Shown here one piece after another: positions 1-64,000 of a stretch of DNA of 64,000 nucleotides. Origin of the DNA: Macrostomum hystrix (Eukaryota; Animalia; Platyhelminthes); NCBI GenBank assembly GCA_950097015.1, contig CATNEN010000038.1:15252001-15316000 (forward strand), written 5' to 3'. Numbering within the stretch: the first letter of the stretch is position 1; each line of letters begins with the position of its first letter. The notes below the pieces were generated by a model. The model had not been told where the DNA came from. It was given only the letters and a program-made list of their open reading frames with translations, and searched no databases. The position numbers and the translations under genes were made by a program.

Positions 1-103
1 AGGGTCGATAGTTAAAAACTAGTCTAGGGTCGATAGCTGAATCTAGTCTAGGGTTGATAGTTGAATCTAGTCTAGGGTCGATAGTTGAATCTAGTCTAGG
101 GTA
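1..103. repeat. 24-bp tandem repeat (ATCTAGTCTAGGGTCGATAGTTGA), runs off the window
   Basis: About 4 units visible. Confidence 0.9.
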
Positions 104-214
104 GACAGCTGTAAGCAGAAAGATTGATGTTGAAATGAAAAGGCAAAGATTGAGGTGTCAGACCGGAATTCCGAACCGCCCCTGTCCGCGGCGAATAAAT
201 CCCAGGCGCGCAAC

Positions 215-3200
215 ATGGATCCCGTGAAGGAGGCGGCTAATGAAACGCCAGCCGCTGCCGGCACAAAAGCTGAAGTTGAAGCGCCTAAGAAATGGCCGCC
301 CCAGCTTAAGGTTCCGAGTTTTACTGATTGCCGTGAATCACAAGTATTCAAAGCATTTCCCAATGTCCTAAGCACCCTTAACGTACAATCACCCTTAATG
401 CACTGGGCACTTTTGTTTCATTGACTGATAAATTGACTTTTGTAAAGTCACAAAAGGGTTAGTTTTTTTATGCACTTTATTAGAAAATATGGATCGAAAT
501 AGCTTGTAACTTAAGCTAGATCCTCTTTTTAAAAAACACCGGAAAATCTTCTATTTACTTTTGACAATTTGGCACAATGTCTTTAAACTGAATTAGTTTT
601 TTTGTTTTATTCGAGTATAATTTTTTAGAAAGTGTGTGTTTTATAGCCTGCAATATTTTTACAGCGACTACAAAAACTTTTGTTAGACATTTTTGTGCAG
701 TGTCGCCCTATTAAGTTGTGTCTTTGTTATCAACGGCTTTATAACCTTGAAACTCCATGCTCCATCTACTCTGTAGCGAGTGAGCGCGCATTTAAACAAA
801 AGCGCTTTCTTATTTACGTATTTTTTTCATCCAATCAGCGCAGAGAGGACGCCCTGAGGTCCGCCGCGGCCCAGCAGGCCGCCAACAGCTTGCTGGCCTC
901 CTCCGGTGACGTCATTCGAGTGACGTCACCGCTGATGACTCATCAATCGGTTGCGCCGGTCGAGGAGAATTCGGGTGTAGGAAGCGCCGGCGGTGGAGGC
1001 AGCTCAGAGGCCAGCAAGAGTGGCAAAGCCGCCCTGCTCAGAGGCATGAAAAGTGAGTAAAGAATCACGGAAATCGGATTTGTTAGCGGGCAACGAAGAT
1101 TTAGATTCAATCTAAAAACTAATCTATTAAAAATCACTGCATAAAATTTCTGCATCCACTTAGAAATGAAAGCCTTGGAGGTGTTCTTTCGCTGTAAGTC
1201 AATTGCAACATTTATAATGGCCCTATAATTATACTTTTCATGGTTATACACTCTAAGTAATATAGAAAAATTATTATCATCTTGTACATCAGTTTATTGT
1301 TTGCCTACTGAGTTTGAGTGCTTGAACATACATATTTTGTTTGTTTGTCTCTTTTTCTTGCCGCGAAAGCACAGGTGATAGTGAACAGGGTTGCTATGCA
1401 AAACGATATATTATTTTTTGCCTTTGCTTTTTTGAACCAACCACAGTTAAAAATGCATAGCTTACTCGTTCTTAGACATTACCCTGACCTGATGAAAATT
1501 TCAAGTTAAACTTACGTTTTGCTAAATATTAGCACTTTTAAATGCTTATTTATGAGAATAGATTCTTGTTGACAATAGATCCAGGATGAGAATAGACCCA
1601 GGATGAGAATAGACCCAGGATGAGAATATATCCAGCATGAGAATAGATCCAAGATGAGAATAGATCCAGGATGAGAATAGATCCAGCATGAGAATAGATC
1701 CAGGCTGAGAATTGATCCAGGATGAGAATAGATCCTAGATCTAGGATAATAATAGATCCTAGATAATAATAGATCCTTGATGAGAATAGATCCAGGATGA
1801 GAATAGATCCAGGCTGAGAATAGATCCTAGATCTAGGATAATAATAGATCCTAGATAATAATAGATCCTTGATGAGAATAGATCCAGGATGAGAATAGAT
1901 CCAGGCTGAGAATAGATCCTAGATCTAGGATAAGAATAGATCCTAGATAATAATAGATCCTTGATGAGAATAGATTCTTGATGAGAATAGATTCTTGATG
2001 AGAATAGATTCTTGATGAGAATAGATTCTTGATGAGAATAGATTCTTGATGAGAATAGATCTATGATAAGAATAGATCTATGATAAGAATAGATCCAAGA
2101 AGAGAATAGATCCTAGATGAGATTAGATCCATGATGAGAATAGATCCTAGATGAGATTAGATCCAAGAAGAGAATAGATCCAAGATGAGAATAGATCCTA
2201 GATGAGAATAGATCCAAGAAGAGAATAGATCCTAGATGAGATTAGATCCATGATGAGAATATATTTAATTAAAATGAAGCTAAGATGGAGTGAAGAATAA
2301 AAAGAATGTTGTAAACTGGATGAGATTATCGAGACTAACCAAGCGACTTCAACCGTCTCTTATCAAACGCGGCAGCCTCCTCCGCCGTGAGCAGGAACAG
2401 CAGCCCCTCCGCGTCCAAGTCGCATCGCCAGGCCGCGTCGCCATCGCCATCTCCGTCAAGAAATCGACCACCGTCGGCTATTTCAACGGCCACCTCGACG
2501 GCATCTTCTTCTGGCTCCGCTAGAAGACCCACGTCGGCCAGTCCGAGTCGTTTGCTGGCGCCTCCGCCGCCATCTTCGCCCTTGGCGTCGCCGAAAATGC
2601 CTGTGCCGTCGGCTGCCGCCGCCGCCGCCGCGGTGGCTGTGCCGGAGGGTTCAGTGTCCACCCGGGTTCGAGGCAGCACGCGTTTTGCCGTCTGCCCGAC
2701 TGGGTTTGAGCCAGGCTCGGCGTCCACTGACCTGCCTCATCAGCGACTGCAGCTGGACTGGGTGTAAGGCCTGCTCAAAGCTATCCGGCATAGACCCTTA
2801 AAGAGTTACTACTTCTTAATTAAAACTAGAGATTTTCTTAAATTCCTTGAATTACTTATTCAACTATAGGTTTTGAGATTTCTAAGCCGAAACATTTCTC
2901 GACTGAGTTTTCTACACATTTTCTAAGAGTATTTGGTAGACTCCGCTAAATTACCTGAAACATTTCTAAGATAATTAGGTAAAATGTTAGGTTAATCGGA
3001 AGATTTTCTGAAAAAAAAGTGGGTAGATTTTCACTGAAGATTCCTGAAAATAAACTTCTGTGGGTTCCGATCAGACTTCATTCAAGATGTCTGTAAAAAG
3101 TGTATAAAATACTAATTTATTCTTTTAATGCTCATTTTGGGTGGCATAAATTTAAATGGAGTTGATTACTTTCAGCTATTACAGGACGATTCCTTGGCAT

Positions 3201-6200
3201 ACCTGTATTAAAGAGTTTATAAGAATATTGAAATAATGTTAAGATTTATTGTGTTCAAATCACTTTGCAACTCTACCACAGCTACGGTTACCGCGGCAAC
3301 GACTGCCGCAGCAACATCCACACACTGCGCACCCGGGAGATTGTGTACTTTAGTGGACACCTCGTGATCATCCTGAACTTGGAGGAGAACCGGCAGCGAC
3401 ACTATAGGGAGCACACCGCCGATTTGACATGGTGAGTAGGTCGCCACATTGGGGGTCGGTGGCAGAGCGGTAGACGTGTTTGCCTCTCGCACCAAGGCCC
3501 CTAAGTTCGATTCCACGGTGAGGCCACATTCATTTGGGGTGCAGCCGCGGAGAGAAGGCTTGGGGGCTTGTCGTGCAATTTACGACCTTGAGGGCCAACC
3601 TCCAAGGCACAGTGAGAGTGTACACTGCCTGACGATGAGAAAGTCAGGGCAGATCTACTCCTAATCCTACTCTAAATCCTAATCTAAATCATTATCAAGA
3701 TCCTACTTCAAATCCTCCTCCAAATCCTACTCTAAATCCTCCTCCAAATCCTCCTCCAAATCCTACTCTAAATCCTCCTCCAAATCCTACTCGAAATCAT
3801 AATCTATATCCTACTCCAAATCCTACTCCAAATCCTAGCTCAAATCCTACTATAAATCCTACTCTAAATCCTAATCTAAATCCTACTCCAAATCCTACTC
3901 CAAATCCTACTCCAAATCCCATAAACCTGGTCTGCAGTCTGGCGGTCCACTCAGATGGTGTCACTGTGGCCAGCGGTCAGGGCCAGGGCCAGCGACGTGC
4001 CTCCGAGCGGCCCTGCATTCGCGTCTGGCGCTCCGACACCCTGGAAACTCTAGGCGTGCTAGGCGAAGGCCAATTCCACGGCGCCGTCGTCGGCCTGGCC
4101 TTCTGCAAGCCGACGGTGAGCGGCTGCGCTTTCTAGTCTACTAGAAGTAGAGATATTGGCATTTTTAGGAAAAACAACCGATCCTAGCAAAACGTTAAAT
4201 CCCCATGCGTGAAAAGCCCTAAGAAATTCTTAACTTTATAATCAGTTTCAGATGCCAGCGGAGAGCAGCATGGACAATCTGCGGGTAACGGCAAGCTTTT
4301 GTCTTTTCATTGATTAGCAGTTGCTAGATAGTCAGTGAATTAAATGACAGGTGCTAGAGCGCTATTGAGATGACTGACGAGTGACAAAAAGGTGTTGTTC
4401 AAATCGTGAAACCTGAGTGACTTCGGTGCATCTGGCAATTTACACGAAGCCTGTCGTAACTCATCCCGAAGGACCGTCTCCTGGCGATCTCGGATCCCCC
4501 TGACCACATCATCGCCCTGTGGGACGCGAAGCGCCGAGTCCTGATCGCCTCCACCCCGCTGGGCACTGACATCATGTCCGACTGCGATGTGAATCCCCAG
4601 GATCCAAACCTGTTTGTCACTGTCGGCAAGGACCACGCGGTCTGGTGGGAGTACAGCGACGCTCTGGCAGCCATCAACATCAAGGCGGCCGGCGATTATC
4701 AAACCTTCTTCAAGGCTCGCTACGTTGTTAGCCTGCTGCACAATCGTCAGGGCGACCTTGTCACCGGCGATTCAAACGGAAACGTCTACGTGTGGGGCGG
4801 CGGCGGAAACCTCATCACCAACTACATCAAGCATGCTCATGAGGTCTGCTCTGCTAGAGAAGTTACCGCACATGCTTTTCTCCATTCTTTAGAGTGGTGC
4901 AACAAAGAAACCTCCCTTCCACACCAAATTGAAGCAAGACCCTTCGCTCTCCAGCCCAAGTGATAACCTTCCCCCCACCTCATAATAAAGCTTTTCCCTA
5001 ACACCTGAAAGTGACTAGACTAGCTCCGCTTTCCCCACCAGCCCAAAGTGACACCCCTCCCCCACCAGCCCAAAGTGACACCCCTCCCCCACCAGCCCAA
5101 AGTGACACCCCTTCCCCACCAGCCCAAAGTGACACCCCTTCCCCACCAGCCCAAAGTGACACCCCTCCCCCACCAGCCCAAAGTGACACCCCTTCCCCAC
5201 CAGCCCAAAGTGACACCCCTCCCCCACCAGCCCAAAGTGACACCCCTTCCCCACCAGCCCAAAGTGACACCCCTCCCCCACCAGCCCAAAGTGACACCCC
5301 TCCCCCACCAGCCCAAAGTGACACCCCTTCCCCAACCAGCCCAAAGTGACACCCTTCTCACACCAGCCCAAAGTGACACCTCCCCCCACCAGCCCAAAGT
5401 GACACCTCCCCCCACCAGCCCAAAGTAGCCTAGACCAGCTCCGAGTGACATCCTTCCCCCAGCACCCAAAAGTTGACGCCCTTTCCTCTCGCTTTCACCA
5501 GGGTCCCGTGTTCTCTCTCTGCTTCTATCGCGGCTTTCTTTTCACCGGTGGTCGCGACGGCGCCCTGCGCTGCTGGCAGTGGGGCCGCAACATGGATCGG
5601 GTGTCCGAGCTGCGACTGCCAATCACCGAGGGCGCACCTCGCTGCGTTCGAACTCACCGCGGCGTCGAGGGCGACCGTCTCATTGTCGGCACCACGGCAA
5701 ACTCTGTGCTGGACTGCCCGCTCTGCCCGGAGCCCGGCCTCGCTCCGCTAGAAGGAGTTGCATTCGGCGATGTGCCCATCACCCAGGGACACTACGACCA
5801 GTTGCTGAGCCTCAGCCTCGTGCCCGGACACGAGTGCATGTTCATCACGGCCGGATATGACAGTCAGGTGTGCATCTTCAATGCCGACAATCATTGCAGC
5901 GTGCAGAAGACTGTGCTGAAGGTGAGTATGTATTTCTACCACAGATTTGTATGATCTTCATTAGGTAGTACCTAGATTGTGCTGTTGCATTATAAGATCA
6001 GTTTTCTGAAGAAAAAAGTTGTTTACATATCAATAGCGTCGTAAAGTTCGCCCTTAGACAGACGACCGCAGTGGTATTTCAAATGCCCACATTCTTCTTT
6101 GTTTTGTATCTCCCAAAATATTCAACCAATCGCCAAGAAAATCCCGAACACAGGCAAAAAATTCTGTTCAAACCAATGCACCAACTTCCAGAATTAAAAA

Positions 6201-9073
6201 AGCGTCGGCATTGTTGAGATATTCATCGACTCTCGTCGGGGTGTCTGGTGGCAAAAACTACCAATATACTCGTAGGCATCAATGTAGCCATGTCGGCTAT
6301 TCTTTTCTATTTTGTATTGGTTAGTTTTGTTACTTCATCATAGAGATTAATGCAGAGCAATGTTAGTTGTCCTTGTCACTAGTGTCTTCGGCAGAGCGGT
6401 TTGCCTCTCGCACCAAGGTCCCTGAGCTCGATTCCACGGCGAGGCCACATTTATTTGGGGCGCAGCCGCGGAGAGAAGGCTTGGGGGCTTGTCGTGCAAT
6501 TTACGACCTTGAGGGCCAACCTCCAAGGCACAGTGGAGTGCACACTGCCTGACGATGAGAAAGTCAGGGCAGATGTACACACCTGTGTGAGCGTGTGCCT
6601 GCGTACAGTATCTGTGTGCGTGTGTGCTCAGGAGCCAGCGGAATGGGCAGAATTGCCTCCTCGCTGGCTGTGGGTCTAGTGTCACCAAATTATGTGCCAC
6701 TGCCCGTAGCCCTCCTGCAATTATTATTATTGTTATTATTATTATTATTATTATTATTTTTATTATTTTTATTATTAGTCTTTCTACTGTCAACGTGTAT
6801 TTAAAAACGAAATAGAAAAAGTGCATCAGCTGCGCAAGCTGGGACGAGAGCAGCACCATAATATTCGGCACCAAAACGGGCGAAGTCATCATTCTGTACG
6901 AGGAGAACAGCAACCTGGTTGAGGTGTTCAAGAGCAGTGTGGCTCACTGCAAAGTCTGCGCAATTGCCGTTTCTCACAGTGAGTTTTCAGGGGCCAAAGT
7001 GGCACTCACCTGTTCACTGCATCGTCTGTCTGTACATGGCTGCATGTAGGCTGTTTCTATCCCCCCTGTCTACAGGTCTATATCTCCTCTGCTGTCTGTA
7101 GGTCTATATCTACCCCTCCTCTCTGTAGGTCTTCATCTTCCCCCGTCTGTAGGCCTTTTTGCTCCCCCTGTCTCTAGGCTGTTTCTCTCCCCCTGTCTCT
7201 AGGCTGTATCTCCCTCTGTCTCTAGGCTGTATCTCCTCCTGTCTCTAGGCTGTATCTCCTCCTGTCTCTAGGCTGTATCTCCTCCTGTCTCTAGGCTGTT
7301 TCTCCCTCTGTCTCTAGGCTGTATCTCCTCCTGTCTCTAGGCTCTATCTCCCCCTGTCTCTAGGCTGTTTCTCTCGCCATATCTCTAGGCTGTTTCTCTC
7401 CCCCTGTCTCTAGGCTGTATCTCTCCCTGTCTCTAGGCTGTATCTCCCCCTGTCTCTAGGCTGTATCTCCCCCTGTCTCTAGGCTGTATCTCCCCCTGTC
7501 TCTAGGCTGTATCTCCCCCTGTCTCTAGGCTGTTTCTCCCCCTGTCTCTAGGCTGTTTCTCCCCCTGTCTCTAGGCTGTTTCTCCCCCTGTCTCTAGGCT
7601 GTTTTCCAATTTTGAATATGGAACCAATGTCTCCTACTGCCCTGGAAAATCCGCAGCTAGAGAGACGGTAGCCATTGGAGGCTCTGACGGCCGACTGCAC
7701 TTTCTAGAATTCCGGCCAATCACAGGCGAAGAGGAGGCCGGCTCGGAGCCAAGCCCGAAGGCCTGGCAGCTAATTGGTCAGGTGCTCGCCACGCGGCACG
7801 GTGTTGAAGCTCTGGACTTTGCGTCAGATTTCATTGACAATGCGTTAGTCGTCTGCGCAACAAACACCAACGGCGAGAGGGTCGTTTGTGAGTCGGCTGC
7901 GGTTGCTGTGTTCCGAGCCTAGAAAACGAATAGAAAAGTTTTTGTTTGTTTTTTGTCTCGACAGGTGATGCCACAAATTACTGCGTGCTAAACGAAATGG
8001 AAAAATTTCGCGACACCATTTGGAAGACGCACAACTTCCTGTTCGCCTATTATTGTGTTGGTGAGCGACAATAATAAACTAGAATTATTAACAGTTAAAA
8101 GAGCCCGGAGGCATTTCAGGTACCCACATTTCTCTTTTTTCTGTATCTCTCAAAAGATTAAACTAATCGACATGTAAAAACCAGGTTACGGGTTATCCGA
8201 TGAAACAACTTCTAGAAGCACAAAACATCGGCATCTTCGTGATGTTCAACAATTCTCGTCGGCGTGTCTGGTGGCAAAAAGCATTATAGGCTTAATTTTT
8301 CGAGGTCAATCAGTCGCTGGGACCTTTCTTATCAGCATGCCAGTCACCAGGGTTCCCTTCATCACCGTCTGAAGCATCGGCGGCAACCGTCGGGAACTTC
8401 AACAAAATCACCCGATCGGCATCTTAAGCACGGCTGCGTTCCCAAAGCTGAAATCGAAGAATCCTCTTTTGCATGAACGGCTATGAAAGATGGAATATCT
8501 TTTAAAGGGATGGAATAATTTTGGAATTTTGGAAAATATGGTGGACTTTCATGAAGTAGACAACTGTTAAAGAACTTCTATTGTCTGAGTTAGGTCAAGA
8601 AAACAATTGCATCTCTAATAAAACAATGATCGAATTGTCTGGGACTGTAACTTACTAAAGCCTTCCTAAAAATGACCAAAGGTGCCTGGAACTCCAAGTC
8701 CTGTCAGGAGTCGAGCATCACCTCGGTGGATGTCTGTCCAGAGAAGGAGCTGCTAGCTGTCGGCCTCAGCAATGGCCACATCCTGCTCTACAGGTATCCC
8801 TGCACCAAGTCGGATGTGAGCTCATTTTCGTCTTTTTGTGGTTTTTATAATAATGCTTTACTGCTATATTGAAATTTCACTTTATTACAAGCAATTAATG
8901 CTTCTCCCTTCCTTCAACCCTTCAATCCTTCAACCCTCTCAACTAATTAGGCCTACTGTCACACCTTTGTCGGTCCAACAAATGTGACGGCTCTGCGTTT
9001 CACACCTGACGGCCGGCACCTAATTAGCATCGGGGGTCATGATGCCTGTGTGATGCAGTGGCGCCTCACCTGA
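215..9073 (+). CDS. EML: Echinoderm microtubule-associated protein-like (EMAP/EML) gene, HELP motif + WD40 repeats, ~13 exons
   Basis: Hand-spliced GT-AG exons with consistent phases: 215-310 (weak donor, tentative), 839-1052, 2376-2763, 3282-3431, 3938-4115, 4252-4284 (tentative), 4472-4843, 5502-5921, 6816-6978, 7657-7887, 7965-8060, 8682-8815, 8951-9073. HELP motif LQLDWV|YGYRGNDCRSN, QRHYREHT, CLAVHSDGVTVASGQ, LYRYPC and C-terminal VTALRFTPDGRHLISIGGHDACVMQW; AATAAA near 9250. Confidence 0.92.
1550..2262. repeat. 17-bp minisatellite (GATGAGAATAGATCCAG), EML intron
   Basis: Direct periodicity with variant blocks. Confidence 0.95.
3452..3655 (+). mobile_element. tRNA-derived SINE family A, 3' truncated
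   Basis: A box TGGCAGAGCGG, B box GTTCGATTCC; body nearly identical to copies at 6388 and 14990. Confidence 0.85.
3655..3920. repeat. 12-bp minisatellite (TCCTACTCCAAA), EML intron
   Basis: Direct periodicity. Confidence 0.93.
5027..5470. repeat. 27-bp minisatellite (GCCCAAAGTGACACCCCTCCCCCACCA), EML intron
   Basis: Direct periodicity; source of 9-aa repeat ORFs. Confidence 0.95.
6045..6265. mobile_element. MITE-like dispersed repeat, copy 1
   Basis: TGTATCTCCCAAAATATT...GTGTCTGGTGGCAAAAA shared with copies at 8110 and 16165. Confidence 0.65.
6388..6775 (+). mobile_element. SINE family A, near full length with (TTA)n tail
   Basis: tRNA-like head, multi-hairpin body, GCCCTCCTGCAA followed by (TTA)n. 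Confidence 0.88.
7050..7602. repeat. 23-bp minisatellite (TATCTCCCCCTGTCTCTAGGCTG), EML intron
   Basis: Direct periodicity. Confidence 0.95.
8110..8282. mobile_element. MITE-like dispersed repeat, copy 2
   Basis: Same CCCACATT..TGTATCTC and GTGTCTGGTGGCAAAAA blocks. Confidence 0.6.
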
Positions 9074-10104
9074 GAACTGATAAGGAACATTTTAATACCT
9101 CAGATGTTATTACCCGTACTAAATTAGTAATTGGTTTTTTCTGCGGCGGCGCGAGAGATGTTTTAGCAGATTCTCGCGCATTACCTGCATATTAATATCA
9201 AAGCCAACTTGAATACACTTAAAACTGTAAGCCATAGTAAATATTTGTAAATAAATAAACAATCCTTTATGACCAAATGCAGTCTTAAGTCACATGCAAT
9301 AGTGACTTACGGGTCTACTTACAGTAGAGGATCGCTGATCTCGCCGAAAGGAAGGCAGATTTGAATTTTGAAAGGTCTAGTTGATTGTTAGTCCTGATAA
9401 CTTGACAGCTAAAATCCAAGCAGCCAAAGTAAAAAACACTTGAGCTCATCACTCACTTGATTGAGTATATTAAGAGTTGATCTTCAAGAAAAAACTTTAA
9501 CTGATACGAACGAATGACGTATCCGCTGCTTTGGGGCGAAAAGGCCTCTCAAAATAACAGCAACCACTCCAACACGAGATACTGCTCAATTCATAAAATA
9601 CCTGAGCTCAATAGAGCCTAGGAAGTGTAGGCAGGTGTGTTAAAGCGCTAGTGTTGAGCAATTCTGGGCAATGAAGCTTCTAACAATTAGGCAAATGATG
9701 TGGAGCTAACAATGGCTTCACACCTTTCATCGGCTGACACATCTCGCCTCATCTCAATCGCATCGCATTCTGTTTGACTGCCTGACAAGAAAGATTTCAC
9801 AAAAAGACTCATTTTCTATTGTGCCTCTGCCAAATCAGAAAGCGACTCAATGGGGAAGACTTTTTACCGATATAAATTGAACTCAATTTTTTTAGCACAG
9901 TGACGCATGACAAGCCGCTACTAAACTTCGTTTGGCATAGTAATTGATTGATTTTGAAACAGGATTCATAATAAATCTGGCTTCTTTAACAGCTTAACTT
10001 TTTTAATGCTTATATGAGACTGATATAATTAATGTTTAATTTTAATATCTCCACCAGCGTAAATGTGTGGTAAACAGTCTGAATACAATTTATGGGGCCT
10101 AAGG

Positions 10105-10931
10105 CACTGAAGAACCTGTAGCAAATGGCTGATTGCACTTTTGGAACCTGGGGCTAATGGCTGATTGCACTGAAGCACCTGGGGCTAATAGCTGATTGCA
10201 CTGAAGCACCTGGGGCTAATAGCTGATTGCACTGAAGCACCTGGGGCTAATAGCTGATTGCACTGAAGCACCTGGGGCTAATAGCTGATTGCACTGAAGC
10301 ACCTGGGGCTAATAGCTGATTGCACTGAAGCACCTGGGGCTAATAGCTGATTGCACTGAAGCACCTGGGGCTAATAGCTGATTGCACTGAAGCACCTGGG
10401 GCTAATAGCTGATTGCACTGAAGCACCTGGGGCTAATAGCTGATTGCACTGAAGCACCTGGGGCTAATAGCTGATTGCACTGAAGCACCTGGGGCTAATA
10501 GCTGATTGCACTGAAGCACCTGGGGCTAATAGCTGATTGCACTGAAGCACCTGGGGCTAATAGCTGATTGCACTGAAGCACCTGGGGCTAATAGCTGATT
10601 GCACTGAAGCACCTGGGGCTAATAGCTGATTGCACTGAAGCACCTGGGGCTAATAGCTGATTGCACTGAAGCACCTGGGGCTAATAGCTGATTGCACTGA
10701 AGCACCTGGGGCTAATAGCTGATTGCACTGAAGCACCTGGGGCTAATAGCTGATTGCACTCAAGCACCTGTAGCTAATGGCTGATTGCACTTTTGGAACC
10801 TGGAGCTAATGGCTGATTGCACTGAAGCACCTGGGGCTAATAGCTGATTGCACTGAAGCACCTGGGGCTAATAGCTGATTGCACTGAAGCACCTGGGGCT
10901 AATAGCTGATTGCACTGAAGCACCTGGGGCT
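10105..10931. repeat. 31-bp minisatellite (GCACTGAAGCACCTGGGGCTAATAGCTGATT)
   Basis: Near-perfect units. Confidence 0.97.
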
Positions 10932-11744
10932 ACGGTTTTCGAGTCGCTGTTTTAATATAAATGTGGTTTTGTCTATGCGTATATAAGCAGTACCGAATAT
11001 AACTGCATTTCCAAACCTCTGACAATACAGGTAAAATTATCTAATTATCAAGGAATTTTTGTTTGGCCCCAGCTTGCAACTGTCAAAAAGGGTTGCAAAG
11101 CGATTTCAAGCATTATCAAAGATGTTGTATGCATCAACACGGACGAATTTCTCACTGCTCGAACGGATCCAGAAGGCGCATGCAGACTCAAATGTCACTT
11201 TGATCATGGTTTTGAGTTGAAAGTGAAAACGGCTAGCTGTAATGAATAAAGCACTGATTTAAACAAGAGAGCTTGCCTAACTGGAATGAGAAAATGGAAA
11301 TCTAAAATGACTTTAAATCGAATCTGGCCCAGGTGTCCCTCCTCAGTCTCTGCGAGTGAAGCCTCTGTGATCATGTGTGTATTGCGCAATCATCTAATCG
11401 ATCATTCGTTACAGATTTAATTAATTCAATAACTGCAGATTGTGCACAGGTTTTGGCAATCAAATATGAACTTGAAGACTTGATGTATATTTTTAATTTA
11501 AAAATCACAAGACTTCATTCGATTGGCAAACTTAAAAATACGCTTGTAGAATCGCAATATCACGAATTCAAATATCAACTCAACACAATTTACGAGTGAA
11601 CTCACTTGAACGCTGGAGTAATATCTTGTCGGAATTCTTGCCGATAAAGTTTCTAATTCAATGTTCTACTGTCTCTGGGACATGAAATGTTTGCCTCGGA
11701 AACATCTAGGTGTCAACCCCGATATAAATCTCAATCACTTTGAG

Positions 11745-12365
11745 TGTCAGTCGAATAAATATTTGGGTTCTCAGTTACAAGAAGATTGGGGGTTTCAGTC
11801 ACTGGAAGATCTGGTTCTCAGTCACAAGATGATTTGGTTGTCAGTTACAAGAAGATTGGGGGTTTCAGTCACTGGAAGATCTGGTTCTCAGTCACAAGAT
11901 GATTTGGTTGTCAGTCACAAGAAGATTTGGTTCTCAGTTACAAGAAGATTGGGAGGTGTCAGTCACAGGAAGATTTGGGTGTCAGTCAGAGGAAGATTTG
12001 GGTGTCAGTCAGAGGAAGATTTGGGTGTCAGTCACTGGAAGATTTGGGTGTCAGTCACTGGAAGATTTGGGTACAAGTCACTGGAAGATTTGAATGTCAG
12101 TCATAGTATAAAGTCACAGGAAGATTTGGGTACAAGTCACTGGAAGATTTGAATGTCAGTCATAGTATAAAGTCACAGGAAGATTTGGGTACAAGTCACT
12201 GGAAGATTTGGGTGTCAGTCATAGTAAGATTTGGGTGTCAGTCACAGGAAGATTATGGTGTCAATCACAAGAAGATTTGGATGTCAGTCAGAGGAAGATT
12301 CGGGTGTCAGTCAGAGGAAGATTAGGGTGTCAGCATCAGGATGATCGGATTGTCAGCATCAGGAA
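11745..12365. repeat. 23-bp diverged minisatellite (GTCAGTCACTGGAAGATTTGGGT)
   Basis: Direct periodicity. Confidence 0.92.
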
Positions 12366-13399
12366 ACTCGGGCTGTTAAAATCGTAGACTTTCAAATCAA
12401 ATCAAATCGAATCAAATCAAATGAAAATCTTAGAAATTCAGAGGTGCTGCATTTTCTATTGTCAGACATGGTGTTTGATCTGTAGCTCGTCTTCAGCGAT
12501 TTCACACAAGCTACGAAGCACTTAGGACACACCTGGTTATAGATAGTTTAGGTATGTGACAAGCGATGAACCTGCAGAACCCGTTATACAAAGGAAGTCA
12601 GTCGACACCTCTGCAATGAGGCTTATCCAAAAAAAATCTAACAAAAAATTTACTTCTTGGCATTCTTTTATAAGGCGTCCCAACAGAGCACAAGCCGGCA
12701 GTGGTAGTTTAAGCTTGAACAGTTATTTGTGCGGCTGAAGTACCGGACGCAAATAACTGTTACCCTAAGCGAACAAAGATTCATCAATAGCTTTATTATA
12801 CCTGCCCACTTCACACATTTCACGCCGTGGGCCTCACAGAGCTTGCAACACCGCCCAAGTCACCGCTAACTGCTCAATGCCTCAAATCTGCATACTTAAC
12901 GCCCTGTGAGGCTGTGAAAAAAATCCAGGAAGTTATATGCGTGTCTTTTTTCCTTTCCAAGAGCCCTTCACGGCCGCGCTGCAGCTAATTCTTTCTTATT
13001 TTCCTCCTTTGAGTAGCAATGGGTTTTGAAAAAATGCTGCTCAGTGTGAATGAGCAAGTCAACTGAGCTGGCTTCGATGTGAGCAATACAATCTCATCAC
13101 TAAATTTGGGCTTCATCAATCATGAGAAGGGAAGTTTGCGGGCTTTTTCACACCCTCAGGAGTCAGCGCCTATTGAATGAGTCTCACTGCTACTCATTAA
13201 TGCTTTTTTCTTGAACAGGCAGCTCAAGTTGAGCAGACTGGCCAGAGCTCTGAGTGAATTTTATTGCTATTGGAGATGAGGTTAGGATTTGGAAATTATT
13301 GTTAGTCGACGAGGCAAATGAGACAGGGTAGCTGTGATTGAGACTAGAAGAGGTTTAGGGTGACACTATATAAGATTGTTGATGAGGCTCGATGAGATT

Positions 13400-13670
13400 T
13401 AAGATGAGATTCAGGTTCAAGGTCGAGAGTTCGATTCCCTACTTAAACTGGAAAAAATTGTGCCCTTTGGCAAGATACTTATAGGGCACAATATCCTATA
13501 GTGCTTCAGTTCACTCAGCTGTTAAATTGGTACCAGCATTTAGCCGGGGTAATTGAGGGTGGGTGTGGCGTACCCCAGCCCAGTCCATGGACTGAACAGC
13601 CGTGTGCAGCCAACAGCACAGCCGCGGTTATTGCGCGGCGCATCTGGCCCGGTTAGGGTAGGTGTTGCTA
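13400..13670 (+). mobile_element. tRNA-derived SINE family B (CORE-like)
   Basis: B box GTTCGATTCC, then TTGTGCCCTTTGGCAAGATACTT..GTGCTTCAGTTCACTCAGCTGTTAAATTGG resembling the MIR/CORE domain; shared CAGTCCATGGACTG. Confidence 0.8.
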
Positions 13671-14485
13671 GTTGAGATTTATATGACTTTAGGAGTGAGA
13701 ATATATGAGATTCTGGTAGAGACTGGCGAAATTATTTCTAAGCATTGGTGGGACAATGGCTGAGACTGAGTGAGAAAATTTGCCCTGAAAGAGAACTGAC
13801 AAGACGAATATTGTTCGCTCATTTGTAAAACAAATTGTGAAAAAAAATGAAAACAGTCTTTAAACAAATTTTATAGCATGAACGCAATGAAACATTGTAG
13901 GGCATAAGTTGTTGTTATATTGTCTCGCTTTCAATGCAGACATAAAAAACTATAATTAAGTTACAACTACACTTCGGTTAAATATGAATTAGTAATTGTA
14001 AAATCAAAACGTTATTCATTAACGTTATAAACGAAATAAATTCTAGACACTTCTACAACTGTTAAGCTATACACTTATCCCATTGAAAAGTATACAGGTG
14101 AGAATAAAAGACATTTTATTTGATAAGCTTAGAACAGAGAAAATCTTGTATATTATTAGCCATGTAGCTCTGAATATAGTAACTAGAGAGAAAGATACCC
14201 CGAGAATAGTCTATGGCAAAAAGCCATTCTCTGGACTGGAGCAACAGCTGTTCAACATAGACTGTCCAAGCCTAACGTCCATAGATTCCTGGATGACTGG
14301 ATGTCCCACAAATACACTGGCCAGATAGGCAATTCTGACGCTCTACTGAAAGATTGTATGCCAGAATTTTTTGGGGTTACAGCCAATTGAGCTCCCTTTC
14401 TGCATTCAGAGCTCCTAGCATTTACATACACGAGTCGTATCTATACTGCGTAGAAAGCCATTCAGCCTGTAGCGCCGAGAATAGT

Positions 14486-17400
14486 CTATGGCAAAAAGCC
14501 ACTCTCGGGACTGGAGGGACAGCTGTTCAACATAGGCGGTCCAGCTGACGCTTCTGAGTCGCATCTTTCCAGCTTCCGCTGGCTGTAATCAGCGTCCATC
14601 GGTGCTGCTTCATCAGTGACGTCATCGGCTGCGACCTCTGCCGAGACGTCGGGATGTTCAACGCCGGCAGATGAGGAGCTTCCGCCGTTAGCATTGCCGC
14701 CGCTGCCACTTCCGTTGAGTATCTCGCGCTCCTTGGAGTTGCGCCATTTCATGCGCCGATTTTGAAACCAGATTTTCACCTGCCGGTGTGGTAAAGTTGG
14801 TATAGAATTAACAATAGAGTACACTGAATCTAATTAAAAATAAAACCTTCGAGTACATTCCTCAACCAGCTAGGACCACATAAAAAAGCAAACCTGAAAT
14901 TTAAGCACGGAGAAAACCTCTATCTTCCCTCTCCTTACTCCACTCCCTCCTATCTCTCCTCTCTTCTCTCCTACCTTTCCTCTTTCCTCATAATAAAAAT
15001 AATAGTAACTGCCTATTAATTGCAGGAGGGCTGTGGGCAATGGCACATCATTTGGTGACACTAGACCCGCAGCCAGCGAGGAGGCAATTCTGCCCATTTC
15101 GCTGACTCCTGAGCACACACGCACACAGATACTGTACGCAGACACACGCTCACACAGGTGTACATCTGCCCTGACTTTCTCATCGTCAGGCAGTGTACAC
15201 TTCACTGTGCCTTGGAGGTTGGCCCTCAAGGTCGTAAATTGCACGACAAGCCCCCAAGTCTTCTCTCCGCGGCTGCGCCCCAAATGAATGTAATGTGTCC
15301 TCGCCACGGAATCGAGCTCAGGGACCTTGGTGCGAGAGGCAAACGCGTTAGACGGTTCTGCCACTCAATCCCTTCCATCTCCCCTCCCTTCTCTCCTACT
15401 TCCCTCTCCCCTATCTCCCCTCCATTCTCTCCTACTTCCCTCTCCCCTATCTCCCATCCCTTCTCTCCTACCTCCTCGCTCTAATCTTTTCTGTTAGTTT
15501 CTGTCTTTTGAGAGATCGGGTCGAGACCATATAGCTCATCAAAGCCAAATACAACACCGATTTCACAAAATTGAGATATGAGTTTCATTTTTGGATTCAA
15601 TTAGTTCAGTTCGCTAGCATGAATATTTCAAACATGCGTGCATGAAATGAGTGTTGGATTGCACCGCGTCCATGTAGACAGACACTGATCACTTTTCTGC
15701 AGTCTATCACAATACTCACTCACCCTGGGGAGCCATCACAGGCATATGAATGTCCAGCGATAGCCTCATTTTAAACTCATTCGCTGAGTTTTGTTCTCCC
15801 CCATGTATATCCTGATGAGTGATAGTGCTCAAATTTGGTCTCAAGTTGTGCCAAAAATGAATGCGAAAATATGCGCTTATTTTTGGGTCCGTCCTATAGC
15901 TGGCATGCCATAGGCCAGCTTGCTAAAAAATTCATACCTTTTTACCACATCTCATTCGAATAAAACCGAATGAGTGCCAAATTGTACCCATACGATATCA
16001 GAATATTCAGATACTCGAATATCAGAGGGATTTTATGCCTTTTTGTCAAGTTATTTTGCTTTCAACGATACAATTTGAGTTCTCAATTGGGATGACAGGA
16101 AAATCAATGAGAGTTAGCGATAGAAAGAACACAGAAGTATGTCAACTAGAGAAAGTGATATATTTTTCTGTATCTCCCAAAATATTTAACCAATCACCAT
16201 GAAATTCCAGAACAGTTACTAAAATACCCAGTTCTATCCGATTAAACATTTTCCAGAATGGCATCGTCGAGATATTCAACGATTTTCGTTGGGGTGTCTG
16301 GTGGCAAAAACCACCAATTGAAATACCCTATTGGTCTTTCCCCGGGGGGAAATAGTGCGTTCTTCCATTGTTAAGCGCTCACCTGGGAGTCTTTCAGCCC
16401 CAGCTTGTCGGCTAGTCTCTTCCTGTCGGGCTTGCTGATGTACTTCTGCCGTTGGAACACTTTCTCGAGGCCGCGCCGCTGGCAGTCGCTGAATACCGCG
16501 CGCCGGAGCATGCCGCGTCGGGGTTTTCCGCGAAACGCAGCCACAGAAGCGAACGCTGCCGCCTGATGCTGGTGATGCTGGTGATGCTGTAGCAGGTCCA
16601 GGTGGTGAGGCCCAGGTAAAAACAGACCGCCAAGCAGCAGCTGATGGTGCTGATTTGGCAGGTAGGAGGCTGCGGCGGCTGCCGCGCCGGCTGCCGCAGC
16701 TGCTGACGTGGCCGGATGTGCGGTCGTTGGCGTTGCTAGGTTCGAGGATTGTACGGCTGCTGAGACTGTTAAGGTATATTGGGCCAAAGTAGAGATCGTT
16801 GTCCTCTCATATCGTGACACAAACCGCAGTTGCCCACTAAGATAGATTGAGTAATATAATAATAATAATAATTGCAGGAGGGCTGCGGGCAGTGGCACAT
16901 CATGTGGTGACACTAGACCCGCAGCCGGCGAGGCGGCAATTCTGCCCACACACGCACACAGATACTGTACACAGGCATACGCTCACACAGGTGTGTACAT
17001 CTGCCCTGACTTTCTCATCGCCAGGCAGTGTACACTCGCACCTGTGCCTTGGAGGTTGGCCTTCGAGGGCGTAAATTGCACTGGTGAATTGGTACCCGTT
17101 TTGCAGATGGATGAACGGAAGCAACCGATTGTTTGCAATAAATCCGTCCTTTAACTAACCTTAGCTGTTTAGCAGCAGTTTAATTTAGTTACTAGCTAAT
17201 TATAACACCCCTGATTAATGCTCAGAAAGCAATTGCATAATTGTGCAATTTATTATCTGAGTGGAGATTTAATTGTTTCTCCAGTCGTTAACAGCCCCAC
17301 CTCAGTGCAATGTTGTATTCGTTTGCGAGCAGCCAGTGTGACAGCTTCATAAAAATGAGCAGTGGCATGCATTTAGGGTCAGATGGGTATTATAAGAGTA

Positions 17401-19326
17401 TCTGAGTGAGGGATGATACAGCTACAGCACCCTCAACTGCCAACTGGAGTCCATTCACGCGGAGTTCATGAGCATGGCGTAATTATTATCACGCTGACAG
17501 CAATTAACCTGATAAGTGGCAGCCAGTACGGGCTTAAACTACTTCGTTTCATTGTTTAGCTTCTTGGAATGCTCAATTCAATTTCGCTTGTCACGATATT
17601 TACAAGCTGCAATGCAGTAGATGTCATTCATCATTATGGTTTAAAGGTAAATGGGGTAGTTTCTGAAAGGTAGAGTAGGGTAGCTTCTGAATGGTAGAGT
17701 GGGGTAGCTTCTGAAGGGTAGAGTAGGGTAGCTTCTGAATGGTAGAGTGGGGTAGCTTCTGAAGGGTAGAGTGGGGTAGCTTCTGAATGGTAGAGTGGAG
17801 CAGCTTCTGAATGGTAGAGAGTGGAGTAGCTTCTGAATGGTAGAGTGGAGTAGCTTCTGAATGGTAGAGTGGAGCAGCTTCTGAATGGTAGAGAGTGGAG
17901 TAGCTTCTGAATGGTAGAGTGGAGTAGCTTCTGAATGGTAGAGTGGAGCAGCTTCTGAATGGTAGAGAGTGGAGTAGCTTCTGAATGGTAGAGTGGAGCA
18001 GCTTCTGAATGGTAGAGTGGAGTAGCTTCTGAATGGTAGAGTGGAGCAGCTTCTGAATGGTAGAGTGGAGCAGCTTCTGAATGGTAGAGTGGAGTAGCTT
18101 CTGAATGGTAGAGTGGAGCAGCTTCTGAATGGTAGAGTGGAGCAGCTTCTGAATGGTAGAGTGGAGTAGCTTCTGAATGGTAGAGTGGAGTAGCTTCTGA
18201 ATGGTAGAGTGGAGCAGCTTCTGAATGGTAGAGTGGGGTAGCTTCTGAATGGTAGAGTGGAGTAGCTTCTGAATGGTAGAGTGGAGCAGCTTCTGAATGG
18301 TAGAGTGGGGTAGCTTCTGAATGGTTGGTTAGCCAGCAGTTAGCCAGCAGTTTCCAAGAAGTAAGAGGGGCAGTGTCCAAGTTGCCAAGAATTTTTTCTG
18401 TTGGCTGGAAAATATTGAGTCTATAAAGGAACCGTTGTATAGTTTTGATTTATAGGTTAATTACAAGTTTTTTGTCAAGTTGTCCTTGTAAAATAATTCT
18501 ACCGAACTTCTGAATAAGTTTTTTGCGTAATAGTAGGTTTCAGGCGTTAAAAATTAGCAGCCATTACAGAAATGATAATTTTAACATCCCGGATTGCGTT
18601 CTTTAGCAAAGAAAAACCTTGTACAGAACTCATTCTGAACATAAAAATCTTGAGACAATAGCTGATTCTTATAGAATTTGAAATCAAAATTGCGGAATGC
18701 TTGAAGTGGCTATCGAGTTTGGACTACCTATTCAATTGTGTTGAGCTCTCATTATATAAGGCCAATTATCTATGCTTTGAGATTCTTAAAATTGGAAATA
18801 ATAACAAATACGAAGTAAGAGGGCCCTCTTCGCATCTATAGATTCGAGACGAGGCTGTTGTGATGCAATAGTGTGCTCAAACAAGTATTGAGTATATGCT
18901 ATAGAATGCAGTGATTGTTTTAGCTATATATAGGTGAATATTATAAACGCTTGTAAAAGCTGCAGTCATTGAGTTTTAGGAGGACACTTAAAGGCGTGTT
19001 GAAAGATAACTGTGCCCTGTAAATGTCTGTAAACTGAAAGTTTTAATTAGCTCGATATGTGTGTGAAGTGCTGACAAGGACTTACTAACTCGCCAAGCAT
19101 ATTAGAGCTAGGACGATTAAGCAATAATACGGAGCTGGGAAAATCCTATTATTATTCTTAATATTCCTCATAGCTTATCTAATACACGCATTGCTTAGTC
19201 ACTTACAGCCTTGTAGTGACTTTTATCCGTATAAATATCTGAATCGTTTCGTATTCGAAACATGTCGGAAACTCACCATGCGGCGGAAAAAATGATGAAC
19301 AAAATTGCAGGTGCGACTCCGCAAGG

Positions 19327-19368
<42 letters not shown>

Positions 19369-20106
19369 ATAAAAACCGCAGCAGCGAATTGCTGCGAAGC
19401 TTCTAACAGCCGGTAGTCGATGAATGATGAAGCTGCTGCAGATACTGACGGATTCTGCTGCTGCTGCTCTTGTCGGAGCAAAACCTCTGACAATGCCACA
19501 GCCTCCTCAGACAGCATGGGGACAGTTGCCAGGGGCAACGAGTTTGCATTGAAAGTTGTCGACTTGTGTGAGCGCAGAGGTGCAGGGGTATCTGAAACGC
19601 AGTTGGTTATAATTGAGATGCTCTGTGAGCTTGCCAACATGCTCAGTGGGTTTGTATTCATGGTGGTTAATCGGCAGTTCAATATTCTCATGTGGTTTGG
19701 TATTCGAAGAATATCTTAGCAGAATAAGCACTATTTAGTAAGATGGGGAAGAGAGAATAAAGTAAGGGTGAGTTTGAGAGTGAGCTTGACAGTGAACTGG
19801 AGAGTGAGCAGGAGAGTGAACTGGAGAGTGAACTGGAGAGTGAGCAAGGGAGTGAGCAGGAGATTGAGCAGGATATTAAGTTGGAGAGTGAGCAGGAGAG
19901 TGAGCAGGAGAGTGAGCAGGAGAGTGAGCAGGAGAGTGAGCAGGAGAGTGAGCAGGAGAGTGAGCAGGAGAGTGAGCAGGAGAGTGAGCAGGAGAGTGAA
20001 CTGGAGAGTGAGCAGGACATCTCACTTACCGGCTTCTGCATCAATGCAGCCGAGAATAGCAGAGACCCCGAATTTCAACTGCGGCTTGGGCTGCTGCTGT
20101 TGTTGC

Positions 20107-20159
<53 letters not shown>

Positions 20160-20249
20160 GCTCTGCGCTTTTGGACTCTTGACAGCATTAAAATTGGCAG
20201 CCGCGAATTGAATTTGTTGCAGCTGATGCTTTAATCCATTGCTATCCAT
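14486..20249 (-). CDS. Dbx: Dbx (developing brain homeobox) transcription factor, 4 exons
   Basis: Exons 20249-20030, 19714-19277, 16765-16383, 14779-14486 splice in frame. Motif LKFGVSAIL; homeodomain KPRRGMLRRAVFSDCQRRGLEKVFQRQKYISKPDRKRLADKLGLKDSQ|VKIWFQNRRMKWRNSKE is characteristic of Dbx; polyQ tracts. Confidence 0.95.
14990..15364 (-). mobile_element. SINE family A, full length
   Basis: Reverse complement of the 6388 copy, in Dbx intron 3. Confidence 0.88.
16165..16315. mobile_element. MITE-like dispersed repeat, copy 3
   Basis: Same blocks, in Dbx intron 3. Confidence 0.65.
16855..17125 (-). mobile_element. SINE A body joined to a SINE B core fragment
   Basis: 16855-17082 matches family A; 17090-17125 matches the family B core (GGTACCC...GAACGGAAGCA). 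Confidence 0.75.
17650..18325. repeat. 24-bp minisatellite (GTAGCTTCTGAATGGTAGAGTGGA), Dbx intron 2
   Basis: Direct periodicity. Confidence 0.96.
19768..20017. repeat. 12-bp minisatellite (GAGAGTGAGCAG) filling most of Dbx intron 1
   Basis: Direct periodicity. Confidence 0.95.
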
Positions 20250-20554
20250 TGTTTTTATTAATTTTTGAAACGATATGTTAGCGCTTTTTGAACACGAATT
20301 AGTTTTGTGATGATCTGAGAATCTGAGAATTGTCTCCAAGTAGCAAAGCTTTGGAGCCAGCCAGTTTGGGTATAGATATTTCATTACAGAAATTCAGCGG
20401 ACGGCTCTGATTGGCTGCGGTTTCGGGGTGGCCTGGATGAGGGCCGCGCAGCAAATTATAGAACCCTGACATTGTGGGCCTCCTAAATTGACACTGGACA
20501 TTGACACTCTTAATTAATTGCGACTAGGAGAATTTTTTCTTTTGTTTACCACAT

Positions 20555-20775
20555 TTCTTGAAGGTCTGGGGTTCGATTCCCGACTCCCCTGAAACAACTC
20601 ATATTTTTAGAAAGACACTCAAACCTACGTTACTTTAGTTCATCCGGCTGTTAAATGGACATGCAAGCATTAGCTGGGGTAATTGACGGTGGGTGTCCAT
20701 GGACTAAGCAGCCGTACACAGACTTCATATGCGCCGCGTGTTAGCAGCGGCTGTGCTGTCTGCTACTCAACTGGC
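20555..20775 (+). mobile_element. SINE family B copy upstream of Dbx
   Basis: GGGTTCGATTCCCGACTCC, core remnant and GTCCATGGACT..CAGCCGTAC segment. Confidence 0.75.
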
Positions 20776-21549
20776 AAAAAAACTATTTCTCGCTGGGGAC
20801 TTTTTGGGGTCTAGTAATTTGAAAAATATTTTTTGGTAAATGACTTTAAAGAGGTAAAAGAGCGGATACAAAGTTTCTACAGGTATGCTGGCTTTGCTAT
20901 ATATTTCATTTGATTTAAACTTGTTAAAATTCCTTATACGATTGACGACACTCAAAAGTAGATTTTTCTTTCTGTATAATGTGCAGTTTAACAAAATGTT
21001 TGCGAAACGAATTGGGTACAGAAAATTAAATACTAAGAGTAAATATCTATAGGTGAGCGTGTTGTATTTTTTGTATTTTGATCGCAATTTATATAGGAAA
21101 TTGAACAAATAGTTATAAGCAGTAGGTTTAGTTAACAGGCTAATAGGCATTATAGCCCAGAAAAACGTAATAATATCAATAGTAGTAATATATAAAAATG
21201 TATCAATAGCGACAAGAAAGAATCATTCCTACCTGGTTCGCTACACTTCGGGTCCATGGCAGGAAAAGAAGCTTCACAGTTTGTCACCACTACAAAAATA
21301 CGGCAAGATTATTGAATTACTCTTTATAATCTGGTGTAATTTAACGAATAGGAAGTGTTGTAGTCTAGTGGAATAGTGATTGATGCGATATGTTTTATAG
21401 TTAAACGGTATTTGTCACCGTCATTTTCGGCCTTCTAAAGTTGGACAGATTTAACAAGCATTTTATAATATAATAAAATAAAGAATAAACTATATAACCA
21501 AAACAAAAAAAATTAACACAAGGTGCGGCGATCGTCAAAGTGTGTGCTC

Positions 21550-22530
21550 TAGGTCAGGGAGAGACAGGGAGGGTGAGACAGGAAGGGGCTGAGACAGGGA
21601 GGGTGAGACAGGGAGGGTGAGACAGGGAGGGAGAGACAGCGAGGGTGAGACAGGGAGGGTGAGACAGGAAGGGGCTGAGACAGGGAGGGTAAGACAGGGA
21701 GGGTGAGATAGGGAGGGTGAGACAGGAAGGGGCTGAGACAGGGAGGGTAAGACAGGGAGGGTGAGACAGGGAGGGTAAGACAGGGAGGGTGAGACAGGGA
21801 GGGTGAGACAGGGAGGGTGAGACAGGAAGGGGCTGAGACAGGGAGGGTGAGACAGGGAGGGTGAGACAGGGAGGGAGAGACAGCGAGGGTGAGACAGGGA
21901 GGGTGAGACAGGAAGGGGCTGAGACAGGGAGGGTAAGACAGGGAGGGTGAGACAGGGAGGGTGAGACAGGGAGGGTGAGACAGGAAGGGGCTGAGACAGG
22001 GAGGGTGAGACAGGGAGGGTGAGACAGGGAGGGAGAGACAGCGAGGGTGAGACAGGGAGGGTGAGACAGGGAGGGTAAGACAGGGAGGGTGAGATAGGGA
22101 GGGTGAGACAGGGAGGGTGAGACAGGAAGGGGCTGAGACAGGGAGGGTAAGACAGGGAGGGTGAGACAGGGAGGGTGAGACAGGGAGGGTGAGACAGGGA
22201 GGGTGAGACAGGAAGGGGCTGAGACAGGAAGGGGCTGAGACAGGGAGGGTGAGACAGGGAGGGTGAGACAGGGAGGGTGAGACAGGAAGGGTGAGACAGG
22301 GAGGGTGAGACAGGGAGGGTGAGACAGGGAGGGTGAGACAGGGAGGGGCTGAGACAGGGAGGGTGAGACAGGGAGGGTGAGACAGGGAGGGTGAGACAGG
22401 GAGGGTGAGACAGGGAGGGTGAGACAGCGAGGGTGAGACAGGGAGGGTGAGACAGGGAGGGTGAGACAGGGAGGGTGAGACAGGGAGGGTGAGACAGGGA
22501 GGGTGAGACAGGGAGGGTGAGACAGCGAGG
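21550..22530. repeat. 14-bp G-rich minisatellite (GAGACAGGGAGGGT)
   Basis: Direct periodicity. Confidence 0.96.
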
Positions 22531-23324
22531 GTCACTTTTCTTTCTGGTTGAGACAAGGATCTAGAAGGGAAGGATGTCAAAGTAGATATGAAGCTTAAAA
22601 GCCAATCACCGTTCATACACTAAATGTAACTGAGCAAGAGAGCAAGAATTTTCAAACTTTGTACAGCTAAAAAATGATTTCGTTTATAGAACAGGTCTTT
22701 TGCCTGCCTAAAATAAATATGTAGCGCTTATATTAGCCTATTGGGTGTCAAATTGCTATAATAGGGGTGGGCGTGCTTCCAGCTGCCGCAATGCACAATA
22801 AATATGTTCTGGCGCAGTAGTTATTGTATTTAAGGCAAGGAGTGAATATTAAATAACGACAACACACAAAAGCTGCATATTGCACGTTATACTATGAGTC
22901 GCATGCAGCCTCTCTGACTCTATGGGTATCCCACATTCAGGACAATGCACCAGACACGAGGCAATATATGCACACTTGATGAGGAAAGTGAGTTATGTGA
23001 TATTTGAAAAAGGCACACAAATTTCGGCAGATCTGATAGATCAAATTTCAACTTTCTATAGAGAAATTATAGCGTTGCCGCGCCTGGTATAAATGAAGAA
23101 TGACTGCTATAATGTGTCAAGCGCGATGTTATTAGAATAATATTAGTTTTAGATTGCGGGGAAACAAATTAACACATTTTTGGTTTATTTAACACAGTAA
23201 TATCCGAGATAGGTCTAATGGGCTGCCACTATATATTACTATTTATAAAGCCAGCTTGCTTTACTGTAGCAATCTCGCAATTGTTTATATACTGATACTG
23301 CATTGTGAATGTGAACTCAACTCA

Positions 23325-23735
23325 GCGGGTGAGACAGGAAGGTACTTCGCGGAGGGTAAGACACGGAGAGGTTGAGGCAGGGAGGGTAAGCGGTGGGTAA
23401 GACACGGAGAGGTTGAGGCAGGGAGGGTAAGCGGTGGGTAAGACACGTAGAGGTTGAGGCAGGGAGGGTAAGCGGTGGGTAAGACACGTAGAGGTTGAGG
23501 CAGGGAGGGTAAGCGGTGGGTAAGACACGGAGAGGTTGAGGCAGGGAGGGTAAGCGGTGGGTAAGACACGGAGAGGTTGAGGCAGGGAGGGTAAGCGGTG
23601 GGTAAGACACGGAGAGGTTGAGGCAGGGAGGGTAAGCGGTGGGTAAGACACGGAGAGGTTGAGGCAGGGAGGGTAAGCGGTGGGTAAGACACGGAGAGGT
23701 TGAGGCAGGGAGGGTAAGCGGTGGGTAAGACACGG
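23325..23735. repeat. 41-bp minisatellite (GGTAAGACACGGAGAGGTTGAGGCAGGGAGGGTAAGCGGTG)
   Basis: About 9 near-perfect units. Confidence 0.96.
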
Positions 23736-25754
23736 ATAGGGGTTACAATTAAACTGTGTATGATACGGTTTGTAAGCTAAAAAGCAAAGCGATTGCAAGC
23801 AGTTTGGCGTATAAAACTTTCGCCAGACAGAAGTTTTTCTGAAATTGTCTCCCATTCTGCTGGAAGATTAGATCATGAGGAAAATCAGCAGTTAGTCAGT
23901 CTGATCAACGAGTGCGAAGGCTGTTACGTGTTTGTCTCGGGGGTCCTATCCGAAGTCGACAGCTATAGGAACACATCCCGAAAGTGGGATTAGTTACAAA
24001 ATGCTGGCGGGTTGAGCAATATGAGAGGCCAAGCTCATAAGTCCCTGATAATTCTAGTCAATTAGTGAGTTGAAATTGCCATACCCAATTGAGGGATCAG
24101 GGCACAAGGCTGCAACTATATGGCTCCATAATGACGAGCGAATTAATTGCAATTTCCGACCATTTGTCTTCAAGCAAAAAATATTCCTTCCCAAACACTT
24201 CTTCTCAATAGGGGATCAGATAAGCTAAAATCTGGCAATGCTGTAGACAAGGATTACTCAAGTCTCACTCTGCTCAATCTCCGATCCCTCGTGACCAGTC
24301 TGCGGAGAATAAGTCTTCCGTCACCACTATTTAATAGGAATCCAACTTTAGTCAAGGGGAGAACTATCTCTCTAATTTGTTGGTCGCTATTAGCTAAACT
24401 AAAAAACTAGCTGTCGTTTCTTGGATACCGTATGGTCAAAACTGGGATAAATGGGTACGAGCGTAAATTGACGTAGGAAAATAAATTATTAATTCAGCAG
24501 AAATCTAATTCAGATTGATGGGTTGGCAGCTTAGGGGCAGACAGGTGAGAGGCAGACAGTAAAGAGGTAGACAGGATAGAGGTAAACAGGTGCGAGGTAG
24601 ACAGGGTAGAGGTAGACAAGAGAGGGGTGAAGGCGAGAGGAAAACAGCGATGAGAGAAGTATACAGAAGAGACAGGAAGGTAGACATAGTTGAATACATA
24701 ATAGAGGTATATAGAGGTGAGAGAAAGGTAGAAAGAGGTGACGGAAAGGAGGTAGACAAATGCACTGAAATAAGCGGGCTAAATATTGATAAAATTCGTA
24801 CTTCGGAATTGAGAGCACATTATTAGAAATTAAAAGATAAGTATGACCTCCTTAAATGATTTTGAGTTTTCACTGGCACTACATTACATGTTTTTACTCT
24901 AATGTCAACCACATGTACGAGTAGTGTATTCAAATTAGTCACCGAAAAGCTAAACAATTTAGTAATTATAAATTATCGGCGAACATCAAAAGCATCTTGA
25001 GAGCGCCTCTATATATAAAGATTAATGGAACTGAAAACTTTGGCAAGCTCACGTTTGCACATACGCGCACACATTGGATCTTAATGGAATTATGCACGCC
25101 AAAGGCATTCAGACCACAAAAGCTTATATATATTTGTCTTTCAGCTTAATAAACGCCTCAATGTCATCTCAATAAATACAGGTATACAGGCGGCGCGGGC
25201 ACAGAGCCGCAAGTTGAAAGGCATCAACTATAGTATAGCTTAATATAGGCTTGTCTATTATTCTTAGAGTAGATTTTGACAGTTCCAGTGAGAGGACTCC
25301 ATTTTTTCTTTTCTATTTGAAATTCGGCATCTAAGGACCCGACAATCGTCTGTCTGCTGTTGGTGTGTGCGCGCCTGTGTGTGTGTGTACCTTTGGGGTT
25401 TCGCCAATGTCGGGCGGCACCTTTGAACATAATTTGCGATGATTTAATGACAATGACACAGCTAGAATGCTCTTATCCACTTGTCTGCAGGCTTTTCAGG
25501 TTGTCAATTTGAGCCGAAGATAAGAAAAACAATACATAGCCCAGCATCTTATAGATGCGCTAGTGAAGCTCATTGTAGCACTTAAAAAATTAATTAATCT
25601 GCAATAGGTGTCATGATAAGGTGCGCACAGTATTGTGTCTGAATAGGACACATACTCGTACTTTGAGGTCGCACTATGAAGCGTTCATTAAAAAGTTTGA
25701 TCTTTACTCTTATCTCGGCAGTTGTAACTTAAGCCCCTAAACTTTGAACTTAGT

Positions 25755-26070
25755 GATAATTATTAATAATAATAATAATTGATTACACCTGCCCCATTGG
25801 GCCAGATGTGCAGCCGACAGCACAGCCGCAGCAATTGTGCGGCGCATTTGAAGGCTGCGTACGGCTGTTCAGTCCATGGACTGGGGGGACGTCGCCACAC
25901 CCACCTTCAATTATCTCAGCTGATGCTGGTCATTGCTGGTACCCATTTAACAGCTGGGTAAACGGAAGCAGAGTTAATTGTCTTGCTAAAGGACACAAAT
26001 TGTTCCAGTGGAGTCGGGAATCGAACCCGCGACCTTCAAGTCCTGAGTCCGACGCTCTAACCACTAGGCT
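25755..26070 (-). mobile_element. SINE family B, full length
   Basis: Minus strand AGCCTAGTGGTTAGAGCG..GGTTCGATTCCC head, CORE-like segment, (TTA)n tail. Confidence 0.88.
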
Positions 26071-26120
26071 TTATACACTAGCTTTATCCCATTTTTTCGA
26101 TACCCCAATTAATTTTTATC

Positions 26121-26315
26121 TAACGCGTTGGCCTCTCGATTCCGAGTCGAGGCCACGGCTTAGGGGCTTGTGACGCAATTTACGCACCGGCACGAACCCC
26201 AAAGGTACTCACAAGGTACATAGAAAGTGTACACGGCCTGACAATGAAAAAGTCAGGGCACATGTACACACCTGCGCGTGTTCTCGGAAGCCCGTGGCTC
26301 ACAAGTCCTCCAGCA
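26121..26315 (+). mobile_element. Diverged SINE A copy
   Basis: GGCTTAGGGGCTTGT..GCAATTTACG and GTGTACAC..CCTGAC..AAAGTCAGGGCA..TGTACAC are retained. Confidence 0.75.
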
Positions 26316-27109
26316 AATATCACACATTTAGATGAAATATACATTTAGGTCAATAATAAATGCGTAACTACATGAACCACTGATTAATTGGTGTTTACCT
26401 AATCAATACATAATTACCTGACCTACATGTACACTTAAAGAAGACTTGCAATGCGCATTTATAAAACCATGGCAAACCTAGCAACTCCACAAGTGTCATC
26501 GTATTCCTTTTTCGAAACTACGGCAGACTTACATTATCGTAAAAACGAGTTAACAAATTAGCAAGTTTAAACACAGGCCATGTGATTATCAGTCTGGCTA
26601 CTGTAAGAATGCATTCAGATAGTTGGCAATTAAGTGGCACTCTCGCTTTTGTTCTGCGTTCTGCCCCTGACAGACGCAAGAGGACCTGGGTGATGAATTC
26701 CGAAGATAGTCTACTCCACACTATCATTAATTTCACTGGCACACTTAGACCAGTGCTCAGGAGAGTGCTCATACCGACCGCATCGCTTGAGAAATGAACA
26801 ACTTAATACGAGTATAAAGAATGAACACGCGAAATAGCTAATTTTCGTTTGTAATTCTACAAATTATCAACGAGAAAATTACTGCTTACAATTTTCTAAT
26901 TATTCTAATAGGGACGCAAAAACTACATTTGCAGCTCAATTGATTAAATTTAATCAAACTGTGTAAGGAAATTCAGTAATTTATTGCACCCTTCAATTAC
27001 AAAAACGCATCACGCGCTGATGATGCTACTGACAGCGTCTGCTCTGCACATTTTACACGTTTTTAGGCTAAAAAAACAGAACAATAGTATATAATGGAAA
27101 TAAAATAGT

Positions 27110-29900
27110 TCTGGGGATTAGCTGCAGAAGAACTGAAGGATCTGGGGATGAGCAGAACTAAAGGATCTGGGGATCAGCTGCAGCAGAACTGAAGGATCTG
27201 AGGATCAGCTGCAGCAGAACTAAAGGATCTGGGGATCAGCTGCAGCAGAACTGAAGGATCTGAGGATCAGCTGCAGCAGAACTGAAGGATCTGGGGTTCA
27301 GCTGCAGAAGAACTGAAGGATCTGAGGATCAGCCGCAGAAGAACTGAAGGATCTGAGGATCAGCTGCAGCAGAACTGAAGGATCTGGGGATCAGCTGCAG
27401 AAGAACTGAAGGATCTGGGGATCAGCTTCAGAAGAACTGAAGGATCTGGGGATCAGCTGCAGTAGAACTGATGGATCTGGGGATCAGCCGCAGCAGAACT
27501 GAAGGATCTGGGGATCAGCTGCAGAAGAACTGAAGGATCTGGGGATCAGCTTCAGAAGAACTGAAGGATCTGGGGTTCAGCTGCAGAAGAACTGAAGGAT
27601 CTGAGGATCAGCCGCAGCAGAACTGAAGGATCTGGGGATCAGCTGCAGAAGAACTGAAGGATCTGGGGATCAGCTTCAGAAGAACTGAAGGATCTGGGGT
27701 TCAGCTGCAGAAGAACTGAAGGATCTGAGGATCAGCCGCAGAAGAACTGAAGGATCTGGGGATCAGCTGCAGAAGAACTGAAGGATCTGGGGATCAGCTG
27801 CAGCAGAACTGAAGGATCTGGGGATCAGCTGCAGAAGAACTGAAGGATCTGGGGATCAGCTTCAGAAGAACTGAAGGATCTGGGGATCAGCTGCAGAAGA
27901 ACTGAAGGATCTGGGGATCAGCTGCAGCAGAATTGAAGGATCTGGGGATCAGCTTCAGAAGAACTGAAGGATCTGGGGATCAGCTGCAGAAGAACTGAAG
28001 GATCTGGGGATCAGCTGCAGAAGAACTGAAGGATCTGGGGATCAGCTTCAGAAGAACTGAAGGATCTGGGGATCAGCTGCAGAAGAACTGAAGGATCTGG
28101 GGATCAGCTTCAGAAGAACTGAAGGATCTGGGGATCAGCTGCAGAAGAACTGAAGGATCTGGGGATCAGCTGCAGTAGAACTGATGGATCTGGGGAGGGA
28201 TCAGCTGCAGAAGAACTGAAGGATCTGGGGATCAGCAGAACTGATGGATCTGGGGAGGGATCAGCTGCAGAAGAACTGATGGATCTGAGGATCAGCTGCA
28301 GCAGAACTGAAGGATCTGGGGATCAGCTGCAGAAGAACTGAAGGATCTGGGGATCAGCTTCAGAAGAACTGAAGGATCTGGGGATCAGCTGCAGAAGAAC
28401 TGAAGGATCTGGGGATCAGCTGCAGAAGAACTGAAGGATCTGGGGATCAGCTTCAGAAGAACTGAAGGATCTGGGGATCAGCTGCAGAAGAACTGAAGGA
28501 TCTGGGGATCAGCAGAACTGAAGGATCTGGGGATCAGCTGCAGAAGAACTGAAGGATCTGAGGATCAGCTGCAGAAGAACTGAAGGATCTGGGGATCAGC
28601 TGCAGAAGAACTGAAGGATCTGGGGATCAGTAGAACTGATGGATCTGGGGAGGGATCAGCCGCAGAAGAGCTGAAGGATCTGGGGATCAGCTGCAGAAGA
28701 GCTGAAGGATCTGGGGATCAGCTGCAGAAGAACTGAAGGATCTGGGGATCAGCTGCAGAAGAGCTGAAGGATCTGGGGATTAGTAGAACTGATGGATCTG
28801 GGGAGGGATCAGCTGCAGAAGAACTGAAGGATCTGGGGATCAGCTGCAGAAGAACTGAAGGATCTGGGGATTAGTAGAACTGATGGATCTGGGGATCAGC
28901 TGCAGAAGAACTGAAGGATCTGGGGATCAGCTGCAGAAGAGCTGAAGGATCTGGGGATTAGTAGAACTGATGGATCTGGGGAGGGATCAGCTGCAGAAGA
29001 ACTGAAGGATCTGGGGATCAGCTGCAGAAGAACTGAAGGATCTGGGGATTAGTAGAACTGATGGATCTGGGGATCAGCTGCAGAAGAACTGAAGGATCTG
29101 GGGATCAGCTGCAGAAGAGCTGAAGGATCTGGGGATTAGTAGAACTGATGGATCTGGGGAGGGATCAGCTGCAGAAGAACTGAAGGATCTGGGAATCAGC
29201 TGCAGAAGAACTGGAGGATCTGGGGATCAGCTGCAGAAGAACTGAAGGATCTGGGGATCAGCTGCAGAAGAACTGAAGGATCTGGGGATAAGCAGAACTG
29301 ATGGATCTGGGGATCAGCTGCAGAAGAACTGAAGGATCTGAGGATCAGCTGCAGAAGAACTGAAGGATCTGGGGATCAGCCGCAGCAGAATTGAAGGATC
29401 TGAGGATCAGCTGCAGCAGAATTGAAGGATCTGGGCATCAGCTGCAGAAGAATTGAAGGATCTGAGGATCAGCTGCAGCAGAATTGAAGGATCTGGGCAT
29501 CAGCTGCAGCAGAATTGAAGGATCTGAGGATCAGCTGCAGAAGAATTGAAGGATCTGAGGATCAGCTGCAGCAGAATTGAAGGATCTGGGGATCAGCTGC
29601 AGCAGAATTGAAGGATCTGAGGATCAGCTGCAGCAGAATTGAAGGATCTGGGCATCAGCTGCAGAAGAATTGAAGGATCTGAGGATCAGCTGCAGCAGAA
29701 TTGAAGGATCTGGGCATCAGCTGCAGAAGAATTGAAGGATCTGGGGATCAGCTGCAGCAGAATTGAAGGATCTGAGGATCAGCTGCAGAAGAACTGAAGG
29801 ATCTGAGGATCAGCTGCAGAAGAACTGAAGGATCTGAGGATCAGCTGCAGAAGAATTGAAGGATCTGGGGATCTGAGGATCAGCTGCAGCAGAGCTGAAC
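27110..29900. repeat. 31-bp satellite (ATCAGCTGCAGAAGAACTGAAGGATCTGGGG), ~2.8 kb
   Basis: Direct periodicity with zoned variants. Confidence 0.97.
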
Positions 29901-30619
29901 AAAAAATCTAAAATAAAAGCAGATTTTAATCTCGCAAAACAATCTATTAAGCTGTTTGCATCTCACATTATATTTTGTACTATTAGGCGCAGAGCAATAT
30001 TAAAGCCACGCAAGAGAAAATATTTCACCAGAAGAAATGTCAACTTAATGTTGCAAATATTTGTACGGAAAATGTTTTCTTTTACGAAATTACAAACATA
30101 ATTTTTGAATAGTAAAATACTGAACTCTAACCGATAAACTATCAAAACATAAGCATAACAAGTTTTTCTTAAACATACGGGAAAACATGCCAGCGGCACA
30201 GAAATGCGGAACAATAACAGTTAACAGTTCGAGTGACAATAGTTAACAGTGAAACAGGCAAAAATAGATATTACCAGTATTAAAAAATGACTAATTGTAA
30301 TGAATTTCAAAGATTAGTACACATTTAGAGTTTCTCATTAGAAAGATAGAATCGAAGCATGATAGCAGCCTACATGTATCTCCCTATTTTGAAATGCAGA
30401 GTAATATTAATGACTATAAAACCAGCTATTGCGCGGCTCTGGGGACTGGGGTCATCACAGCCACCCTACATTATCCAGAATACTGGGCGAACAGAATGCA
30501 GATTAAAGTGTGACGCTAAATGACGCTAATTGTTTCCGTAAAGTCTAGAATCGAACCCCCGACCTTCAATTCGTTATTCTGACGCTCTAGAAAGAAACCC
30601 TACCAATATGTCCCCATGC

Positions 30620-33554
30620 TTAGTCCAGCAGTCTAACACAGCAGATGGCATCCTCTGGTCGCATTTCCAGCACGGCCACGCATCCGTCATTAAATGTGAA
30701 CGCGTAGTCGCCGTCAATGACCAGTTTGGCGTCCCACATGCGTGACCGGACCCGAATCCAATCGGTCATGCCGCGGCACTGATCGGCGGCGAATACGGAA
30801 TTAACTACTGGATCGCGTACCGCCCAGGCCATGCGCATCAGCTCCGGATCGTAGGTTAGGGCGGAGTTGTAGCTGCGGGCTATGCTGGCAATGTCAGCCG
30901 GGGAGTAACGCCTGGATGGACTGCCAGAGCCAGTCAGCTGATTGGCGTAGTGCAGTATCTCCTCCACCTGACTCTCGGCTGAGCACACCGGAGCACAAAC
31001 AATGGGAGGGAGACTGTTGAAATGGCGCTGCCTGCCAGTAGAGAGCGCCTACAGACTATTTCAAGAACATACTCACACAGGTGATTGATGTGAAAGTACC
31101 AGGACGTGGATCCTGTGCCGGTGCACACGGTAACGCCCGACGACTTCTGCTTGCGCATCCGGCCCTCCCTGTCTAAACCGATCTCGTAATAAGACACCCT
31201 GGCTGACAGCGACTCGCCTATGAACACTTCGTTCAGTGCAAACACTGGCAACGGTGTCAGCTCCTGCTCCTGCCAGTGCAGCTTCGGCTGACGCTTGAGC
31301 CAGGCCTCTTCAAGCTCTTTGTAGTGCTCAGAGTAGCGATACTCGGGATATTTCAGGTGCATGGACTGCAGTCGGTTAGCCGTCGCGGTGGAGGCTTCAT
31401 CTGATGCACCGGGACCAGCCTGACAGGGAAACCCGGTGGATAAGGAGACGCGAATGCGTTGACGCCACAGCCAGCGAAATCTGTGCGTCAGATGGGGACA
31501 ATAAAAAATAAGAATAATCACTACAGGAGGGCTGCTAGGAACCGATTCTAGCCTAGTTCAACCATGCGTATAGATTCTGATGAGAATCATTGGATTTCAA
31601 TTAATTTAGCTATTAAACACGAACACCTGATCCGATTTAATGACAGCTCACCTGCCAGCCAGCAGGGCGTCGAAAGCGTCAGGCGCTGACCTGCTAGACG
31701 GCATGCACAGGTGGCCCTCAGATTTTCCTGGATCAGTGTTAACGCCAATCAGCGGCTTCGTAGCTGATTTAATCCGACTGGCAGCCAGCAGGAAGGTGCC
31801 GTCGCCGCCAGCAGAAATGACAGCGTCCGCCCAGTCTATGGCAGCTAGGGTGTACATTGTGCGGGACACCACCTGGCACTCAACGCCACGCTGCCTGGTT
31901 AGCGGAAGGATGGGATCTGGATGAATATGCAGAATTCTATGGAGAAAACAACTTCTAGTCAGTAAACCATCTAATACCCTGGAATACATTCCATGCCATG
32001 CCAAAGCCCTGGATACCCATTCCAAAGTCCCGGAAACCCATTTCAAGACAGAAATCCATGAAGGCCCCGAAAACACATTACAAGCACTGAAAACACATTT
32101 CAAGCTTCAGAAACACATTACAAGCACTAAAAACACATTTCAAGCCACGACAACACATTCCAAACCCCCGAACACACATTCCAAGCCCCTAGTAACATTC
32201 CAAGCTTCGGAAACACATTCAAAGCCCATAAATAACATTGTAAGCTTCGGAAACACATTCCAAGCTCTAGTAACATTCCAAGCTTCGGAAAAACATTCCA
32301 AGCTTCGGAAACACATTCAAAGCCCATAAATAACATTGCAAGCTTCGGAAACACATTCCAAGCTCTAGTAACATTCCAAGCTTCGGAAACACATTCAAAG
32401 CCCATAAATAACATTGCAAGCTTCGGAAACACATTCCAAGCTCTAGTAACATTCCAAGCTTCGGAAACACATTCAAAGCCCATAAATAACATTGCAAGCT
32501 TCGGAAACACATTCCAAGCTCTCTAGTAACATTCCAAGCTTCGGAAATGTGAGAGCTCCGCTGCTTACTTTTCATTTAGTGCAATACTGTACGCCTGAGC
32601 ACGTTGTCAATTTATTACCTGCCTATCCTAGCCAGTATGTACATTAATACTGTTCAAATAATATATGTACGAGCATCAATGTACAAACATTGATGCCAAC
32701 GTGCTGATAAAATAATACGAGTATAAATGACCCGCGCTGCATGCGAGTGTGAGCGCGTACCTTTCTGACAATTAAATAGCTGATTCACTCAATTCTTCAC
32801 AGGAAACACTTTCGAAACCCATAAGTAACATTCCAAGCTTCGGAAACACATTCCAAGCTCTAGTAACATTCCAAGCTTTGGAAAGAAATCATTATGCTTT
32901 GAAACCCGAACCAGAATAGTTGTCCCACATTTTTACAATTTCAATTTTTTCACAATATTAACATCACTCAGCTACTAAATGCCTACTAAGCTACTAAATG
33001 AGGACCGAGCTTATAACTTAAAACTTTATTTGCTAAACTAGCAGCTATGAAAAAATGTTTCACATCCTACACCACAATAATTAGATTTAGTATCTAGAAA
33101 GTAAATCGATTGTTGAAGACTCGCAACTCACTGTAAATGAGCAACCAAAGAGTTGAGATTTCCGTGATGAATATTGTGGTGCAACAACAGATTATCATAG
33201 TCAGAGCCTTTGCGTTTTAACTGAAATAAAATGGATGGACAAGGTAAGCTAAAGCTATTAATGATGCCTATAGGCCATGACAGGATTGCGACTTACATAT
33301 TCTTTAAGCTTATCCTCAGATAGATGCGGATGCAGCGATCTCTCATACTCCAGCCTAGTAATTTTGGTTAGGAGCAAGACTCGGCTAGGCTGGAAGCCGG
33401 GCAGTTGTTGAGAGAAGCGCATGGCGGGCTGGCACCAGCCTCCAGCGGAAACAGATGTCCCAGATCCAGATGCTGTGGACAATTTTACTAAGCATGCGCG
33501 TTGCGTTGCTAGGCAACAGTCAACAGCACAGATGCGAACAATATTGCCAAGCAT
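30620..33554 (-). CDS. NADK2: NAD kinase 2, mitochondrial, 5 exons
   Basis: Exons 33554-33297, 33220-33132, 31894-31652, 31480-31077, 30978-30620, phases consistent. Motifs KITRLEYE, WADAVISAGGDGTFLLAAS, IGVNTDP..SEGHLC, ALNEVFIGE, QKSSGVTVCTGTGSTSW, VRSRMWDAKLVIDG; N-terminal extension resembles a transit peptide. Confidence 0.95.
32030..32547. repeat. ~20-bp subunits organised as a 78-bp repeat, NADK2 intron; detached copy at ~32805-32885
   Basis: AACACATTCCAAGCTTCGGA variants. Confidence 0.9.
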
Positions 33555-33998
33555 GCTTGTTTAGTTTGTGTATCAAACACTATTTAGTTTTGTCCTTTTT
33601 AGTCAGGCTAATAATTGATCAGAAACTTATTCATTGGATTCCAGATTTTATGGCATCACAATTGCTAAATAAACTTTCTGAAATCAAGTATAGTTGGTTA
33701 GACCTAGCACTTCAGTATAAGGCAAGAAAATATGCTAAAATACTTAAGTTGCCTATAAGTCTAACAGAAGGCCATATCTCTCAAAGTTGAAGTACTATAT
33801 GATGTCTGCATGTGTCAATTTTTCTGCTAATTCCTGGCTTTTCTAGCTCTGAATCTTAAACATAGCAAAGCAAACTAAAATATTTCTTGAGACAAACAAT
33901 TATACAAGTAATATAAAATTGTATTTCTATCATTTTAACAAATACTATTATATTTAAGTTTACCATATTTATCATATTTGTCTACTAACTTGTCTACT

Positions 33999-34117
33999 GT
34001 CTTAACTTATTTGCAGTCTTAACTTATTTGCAGTCTTAACTTATTTGCAGTCTTAACTTATTTGCAGTCTTAACTTATTTGCAGTCTTAACTTATTTGCA
34101 GTCTTAACTTATTTGCA
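33999..34117 (+). repeat. Perfect 17-bp tandem repeat x7 (GTCTTAACTTATTTGCA)
   Basis: Units start at 33999, 34016, 34033, 34050, 34067, 34084, 34101. Confidence 0.97.
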
Positions 34118-34198
34118 CTTCGGTGCAGAAAATGCCGCGACCTCCTCGTGGTCAAGACGGTGAGCCGCACTTCACTGCTGCGGCGGCCAACAGCGGCA
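34101..34198 (+). ncRNA. HDV-like self-cleaving ribozyme at the LINE 5' end
   Basis: P1 GTCTTA 34101-06/CAAGAC 34153-58; J1/2 hairpin TGCAC-TTCG-GTGCA; P2 TGCCGCG 34133-39/CAGCGGCA 34191-98; P3 ACC/GGT with L3 TCCTCGT; P1.1 CC 34144-45/GG 34159-60; P4 GCCGCA/TGCGGC; J4/2 GGCCAA. Confidence 0.85.
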
Positions 34199-34885
34199 GG
34201 ACAAAGCGGGGGCAGCGGAGCGCGCACCGGCGAGTTGAACACCGACGCGAGCGAAACCGGCGAGGCCGGCAACGTGGCGCCGCGCGCCGAGCTGCTGCCA
34301 TGCGAGTCTATCTGGGTCTTCCGGGTGGCGCCGGAGACCATGAGGCTCAACACTACCGAGCCCCAGGGCACACTCCGAGTCGGGACGCTGAACTGCCGCA
34401 CTCTCAAGGCCGCCTGGCGGAGAGGGTTGCTGGCGAAGCTAGCGCTCGACCTCAGCTGTGATGTCATCGAACTTCAGGAGGTGTCTATCAGAGCCGAGCC
34501 TGGACTTCACTGTGAGGACTTGGGCTCCGGTTGGACACTCTGGTACACCTCAGCGGATCAACGAGGCCGTGGAGGAGTTGGAGCACTGATCGGCCCGAGA
34601 CAGCAGCAGAGCTATCGCTGCTCTTCATTGTCCCCCCGCATGCTTCAGGTAGACGTCCGGCTTCGCGGCCGGAACGCTCGCCTGTTTTGCGTGTACGCGC
34701 CACCTGCCACCCGCCCAGATGAGGCTCAGGTCTTCTTCGAGCAGCTCTCTGCGCGCGTGGAGGAGACTGCGCAGCGCGACACGGTGGTCGTACTCGGAGA
34801 CCTAAGCGCAGTTCCGCGTAAGTCCGAGCGGTCGCTGTTTGTGACGCCCCGCGAAAACGGCAACACCCGCTGCCCAACATCCTGA
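34148..34885 (+). pseudogene. LINE apurinic-type endonuclease domain, truncated
   Basis: APE motifs end abruptly after PRENGNT and abut pre-RT sequence, implying a deletion near 34870. Confidence 0.85.
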
Positions 34886-34905
34886 CGCTGCCGCCAGAGA
34901 CGCCG

Positions 34906-36470
34906 TTGCCGTCAGAGGACAGTTTTAATGTTGCATCAGTCACCATGGCTGAAGTCGTGATGCTCGCCCAGAAGACGCCGGGCGGCAAGGCGCTGGTTCC
35001 GGACGAGGTGCCCATCGAGGCGCTGCGCATCCACTGTGTGGCCAGTGAGGTCGCCCGTGTGATGAACCGCGTGCTCTCCGGTGAGGTGGCACCCACAGAG
35101 TGGACCATGGCGCACATCATCGCCATTCCAAAGAAGCCGGGCACTACACGGCTAGACGAGCACCGAGGCATCTGCCTGCAATCCTGTGTTGCGAAGTTGT
35201 TCAACCGGATGCTGCTATCGCGGCCAACCGCGATATTGCTCCTAAGACAAAATTGTTCGCGGCCTGACCCGTCCAAGTGAACGGGATCCCTACCTGCGAC
35301 CTAAGCAGAACGGGTTTCGGCCCCACCGTGGCACAGTGACGCAGATCCTAGCTCTTCGCCCAACCATCGAGGAGGCGCGCAGTTGTTGTCTTCATTGACT
35401 TCATGAAGGCATTCGACTCGGTTGCGAGGGCTGCGCTCCCACATGTGCTCCGCGCGTACCATGTGCCAGAACAGCTAATCTCCGCCATCATGGCATTGTA
35501 CTGTGCTACGAGAGCAGCTGTGATGACGCCGGACGGCCTTTCGGACTCCTTCGAGACATCCTCCGGGGTGCTCCAGGGGGACACTCTAGCGCAATTCCTG
35601 TTCGTCCTGGTGCTTGACTGGGTGCTACGAACTGCTCTTCCTACCGACGAAGACAACTTCCTACTGCGGCGACGCGTGGGTCGACGTCAACCGGAGAAAC
35701 GGCTCAGCGTGCTTGGCTACGCCGATGACCTCGCCCTGCTGTCCTCTACCGTAGAGGGCGCTCAGCGCCAGCTGGACAAGCTGGTTAGCACTGCAGCGAG
35801 TGTCGGCCTGTTGGTCAACACGAAGAAGACCGTTGTGCTCTGCATGCCGGGCGACAACGAGGCCGCAATTTTCTGCCGAGGCGCTGACGGGCAGGTAAAG
35901 GAGCTTCCACGCTGTCAAGAGTTCGTCTACCTCGGCGGTCTGGTACCAGACGTCCGCGAAGATCTGCGGCGTCGCCGCCGGTACGCTTGGGCTGCCTTTC
36001 GTTCTGTGAGGGCGGTCCTGCAGTCCGAGGCCCTACCTGATCGCCAAAGGGCGGCGTTGTTCCAGGCGGTGGTCGAGACCGTCCTGTTGTACAACGCCGA
36101 GACCTGGACGCTGACGGATTCGCTCGAGCAGCAAGTCAATGCGGCGCACGCTGGCCTGCTACGCGCCGCCTTTAAGATCAGCGACGAGCGGATCACTAAC
36201 GCGGCACTTTATCGCCGCGCCGGCCTGACCCGTCCAAGTGAACGGCTGCGACTTCGGCGACTCCAGCTGGCAGGTCATATCATCCGCGCCGAGTCCTACT
36301 GCCCGCAGCCGGTGCAGGAGGTGCTGCTGCTAACCCTGCAGGCACCCTACCGGCGCGGCCAGGCCCGAACTCGGCGTTTCGTCGACTGCCTGCTGGCCGA
36401 TGCTGGCGCCCCGGACACTGCCGGCGGTGCGGCCTTTGTTCGCGCCCAGGCTCTGAAGTGTGCATTGTGA
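34906..36470 (+). pseudogene. LINE reverse transcriptase domain, disrupted
   Basis: ORF pieces 34906-35280 and 35403-36470 with QGD and YADD motifs; insertion and frameshifts at 35225-35400. Confidence 0.9.
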
Positions 36471-36924
36471 CGCTGCTTTTTTCCACCTGACAGCGTATAT
36501 TGTTGTTGTTTTTGTTTACTAAAAATTGAATACTTTCTATTTCAGTTGTAGCTACTTTACAGATAGCTTTGGTACTTGTTGGATTGTTTTTAGCTTTTAG
36601 CTAGGTCCTAAAGCTTTAAAAATTAGGGATACCACTGAAAAGCCTGAATTGCTTTAAACAATAATATACTTTCCAAGACTACAATGAGAAAGAATTAGAC
36701 AAGATAAACCAGATTTGGGCTATTCTGCAAAACTAACAGCCTAGCTCTTACATAAGAGGCAGAATTGTGGCAACCCACCAGGCTAACAAGCATCCCAGAG
36801 CATTATCAGTAGTAAGGGCAAGACAACTGCAAGAGGATCTGAATGTCAAGAAGGTCAATATTCTATTGGTTCCAACATCTATGCCAGACTACGGAGACTG
36901 AGAGGCCGCCGACCTTCCCGAGGT

Positions 36925-37625
36925 ATGGAGACACAGACGTGGAAAAATCGGCCAATTCAGCCTAAGCAAGCGGCATCCGCGGAGCCGAAGCCACGGCCGA
37001 TGGCACCTACGGATACTCCATCGTCAGCTCCATCGACGGTGCCGAAGTCGCAGCCGCAGCCGCTGATGTCGATCCCACAAGCAGCGCATCCGAAGGTGAC
37101 GCAGCAGCTGCAACAGCAATGCTCTCAGCCGCCGAGGATGCAGCAGCCGCAACAGCAATGCTCTCAGCCGCCAAGGATGCAGCAGCCGCAACAGCAATGC
37201 TCTCAGCCGCCAAGGATGCAGCAGCCGCAACAGCAATGCTCTCAGCCGCCAAGGATGCAGCAGCCGCAACAGCAATGCTCTCAACCGCCAAGGATGCAGC
37301 AGCCGCCACAGCAACAACAGCCGCCGATGGTGCAGCAACCGGAGCAGCATCAGCTGGAGGCTATAGAGCTAAGGTACACTGACGGGCCGATGGACATCAG
37401 CACCAGCCAGAATTGCACGGACAGCCGGATGAAGTGGATCCATTCAAGGCTGCCATGGATAGCCTCTCGCCGAGCCAACGTGACCATTATCGTCGGCATA
37501 TAATGCCAATGAAGCAATATCTGATGAACGTCGTGTATGCCTGACTGGACAGAGAGCTACCTAAATGCGAGATGGTGAAGTGGGCCCTAGACACATTGCT
37601 GGAATGCTACAATCATGAAAAGGTA
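36925..37625 (+). pseudogene. Gln/Pro-rich ORF of unknown function with 39-bp coding repeats, apparently decayed
   Basis: 192-aa ORF with QQPQQQCSQPPRM repeats; coding-like sequence continues in another frame (DEVDPFKAAMDSLSPSQRDHYRRHIMPMKQYLMNVVYA*LDRELPKCEMVKWALD) through a stop. Confidence 0.4.
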
Positions 37626-38345
37626 ATCATTGCTTTGTGTGGGCAAGTGGGTCAGCGGCTAGCGTTGCTGCCTCGCACTCCAATGGACGCTAGTTCGAAT
37701 CTCCCTTCAAGTCACAATTAATTTTGGGACCTGTTCGAGGGTTTGGACAGTAGCTACCGGAGGAGGTGCCAACCCATACCCATTCAATAATGTTTTATTT
37801 AATATTGAAATTAGGTGGCTGGGCAACTATTTATGTTGGCCCAGAAATGTACCTTTCCCACCTAGCATGAAATTTCAAGTTGTAGCCCTGCAACAACTAT
37901 CAATGTATGCTATTGCAATTGCTCAATCCGCATTATTACTTTGTGTATTCATTTTGTCATTTTTTGTGTCCTAATTGATTTCTGTCATTTTTTGCACTTT
38001 TCCTTTGTGTACTTTGTAACTTGTATATTTTTTGTCTGCAATTTTGTCACATTTTTTAATTCCAAAATAGCATTCAAGGGAAGCCAGGCAGGCCTAAGAA
38101 AATTCTACTGTATAATGCAAAGTTGAAATTATGCCAAATATCAATTATTATTTGTGATCTTTTTGTTGTTTAAATGCACTTGTAAACCACAGCCCAATTA
38201 CTATATATATAGTGAAATTTTTCTGTAAGAGACTCAACATGTTTTGTCCCAAGTATAAAGTGTTTAAGATAGGAAAGAAATAGAACTGAGGAGTAGTGGA
38301 TTAAGTGAAGTAAATTGAAATTGTTTCTTGAGTTGATTACTTAGT

Positions 38346-38348
<3 letters not shown>

Positions 38349-38386
<38 letters not shown>
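38349..38386. repeat. (TA)n microsatellite
   Basis: Direct. Confidence 0.95.
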
Positions 38387-38389
<3 letters not shown>

Positions 38390-41279
38390 GATAAATTCTG
38401 AATAAGGAAGGTTGACTTGTAATATTCATGTTGAATTAGGCACCTTTAATCCATTGGAAACTCAATAGGATTGGTCAAAGCCAGTGTGTTTATGTAAAAA
38501 TTAGAGAATTACTGTAAGGTGTTCTATTTTGAGTTCAATATAGGTCTTCAAAATATAATATTGTTCTGAGTTCAATTGCTGGATAGTAACTGGATTATGT
38601 AGTGTAAATTTAGTCAATACACAAGGAATGCAGAGATAAATAAATAATAGCCTGAATAGTCCAAATTTACAATATTGCAGTTTTTGCAGATAGGAGGTAA
38701 AATGAGAGAGAGAGGGCCTGCAAAATATAGCAAAGTTGAACTCTGCACAAAAGAATATTAAGTTTAGTAACTTTTTAATTTACATGGCTCTTAATACCAA
38801 CTCAGTGGCCTTAATAAAATAATACTATGCTTGCTTGACATTGCTGGTCATTGGATGTGTTGTATAGAGTTTTACTTTTGAAGTGCTAAATCAAGTTTTC
38901 TATTGGTATTTTTTATTATAATAGTCATTATCATTGCATAACAACAATAGTATTTCTCTGCTTTTTTGTATATATGCTAGGATATTAAGTGAGCAACTAG
39001 GCCCTACCAAAAGCTTTTTCCTAATGCAAAAAGTTCTCACAAATATAAAACATATAAAAGCCTTTTAAACAAAGATGTCAATATTTGCTAGCTAGCTACA
39101 ATGACTTTTTTTATTTAAAAAGCTTTGCTAAGCATGTGTGCTTGAGACACATCGTAAATTAATAGTAGTGCTGAATGCTGCGCACTTGTGCTGAATCTAT
39201 ACTCCATTCAATTTCAGCACTATTTGTTGGTGACTTGTGTTAAAAGGTGCAAAAACAATAGACATGGTATTATATAGGTAAATGTATTTACAATTAATTA
39301 TAATTTCTGCTATATACAAATACAGTATCTGTGATTAAAGCGCTCCTATTAACCTCTCTGACTGTCCTATATATACCCGCACTACGACTCAGAATTCTCA
39401 ATTCTTTACATCTTTTAAACCTTGGCGCTTCTTTGCCACCAGTAAACTGTATAACAAATACAATATCTATTTGCCGTTTTTAGCGTAGCTTCGCTGGTAA
39501 ACTATTGAGAATTATTTGCCATGGGCTGAAATTCTGAGGTAATATTACCTTTTATTTAATTTATTTGCTACTTCTTTATTGCTAGTAAGTAAAGTGAGTG
39601 AGAGTGAGTGAGTGTATGAGTGAATGAGTACTGTAAGTGAGTAAGTGAGTGAGTGAGTGGTGAATCTAAATCGTCAGGAAATGCGCCTATTAAGTGACTG
39701 TATATAACTAAACTTAGCCGAGTTTTATTGAGAATATTGCCAAATCAGACTACATTGGCCAACAAGTAATACTTCATTATGGGCGCTTGATAATAAAAAT
39801 ATATTATAGTTTGCAACATCTATAAATTTATAATCAATGGGGACCAATGATCGTTATGGCCATTTAGAAACTTTAAGTTGTTCTTGGTTCTCAGAGAACA
39901 TCAGTTTTTTATTTTAACTTTCGCTATCTACTGTCATTAGTAGACTGAATAGCGCACAGTGAGCCAAATACTCGTTCCTTGCAGTGGAATTACGGGCTCG
40001 TATCATGAAAATGTTTCTGTTTTATTCGTGCGATTATATTTTCACGCTTTAAGTCAATGCATTTCTTAAATTTTCACATAAAGCTTTAAACGGAGGGTGG
40101 CTTCCAACTTTCATTAAAGTTGAAAAGCCATTCGATCGAGAAAGATGACTTTCGATATGAAACCTCAGCTTCGTCAGTCCCTCGTGACCGCCGCATCGAA
40201 TCGATACCAGAAGTTTCTGATCAAGAGCTGGGTAAATTTTAATCCGAGTTAAGTCAAGCCCATTAACCTTATCTTACTTTAAGGTATCCATTTGCATGAA
40301 AACTAGAGAACAAAGCCTTGCTCAAAAATGCGGAATCGATTAGTTTTAGGATTTTCTGTCTTAAGAGAAGCTTGCTTGCTTTTTGCTATCCCTGTATAGG
40401 CGTTGATTCAGTTTAATTTCGATTTTTTCTGCTTTTAAAGTGAGAATTTGTTCGACCGTGGGACTTAATCTTTGATTATATCTCGAACTGTTAAGCTATC
40501 CTATTTAGACTGTAAAATTAGAAAAGAAACAAATCATAAAAAGTGAAAACTAAAAAGCAACTGCAAAACACAAAGCTAAAGATCATAAAAACACAACTTG
40601 TTCAGATCTACTAAAACGAATTGCAGCTAATTTACTGAATGTGATGTGAATCTAATCTGAGTAATTGATAGCTATCGAAACAGATCACTATGTGTTGATC
40701 TGATCTGCAACAATGCATGTCATTTGATTTTTTTATTTGGGCCATATCGACTATCGTGAATCTTGTTAGCAATACAGATTGATCGGCCGATAACTTTACA
40801 ACCTATTTTTGATTCTTCTTCTTCAGCGAGAATGCTTCTCGAGCAGCACTTGTGGCAGTACATGAATTCTCATCGAGTCGCTTGTTTCACTCAATTTGGC
40901 ACAATGTCTGAGATCTAATATCGCATTGTCAGAGCCTGTCATTGGTCAGCTTAATATGAAGCTGAGAGACAAATGGTTAATTAAGGCCGTCTTTGGCAGC
41001 TGACTGCTGTGTGTAAGTTCGCACCAGCCCAACTGCACTGGGCACGCGAAAATCTCACTTTGAAGGGCCTAAAAGCGAAAGGAATTGAGTAAAGAGGATG
41101 AGAATTAGAGACAGAGAGTGGAGCGCGGGATCGGAATTCCCCCGGATCAGTGCGGAAGCTACACCCCAAGCTTAGCTCAGCGAGTCGGGCAGCAATGCTA
41201 CTCATGCGGGACTAAAAATGATGTATTAATCCTGACTTAATCTGGGCCAGATGAGCTTCTGCTCTAAGGGGATAAGCGC

Positions 41280-41720
41280 TAGCTGATTGTTGCCGGCACC
41301 GTTGTCTCCAGTCTCCCAATTCCTAACTCCCACTATAGCATTGCTATTGCCTTCTAATCATGGCTAGCAGGCAAAACTGGCTTGACAAACCGTTTTCACA
41401 CACAATCAATCACTCCTACAATTGATCCGCGAAATTACTGCCCATGCAGGCCCCTCCTAGCGTGCTCACAGGACTCTAATGTAAGCACCACCAACCACAT
41501 GCGGAAGAGGCTCTCTACAGCTAGCTGTGTGAAGCTAGATTTCGCTTCTGGACCAAGCAAGGAAGCCAGCCATCCCGTCTCCAACTGATATCTCTCGGCG
41601 TCTCTCACTTTATCTCAGAGTCTCTAGTCCTGGATATACTTACTGTGCTGCGCAGATTGAGGTCTTCAAGCCTGTCTGCTCGTCGCAATCATCTGTTTGA
41701 GTTCTGAGCAGCATGCTTTT
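41280..41720 (+). mobile_element. Possible heavily eroded LINE RT remnant (CR1/L2-like)
   Basis: Scattered fragments resembling PISLTPTIA, ITPTIDPR and LSARRNHL in the expected order, with frameshifts. Confidence 0.3.
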
Positions 41721-43309
41721 TAGCGGTATTTTTCTGACTGCTGGCAGTTTACCATGTTTGTCTCCCCGATTTTCTTTGTCCCCGCAGAGCTAATAGCCAT
41801 GCAGTTATTGAAAGGCCATCATTCATATCGCGTGCCATAGTATACAACTTTTTAAGTACCGCCCATGCAGCGAATGCAAAGCAGATGTTGGTCGCGGCGC
41901 AATGCTTCCAAAATGCTTCCGCTAAGTCAACAAGCGACAAACATTGAAATGGGTGTCGCGCTGCAGGACACTGACGAAAAGCAATCAGTTGCTACCCGAG
42001 ATGAGAGAGCTAAGGCCTCTGCATTTGGGTGGTTGTTTTGGAGACGGCGGTACTTAGCGGCAACTGCAATTTTTTAGTGACGTTTTTCGGGAAGCAACTT
42101 GACGATAAAACTTGTTGCAGCTGAATCAGAAGGGAAAGAGCAGAAGAGGCCTAGGAGGGATAAATTCGTTAAAAACCGTTGGTCAGGTAGGCCACTGTGC
42201 CCAGTCCCACTCTCTGTCTGTGCATGTCTTCATTTTTATTTCTTAACAAGAGTTTTCGGACCGCATGCAGCACTCTGAAAGGCATTGCAGAGGACAGTTG
42301 TTGGAAATCATTTTTCCTATGCAGCAATGGAACTGGCGGGGAATTGACTTGTGCCACAGTTGGGACATAAATTTGTGGGGCACTTAGAGAGGCAAGCAGT
42401 TATGTTGATATATTTTCAACTAGAGGGCGGGGCAGCCATGTCACATTGCTAAAGCCGCCTGTTTGACAAAAGGCTTTGTTTAACGTTTTCGTTTTTTTAG
42501 GAAATAGGTGGCGCAATGCTATCTAAATAGCTTTCACTTCTGCAGTGAAATTTTGTGTCATCTCAGAAAGGCTATTTTGCTGTCTAATTTGGGTCATTTA
42601 GTATAGAGGGTTTTAAAACACATTGTAATCGAGTTTTCATGTTTTACATGTCAGAATACTTTTTTGTTCCCTCTAGTAATTTCTTATCACAAATTTTAAT
42701 ATACAAAGCGTTTAGAACAAGTTCTAACTTTAAAGAAAATTTTACACCTGAGCTAGTTAGAAAAATTCTACTCAACATGAGAATAAACTAAAGCGAGACA
42801 CTCGCTTGAAGAATCATCCTTGATTAGGTTTAAATTCATGGGGACTCAAGCCTCATCAAAGTAAGAGCTATAGATGTGAGACCCTCTGACTTTTCAGAAG
42901 TGGACTAAATGGTTGCCTTCGCAAGTCCGGTTCAAACTTTCCCAACCGTGTTTCAAGAGTGATCAGTTCAGCATAGGCCTTCCTTAGTTAGTGAAGGCGG
43001 GGTTTGGCGCGATAAAGTTGGGCGAAGCCTTGGCGGTGGGTGTTGTTGACGAATGCAAGCCAGGTGGCCGACAACCCTTGTAGCAAAAGGCTTTTTGGCA
43101 TGCGAGGGTGCCGACACTTTCGTCCCTTTATTTATCTCCCCGTGTGTCATGTGTGCGAGCCAGTTCCGTCTGTCTCTGCCAACATAAGTTCCACAACTCT
43201 TCGATAACTTTCTAATCTCTCTAGTTCAGTGCGGCAACCTTTTATGTACGCATCGCCAAAAATAGAGAAACTTATAAAAATACGACAGCGGGCCGAATTA
43301 ACGGTCGAG

Positions 43310-43640
43310 AGATGAGGCAAGGGAGGTGTGAGACGGGAGATATGTGATAGTGGAGAGATGAGACAGAGGAGAAATGAGACAGGGAGAGATGAGACACGGG
43401 AGAGGTGAGACAGGGAGAGATGAGATAGGGGAGAGATGAGACAGGGGAGAGATGAGACAGGGAGAGATGAGACACGGGAGAGATGAGACACGGGAGAGGT
43501 GAGACAGGGAGAGATGAGATAGGGGAGAGATGAGACAGGGGAGAGATGAGACAGGGAGAGATGAGATAGAGGAGAGATGAGACAGGGAAGTGATTAGACA
43601 GTGAAGAGGTAAGACAGGGGTAGATTAGACAAGGGAGAGA
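43310..43640. repeat. 15-16-bp purine-rich minisatellite (GAGATGAGACAGGGGA)
   Basis: Direct periodicity. Confidence 0.92.
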
Positions 43641-44307
43641 ATGTGTTAAGATGGTTTGGGAGCGTGGTAGGAATATTGGATTAGGGCTTCAATACTCTAA
43701 AATATCCCACGTATTTCCACTTTTCAAAACACCAAAGTTGCTGTTAACTTTTGTTGTGACCACAAGAACTAGATTCATCCATGAGAACCTGTTTTGTTTG
43801 GGTCCGAAATTGTGTTGTGAAGCTAATGAAAAATAATTTATTCATCTGAGTAATAGAAATGAGAGTGAGGTTTAGCGAGCGGTGGACAGTTGAAAATGCT
43901 TGGAATTGATCATTTACTAAATGCAGGACAGTTGGGGCGGCATAACTAATTCTTGGCTTGTGCCAGGAGCCAAAGCCTGTCGTCTGCCTGTCATTGCTTG
44001 TGTCACGGCTCGTTCATCACTGACCACTTTGCGCGAACGATTGGCACCGAACCTTTTGTTTCTATAGGCTAGGCCTCCGCCGCTCCGCCTTATTTTCCAT
44101 TTTAGTCTCCTAACTTAAAGCTGCCAATTGTATACTGGAAACAGACAGTTGTCGGACTGGAACCACTCGCTGTTGTTTAAACAGGAGGCCCATGGCAACT
44201 AACTAGGTGGAATATGCATCGGCTATTGGGTGGTTGGTGCTTCTGCGCTGCTTAACGGGTAGTTATTTAAACTTATTTTGCCGATATTTCAACCTATAGC
44301 TACATTC

Positions 44308-44582
44308 CAGTGGTTTGAGCTTTGGACTTTACACCGAGAGAGGTCGAGAGTTCGAATCTTAGGGAAGAGGGATGCAGCTTGTGTACTTTAATAATAATAA
44401 TAAGTATAGATATAACTTATTACTACTGCACCGATGCGGCCACAATTGCAGCCAACAGCACAGCCGCAGCTATTGCGCGGCGCATCTGAAGACAGCGAAC
44501 GACTAGGACTGTTCAGTCCATGGACTGGGGGGACGCCACACCCAGCCACAATTACCCCAGCTGATGCTGGTACCCATTTGAC
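44308..44582 (-). mobile_element. SINE B 3' half (minus, 44388-44582) next to a plus-strand tRNA-like head fragment (44308-44360)
   Basis: Matches the 25755 copy up to GGTACCCATTT, then runs into the 23-bp array. Confidence 0.8.
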
Positions 44583-47080
44583 ATCTTCAGTCTCCAATAA
44601 GGTCCATCTTCAGTCTCCAATCAGGCCCATCTTCAGTCTCCAATCAGGTCCATCTTCAGTCTCCAATCAGGTCCATCTTCAGTCTCCAATCAGGTCCATC
44701 TTCAGTCTCCAATCAAGTCAATCTTCAGTCTCCAATCAGGTCCATCTTCAGTCTCCAATCAGGTCCATCTTCAGTCTCCAATCAGGTCCATCTTCAGTCT
44801 CCAATCAAGTCAATCTTCAGTCTCCAATCAGGTCCATCTTCAGTCTCCAATCAGGCCCATCTTCAGTCTCCAATCAGGCCCATCTTCAGTCTCCAATCAG
44901 GTCCATCTTCAGTCTCCAATCAAGTCAATCTTCAGTCTCCAATCAGGCCCATCTTCAGTCTCCAATCAAGTCAATCTTCAGTCTCCAATCAGGCCCATCT
45001 TCAGTCTCCAATCAGGCCCATCTTCAGTCTCCAATCAGGCCCATCTTCAGTCTCCAATCAAGTCAATCTTCAGTCTCCAATCAGGCCCATCTTCAGTCTC
45101 CAATCAGGCCCATCTTCAGTCTCCAATCAAGTCAATCTTCAGTCTCCAATCAGGCCCATCTTCAGTCTCCAATCAGGCCCATCTTCAGTCTCCAATCAAG
45201 TCAATCTTCAGTCTCCAATCAAGTCAATCTTCAGTCTCCAATCAGGCCCATCTTCAGTCTCCAATCAGGCCCATCTTCAGTCTCCAATCAGGCCCATCTT
45301 CAGTCTCCAATCAAGTCAATCTTCAGTCTCCAATCAAGTCAATCTTCAGTCTCCAATCAGGCCCATCTTCAGTCTCCAATCAGGCCCATCTTCAGTCTCC
45401 AATCAGGCCCATCTTCAGTCTCCAATCAGGTCCATCTTCAGTCTCCAATCAGGTCCATCTTCAGTCTCCAATCAAGTCAATCTTCAGTCTCCAATCAGGT
45501 CCATCTTCAGTCTCCAATAAGGTCCATCTTCAGTCTCCAATCAGGCCCATCTTCAGTCTCCAATCAGGTCCATCTTCAGTCTCCAATCAGGTCCATCTTC
45601 AGTCTCCAATCAGGTCCATCTTCAGTCTCCAATCAAGTCAATCTTCAGTCTCCAATCAGGTCCATCTTCAGTCTCCAATCAGGCCCATCTTCAGTCTCCA
45701 ATCAGGCCCATCTTCAGTCTCCAATCAGGCCCATCTTCAGTCTCCAATCAAGTCAATCTTCAGTCTCCAATCAGGCCCATCTTCAGTCTCCAATCAGGCC
45801 CATCTTCAGTCTCCAATCAGGCCCATCTTCAGTCTCCAATCAAGTCAATCTTCAGTCTCCAATCAGGCCCATCTTCAGTCTCCAATCAGGCCCATCTTCA
45901 GTCTCCAATCAAGTCAATCTTCAGTCTCCAATCAAGTCAATCTTCAGTCTCCAATCAGGCCCATCTTCAGTCTCCAATCAGGCCCATCTTCAGTCTCCAA
46001 TCAGGCCCATCTTCAGTCTCCAATCAGGCCCATCTTCAGTCTCCAATCAGGCCCATCTTCAGTCTCCAATCAGGCCCATCTTCAGTCTCCAATCAAGTCA
46101 ATCTTCAGTCTCCAATCAGGTCCATCTTCAGTCTCCAATCAGGTCCATCTTTAGTCTCCAATCAGGCCCATCTTCAGTCTCCAATCAGGCCCATCTCCAG
46201 TCTCCAATCAGGCCCATCTTCAGTCTCCAATCAGGTCCATCTTCAGTCTCCAATCAGGCCCATCTTCAGTCTCCAATCAGATCCATCTTCAGTCTCCAAT
46301 CAGGCCCATCTTCAGTCTCCAATCAGATCCATCTTCAGTCTCCAATCAGGCCCATCTTCAGTCTCCAATCAGATCCATCTTCAGTCTCCAATCAGGCCCA
46401 TCTTCAGTCTCCAATCAGGTCAATCTTCAGTCTCCAGTCAGGTCAATCTTCAGTCTCCAATCAGGCCCATCTTCAGTCTCCAATCAGATCCATCTTCAGT
46501 CTCCAATCAGATCCATCTTCAGTCTCCAATCAAGTCAATCTTCAGTCTCCAATCAGGCCCATCTTCAGTCTCCAATCAGATCCATCTTCAGTCTCCAATC
46601 AGGCCCATCTTCAGTCTCCAATCAGATCCATCTTCAGTCTCCAATCAGGCCCATCTTCAGTCTCCAATCAGGTCCATCTTCAGTCTCCAATCAGGTCCAT
46701 CTTCAGTCTCCAATCAAGTCAATCTTCAGTCTCCAATCAGGTCCATCTTCAGTCTCCAATCAGGTCCATCTTCAGTCTCCAATCAGGTCCATCTTCAGTC
46801 TTCAATCAGGTCCATCTTCAGTCTCCAATCAGGTCAATCTTCAGTCTCCAATCAGGCCCATCTTCAGTCTCCAATCAGGTCCATCTTCAGTCTCCAATCA
46901 GGCCCATCTTCAGTCTCCAATCAGGCCCATCTTCTGTCTCCAATCAGGTCAATCTTCAGTCTCCAATCAGGTCCATCTTCAGTCTCCAATCAGGCCCATC
47001 TTCAGTCTCCAATCAGGCCCATCTTCAGTCTCCAATCAGGCCCATCTTCAGTCTCCAATCAAGTCAATCTTCAGTCTCTA
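44582..47080. repeat. 23-bp satellite (CATCTTCAGTCTCCAATCAGGCC), ~2.5 kb
   Basis: Direct periodicity; produces the spurious 918-aa ORF. Confidence 0.97.
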
Positions 47081-48834
47081 ATGAGCAATCGAATGCATTT
47101 TCGCGGCACCAGAGTGAGCTGCATGAATTTATTCGTCTCCTGTTGCTGAGTGAAGTTGTAATACTTCGTATTTCAAAGCAGTCACTTTAGGTTTCTGCTA
47201 CTGCTGCTTTTTGTAGTTTTTGTCGCGCGTGCCACAGAATTTATGGGCGACCGAGAATGGAGGAGCAGCACATTGTGGGCCGGATATTGTGGAAGAATAT
47301 CACCAGATTTATTTTTTAAATTTTTTTTGTTTAGCAAGCTGCGCACTATCAGTGAGTGGCCATATTTACCGCCTAGGCTTCGGCGCACAATCTCTTTACA
47401 AAATAATTTAAATTCAGAAATGAAACAGACGAGACGAGTGGAAATATTGGTGTATCGAAGTTGGTAGGCATAGAGTCTCTGTGGTGTTGCTTCTTTAGGA
47501 GAAATGTCTTGAAGCGGGTTTGTCAACTCTCTTCCCCCATATAACTCTGGGAGCTGTCTTGCTGAAAAATAATAGAAAACTAGCTGGCAGCCCGTATATA
47601 ACAGTTGTTTTAGCGGTGCATTTTCGTCTGCGCAGTATTGTGTGTAGTCTAAGATTTCGCACCTGCTACATCATCACCGCCGAATTTCCTTGTCTTCTAT
47701 AGAAGCCTTCAAGGAAAAAAGTATCCGCCAATACCGATTGTGTCGCGCAAAAGCAGCAGATAAGAAAAAGAATTGTTAACTTAACTTCGCAGTACTTTTT
47801 GCCACCTGATTAGCCTGTGCTTTGTGTACAGTTCTTCCTGCTCTTTTGGCATCAGACAGCCAGTAAAGCTTGGTAGACAGATGAATCTGTGCTGAAAAGG
47901 ATTTCAATTAAACAGTCAGTGCCGGCAACTGCAGCAGTGAGTGAAGCAGTACAGTACAGCAGTTTCGCTACAAATACCCAAAGTCAGTGCAATCTAGAGG
48001 GCAGGTGGTCTGACAGTTCTTATTTATTTTTATTATAACTGACAGTGTCGTGATGGACGAGATTCTGGACAAACATTTTTTCTTTTATTTTTTTCTGCGA
48101 AAGCATTTGTTTTGGGAGAAACTGGGAGAGAAGATTAACGTTAGTCAATTTATTTATTTCTTTGCATTTTTAACACGCGCAGGCAAAACAAGCTGAACTG
48201 CATGATTATTAAGAATGGATTTCCCTATAGATAACAAACTAAAAGTGGTGATACGAATACAAAGCTGGAGAAATGTAAAAATTATGCATAATATACAGTC
48301 CGACAAAACATAACAGTTACATAAAAAACACATGTTTGCTGGTGCTATGGTTGTTATTGTTGCCATGCGAATCAAAATCGCAACTTCAGCTACTCTAATT
48401 ATTGCAAAGACATAAAACATAAGTTAACGCGTGTTTTTTCTGATGGGTGAATGGCGCTGGTCAGAATGGGAATACAATAAAATAATTACGAGCTAATTAA
48501 TTGCTGCATGGGCTTTTGCTTGAAGCGAACAATCGATCGACGTGCAATGGCTTATTATATTATATGATAGAAAGTCTTTTCTTCAAAGATATTGCGAGAG
48601 ATCAGCAGATTGGAACCATAGTATAGGACAGAAAACAGCAAAACTCTATATTTAGGTGCGTTTAGGAGCCTAGCAACAAACACAGTCGATCTCAGATTCC
48701 TGAGTAGCGAGTCACAAAGGAGTGTTTTACTATTGCTGTCTCGCTGTAATTATCCGAATGAATCTCATAGAGGATATTGTGTTGTGCTAGATGCAAATCG
48801 TTAATTAAGCAAAGTCAGTATAGCAAACTGCAGC

Positions 48835-53868
<5,034 letters not shown>

Positions 53869-54689
53869 ATCAAACTTTTAATATGAAACAAGTCTGCTTT
53901 TGCGGTGAAAGAAAATTTGCTAGCAAACCGGGGGAATTATAGAGTGGGAGGGGCTGGTGGGGGGAGTTAAAAATGTGGGGGATTTGGGCTAGTGGCGCGG
54001 CACTGACGCCAACCAATGAGCGAGGTCCACAGTCAGCAATTGATGGGTGGAGAGTGGAGGGGAGAGTCGGACTGTCGGCCAATGGATCTAGTTGCGTCGA
54101 CTAAAACTTTCAAGGAATTTTAAAGCAAAATCTGTTGAGGATTGAATATTTTATTGCCGTGATGGGGGTTGCAATATATAATCACTGTTTATGGTCATTG
54201 ATTTATGACTCGTGAAAAAAAGGAAATAGCCTCACAAACAGTCACAGAGACACTGCTCACAATATGGCCAGTTAAAAGTAGACTCCATTGCCAAGCTAAT
54301 TCAATGCGGTCACGCATTGTACGCATCGAAAATTTTAACACCAATGTCTGAAAAAATTGGCAAAACATTTGTCTCTTAAATTGAATGTCGTGTTGCTTTT
54401 GTCTTAACACCATTTTGTCAGTTTTGCCACCTTGACGGGAAAGTTGTGAACAGAAGGTGGAGAATAATTTGATTTTTTCATTTATGGGAATTTACAGCTT
54501 TAAAATATGATTCGATTCATAAATCAGGGACTCGGACAATTATATAAGCGCTAAGTCTGTGGTGTAAATCCAGTCTGCCAAATTAAATGCAACATTAATT
54601 CTACTAAGGAAATTGTTTCTTAAAAATTAATTTCTCTGCCAACACCATTTTATACAGTTTAGGATCAACATCATCAGTAAAATGAAATC

Positions 54690-57600
54690 GCAATAGAACT
54701 TAGATCCCAGAGTCAAATCCCAAATTAAATGAGATCCCAAAATCAAATCCCAGCACACCTTAGATCCAAAAATGAAATCCCAGCAGATCTGAGATCCCAA
54801 AATAAATCCCAACAGATCTGAGATCCCAAAATAAATCCCAACAGATCTGAGATCCCAAAATCAAATCCCAACAGATCTGAGATCCCAAAATGAAATCCCA
54901 CCAGATCTGAGATCCCAAAATCAAATCCCAACAGATCTGAGATCCCGAAATGAAATCCCACCAGATCTGAGATCCCAAAATCAAATCCCAACAGATCTGA
55001 GATCCCAAAATCAAATCCCAACAGATCTGAGATCCCAAAATCAAATCCCAACAGATCTGAGATCCCAAAATCAAATCCCAACAGATCTGAGATCCCAAAA
55101 TACATCCCATCAAAAACTGAAATCCCGAAATGAGATCCCAACAGATCTGAGATCCCAAAATCAAATCCCAACAGATCTGAGATCCCAAAATAAATCCCAA
55201 CAGATCTGAGATCCCAAAATCAAATCCCAACAGATCTGAGATCCCAAAATACATCCCATCAAAAACTGAAATCCCGAAATGAGATCCCAACAGACCTCAG
55301 ATCGCGAAATGAAGTCCCACCAGATCTGAGATCCTGAAATGAAATCCCAACAGATCTGAGATCCCAAAATCAAATCCCAACAGATCTGAGATCCCGAAAT
55401 GAAATCCCACCAGATCTGAGATCCCAAAATCAAATCCCAACAGATCTGAGATCCCAAAATCAAATCCCAACAGATCTGAGATCCCAAAATAAATCCCAAC
55501 AGATCTGAGATCCCAAAATCAAATCCCAACAGATCTGAGATCCCAAAATGAAATCCCACCAGATCTGAGATCCCAAAATCAAATCCCAACAGATCTGAGA
55601 TCCCGAAATGAAATCCCACCAGATCTGAGATCCCAAAATCAAATCCCAACAGATCTGAGATCCCAAAATCAAATCCCAACAGATCTGAGATCCCAAAATC
55701 AAATCCCAACAGATCTGAGATCCCAAAATACATCCCATCAAAAACTGAAATCCCGAAATGAGATCCCAACAGACCTCAGATCGCGAAATGAAGTCCCACC
55801 AGATCTGAGATCCTGAAATGAAATCCCATCAGATCTGACATCCCAAAATCAAATCCCATCAAAAACTGAAATCCCGAAATGAGATCCCAACAGACCTCAG
55901 ATCGCGAAATGAAGTCCCACCAGATCTGAGATCCTGAAATGAAATCCCATCAGATCTGACATCCCAAAATCAAATCCCATCAAAAACTGAAATCCCGAAA
56001 TGAGATCCCAACAGACCTCAGATCGCGAAATGAAATCTCATCAGATCTGAGATCCTGAAATGAAATCCCATCAGATCTGACATCCCAAAATCAAATCCCA
56101 TCAAAAACTGAAATCCCGAAATGAGATCCCAACAGACCTCAGATCGCGAAATGAAATCCCATCAGATCTGAGATCCTGAAATGAAATCCCATCAGATCTG
56201 AGATCCCAAAATCAAATCCCAACAGATCTGAGATCCCAAAATACATCCCATCAAAAACTGAAATCCCGAAATGAGATCCCAACAGACCTCAGATCGCGAA
56301 ATGAAGTCCCACCAGATCTGAGATCCTGAAATGAAATCCCATCAGATCTGACATCCCAAAATCAAATCCCATCAAAAACTGAAATCCCGAAATGAGATCC
56401 CAACAGACCTCAGATCGCGAAATGAAATCCCATCAGATCTGAGATCCTGAAATGAAGTCCCATCAGATCTGAGATCCTGAAATGAAGTCCCATCAGATCT
56501 GAGATCCTGAAATGAAGTCCCATCAGATCTGAGATCCTGAAATGAAATCCCATCAGATCTGAGATCCTGAAATGAAGTCCCATCAGATCTGAGATCCTGA
56601 AATGAAGTCCCATCAGATCTGAGATCCTGAAATGAAATCCCAACAGATCTGAGATCCTGAAATGAAGTCCCATCAGATCTGAGATCCTGAAATGAAGTCC
56701 CATCAGATCTGAGATCCTGAAATGAAGTCCCATCAGATCTGAGATCCCGAAATGAGATCCCAACAGACCTCAGATCGCGAAATGAAGTCCCACCAGATCT
56801 GAGATCCTGAAATGAAATCCCATCAGATCTGACATCCCAAAATCAAATCCCATCAAAAACTGAAATCCCGAAATGAGATCCCAACAGACCTCAGATCGCG
56901 AAATGAAGTCCCACCAGATCTGAGATCCTGAAATGAAATCCCATCAGATCTGACATCCCAAAATCAAATCCCATCAAAAACTGAAATCCCGAAATGAGAT
57001 CCCAACAGACCTCAGATCGCGAAATGAAGTCCCACCAGATCTGAGATCCTGAAATGAAATCCCATCAGATCTGACATCCCAAAATCAAATCCCATCAAAA
57101 ACTGAAATCCCGAAATGAGATCCCAACAGACCTCAGATCGCGAAATGAAGTCCCACCAGATCTGAGATCCTGAAATGAAATCCCATCAGATCTGACATCC
57201 CAAAATCAAATCCCATCAAAAACTGAAATCCCGAAATGAGATCCCAACAGACCTCAGATCGCGAAATGAAATCCCATCAGATCTGACATCCCAAAATCAA
57301 ATCCCATCAAAAACTGAAATCCCGAAATGAGATCCCAACAGACCTCAGATCGCGAAATGAAGTCCCACCAGATCTGAGATCCTGAAATGAAATCCCATCA
57401 GATCTGACATCCCAAAATCAAATCCCATCAAAAACTGAAATCCCGAAATGAGATCCCAACAGACCTCAGATCGCGAAATGAAATCCCATCAGATCTGACA
57501 TCCCAAAATCAAATCCCATCAAAAACTGAAATCCCGAAATGAGATCCCAACAGACCTCAGATCGCGAAATGAAATCCCACCAGATCTGAGATCCTGAAAT

Positions 57601-59196
57601 GAAGTCCCACCAGATCTGAGATCCTGAAATGAAATCCCATCAGATCTGAGATCCTGAAATGAAATCCCAACAGATCTGAGATCCTGAAATGAAGTCCCAT
57701 CAGATCTGAGATCCTGAAATGAAGTCCCATCAGATCTGAGATCCTGAAATGAAGTCCCATCAGATCTGAGATCCCGAAATGAGATCCCAACAGACCTCAG
57801 ATCGCGAAATGAAGTCCCACCAGATCTGAGATCCTGAAATGAAATCCCATCAGATCTGACATCCCAAAATCAAATCCCATCAAAAACTGAAATCCCGAAA
57901 TGAGATCCCAACAGACCTCAGATCGCGAAATGAAGTCCCACCAGATCTGAGATCCTGAAATGAAATCCCATCAGATCTGACATCCCAAAATCAAATCCCA
58001 TCAAAAACTGAAATCCCGAAATGAGATCCCAACAGACCTCAGATCGCGAAATGAAGTCCCACCAGATCTGAGATCCTGAAATGAAATCCCATCAGATCTG
58101 ACATCCCAAAATCAAATCCCATCAAAAACTGAAATCCCGAAATGAGATCCCAACAGACCTCAGATCGCGAAATGAAGTCCCACCAGATCTGAGATCCTGA
58201 AATGAAATCCCATCAGATCTGACATCCCAAAATCAAATCCCATCAAAAACTGAAATCCCGAAATGAGATCCCAACAGACCTCAGATCGCGAAATGAAATC
58301 CCATCAGATCTGACATCCCAAAATCAAATCCCATCAAAAACTGAAATCCCGAAATGAGATCCCAACAGACCTCAGATCGCGAAATGAAGTCCCACCAGAT
58401 CTGAGATCCTGAAATGAAATCCCATCAGATCTGACATCCCAAAATCAAATCCCATCAAAAACTGAAATCCCGAAATGAGATCCCAACAGACCTCAGATCG
58501 CGAAATGAAATCCCATCAGATCTGACATCCCAAAATCAAATCCCATCAAAAACTGAAATCCCGAAATGAGATCCCAACAGACCTCAGATCGCGAAATGAA
58601 GTCCCACCAGATCTGAGATCCTGAAATGAAATCCCATCAGATCTGACATCCCAAAATCAAATCCCATCAAAAACTGAAATCCCGAAATGAGATCCCAACA
58701 GACCTCAGATCGCGAAATGAAATCCCATCAGATCTGACATCCCAAAATCAAATCCCATCAAAAACTGAAATCCCGAAATGAGATCCCAACAGACCTCAGA
58801 TCGCGAAATGAAATCCCACCAGATCTGAGATCCTGAAATGAAGTCCCACCAGATCTGAGATCCTGAAATGAAGTCCCACCAGATCTGAGATCCTGAAATG
58901 AAATCCCATCAGATCTGACATCCCAAAATCAAATCCCATCAAAAACTGAAATCCCGAAATGAGATCCCAACAGACCTCAGATCGCGAAATGAAATCCCAT
59001 CAGATCTGACATCCCAAAATCAAATCCCATCAAAAACTGAAATCCCGAAATGAGATCCCAACAGACCTCAGATCGCGAAATGAAATCCCACCAGATCTGA
59101 GATCCTGAAATGAAGTCCCATCAGATCTGAGATCCTGAAATGAAATCCCATCAGATCTGAGATCCTGAAATGAAGTCCCATCAGATCTGAGATCCT
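54690..59196. repeat. 30-bp satellite with 121/91-bp higher-order repeats, ~4.5 kb
   Basis: AAATCCCAACAGATCTGAGATCCCAAAATC monomer variants in ordered sets. Confidence 0.97.
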
Positions 59197-59997
59197 CACT
59201 CAACCAAAATATGTGCAAAAAGGCTTCCAGTACTTTATACCCAAGCTTTTCAGGCATATTAATCAGAAACTTAATGAAGCAAATAAAATTTATATTGCCT
59301 TATTGTGCGATAGACTAAATTAATTAAAAGAAGGCAAATTTCAGTAGTTTGGTCACTAATCTACTCGAATCTGTTGAGACAATGCAAGTCTAGAATGCGG
59401 AAAAATTGTTTCCGAAAACTGATCAATTACGTCATCGCCCGTGCATTGACCAGACCCGATCTTTCATGCCTTATAAGCTTCGGATAATTAAAAATATTTA
59501 AAGCGACAAGTTAAGAACAAGACCAAAAAAAGACTTAAGCCTTAAAAAGCTTAAAATAAGGTCGAACGATAGGGTGTCCTTTGAGACGGACAAAGCTTGC
59601 CACAGAACATACTTAGAACTGATGTCTCATGTTTGCATTTGTCAACTGGGGGGCATGACTGAGAGGGTTATTATAGACTCAAGACAATGTAGATGGCACC
59701 GTTTGATCACTGTCAGATTATAAGTTAGAACTGACCAGGGTAATCCGCTTGATTGTTCCACGGACAAAACCCGCGAGACGGTTCATAAAACTGGTAAAGC
59801 ATTCTGACCTATATGCTTTGTAATGCACACTAGCCCTGACCTGACATTTTTGCTTTTGTAAGTTGTTTGCCGACAGCTTAAAACGGTAAACTCGAATACA
59901 GAACTAAACTAATTAGACAACAGCATTGTGAACGAGTTATCCGTTTCAAAGACTGTTGAAGCTGTACCCACTGTGCTTATCTTATTCTGTGATAAGA

Positions 59998-60920
59998 TAT
60001 CCATCCATCCATCCACCATCCATCCACCTAGCCATCCATCCACCATCCACACCCACCCAAACACCATCCACCCACCCATCCATCCATCCCTCCATCCATC
60101 CCTCCATCCACCATCCACACCCACCCAACCACCATACACAGACCACCCATCCATCCATCCATCCCTGCATCCACCCACCCATCCATCAATCCACCATCCA
60201 TCAACCTAGCCATCCATCCATCCACCATCCACACCCACCCAAACACCATCCACCCACCCATCCATCCATCCCTCCATCCATCCCTCCATCCACCATCCAC
60301 ACCCACCCAACCACCATACACAGACCACCCATCCATCCATCCCTCCATCCTCCCACCCATCCACCATCCACCCACCCATCCATCCATCCATCCCTCCATC
60401 CACCCACCCATCCACCATCCACCCACCCATCCATCCATCCATCCCTCCATCCACCCACCCATCCACCATCCACCCACCCATCCACCATCCACCCACCCAT
60501 CCATCCATCCATCCCTCCATCCACCCACCCATCCACCATCCACCCACCCATCCATCCATCCATCCCTCCATCCACCCACCCATCCACCATCCACCCACCC
60601 ATCCATCCATCCATCCCTCCATCCATCCATCCACCATCCACACCCACCCATCCACCATCCACCCACCCATCCATCCATCCATCCATCCATCTATCCAATC
60701 ATCAATCCACCAATCCACCCATCCATCCATCCACTCATCCACCCATACATCCACCCATTCATCCATCCATCCACCCATCCACCCATACATCCACCCATCC
60801 ACCCATCCATCCATCCATCCCTTCATCCATCTATCCAACTCATCTATCCATTCATCCAATTATCCATTCATCCACCAATCCATTCATCCACCAATCCACC
60901 CATCCATCCATACACCCATC
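59998..60920. repeat. (CCAT/CCAC)n-derived compound microsatellite
   Basis: Direct; produces spurious HPSI/GWMD ORFs. Confidence 0.95.
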
Positions 60921-61841
60921 CATTCTGCGTATAGTGCTTCCTATCGTTCATCAATTTATGAAATATTATGTCTATCCATTTATCCTTGCATCCATCCCTT
61001 CATCCATTCAACTTTTCACTTATAACTTCATTATCCTAAATGTGATTCATGATAGAATTGTAAAATGTGAAATGTTTCAAACGCGCAAATTTACATAACT
61101 GCAATGAATATTCGTATCACCCTACTATGAAGTAGACTGGAATGTTTATAACAATATTGGAGTTTTCTCACACAAAAAGTAACTTTCTTTGATTCTAAAG
61201 AACTGAAGGCATATATTGCGATGAATTAGCAAAGTTAGTTACGTGAAGGTAAATTCTTAAACTTTATTTTTAAGAAAATGTTTGTTTAAAAAATAGTCTG
61301 AACACAAAAGTTTTTAGGCCGTATGTTTTTTAATTAATAAGTAAAACTTTTTTAAGAAAATATGTGTGTTGATTACTGAATTAAAATTAGTTTACAATTT
61401 CATAAATGGTATTAACCATCAGACAAAGGTTCATAAAAACAATTATGCGCAAATAATTTGCTTATTGTTCAAAATTTCGCAGTCTAAAAGCACTACTTCA
61501 AATAGTCTTTGCAAAATATAGAATTATGACCATTAAACTTTTTATTAAAAAATTCTGCGAAAGGATTTGAAAATTGCAACAAGATTTCTGATGTCTCATA
61601 AGTATTCTTCTGGCTGTAATTGTGAATATAGAAGCATTCTTTCATTCATGAGGCATTTTATCGTAAAGCTAGCGTCCTTTAGAACTCAAACCAAATTATC
61701 CAGTTGCAAAATTCCTTGATTACACAGCTATACCGGTAGAATAGAAGATAAAAATTGTTTTCAGATAAATAGAAGAACAGTTTTCAACAGCAAAAAACAG
61801 TACTAGAGTACTGAGTCTTGATACATTTCAAAGCTCATAAC

Positions 61842-62000
61842 TTCACTCCGTAGTTCACTCCTTCAGTCACTCCCTTTTTCACTACCTGGTTCACTCCGTA
61901 GTTTATTCATTCAGTCACTCCCTTCTTCACTACCTGGTTCACTCCGTAGTTTACTCATTCAGTCACTCCCTTCTTGACTACCTGGTTCACTCCTTCAGCA
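61842..62000. repeat. 48-bp tandem repeat x3 in the 3' UTR of the mucin-like gene
   Basis: TTCACTCCGTAGTT...CACTACCTGG units. Confidence 0.9.
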
Positions 62001-62019
62001 CTCTGTCCTTCCATCAGGT

Positions 62020-63581
62020 TCACACGGGCATCAGCTGAGTGCAGGCGGTGTTGGCTCCGATTGTCGCAACAGCGATCGTCATGACGGTCAGTGCAATGTC
62101 AGCCGAGTAGAAACTGCTGCGAGCGGACTTTCTGCCCACAGTGACTGACGTGGCAGTGGGGCTGGCGGTGGTCGGATCGGTGGCCGCGCTTACCGAGGCC
62201 GTAGCATTCACGCTATTCTGCAGCAGAACAGTCTCAACGACCCTGAGTGAACAGGTGATGCGAATTTGTGCAAGATGGCGAGATAAGAACCTTTCTACGA
62301 TTTAACAAAATTCGTAAGTGCTCAAAAAACAATAAATATGTTCGTAGCTAATTAGGGGGTTGTAGTATGATGGTTAGAGCATCGGACTACTTAAAATTCG
62401 GCTGTGCTTAATCGATAAAATCAATAAAATCGATAAAATCGATAAAAACGATAAAAACGATAAAATCGATAAAATCGATAAAATCGATAAAATCGATAAA
62501 ATCGATAAAATCGATAAAATCGATAAAAACGATAAAACCGATAAAACCGATAAAATCGATAAAATCGATAAAAACGATAAAAATCGATAAAAACGCTCAT
62601 TATGCTTCATTTTGGCTTATTAAATTCGTTTTTATTACTTACCCGCTTAAGTTCATGCCGTTCGTGATGTTCTGAATAGCACTGGCTGATAGAGCAATGG
62701 CCAGGTCGCTCGTCCCGGTTGCTCGCTTCTCTCTGTCAAGGTAGACCACATCGCTTTCGAAGGGTTCTTCATAGGCAGCGCCTAGGTCGCGACGCCGACG
62801 GCCTGCTTTATTGCTTGTCGTTGTGCTCATCGCTGGCGTCGAAGTGATTACTATATGTGTACCGCTACTTACACCAACGGTTCCGGTTGTCATGGGTGCT
62901 GAGCCAAGAGGTGTACTACCGGTGATGGGACCTGGACTTGTTGGAGGCGAAACAGGAGTTGTTCTGGTCATGCCTGGAGCTGTGGCCGCAGATGTAACAG
63001 CCGGGACGGAAGCAGCACCCGGAGTTGTTCCAGCGGGGACGGAAGCAGCACCCGGAGTTGTTCCAGCGGGGACGGAAGCGGCACCCGGAGTTGTTCCAGC
63101 GGGGACGGAAGCGGCACCCGGAGTTGTTCCAGCGGGGACGGAAGCGGCACCCGGAGTTGTTCCAGCGGGGACGGAAGCGGCACCCGGAGTTGTTCCAGCG
63201 GGGACGGAAGCGGCACCCGGTGTTGTTCCAGCGGGGACGGAAGCAGCACCCGGTGATGTTCCAGCGGGGACCGAAGCAGCACCCGGAGTCGTACTGGAAT
63301 TCATTCGATTAGCATTAGCAGAGCTAACCGTAGAGTTTGGAGCAGCTGTTGAATTATTAACTGGCGCCTTGGTTGTTGAAGTTGTTATAGCCGCCGTTGT
63401 TGGCGTTGTAGACTGCGCAGTCGTCGCGTACGTGAGCGCAGCGCAAAGGGTGCTATTCCTGTTGGGCAGCAGGCGGATCACGAGATTGGTCGAGGTTCTG
63501 GATCCGATTACGGATAGAATCGGTAGCTCGGCGACGTCAGCCATGGCAGATACACTTGCTGATTTGTTGCTCTGATCTGGC
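62020..63581 (-). CDS. Last two exons of a Thr/Ser/Pro-rich mucin-like protein with convertase-type sites and a hydrophobic C-terminus (5' exons probably beyond the window)
   Basis: Exons 63581-62643 and 62242-62020 splice in frame; 11-aa repeats TTPGAASVPAG; GRRRRDL and REKRA; C-terminus IALTVMTIAVATIGANTACTQLMPV*. Confidence 0.75.
62410..62592. repeat. 9-bp minisatellite (AAAATCGAT), intronic
   Basis: Direct periodicity. Confidence 0.95.
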
Positions 63582-63685
63582 CTGCAAATATGAAAATGGA
63601 CGACAGGGCACTTTTTATTAGCCTATCGGCACCAATTCAGACTTCGCAGCAAATAAAGAACATCTCTACGAGAGCGCACTTGGAT

Positions 63686-64000
63686 CCCAGTGGTTCGAGC
63701 TTTGGACTTCGGATCGAAGTTAGAGACGGTAGACTGACAACTTAAAGGTTGGGGGTTCGATTCCCATCTCCCGTCTCCATTGCTTCAGTTCACCCAGCTG
63801 TTATTTGGGTAGCAAAATTAACTGGGGTAATTTAGGGTGTTGTCAATAACAATCATCATGTCAATCAATAATAATTGATTATTATTATTATTCACTTCAC
63901 CCAGAACAGTAATGGGAACTTGCAATTGCCACGGTAGAAATTTGTCCTCCACAGTCCATGGAATGAACAGCTGTAAAAAGCTTTTGGAAGCGCTGCTGGC
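63686..64000 (+). mobile_element. SINE family B copy, interrupted
   Basis: CCAGTGGTTCGAGC head, GGTTCGATTCCC, TGCTTCAGTTCACCCAGCTGT core, CAGTCCATGG near 63952. Confidence 0.75.

What the first reader, a model, noticed from the sequence alone, without database searches (positions are those of the whole stretch)
34101..34198. HDV-like self-cleaving ribozyme fold at the 5' end of an RTE-like LINE
Seen: every element of the nested double pseudoknot appears in the right order: P1 GUCUU(A)/(C)AAGAC, a J1/2 hairpin closed by a C(UUCG)G tetraloop, P2 UGCCGC-G/C(A)GCGGCA, P3 ACC/GGU around L3 UCCUCGU, P1.1 CC/GG, P4 GCCGCA/UGCGGC, and J4/2 GGCCAA with the C75-equivalent at 34187. Established: R2, RTE and some other non-LTR elements use HDV-like ribozymes to cut themselves out of host co-transcripts. 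Inference: cleavage occurs 5' of G34101; this copy has a short P1 with an A-C mismatch and a P2 bulge, so it may be attenuated relative to the family consensus. I cannot tell whether this family's ribozyme is already catalogued.
Basis: partly seen in the sequence, partly recalled or inferred. Interest (0 to 1): 0.85.

Follow-up and report, generated by a model that had tools for sequence, protein, structure and literature searches.

The report
HDV-like ribozyme heading an RTE retrotransposon
The first ~100 bases of this dead jumping-gene copy fold into a hepatitis-delta-type self-cutting RNA, a known trick of RTE elements; unusually, the 17-base piece that sets the cut site is repeated seven times in tandem, a design shared by at least seven related element families in this genome.

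Summary
The fold is more than chance. In 15 close copies 98% of pair cells pair. Across seven sister RTE families in the same genome, 17 of 28 pairs change on both sides. P1, which was not part of my search model, covaries family by family (0 of 1854 mismatched assignments do as well).

The element is RTE-like: 3.2 kb when whole, one 1038-aa APE+RT ORF, and a (TTG)n tail. The nearest proteins are from the flatworm Macrostomum. The ORF's ATG (34132) lies inside the ribozyme.

- The A·C mismatch and the P2 bulge are family-wide, so this copy is not attenuated. Its ribozyme is intact, while its ORF is broken.
- G34101 is only the nearest of seven equivalent cut sites. The 17-nt unit (P1 strand plus the 5' half of the J1/2 hairpin) is repeated 7 times (33999-34117), inside the candidate target-site duplication.

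Arrays of 1-59 such units head about 50 copies. Most start exactly at unit base 1.

Catalysis itself is untested. Rfam has no match at threshold (drz-agam-1, 25.7 bits against a cut-off of 37). The scan had already noted this design elsewhere in this genome (s1-843794, s1-408110). I reached it independently.

The parts
33990..33998 (+). Candidate 5' copy of the target-site duplication (TTGTCTACT), directly abutting the repeat array
   Evidence: Read. It matches TTGTTTACT at 36512-36520 in 8 of 9 bases. It is short, so only a candidate. In the intact copy L042 a clean 10-bp duplication (TTAGATAAGA) brackets array plus element.
33999..34117 (+). Seven tandem copies of the 17-nt unit GTCTTAACTTATTTGCA. 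Each unit is the P1 5' strand, a linker and the first 4 nt of the J1/2 (P1.2) hairpin. Units start at 33999, 34016, 34033, 34050, 34067, 34084 and 34101.
   Evidence: TRF: period 17, 7.0 copies, 100% matches. A two-unit pattern occurs in the 220-Mb genome only at six family-A RTE 5' ends.
34101..34105 (+). P1 5' strand (GUCUU) of the nearest unit; predicted scissile bond is 5' of G34101
   Evidence: Pairs with 34154-34158. Pair 2 is U-A in 9 copies and A-U in 6. P1 differs and still pairs in all seven families.
34112..34129 (+). J1/2 hairpin (P1.2): UGCAC 34114-34118, UUCG loop, GUGCA 34123-34127, extendable by U·G and U-A
   Evidence: MFE fold. All 5 pairs show changes on both sides across families. 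Such a helix is known to speed drz-Agam-2-1 by pinching P1 and P2 together (PMC4908430).
34132..34134 (+). ATG of the element's ORF, at the J1/2-P2 junction; the ribozyme from P2 onward encodes residues 1-22
   Evidence: The intact copy L042 has its 1038-aa ORF starting at the homologous ATG. The window reads MPRPPRGQDGEP....
34133..34139 (+). P2 5' strand (UGCCGCG)
   Evidence: Pairs with C34191 and 34193-34198. Four of 7 pairs have changes on both sides across families.
34140..34152 (+). P3 (ACC 34140-34142 / GGU 34150-34152) closing L3 UCCUCGU (34143-34149). C34144 and C34145 are the P1.1 cytosines.
   Evidence: P3 pair 1 is A-U in 12 sequences and G-C in 18. The core CGACCUCCUCGUGGU is identical to the drz-agam-1 consensus.
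34154..34160 (+). P1 3' strand (AAGAC, 34154-34158) followed by the P1.1 guanines (34159-34160)
   Evidence: The P1.1 pairs are nearly invariant, so they give no evidence either way.
34164..34184 (+). P4 (GCCGCA 34164-34169 / UGCGGC 34179-34184) with a 9-nt loop
   Evidence: 95.8% of cells paired across families.
34185..34190 (+). J4/2 GGCCAA; C34187 is the predicted catalytic cytosine (C75 equivalent)
   Evidence: The third base of J4/2 is C in all 12 family representatives parsed, while the following base varies. Assignment by analogy to HDV is from my own knowledge.
34191..34198 (+). P2 3' strand (C, bulged A34192, GCGGCA)
   Evidence: The closing G-C pair becomes C-G in families C, D and E.
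34132..36470 (+). Degenerate APE+RT ORF of this RTE copy: frameshift near 34365, stop at 34459-34461, and a 787-nt internal deletion relative to the intact copy near 34868
   Evidence: Pfam Exo_endo_phos and RVT_1 on the ORF pieces. BLAST against L042: 94-97% identity in three blocks. Translation.
36471..36517 (+). Short 3' UTR ending in a (TTG)n-like tail; the element's 3' end lies at 36510-36517
   Evidence: Homology to 40 other 3' ends stops at 36516-36517. Sequence.

Best explanation
Window 34101-34198 is the 5'-terminal HDV-like self-cleaving ribozyme of an RTE-type non-LTR retrotransposon. The genome is probably that of a macrostomid flatworm. Inferred mechanism, from what is known of R2 and RTE elements: the element is transcribed as part of a longer host transcript. 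The double pseudoknot folds, helped by the J1/2 hairpin that brings P1 and P2 together. C34187 then catalyses scission just 5' of the G that opens P1. This releases an uncapped element RNA that still carries the whole ribozyme and the ORF start codon, which lies inside it. That RNA is then translated and reverse-transcribed at a new site. Special to this lineage: the 17-nt module that supplies the P1 5' strand and the start of the hairpin is tandemly repeated (7 times here), giving seven equivalent cut sites. The array is carried inside the element. This particular copy is a dead insertion with a broken ORF, but its ribozyme matches the family version. Shown here: the fold, its covariation, the element context, and the 5' ends falling at unit base 1. 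Inferred: catalysis, co-transcription, and which unit is used.
For: (1) All helices are present, and a nested MFE fold recovers P1.2, P2, P3 and P4 with z = -3.1.
(2) The core matches Rfam drz-agam-1 weakly (25.7 bits, E = 0.0044).
(3) Covariation: 15 close copies are 98.3% paired, with P1 pair 2 switching U-A to A-U. In 32 sequences from several families, 92.1% of cells pair, 17 of 28 pairs change on both sides, no shuffle in 500 reaches this, and slid controls give 24-43%.
(4) P1 was not in the covariance model, yet each of the seven families has its own matching pair: GUCUU/AAGAC, GACUU/AAGUC, GUGUU/AACAC, GAGCCA/UGGCUC, GUUG/CAAC, GUUC/GAAC, GGGCC/GGCCU. The matched runs total 34, and 0 of 1854 derangements reach that.
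(5) The J4/2 cytosine is invariant.
(6) Context: whole copies are 3.2 kb with one 1038-aa APE+RT ORF whose ATG sits at the J1/2-P2 junction, and a (TTG)n tail. More than 348 3' ends compare with about 30 5' ends per family.
(7) 5' ends: of 50 arrays, 38 start cleanly at unit base 1 and 9 have a partial unit; about 1 in 17 would be expected from random truncation.
(8) The first base of the outermost unit is not G in 6 of 26 arrays, against 2 of 239 inner units (Fisher p = 1.2e-5). This is as expected if that base was the end of the RNA template.
(9) HDV-like ribozymes at RTE 5' ends, and activating J1/2 helices, are published (PMC6765202; PMC3774820; PMC4908430).
Against: No cleavage assay exists, and no read-level RNA 5' ends were available: only assembled contigs could be laid, so RNA evidence is limited to one RNA-library contig over 34113-34307. 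P1 is short (5 contiguous pairs, then A·C). P1 mismatches have been blamed for inactive HDV-like ribozymes (PMC3774820). P1.1 never varies, so it is untested. No Rfam family reaches its threshold. Most of the fold is coding sequence, so part of its conservation could come from the protein. The P1 5' strand is non-coding, though, and the P1 3' changes alter the peptide (QD to EV). All covariation comes from one genome, and the cross-family alignment was fitted to the nested helices.
Confidence: 0.85

Rival explanations
1. The conserved fold is a non-catalytic 5' RNA structure, for example an IRES-like platform for cap-independent translation or a binding site for the element's own protein. It keeps an HDV-like shape but no longer cuts. 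The element's 5' end would then be set by transcription initiation.
For: The start codon sits inside the fold. HDV-like ribozymes are reported to promote translation initiation (PMC6765202). P1 is short, 4-6 bp across families. No cleavage data exist.
Against: The predicted catalytic C and the UCC of L3 are invariant across seven families. P1 covaries with the very first bases of the element. Insertions begin exactly at the base after the predicted scissile bond. The two roles are also not exclusive in published cases.
Confidence: 0.07
2. The 17-nt array is an internal promoter or initiator array, like the tandem monomers of mouse L1. Clean 5' ends at unit base 1 would then reflect transcription starts, with the ribozyme playing little part in defining ends.
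For: Arrays of 1-59 units head copies of all seven families and lie inside the target-site duplication. Array length varies widely, as with L1 monomers (my own knowledge).
Against: The unit's first 4-6 bases covary with the P1 3' strand 50-100 nt downstream, which a promoter role does not require. The unit ends inside the 5' strand of the J1/2 hairpin in families A, E and G, which points to an RNA-level logic. RTE elements are described as lacking their own promoters (PMC6765202). A dual role cannot be excluded.
Confidence: 0.06
3. Chance resemblance or conservation driven by coding: a GC-rich N-terminal coding segment that happens to be drawable as an HDV-like fold.
For: P2 to P2' is coding sequence. 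GC-rich sequence folds readily. Rfam scores are below threshold.
Against: Slid-partner controls fall to 24-43% paired, and no shuffle in 500 reaches the observed covariation. P1 pairs a non-coding repeat with a coding segment and covaries. The encoded peptide changes while pairing is kept. MFE z = -3.1.
Confidence: 0.02

Closest known systems
HDV-like ribozymes of RTE retrotransposons (Anopheles gambiae drz-Agam-2 family; Ruminski et al. 2011, as cited in PMC6765202 and PMC3774820; drz-Agam-2-1 kinetics in PMC4908430)
   Same: Same place (extreme 5' end of a promoter-less RTE). Same nested double pseudoknot. A structured J1/2 helix (P1.2) between P1 and P2. Same proposed roles: release from a co-transcript and help with translation.
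   Different: The host is a flatworm-like genome. I found no paper in the held library linking Macrostomum with any ribozyme of this kind. The P1/P1.2 module is tandemly repeated 1-59 times. The ATG lies at the J1/2-P2 junction. I could not read the 2011 paper itself, so whether it shows any of these features is unchecked.
Rfam RF01787 drz-agam-1
   Same: The 15-nt core CGACCUCCUCGUGGU (end of P2, P3, L3) is identical to the family consensus. The A-rich stretch before P2 and the C-N-A-A J4/2 are alike.
   Different: It scores 25.7-27.9 bits against a cut-off of 37. Rfam places P1 wrongly (on GGUGCAG) because a 26-nt J1/2 with a hairpin separates the real P1 from P2. P2 is shorter.
R2 retrotransposon ribozymes with upstream (28S) P1 strands
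   Same: The P1 5' strand can be duplicated. R2 5' junctions in flour beetle, silkmoth, jewel wasp and others carry tandem duplications of the 13-28-nt segment that runs from the cleavage site to the junction, so that 'two regions can potentially anneal' (PMC3774820). Non-templated or altered bases occur at the extreme 5' end.
   Different: In R2 the duplicated piece is target (28S) sequence, is found in a minority of junctions, and is present in 2-3 copies. Here the unit belongs to the element, is not present at the target (no orphan arrays), reaches 59 copies, and is the rule across seven families.
Genomic HDV ribozyme
   Same: Same order of helices. L3 UCCUCG(N), a 2-bp P1.1, and a cytosine in J4/2 followed by N-A-A (my own knowledge of the HDV sequence).
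   Different: P1 is 5 bp rather than 7. G1 pairs with C rather than U, except in sister family G where it is G·U. J1/2 is long and structured. P4 is short.

Membership tests
HDV-like self-cleaving ribozymes | Nested double pseudoknot with helices in the order P1-P2-P3-(L3)-P3'-P1'-P1.1-P4-P4'-J4/2-P2' | tested here: met
   Sequence. Pair counts 98.3% and 92.1% with controls. P1 covaries across seven families.
HDV-like self-cleaving ribozymes | P1.1: two L3 cytosines pair with two guanines just 3' of P1 | tested here: inconclusive
   CC (34144-34145) and GG (34159-34160) are present and about 92-97% conserved. They never covary, so the pairing itself is untested.
HDV-like self-cleaving ribozymes | Catalytic cytosine in J4/2 | tested here: met
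   The C at J4/2 position 3 (34187) is invariant in all family representatives, while neighbouring bases vary. Its chemical role is not testable here.
HDV-like self-cleaving ribozymes | Site-specific self-scission 5' of the first P1 nucleotide | not testable with these tools
   Indirect only: 38 of 50 arrays begin exactly at unit base 1, and the outermost base is anomalous. Available RNA data were contigs only.
Rfam RF01787 (drz-agam-1) | Score at or above the curated gathering threshold (37 bits) | tested here: not met
   25.7 bits in the window and 27.9 bits in the intact copy. Nothing at gathering thresholds in the 64-kb window.
RTE clade of non-LTR retrotransposons | Single ORF with an N-terminal APE endonuclease and an RT; element about 3.2 kb | tested here: met
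   L042 and L043: one 1038-aa ORF. Pfam Exo_endo_phos at residues 89-328 and RVT_1 at 601-861. About 3.2 kb from the first repeat unit to the 3' tail in L044, a 2-unit copy.
RTE clade of non-LTR retrotransposons | Very short 3' UTR ending in simple-sequence repeats, no poly(A) (as described in PMC2887409) | tested here: met
   Stop at 36468-36470, and the end at about 36510-36517 after TATTGTTGTTGTT... Other copies end in (TTG)n.
RTE clade of non-LTR retrotransposons | Phylogenetic placement of the RT within the RTE clade | not tested
The nearest proteins carry only generic names and are from Macrostomum lignano.

The most novel reading that the evidence does not exclude
The repeat array is not junk slippage. 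It is a heritable, functional part of these RTEs. Each 17-18-nt unit is a complete 'cut-site module' (P1 5' strand plus the start of P1.2), so the one ribozyme core can use any unit. Cutting at an outer unit passes spare modules to the daughter copy. Those spares protect the ribozyme from the 5' erosion that is typical of LINE integration. Arrays may be rebuilt when the reverse transcriptase jumps from the RNA's 5' end onto further unit-length pieces, such as those released by a second cut. In addition, sister families C-G carry a 28-50-nt hairpin inside L3, right after UCC, and lack the usual L3 guanine. That would be a structural subclass of HDV-like ribozyme that motif searches with a 7-8-nt L3 would miss.
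Probability: 0.3. Interest if true: 0.75.

Novelty: new variant of a known kind. Interest (0 to 1): 0.6.

Why it matters
HDV-like ribozymes at RTE 5' ends are established, so the ribozyme alone adds a host lineage and a family that Rfam does not catch. The repeated cut-site module is the interesting part. It gives a natural system in which one catalytic core faces several identical substrates at graded distances, which makes site choice by a cis-acting ribozyme directly testable. It also suggests how a LINE that depends on its very first nucleotides might survive imprecise 5' integration. The L3-hairpin relatives would widen the accepted HDV-like consensus and explain why descriptor searches miss such elements. 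In practice, these 17-nt arrays mark full-length RTE 5' ends in this genome.

Tried and rejected
- Target-satellite idea. I asked whether the array is a pre-existing satellite into which the element inserts. Rejected: the two-unit pattern occurs only at six family-A RTE 5' ends, and nowhere downstream of an element or alone. In L042 the duplication lies outside the array.
- RNA 5' ends. All 15 runs offered were assembled contigs. Laying four of them gave no starts or ends and only fragmentary cover. This is no evidence either way on cleavage.
Their N-termini keep 'GEP...AAA', the peptide encoded by P1.1, P4 and J4/2, which is only suggestive.
- Metagenome relatives. None has a match to my model R1. 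Of the 20 most complete, none has a known Rfam ribozyme; there was only a borderline SECIS hit. This leads nowhere, and it does not show that they lack ribozymes.
- Rfam on seven other copies. Only the family-A copy gives drz-agam-1, and below threshold.
- The original papers (Webb 2009, Ruminski 2011) could not be opened.
- A tRNA-like look at 37650-37720: ARAGORN finds nothing.
- A7-U34152 as a seventh P1 pair: rejected, because U34152 is taken by P3.

Full report
**Observation.**
- P1: G34101-U34105 with A34154-C34158, followed by an A34106·C34153 mismatch.
- J1/2 hairpin: UGCAC / UUCG / GUGCA (34114-34127).
- P2: 34133-34139 with C34191 and 34193-34198, with A34192 bulged.
- P3: ACC/GGU around L3 UCCUCGU (34143-34149).
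- P1.1: C34144 and C34145 with G34159 and G34160.
- P4: 34164-34169 with 34179-34184.
- J4/2: GGCCAA (34185-34190).

A nested-only energy fold recovers the hairpin, P2, P3 and P4, and leaves both P1 strands single-stranded (-38.1 kcal/mol, z = -3.1). Rfam finds nothing in the window at its curated thresholds. At a relaxed threshold the only relevant match is drz-agam-1 at 34122-34197 (25.7 bits, E = 0.0044, cut-off 37). Its core CGACCUCCUCGUGGU is identical to the consensus. Rfam puts P1 in the wrong place because the real P1 lies 26 nt further upstream.

**More than chance.** The window's genome (220 Mb, 42 contigs) holds 29 matches to the first 241 nt. Fifteen complete copies align without trouble (A1). 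In them, 98.3% of pair cells form standard pairs. P1 pair 2 is U-A in nine copies and A-U in six.

A covariance model built from these copies, using nested helices only (R1), found 68 matches in the genome, including diverged families. Parsing representatives shows seven families. Each has its own P1:
- A: GUCUU/AAGAC
- B: GACUU/AAGUC
- C: GUGUU/AACAC
- D: GAGCCA/UGGCUC
- E: GUUG/CAAC
- F: GUUC/GAAC
- G: GGGCC/GGCCU, with G·U at the cut site

Pairing each family's 5' unit with each family's P1 3' strand gives contiguous runs of 4-6 for matched pairs. Mismatched pairs give mostly 1-3; the one exception is G's unit with D's strand. None of the 1854 derangements reaches the matched total of 34. 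P1 was not part of the model, so this test does not lean on the alignment.

On the 32-sequence alignment, with P1 and P1.1 added:
- 92.1% of cells pair.
- 17 of 28 pairs change on both sides.
- No shuffle in 500 reaches the observed values.
- Sliding the partners by 1-3 columns drops pairing to 24-43%.

The J1/2 hairpin, P2 and P3 all show compensatory changes. P1.1 and most of P4 hardly vary, so they give no evidence either way. The cytosine at J4/2 position 3 (34187 here) is constant in all families while its neighbour varies.

**What the element is.** Homology among copies ends at 36516-36517. More than 348 candidate 3' ends compare with about 30 5' ends, the usual 5'-truncation profile of a LINE. 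Whole copies are about 3.2 kb. Two (L042, L043) have one uninterrupted 1038-aa ORF with Exo_endo_phos and RVT_1 domains. A 46-nt 3' UTR ends in (TTG)n. This is the RTE architecture as described in PMC2887409. I did not build a tree.

The nearest database proteins are from the flatworm Macrostomum lignano, at 65-81% identity. The genome is therefore probably from a macrostomid.

The ORF's ATG is window 34132-34134, at the J1/2-P2 junction. The ribozyme from P2 to P2' therefore encodes residues 1-22 (MPRPPRGQDGEP...). The P1 changes between families A and B alter the peptide (QD to EV) while keeping the pairing. That argues for selection on the RNA.

**This copy.** Against the intact copy it is 94-97% identical. 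It has a 787-nt internal deletion and further indels. It also has a frameshift near 34365 and a stop at 34459-34461. It is a dead insertion.

Its ribozyme differs from the family version only by a 1-nt deletion in J1/2, a G·U to A-U change in P4, and one loop base. The 'attenuated' inference therefore fails.

**The repeat.** Bases 33999-34117 are seven perfect copies of GTCTTAACTTATTTGCA. The last copy is the ribozyme's own first 17 nt. Each unit holds the P1 5' strand, a linker, and the first four bases (UGCA) of the hairpin's 5' strand. There are thus seven equivalent cut sites.

The array belongs to the element:
- In L042 a 10-bp duplication (TTAGATAAGA) brackets array plus element.
- In the window a candidate duplication, TTGTCTACT (33990-33998) and TTGTTTACT (36512-36520), abuts the array.
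- A two-unit search of the whole genome finds the pattern only at six family-A 5' ends.

Every family has such an array with its own unit, whose first bases covary with that family's P1 3' strand. In family E the unit is phased differently (GTTGCAGTCTATTTAAA), yet it still begins with the P1 strand. Single-unit copies of family E begin exactly there (L088, L089).

Among 50 arrays the unit count runs from 1 to 59. Thirty-eight begin cleanly at unit base 1 and nine with a partial unit. A few of the 'clean' calls are arrays that continue after a 1-nt indel, so roughly 70% is a fair figure. Random truncation would give about 6%.

The first base of the outermost unit is T or A rather than G in 6 of 26 arrays, against 2 of 239 inner units (p = 1.2e-5). 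This fits that base having been the last template nucleotide of an RNA. Reverse transcriptases are known to add or miscopy bases there (R2: PMC3774820).

Together these results indicate that element RNAs begin at unit base 1, often at an outer unit. That is indirect evidence that the predicted scissile bond is used in vivo. An internal promoter that starts transcription at base 1 would give the same ends, and I cannot exclude it.

**How it most likely works.** By analogy with R2 and RTE (PMC6765202; PMC3774820), the promoter-less element is transcribed within a longer RNA. The ribozyme cuts 5' of a unit's first G. The released RNA keeps the full ribozyme, which may also help uncapped translation from the embedded AUG. 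The J1/2 hairpin matches the P1.2 'pinch' shown to speed drz-Agam-2-1 by up to about 1000-fold (PMC4908430).

The nearest unit should be favoured. Only it completes the 5-7-bp hairpin, because upstream units end in UGCA-G and can form 4 bp with a large loop. This is read from the sequence, and the preference is inferred.

How arrays are kept or regrown is unknown. Candidates are inheritance through cuts at outer units, slippage, and template jumping by the reverse transcriptase. The closest precedent is the tandem duplication of the 13-28-nt P1-bearing 28S segment at some R2 junctions.

**Limits.**
- No cleavage assay exists.
- Only assembled contigs were available for RNA. One RNA-library contig covers 34113-34307, so expression and ends are not shown.
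- P1 is short, and P1 mismatches have been linked to inactivity elsewhere.
- All comparative evidence comes from one genome.
- The metagenome scan gave only distant RTE-like loci with no detectable ribozyme.
- The 2009 and 2011 source papers could not be read.

**Earlier notes of this scan.** These describe the same design on other pieces of this genome (s1-843794, s1-408110) and the repeat in this window (s1-852930). I had reached the same reading before seeing the first two. I then tested it further.

**Verdict.** This is a genuine HDV-like ribozyme fold at the 5' end of an RTE-type LINE. As a class it is known, but Rfam does not catch this one. Its unusual and apparently unreported feature is the tandemly repeated cut-site module. 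Sister families carry a hairpin inside L3.

Noticed in passing
L062:1544-1580, L076:443-483, L079, L088, L070, L082 (sister RTE families C-G of the same genome): In five sister families, L3 begins with the usual UCC and then carries a 28-50-nt hairpin, ending 1-2 nt before the P3 3' strand. The usual L3 guanine is absent. The hairpin stems differ in sequence between families and sub-families but all pair. Rfam does not detect these at all. They may be a new structural subclass of HDV-like ribozyme.
   Followed up: partly
Outermost repeat unit of arrays, e.g. L046:1212, L095, L096, L056, L059: The very first base of the outermost unit is T or A instead of G in 6 of 26 arrays, against 2 of 239 inner units. 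It looks like a mark left when the RNA's last 5' nucleotide is copied.
   Followed up: yes
window 31648-32103, minus strand: A 151-aa ORF matches the ATP-NAD kinase N-terminal domain (PF01513, E = 6e-7). It is probably an exon of a host gene about 2 kb upstream of the RTE copy, on the other strand.
   Followed up: no
window 36925-37503 (+), repeat at 37101-37314: Just downstream of the RTE there is a 192-aa ORF rich in Gln and Pro. It contains 5.5 copies of a 39-bp repeat (97% identical) and has no Pfam match. Whether it is a host gene or another repeat is unknown.
   Followed up: no
window 34113-34307: A contig from a wastewater metatranscriptome run (X8) covers the ribozyme and carries the family's extra A after 34128. 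A close relative of this element is therefore present in an RNA library from an environmental sample. It says nothing about cleavage.
   Followed up: partly
window 33978-33998: The 5' flank holds TTGTCTACT twice, separated by AAC, right before the array. This makes the exact limits of the target-site duplication ambiguous (a 9-bp or a 12-bp candidate).
   Followed up: partly
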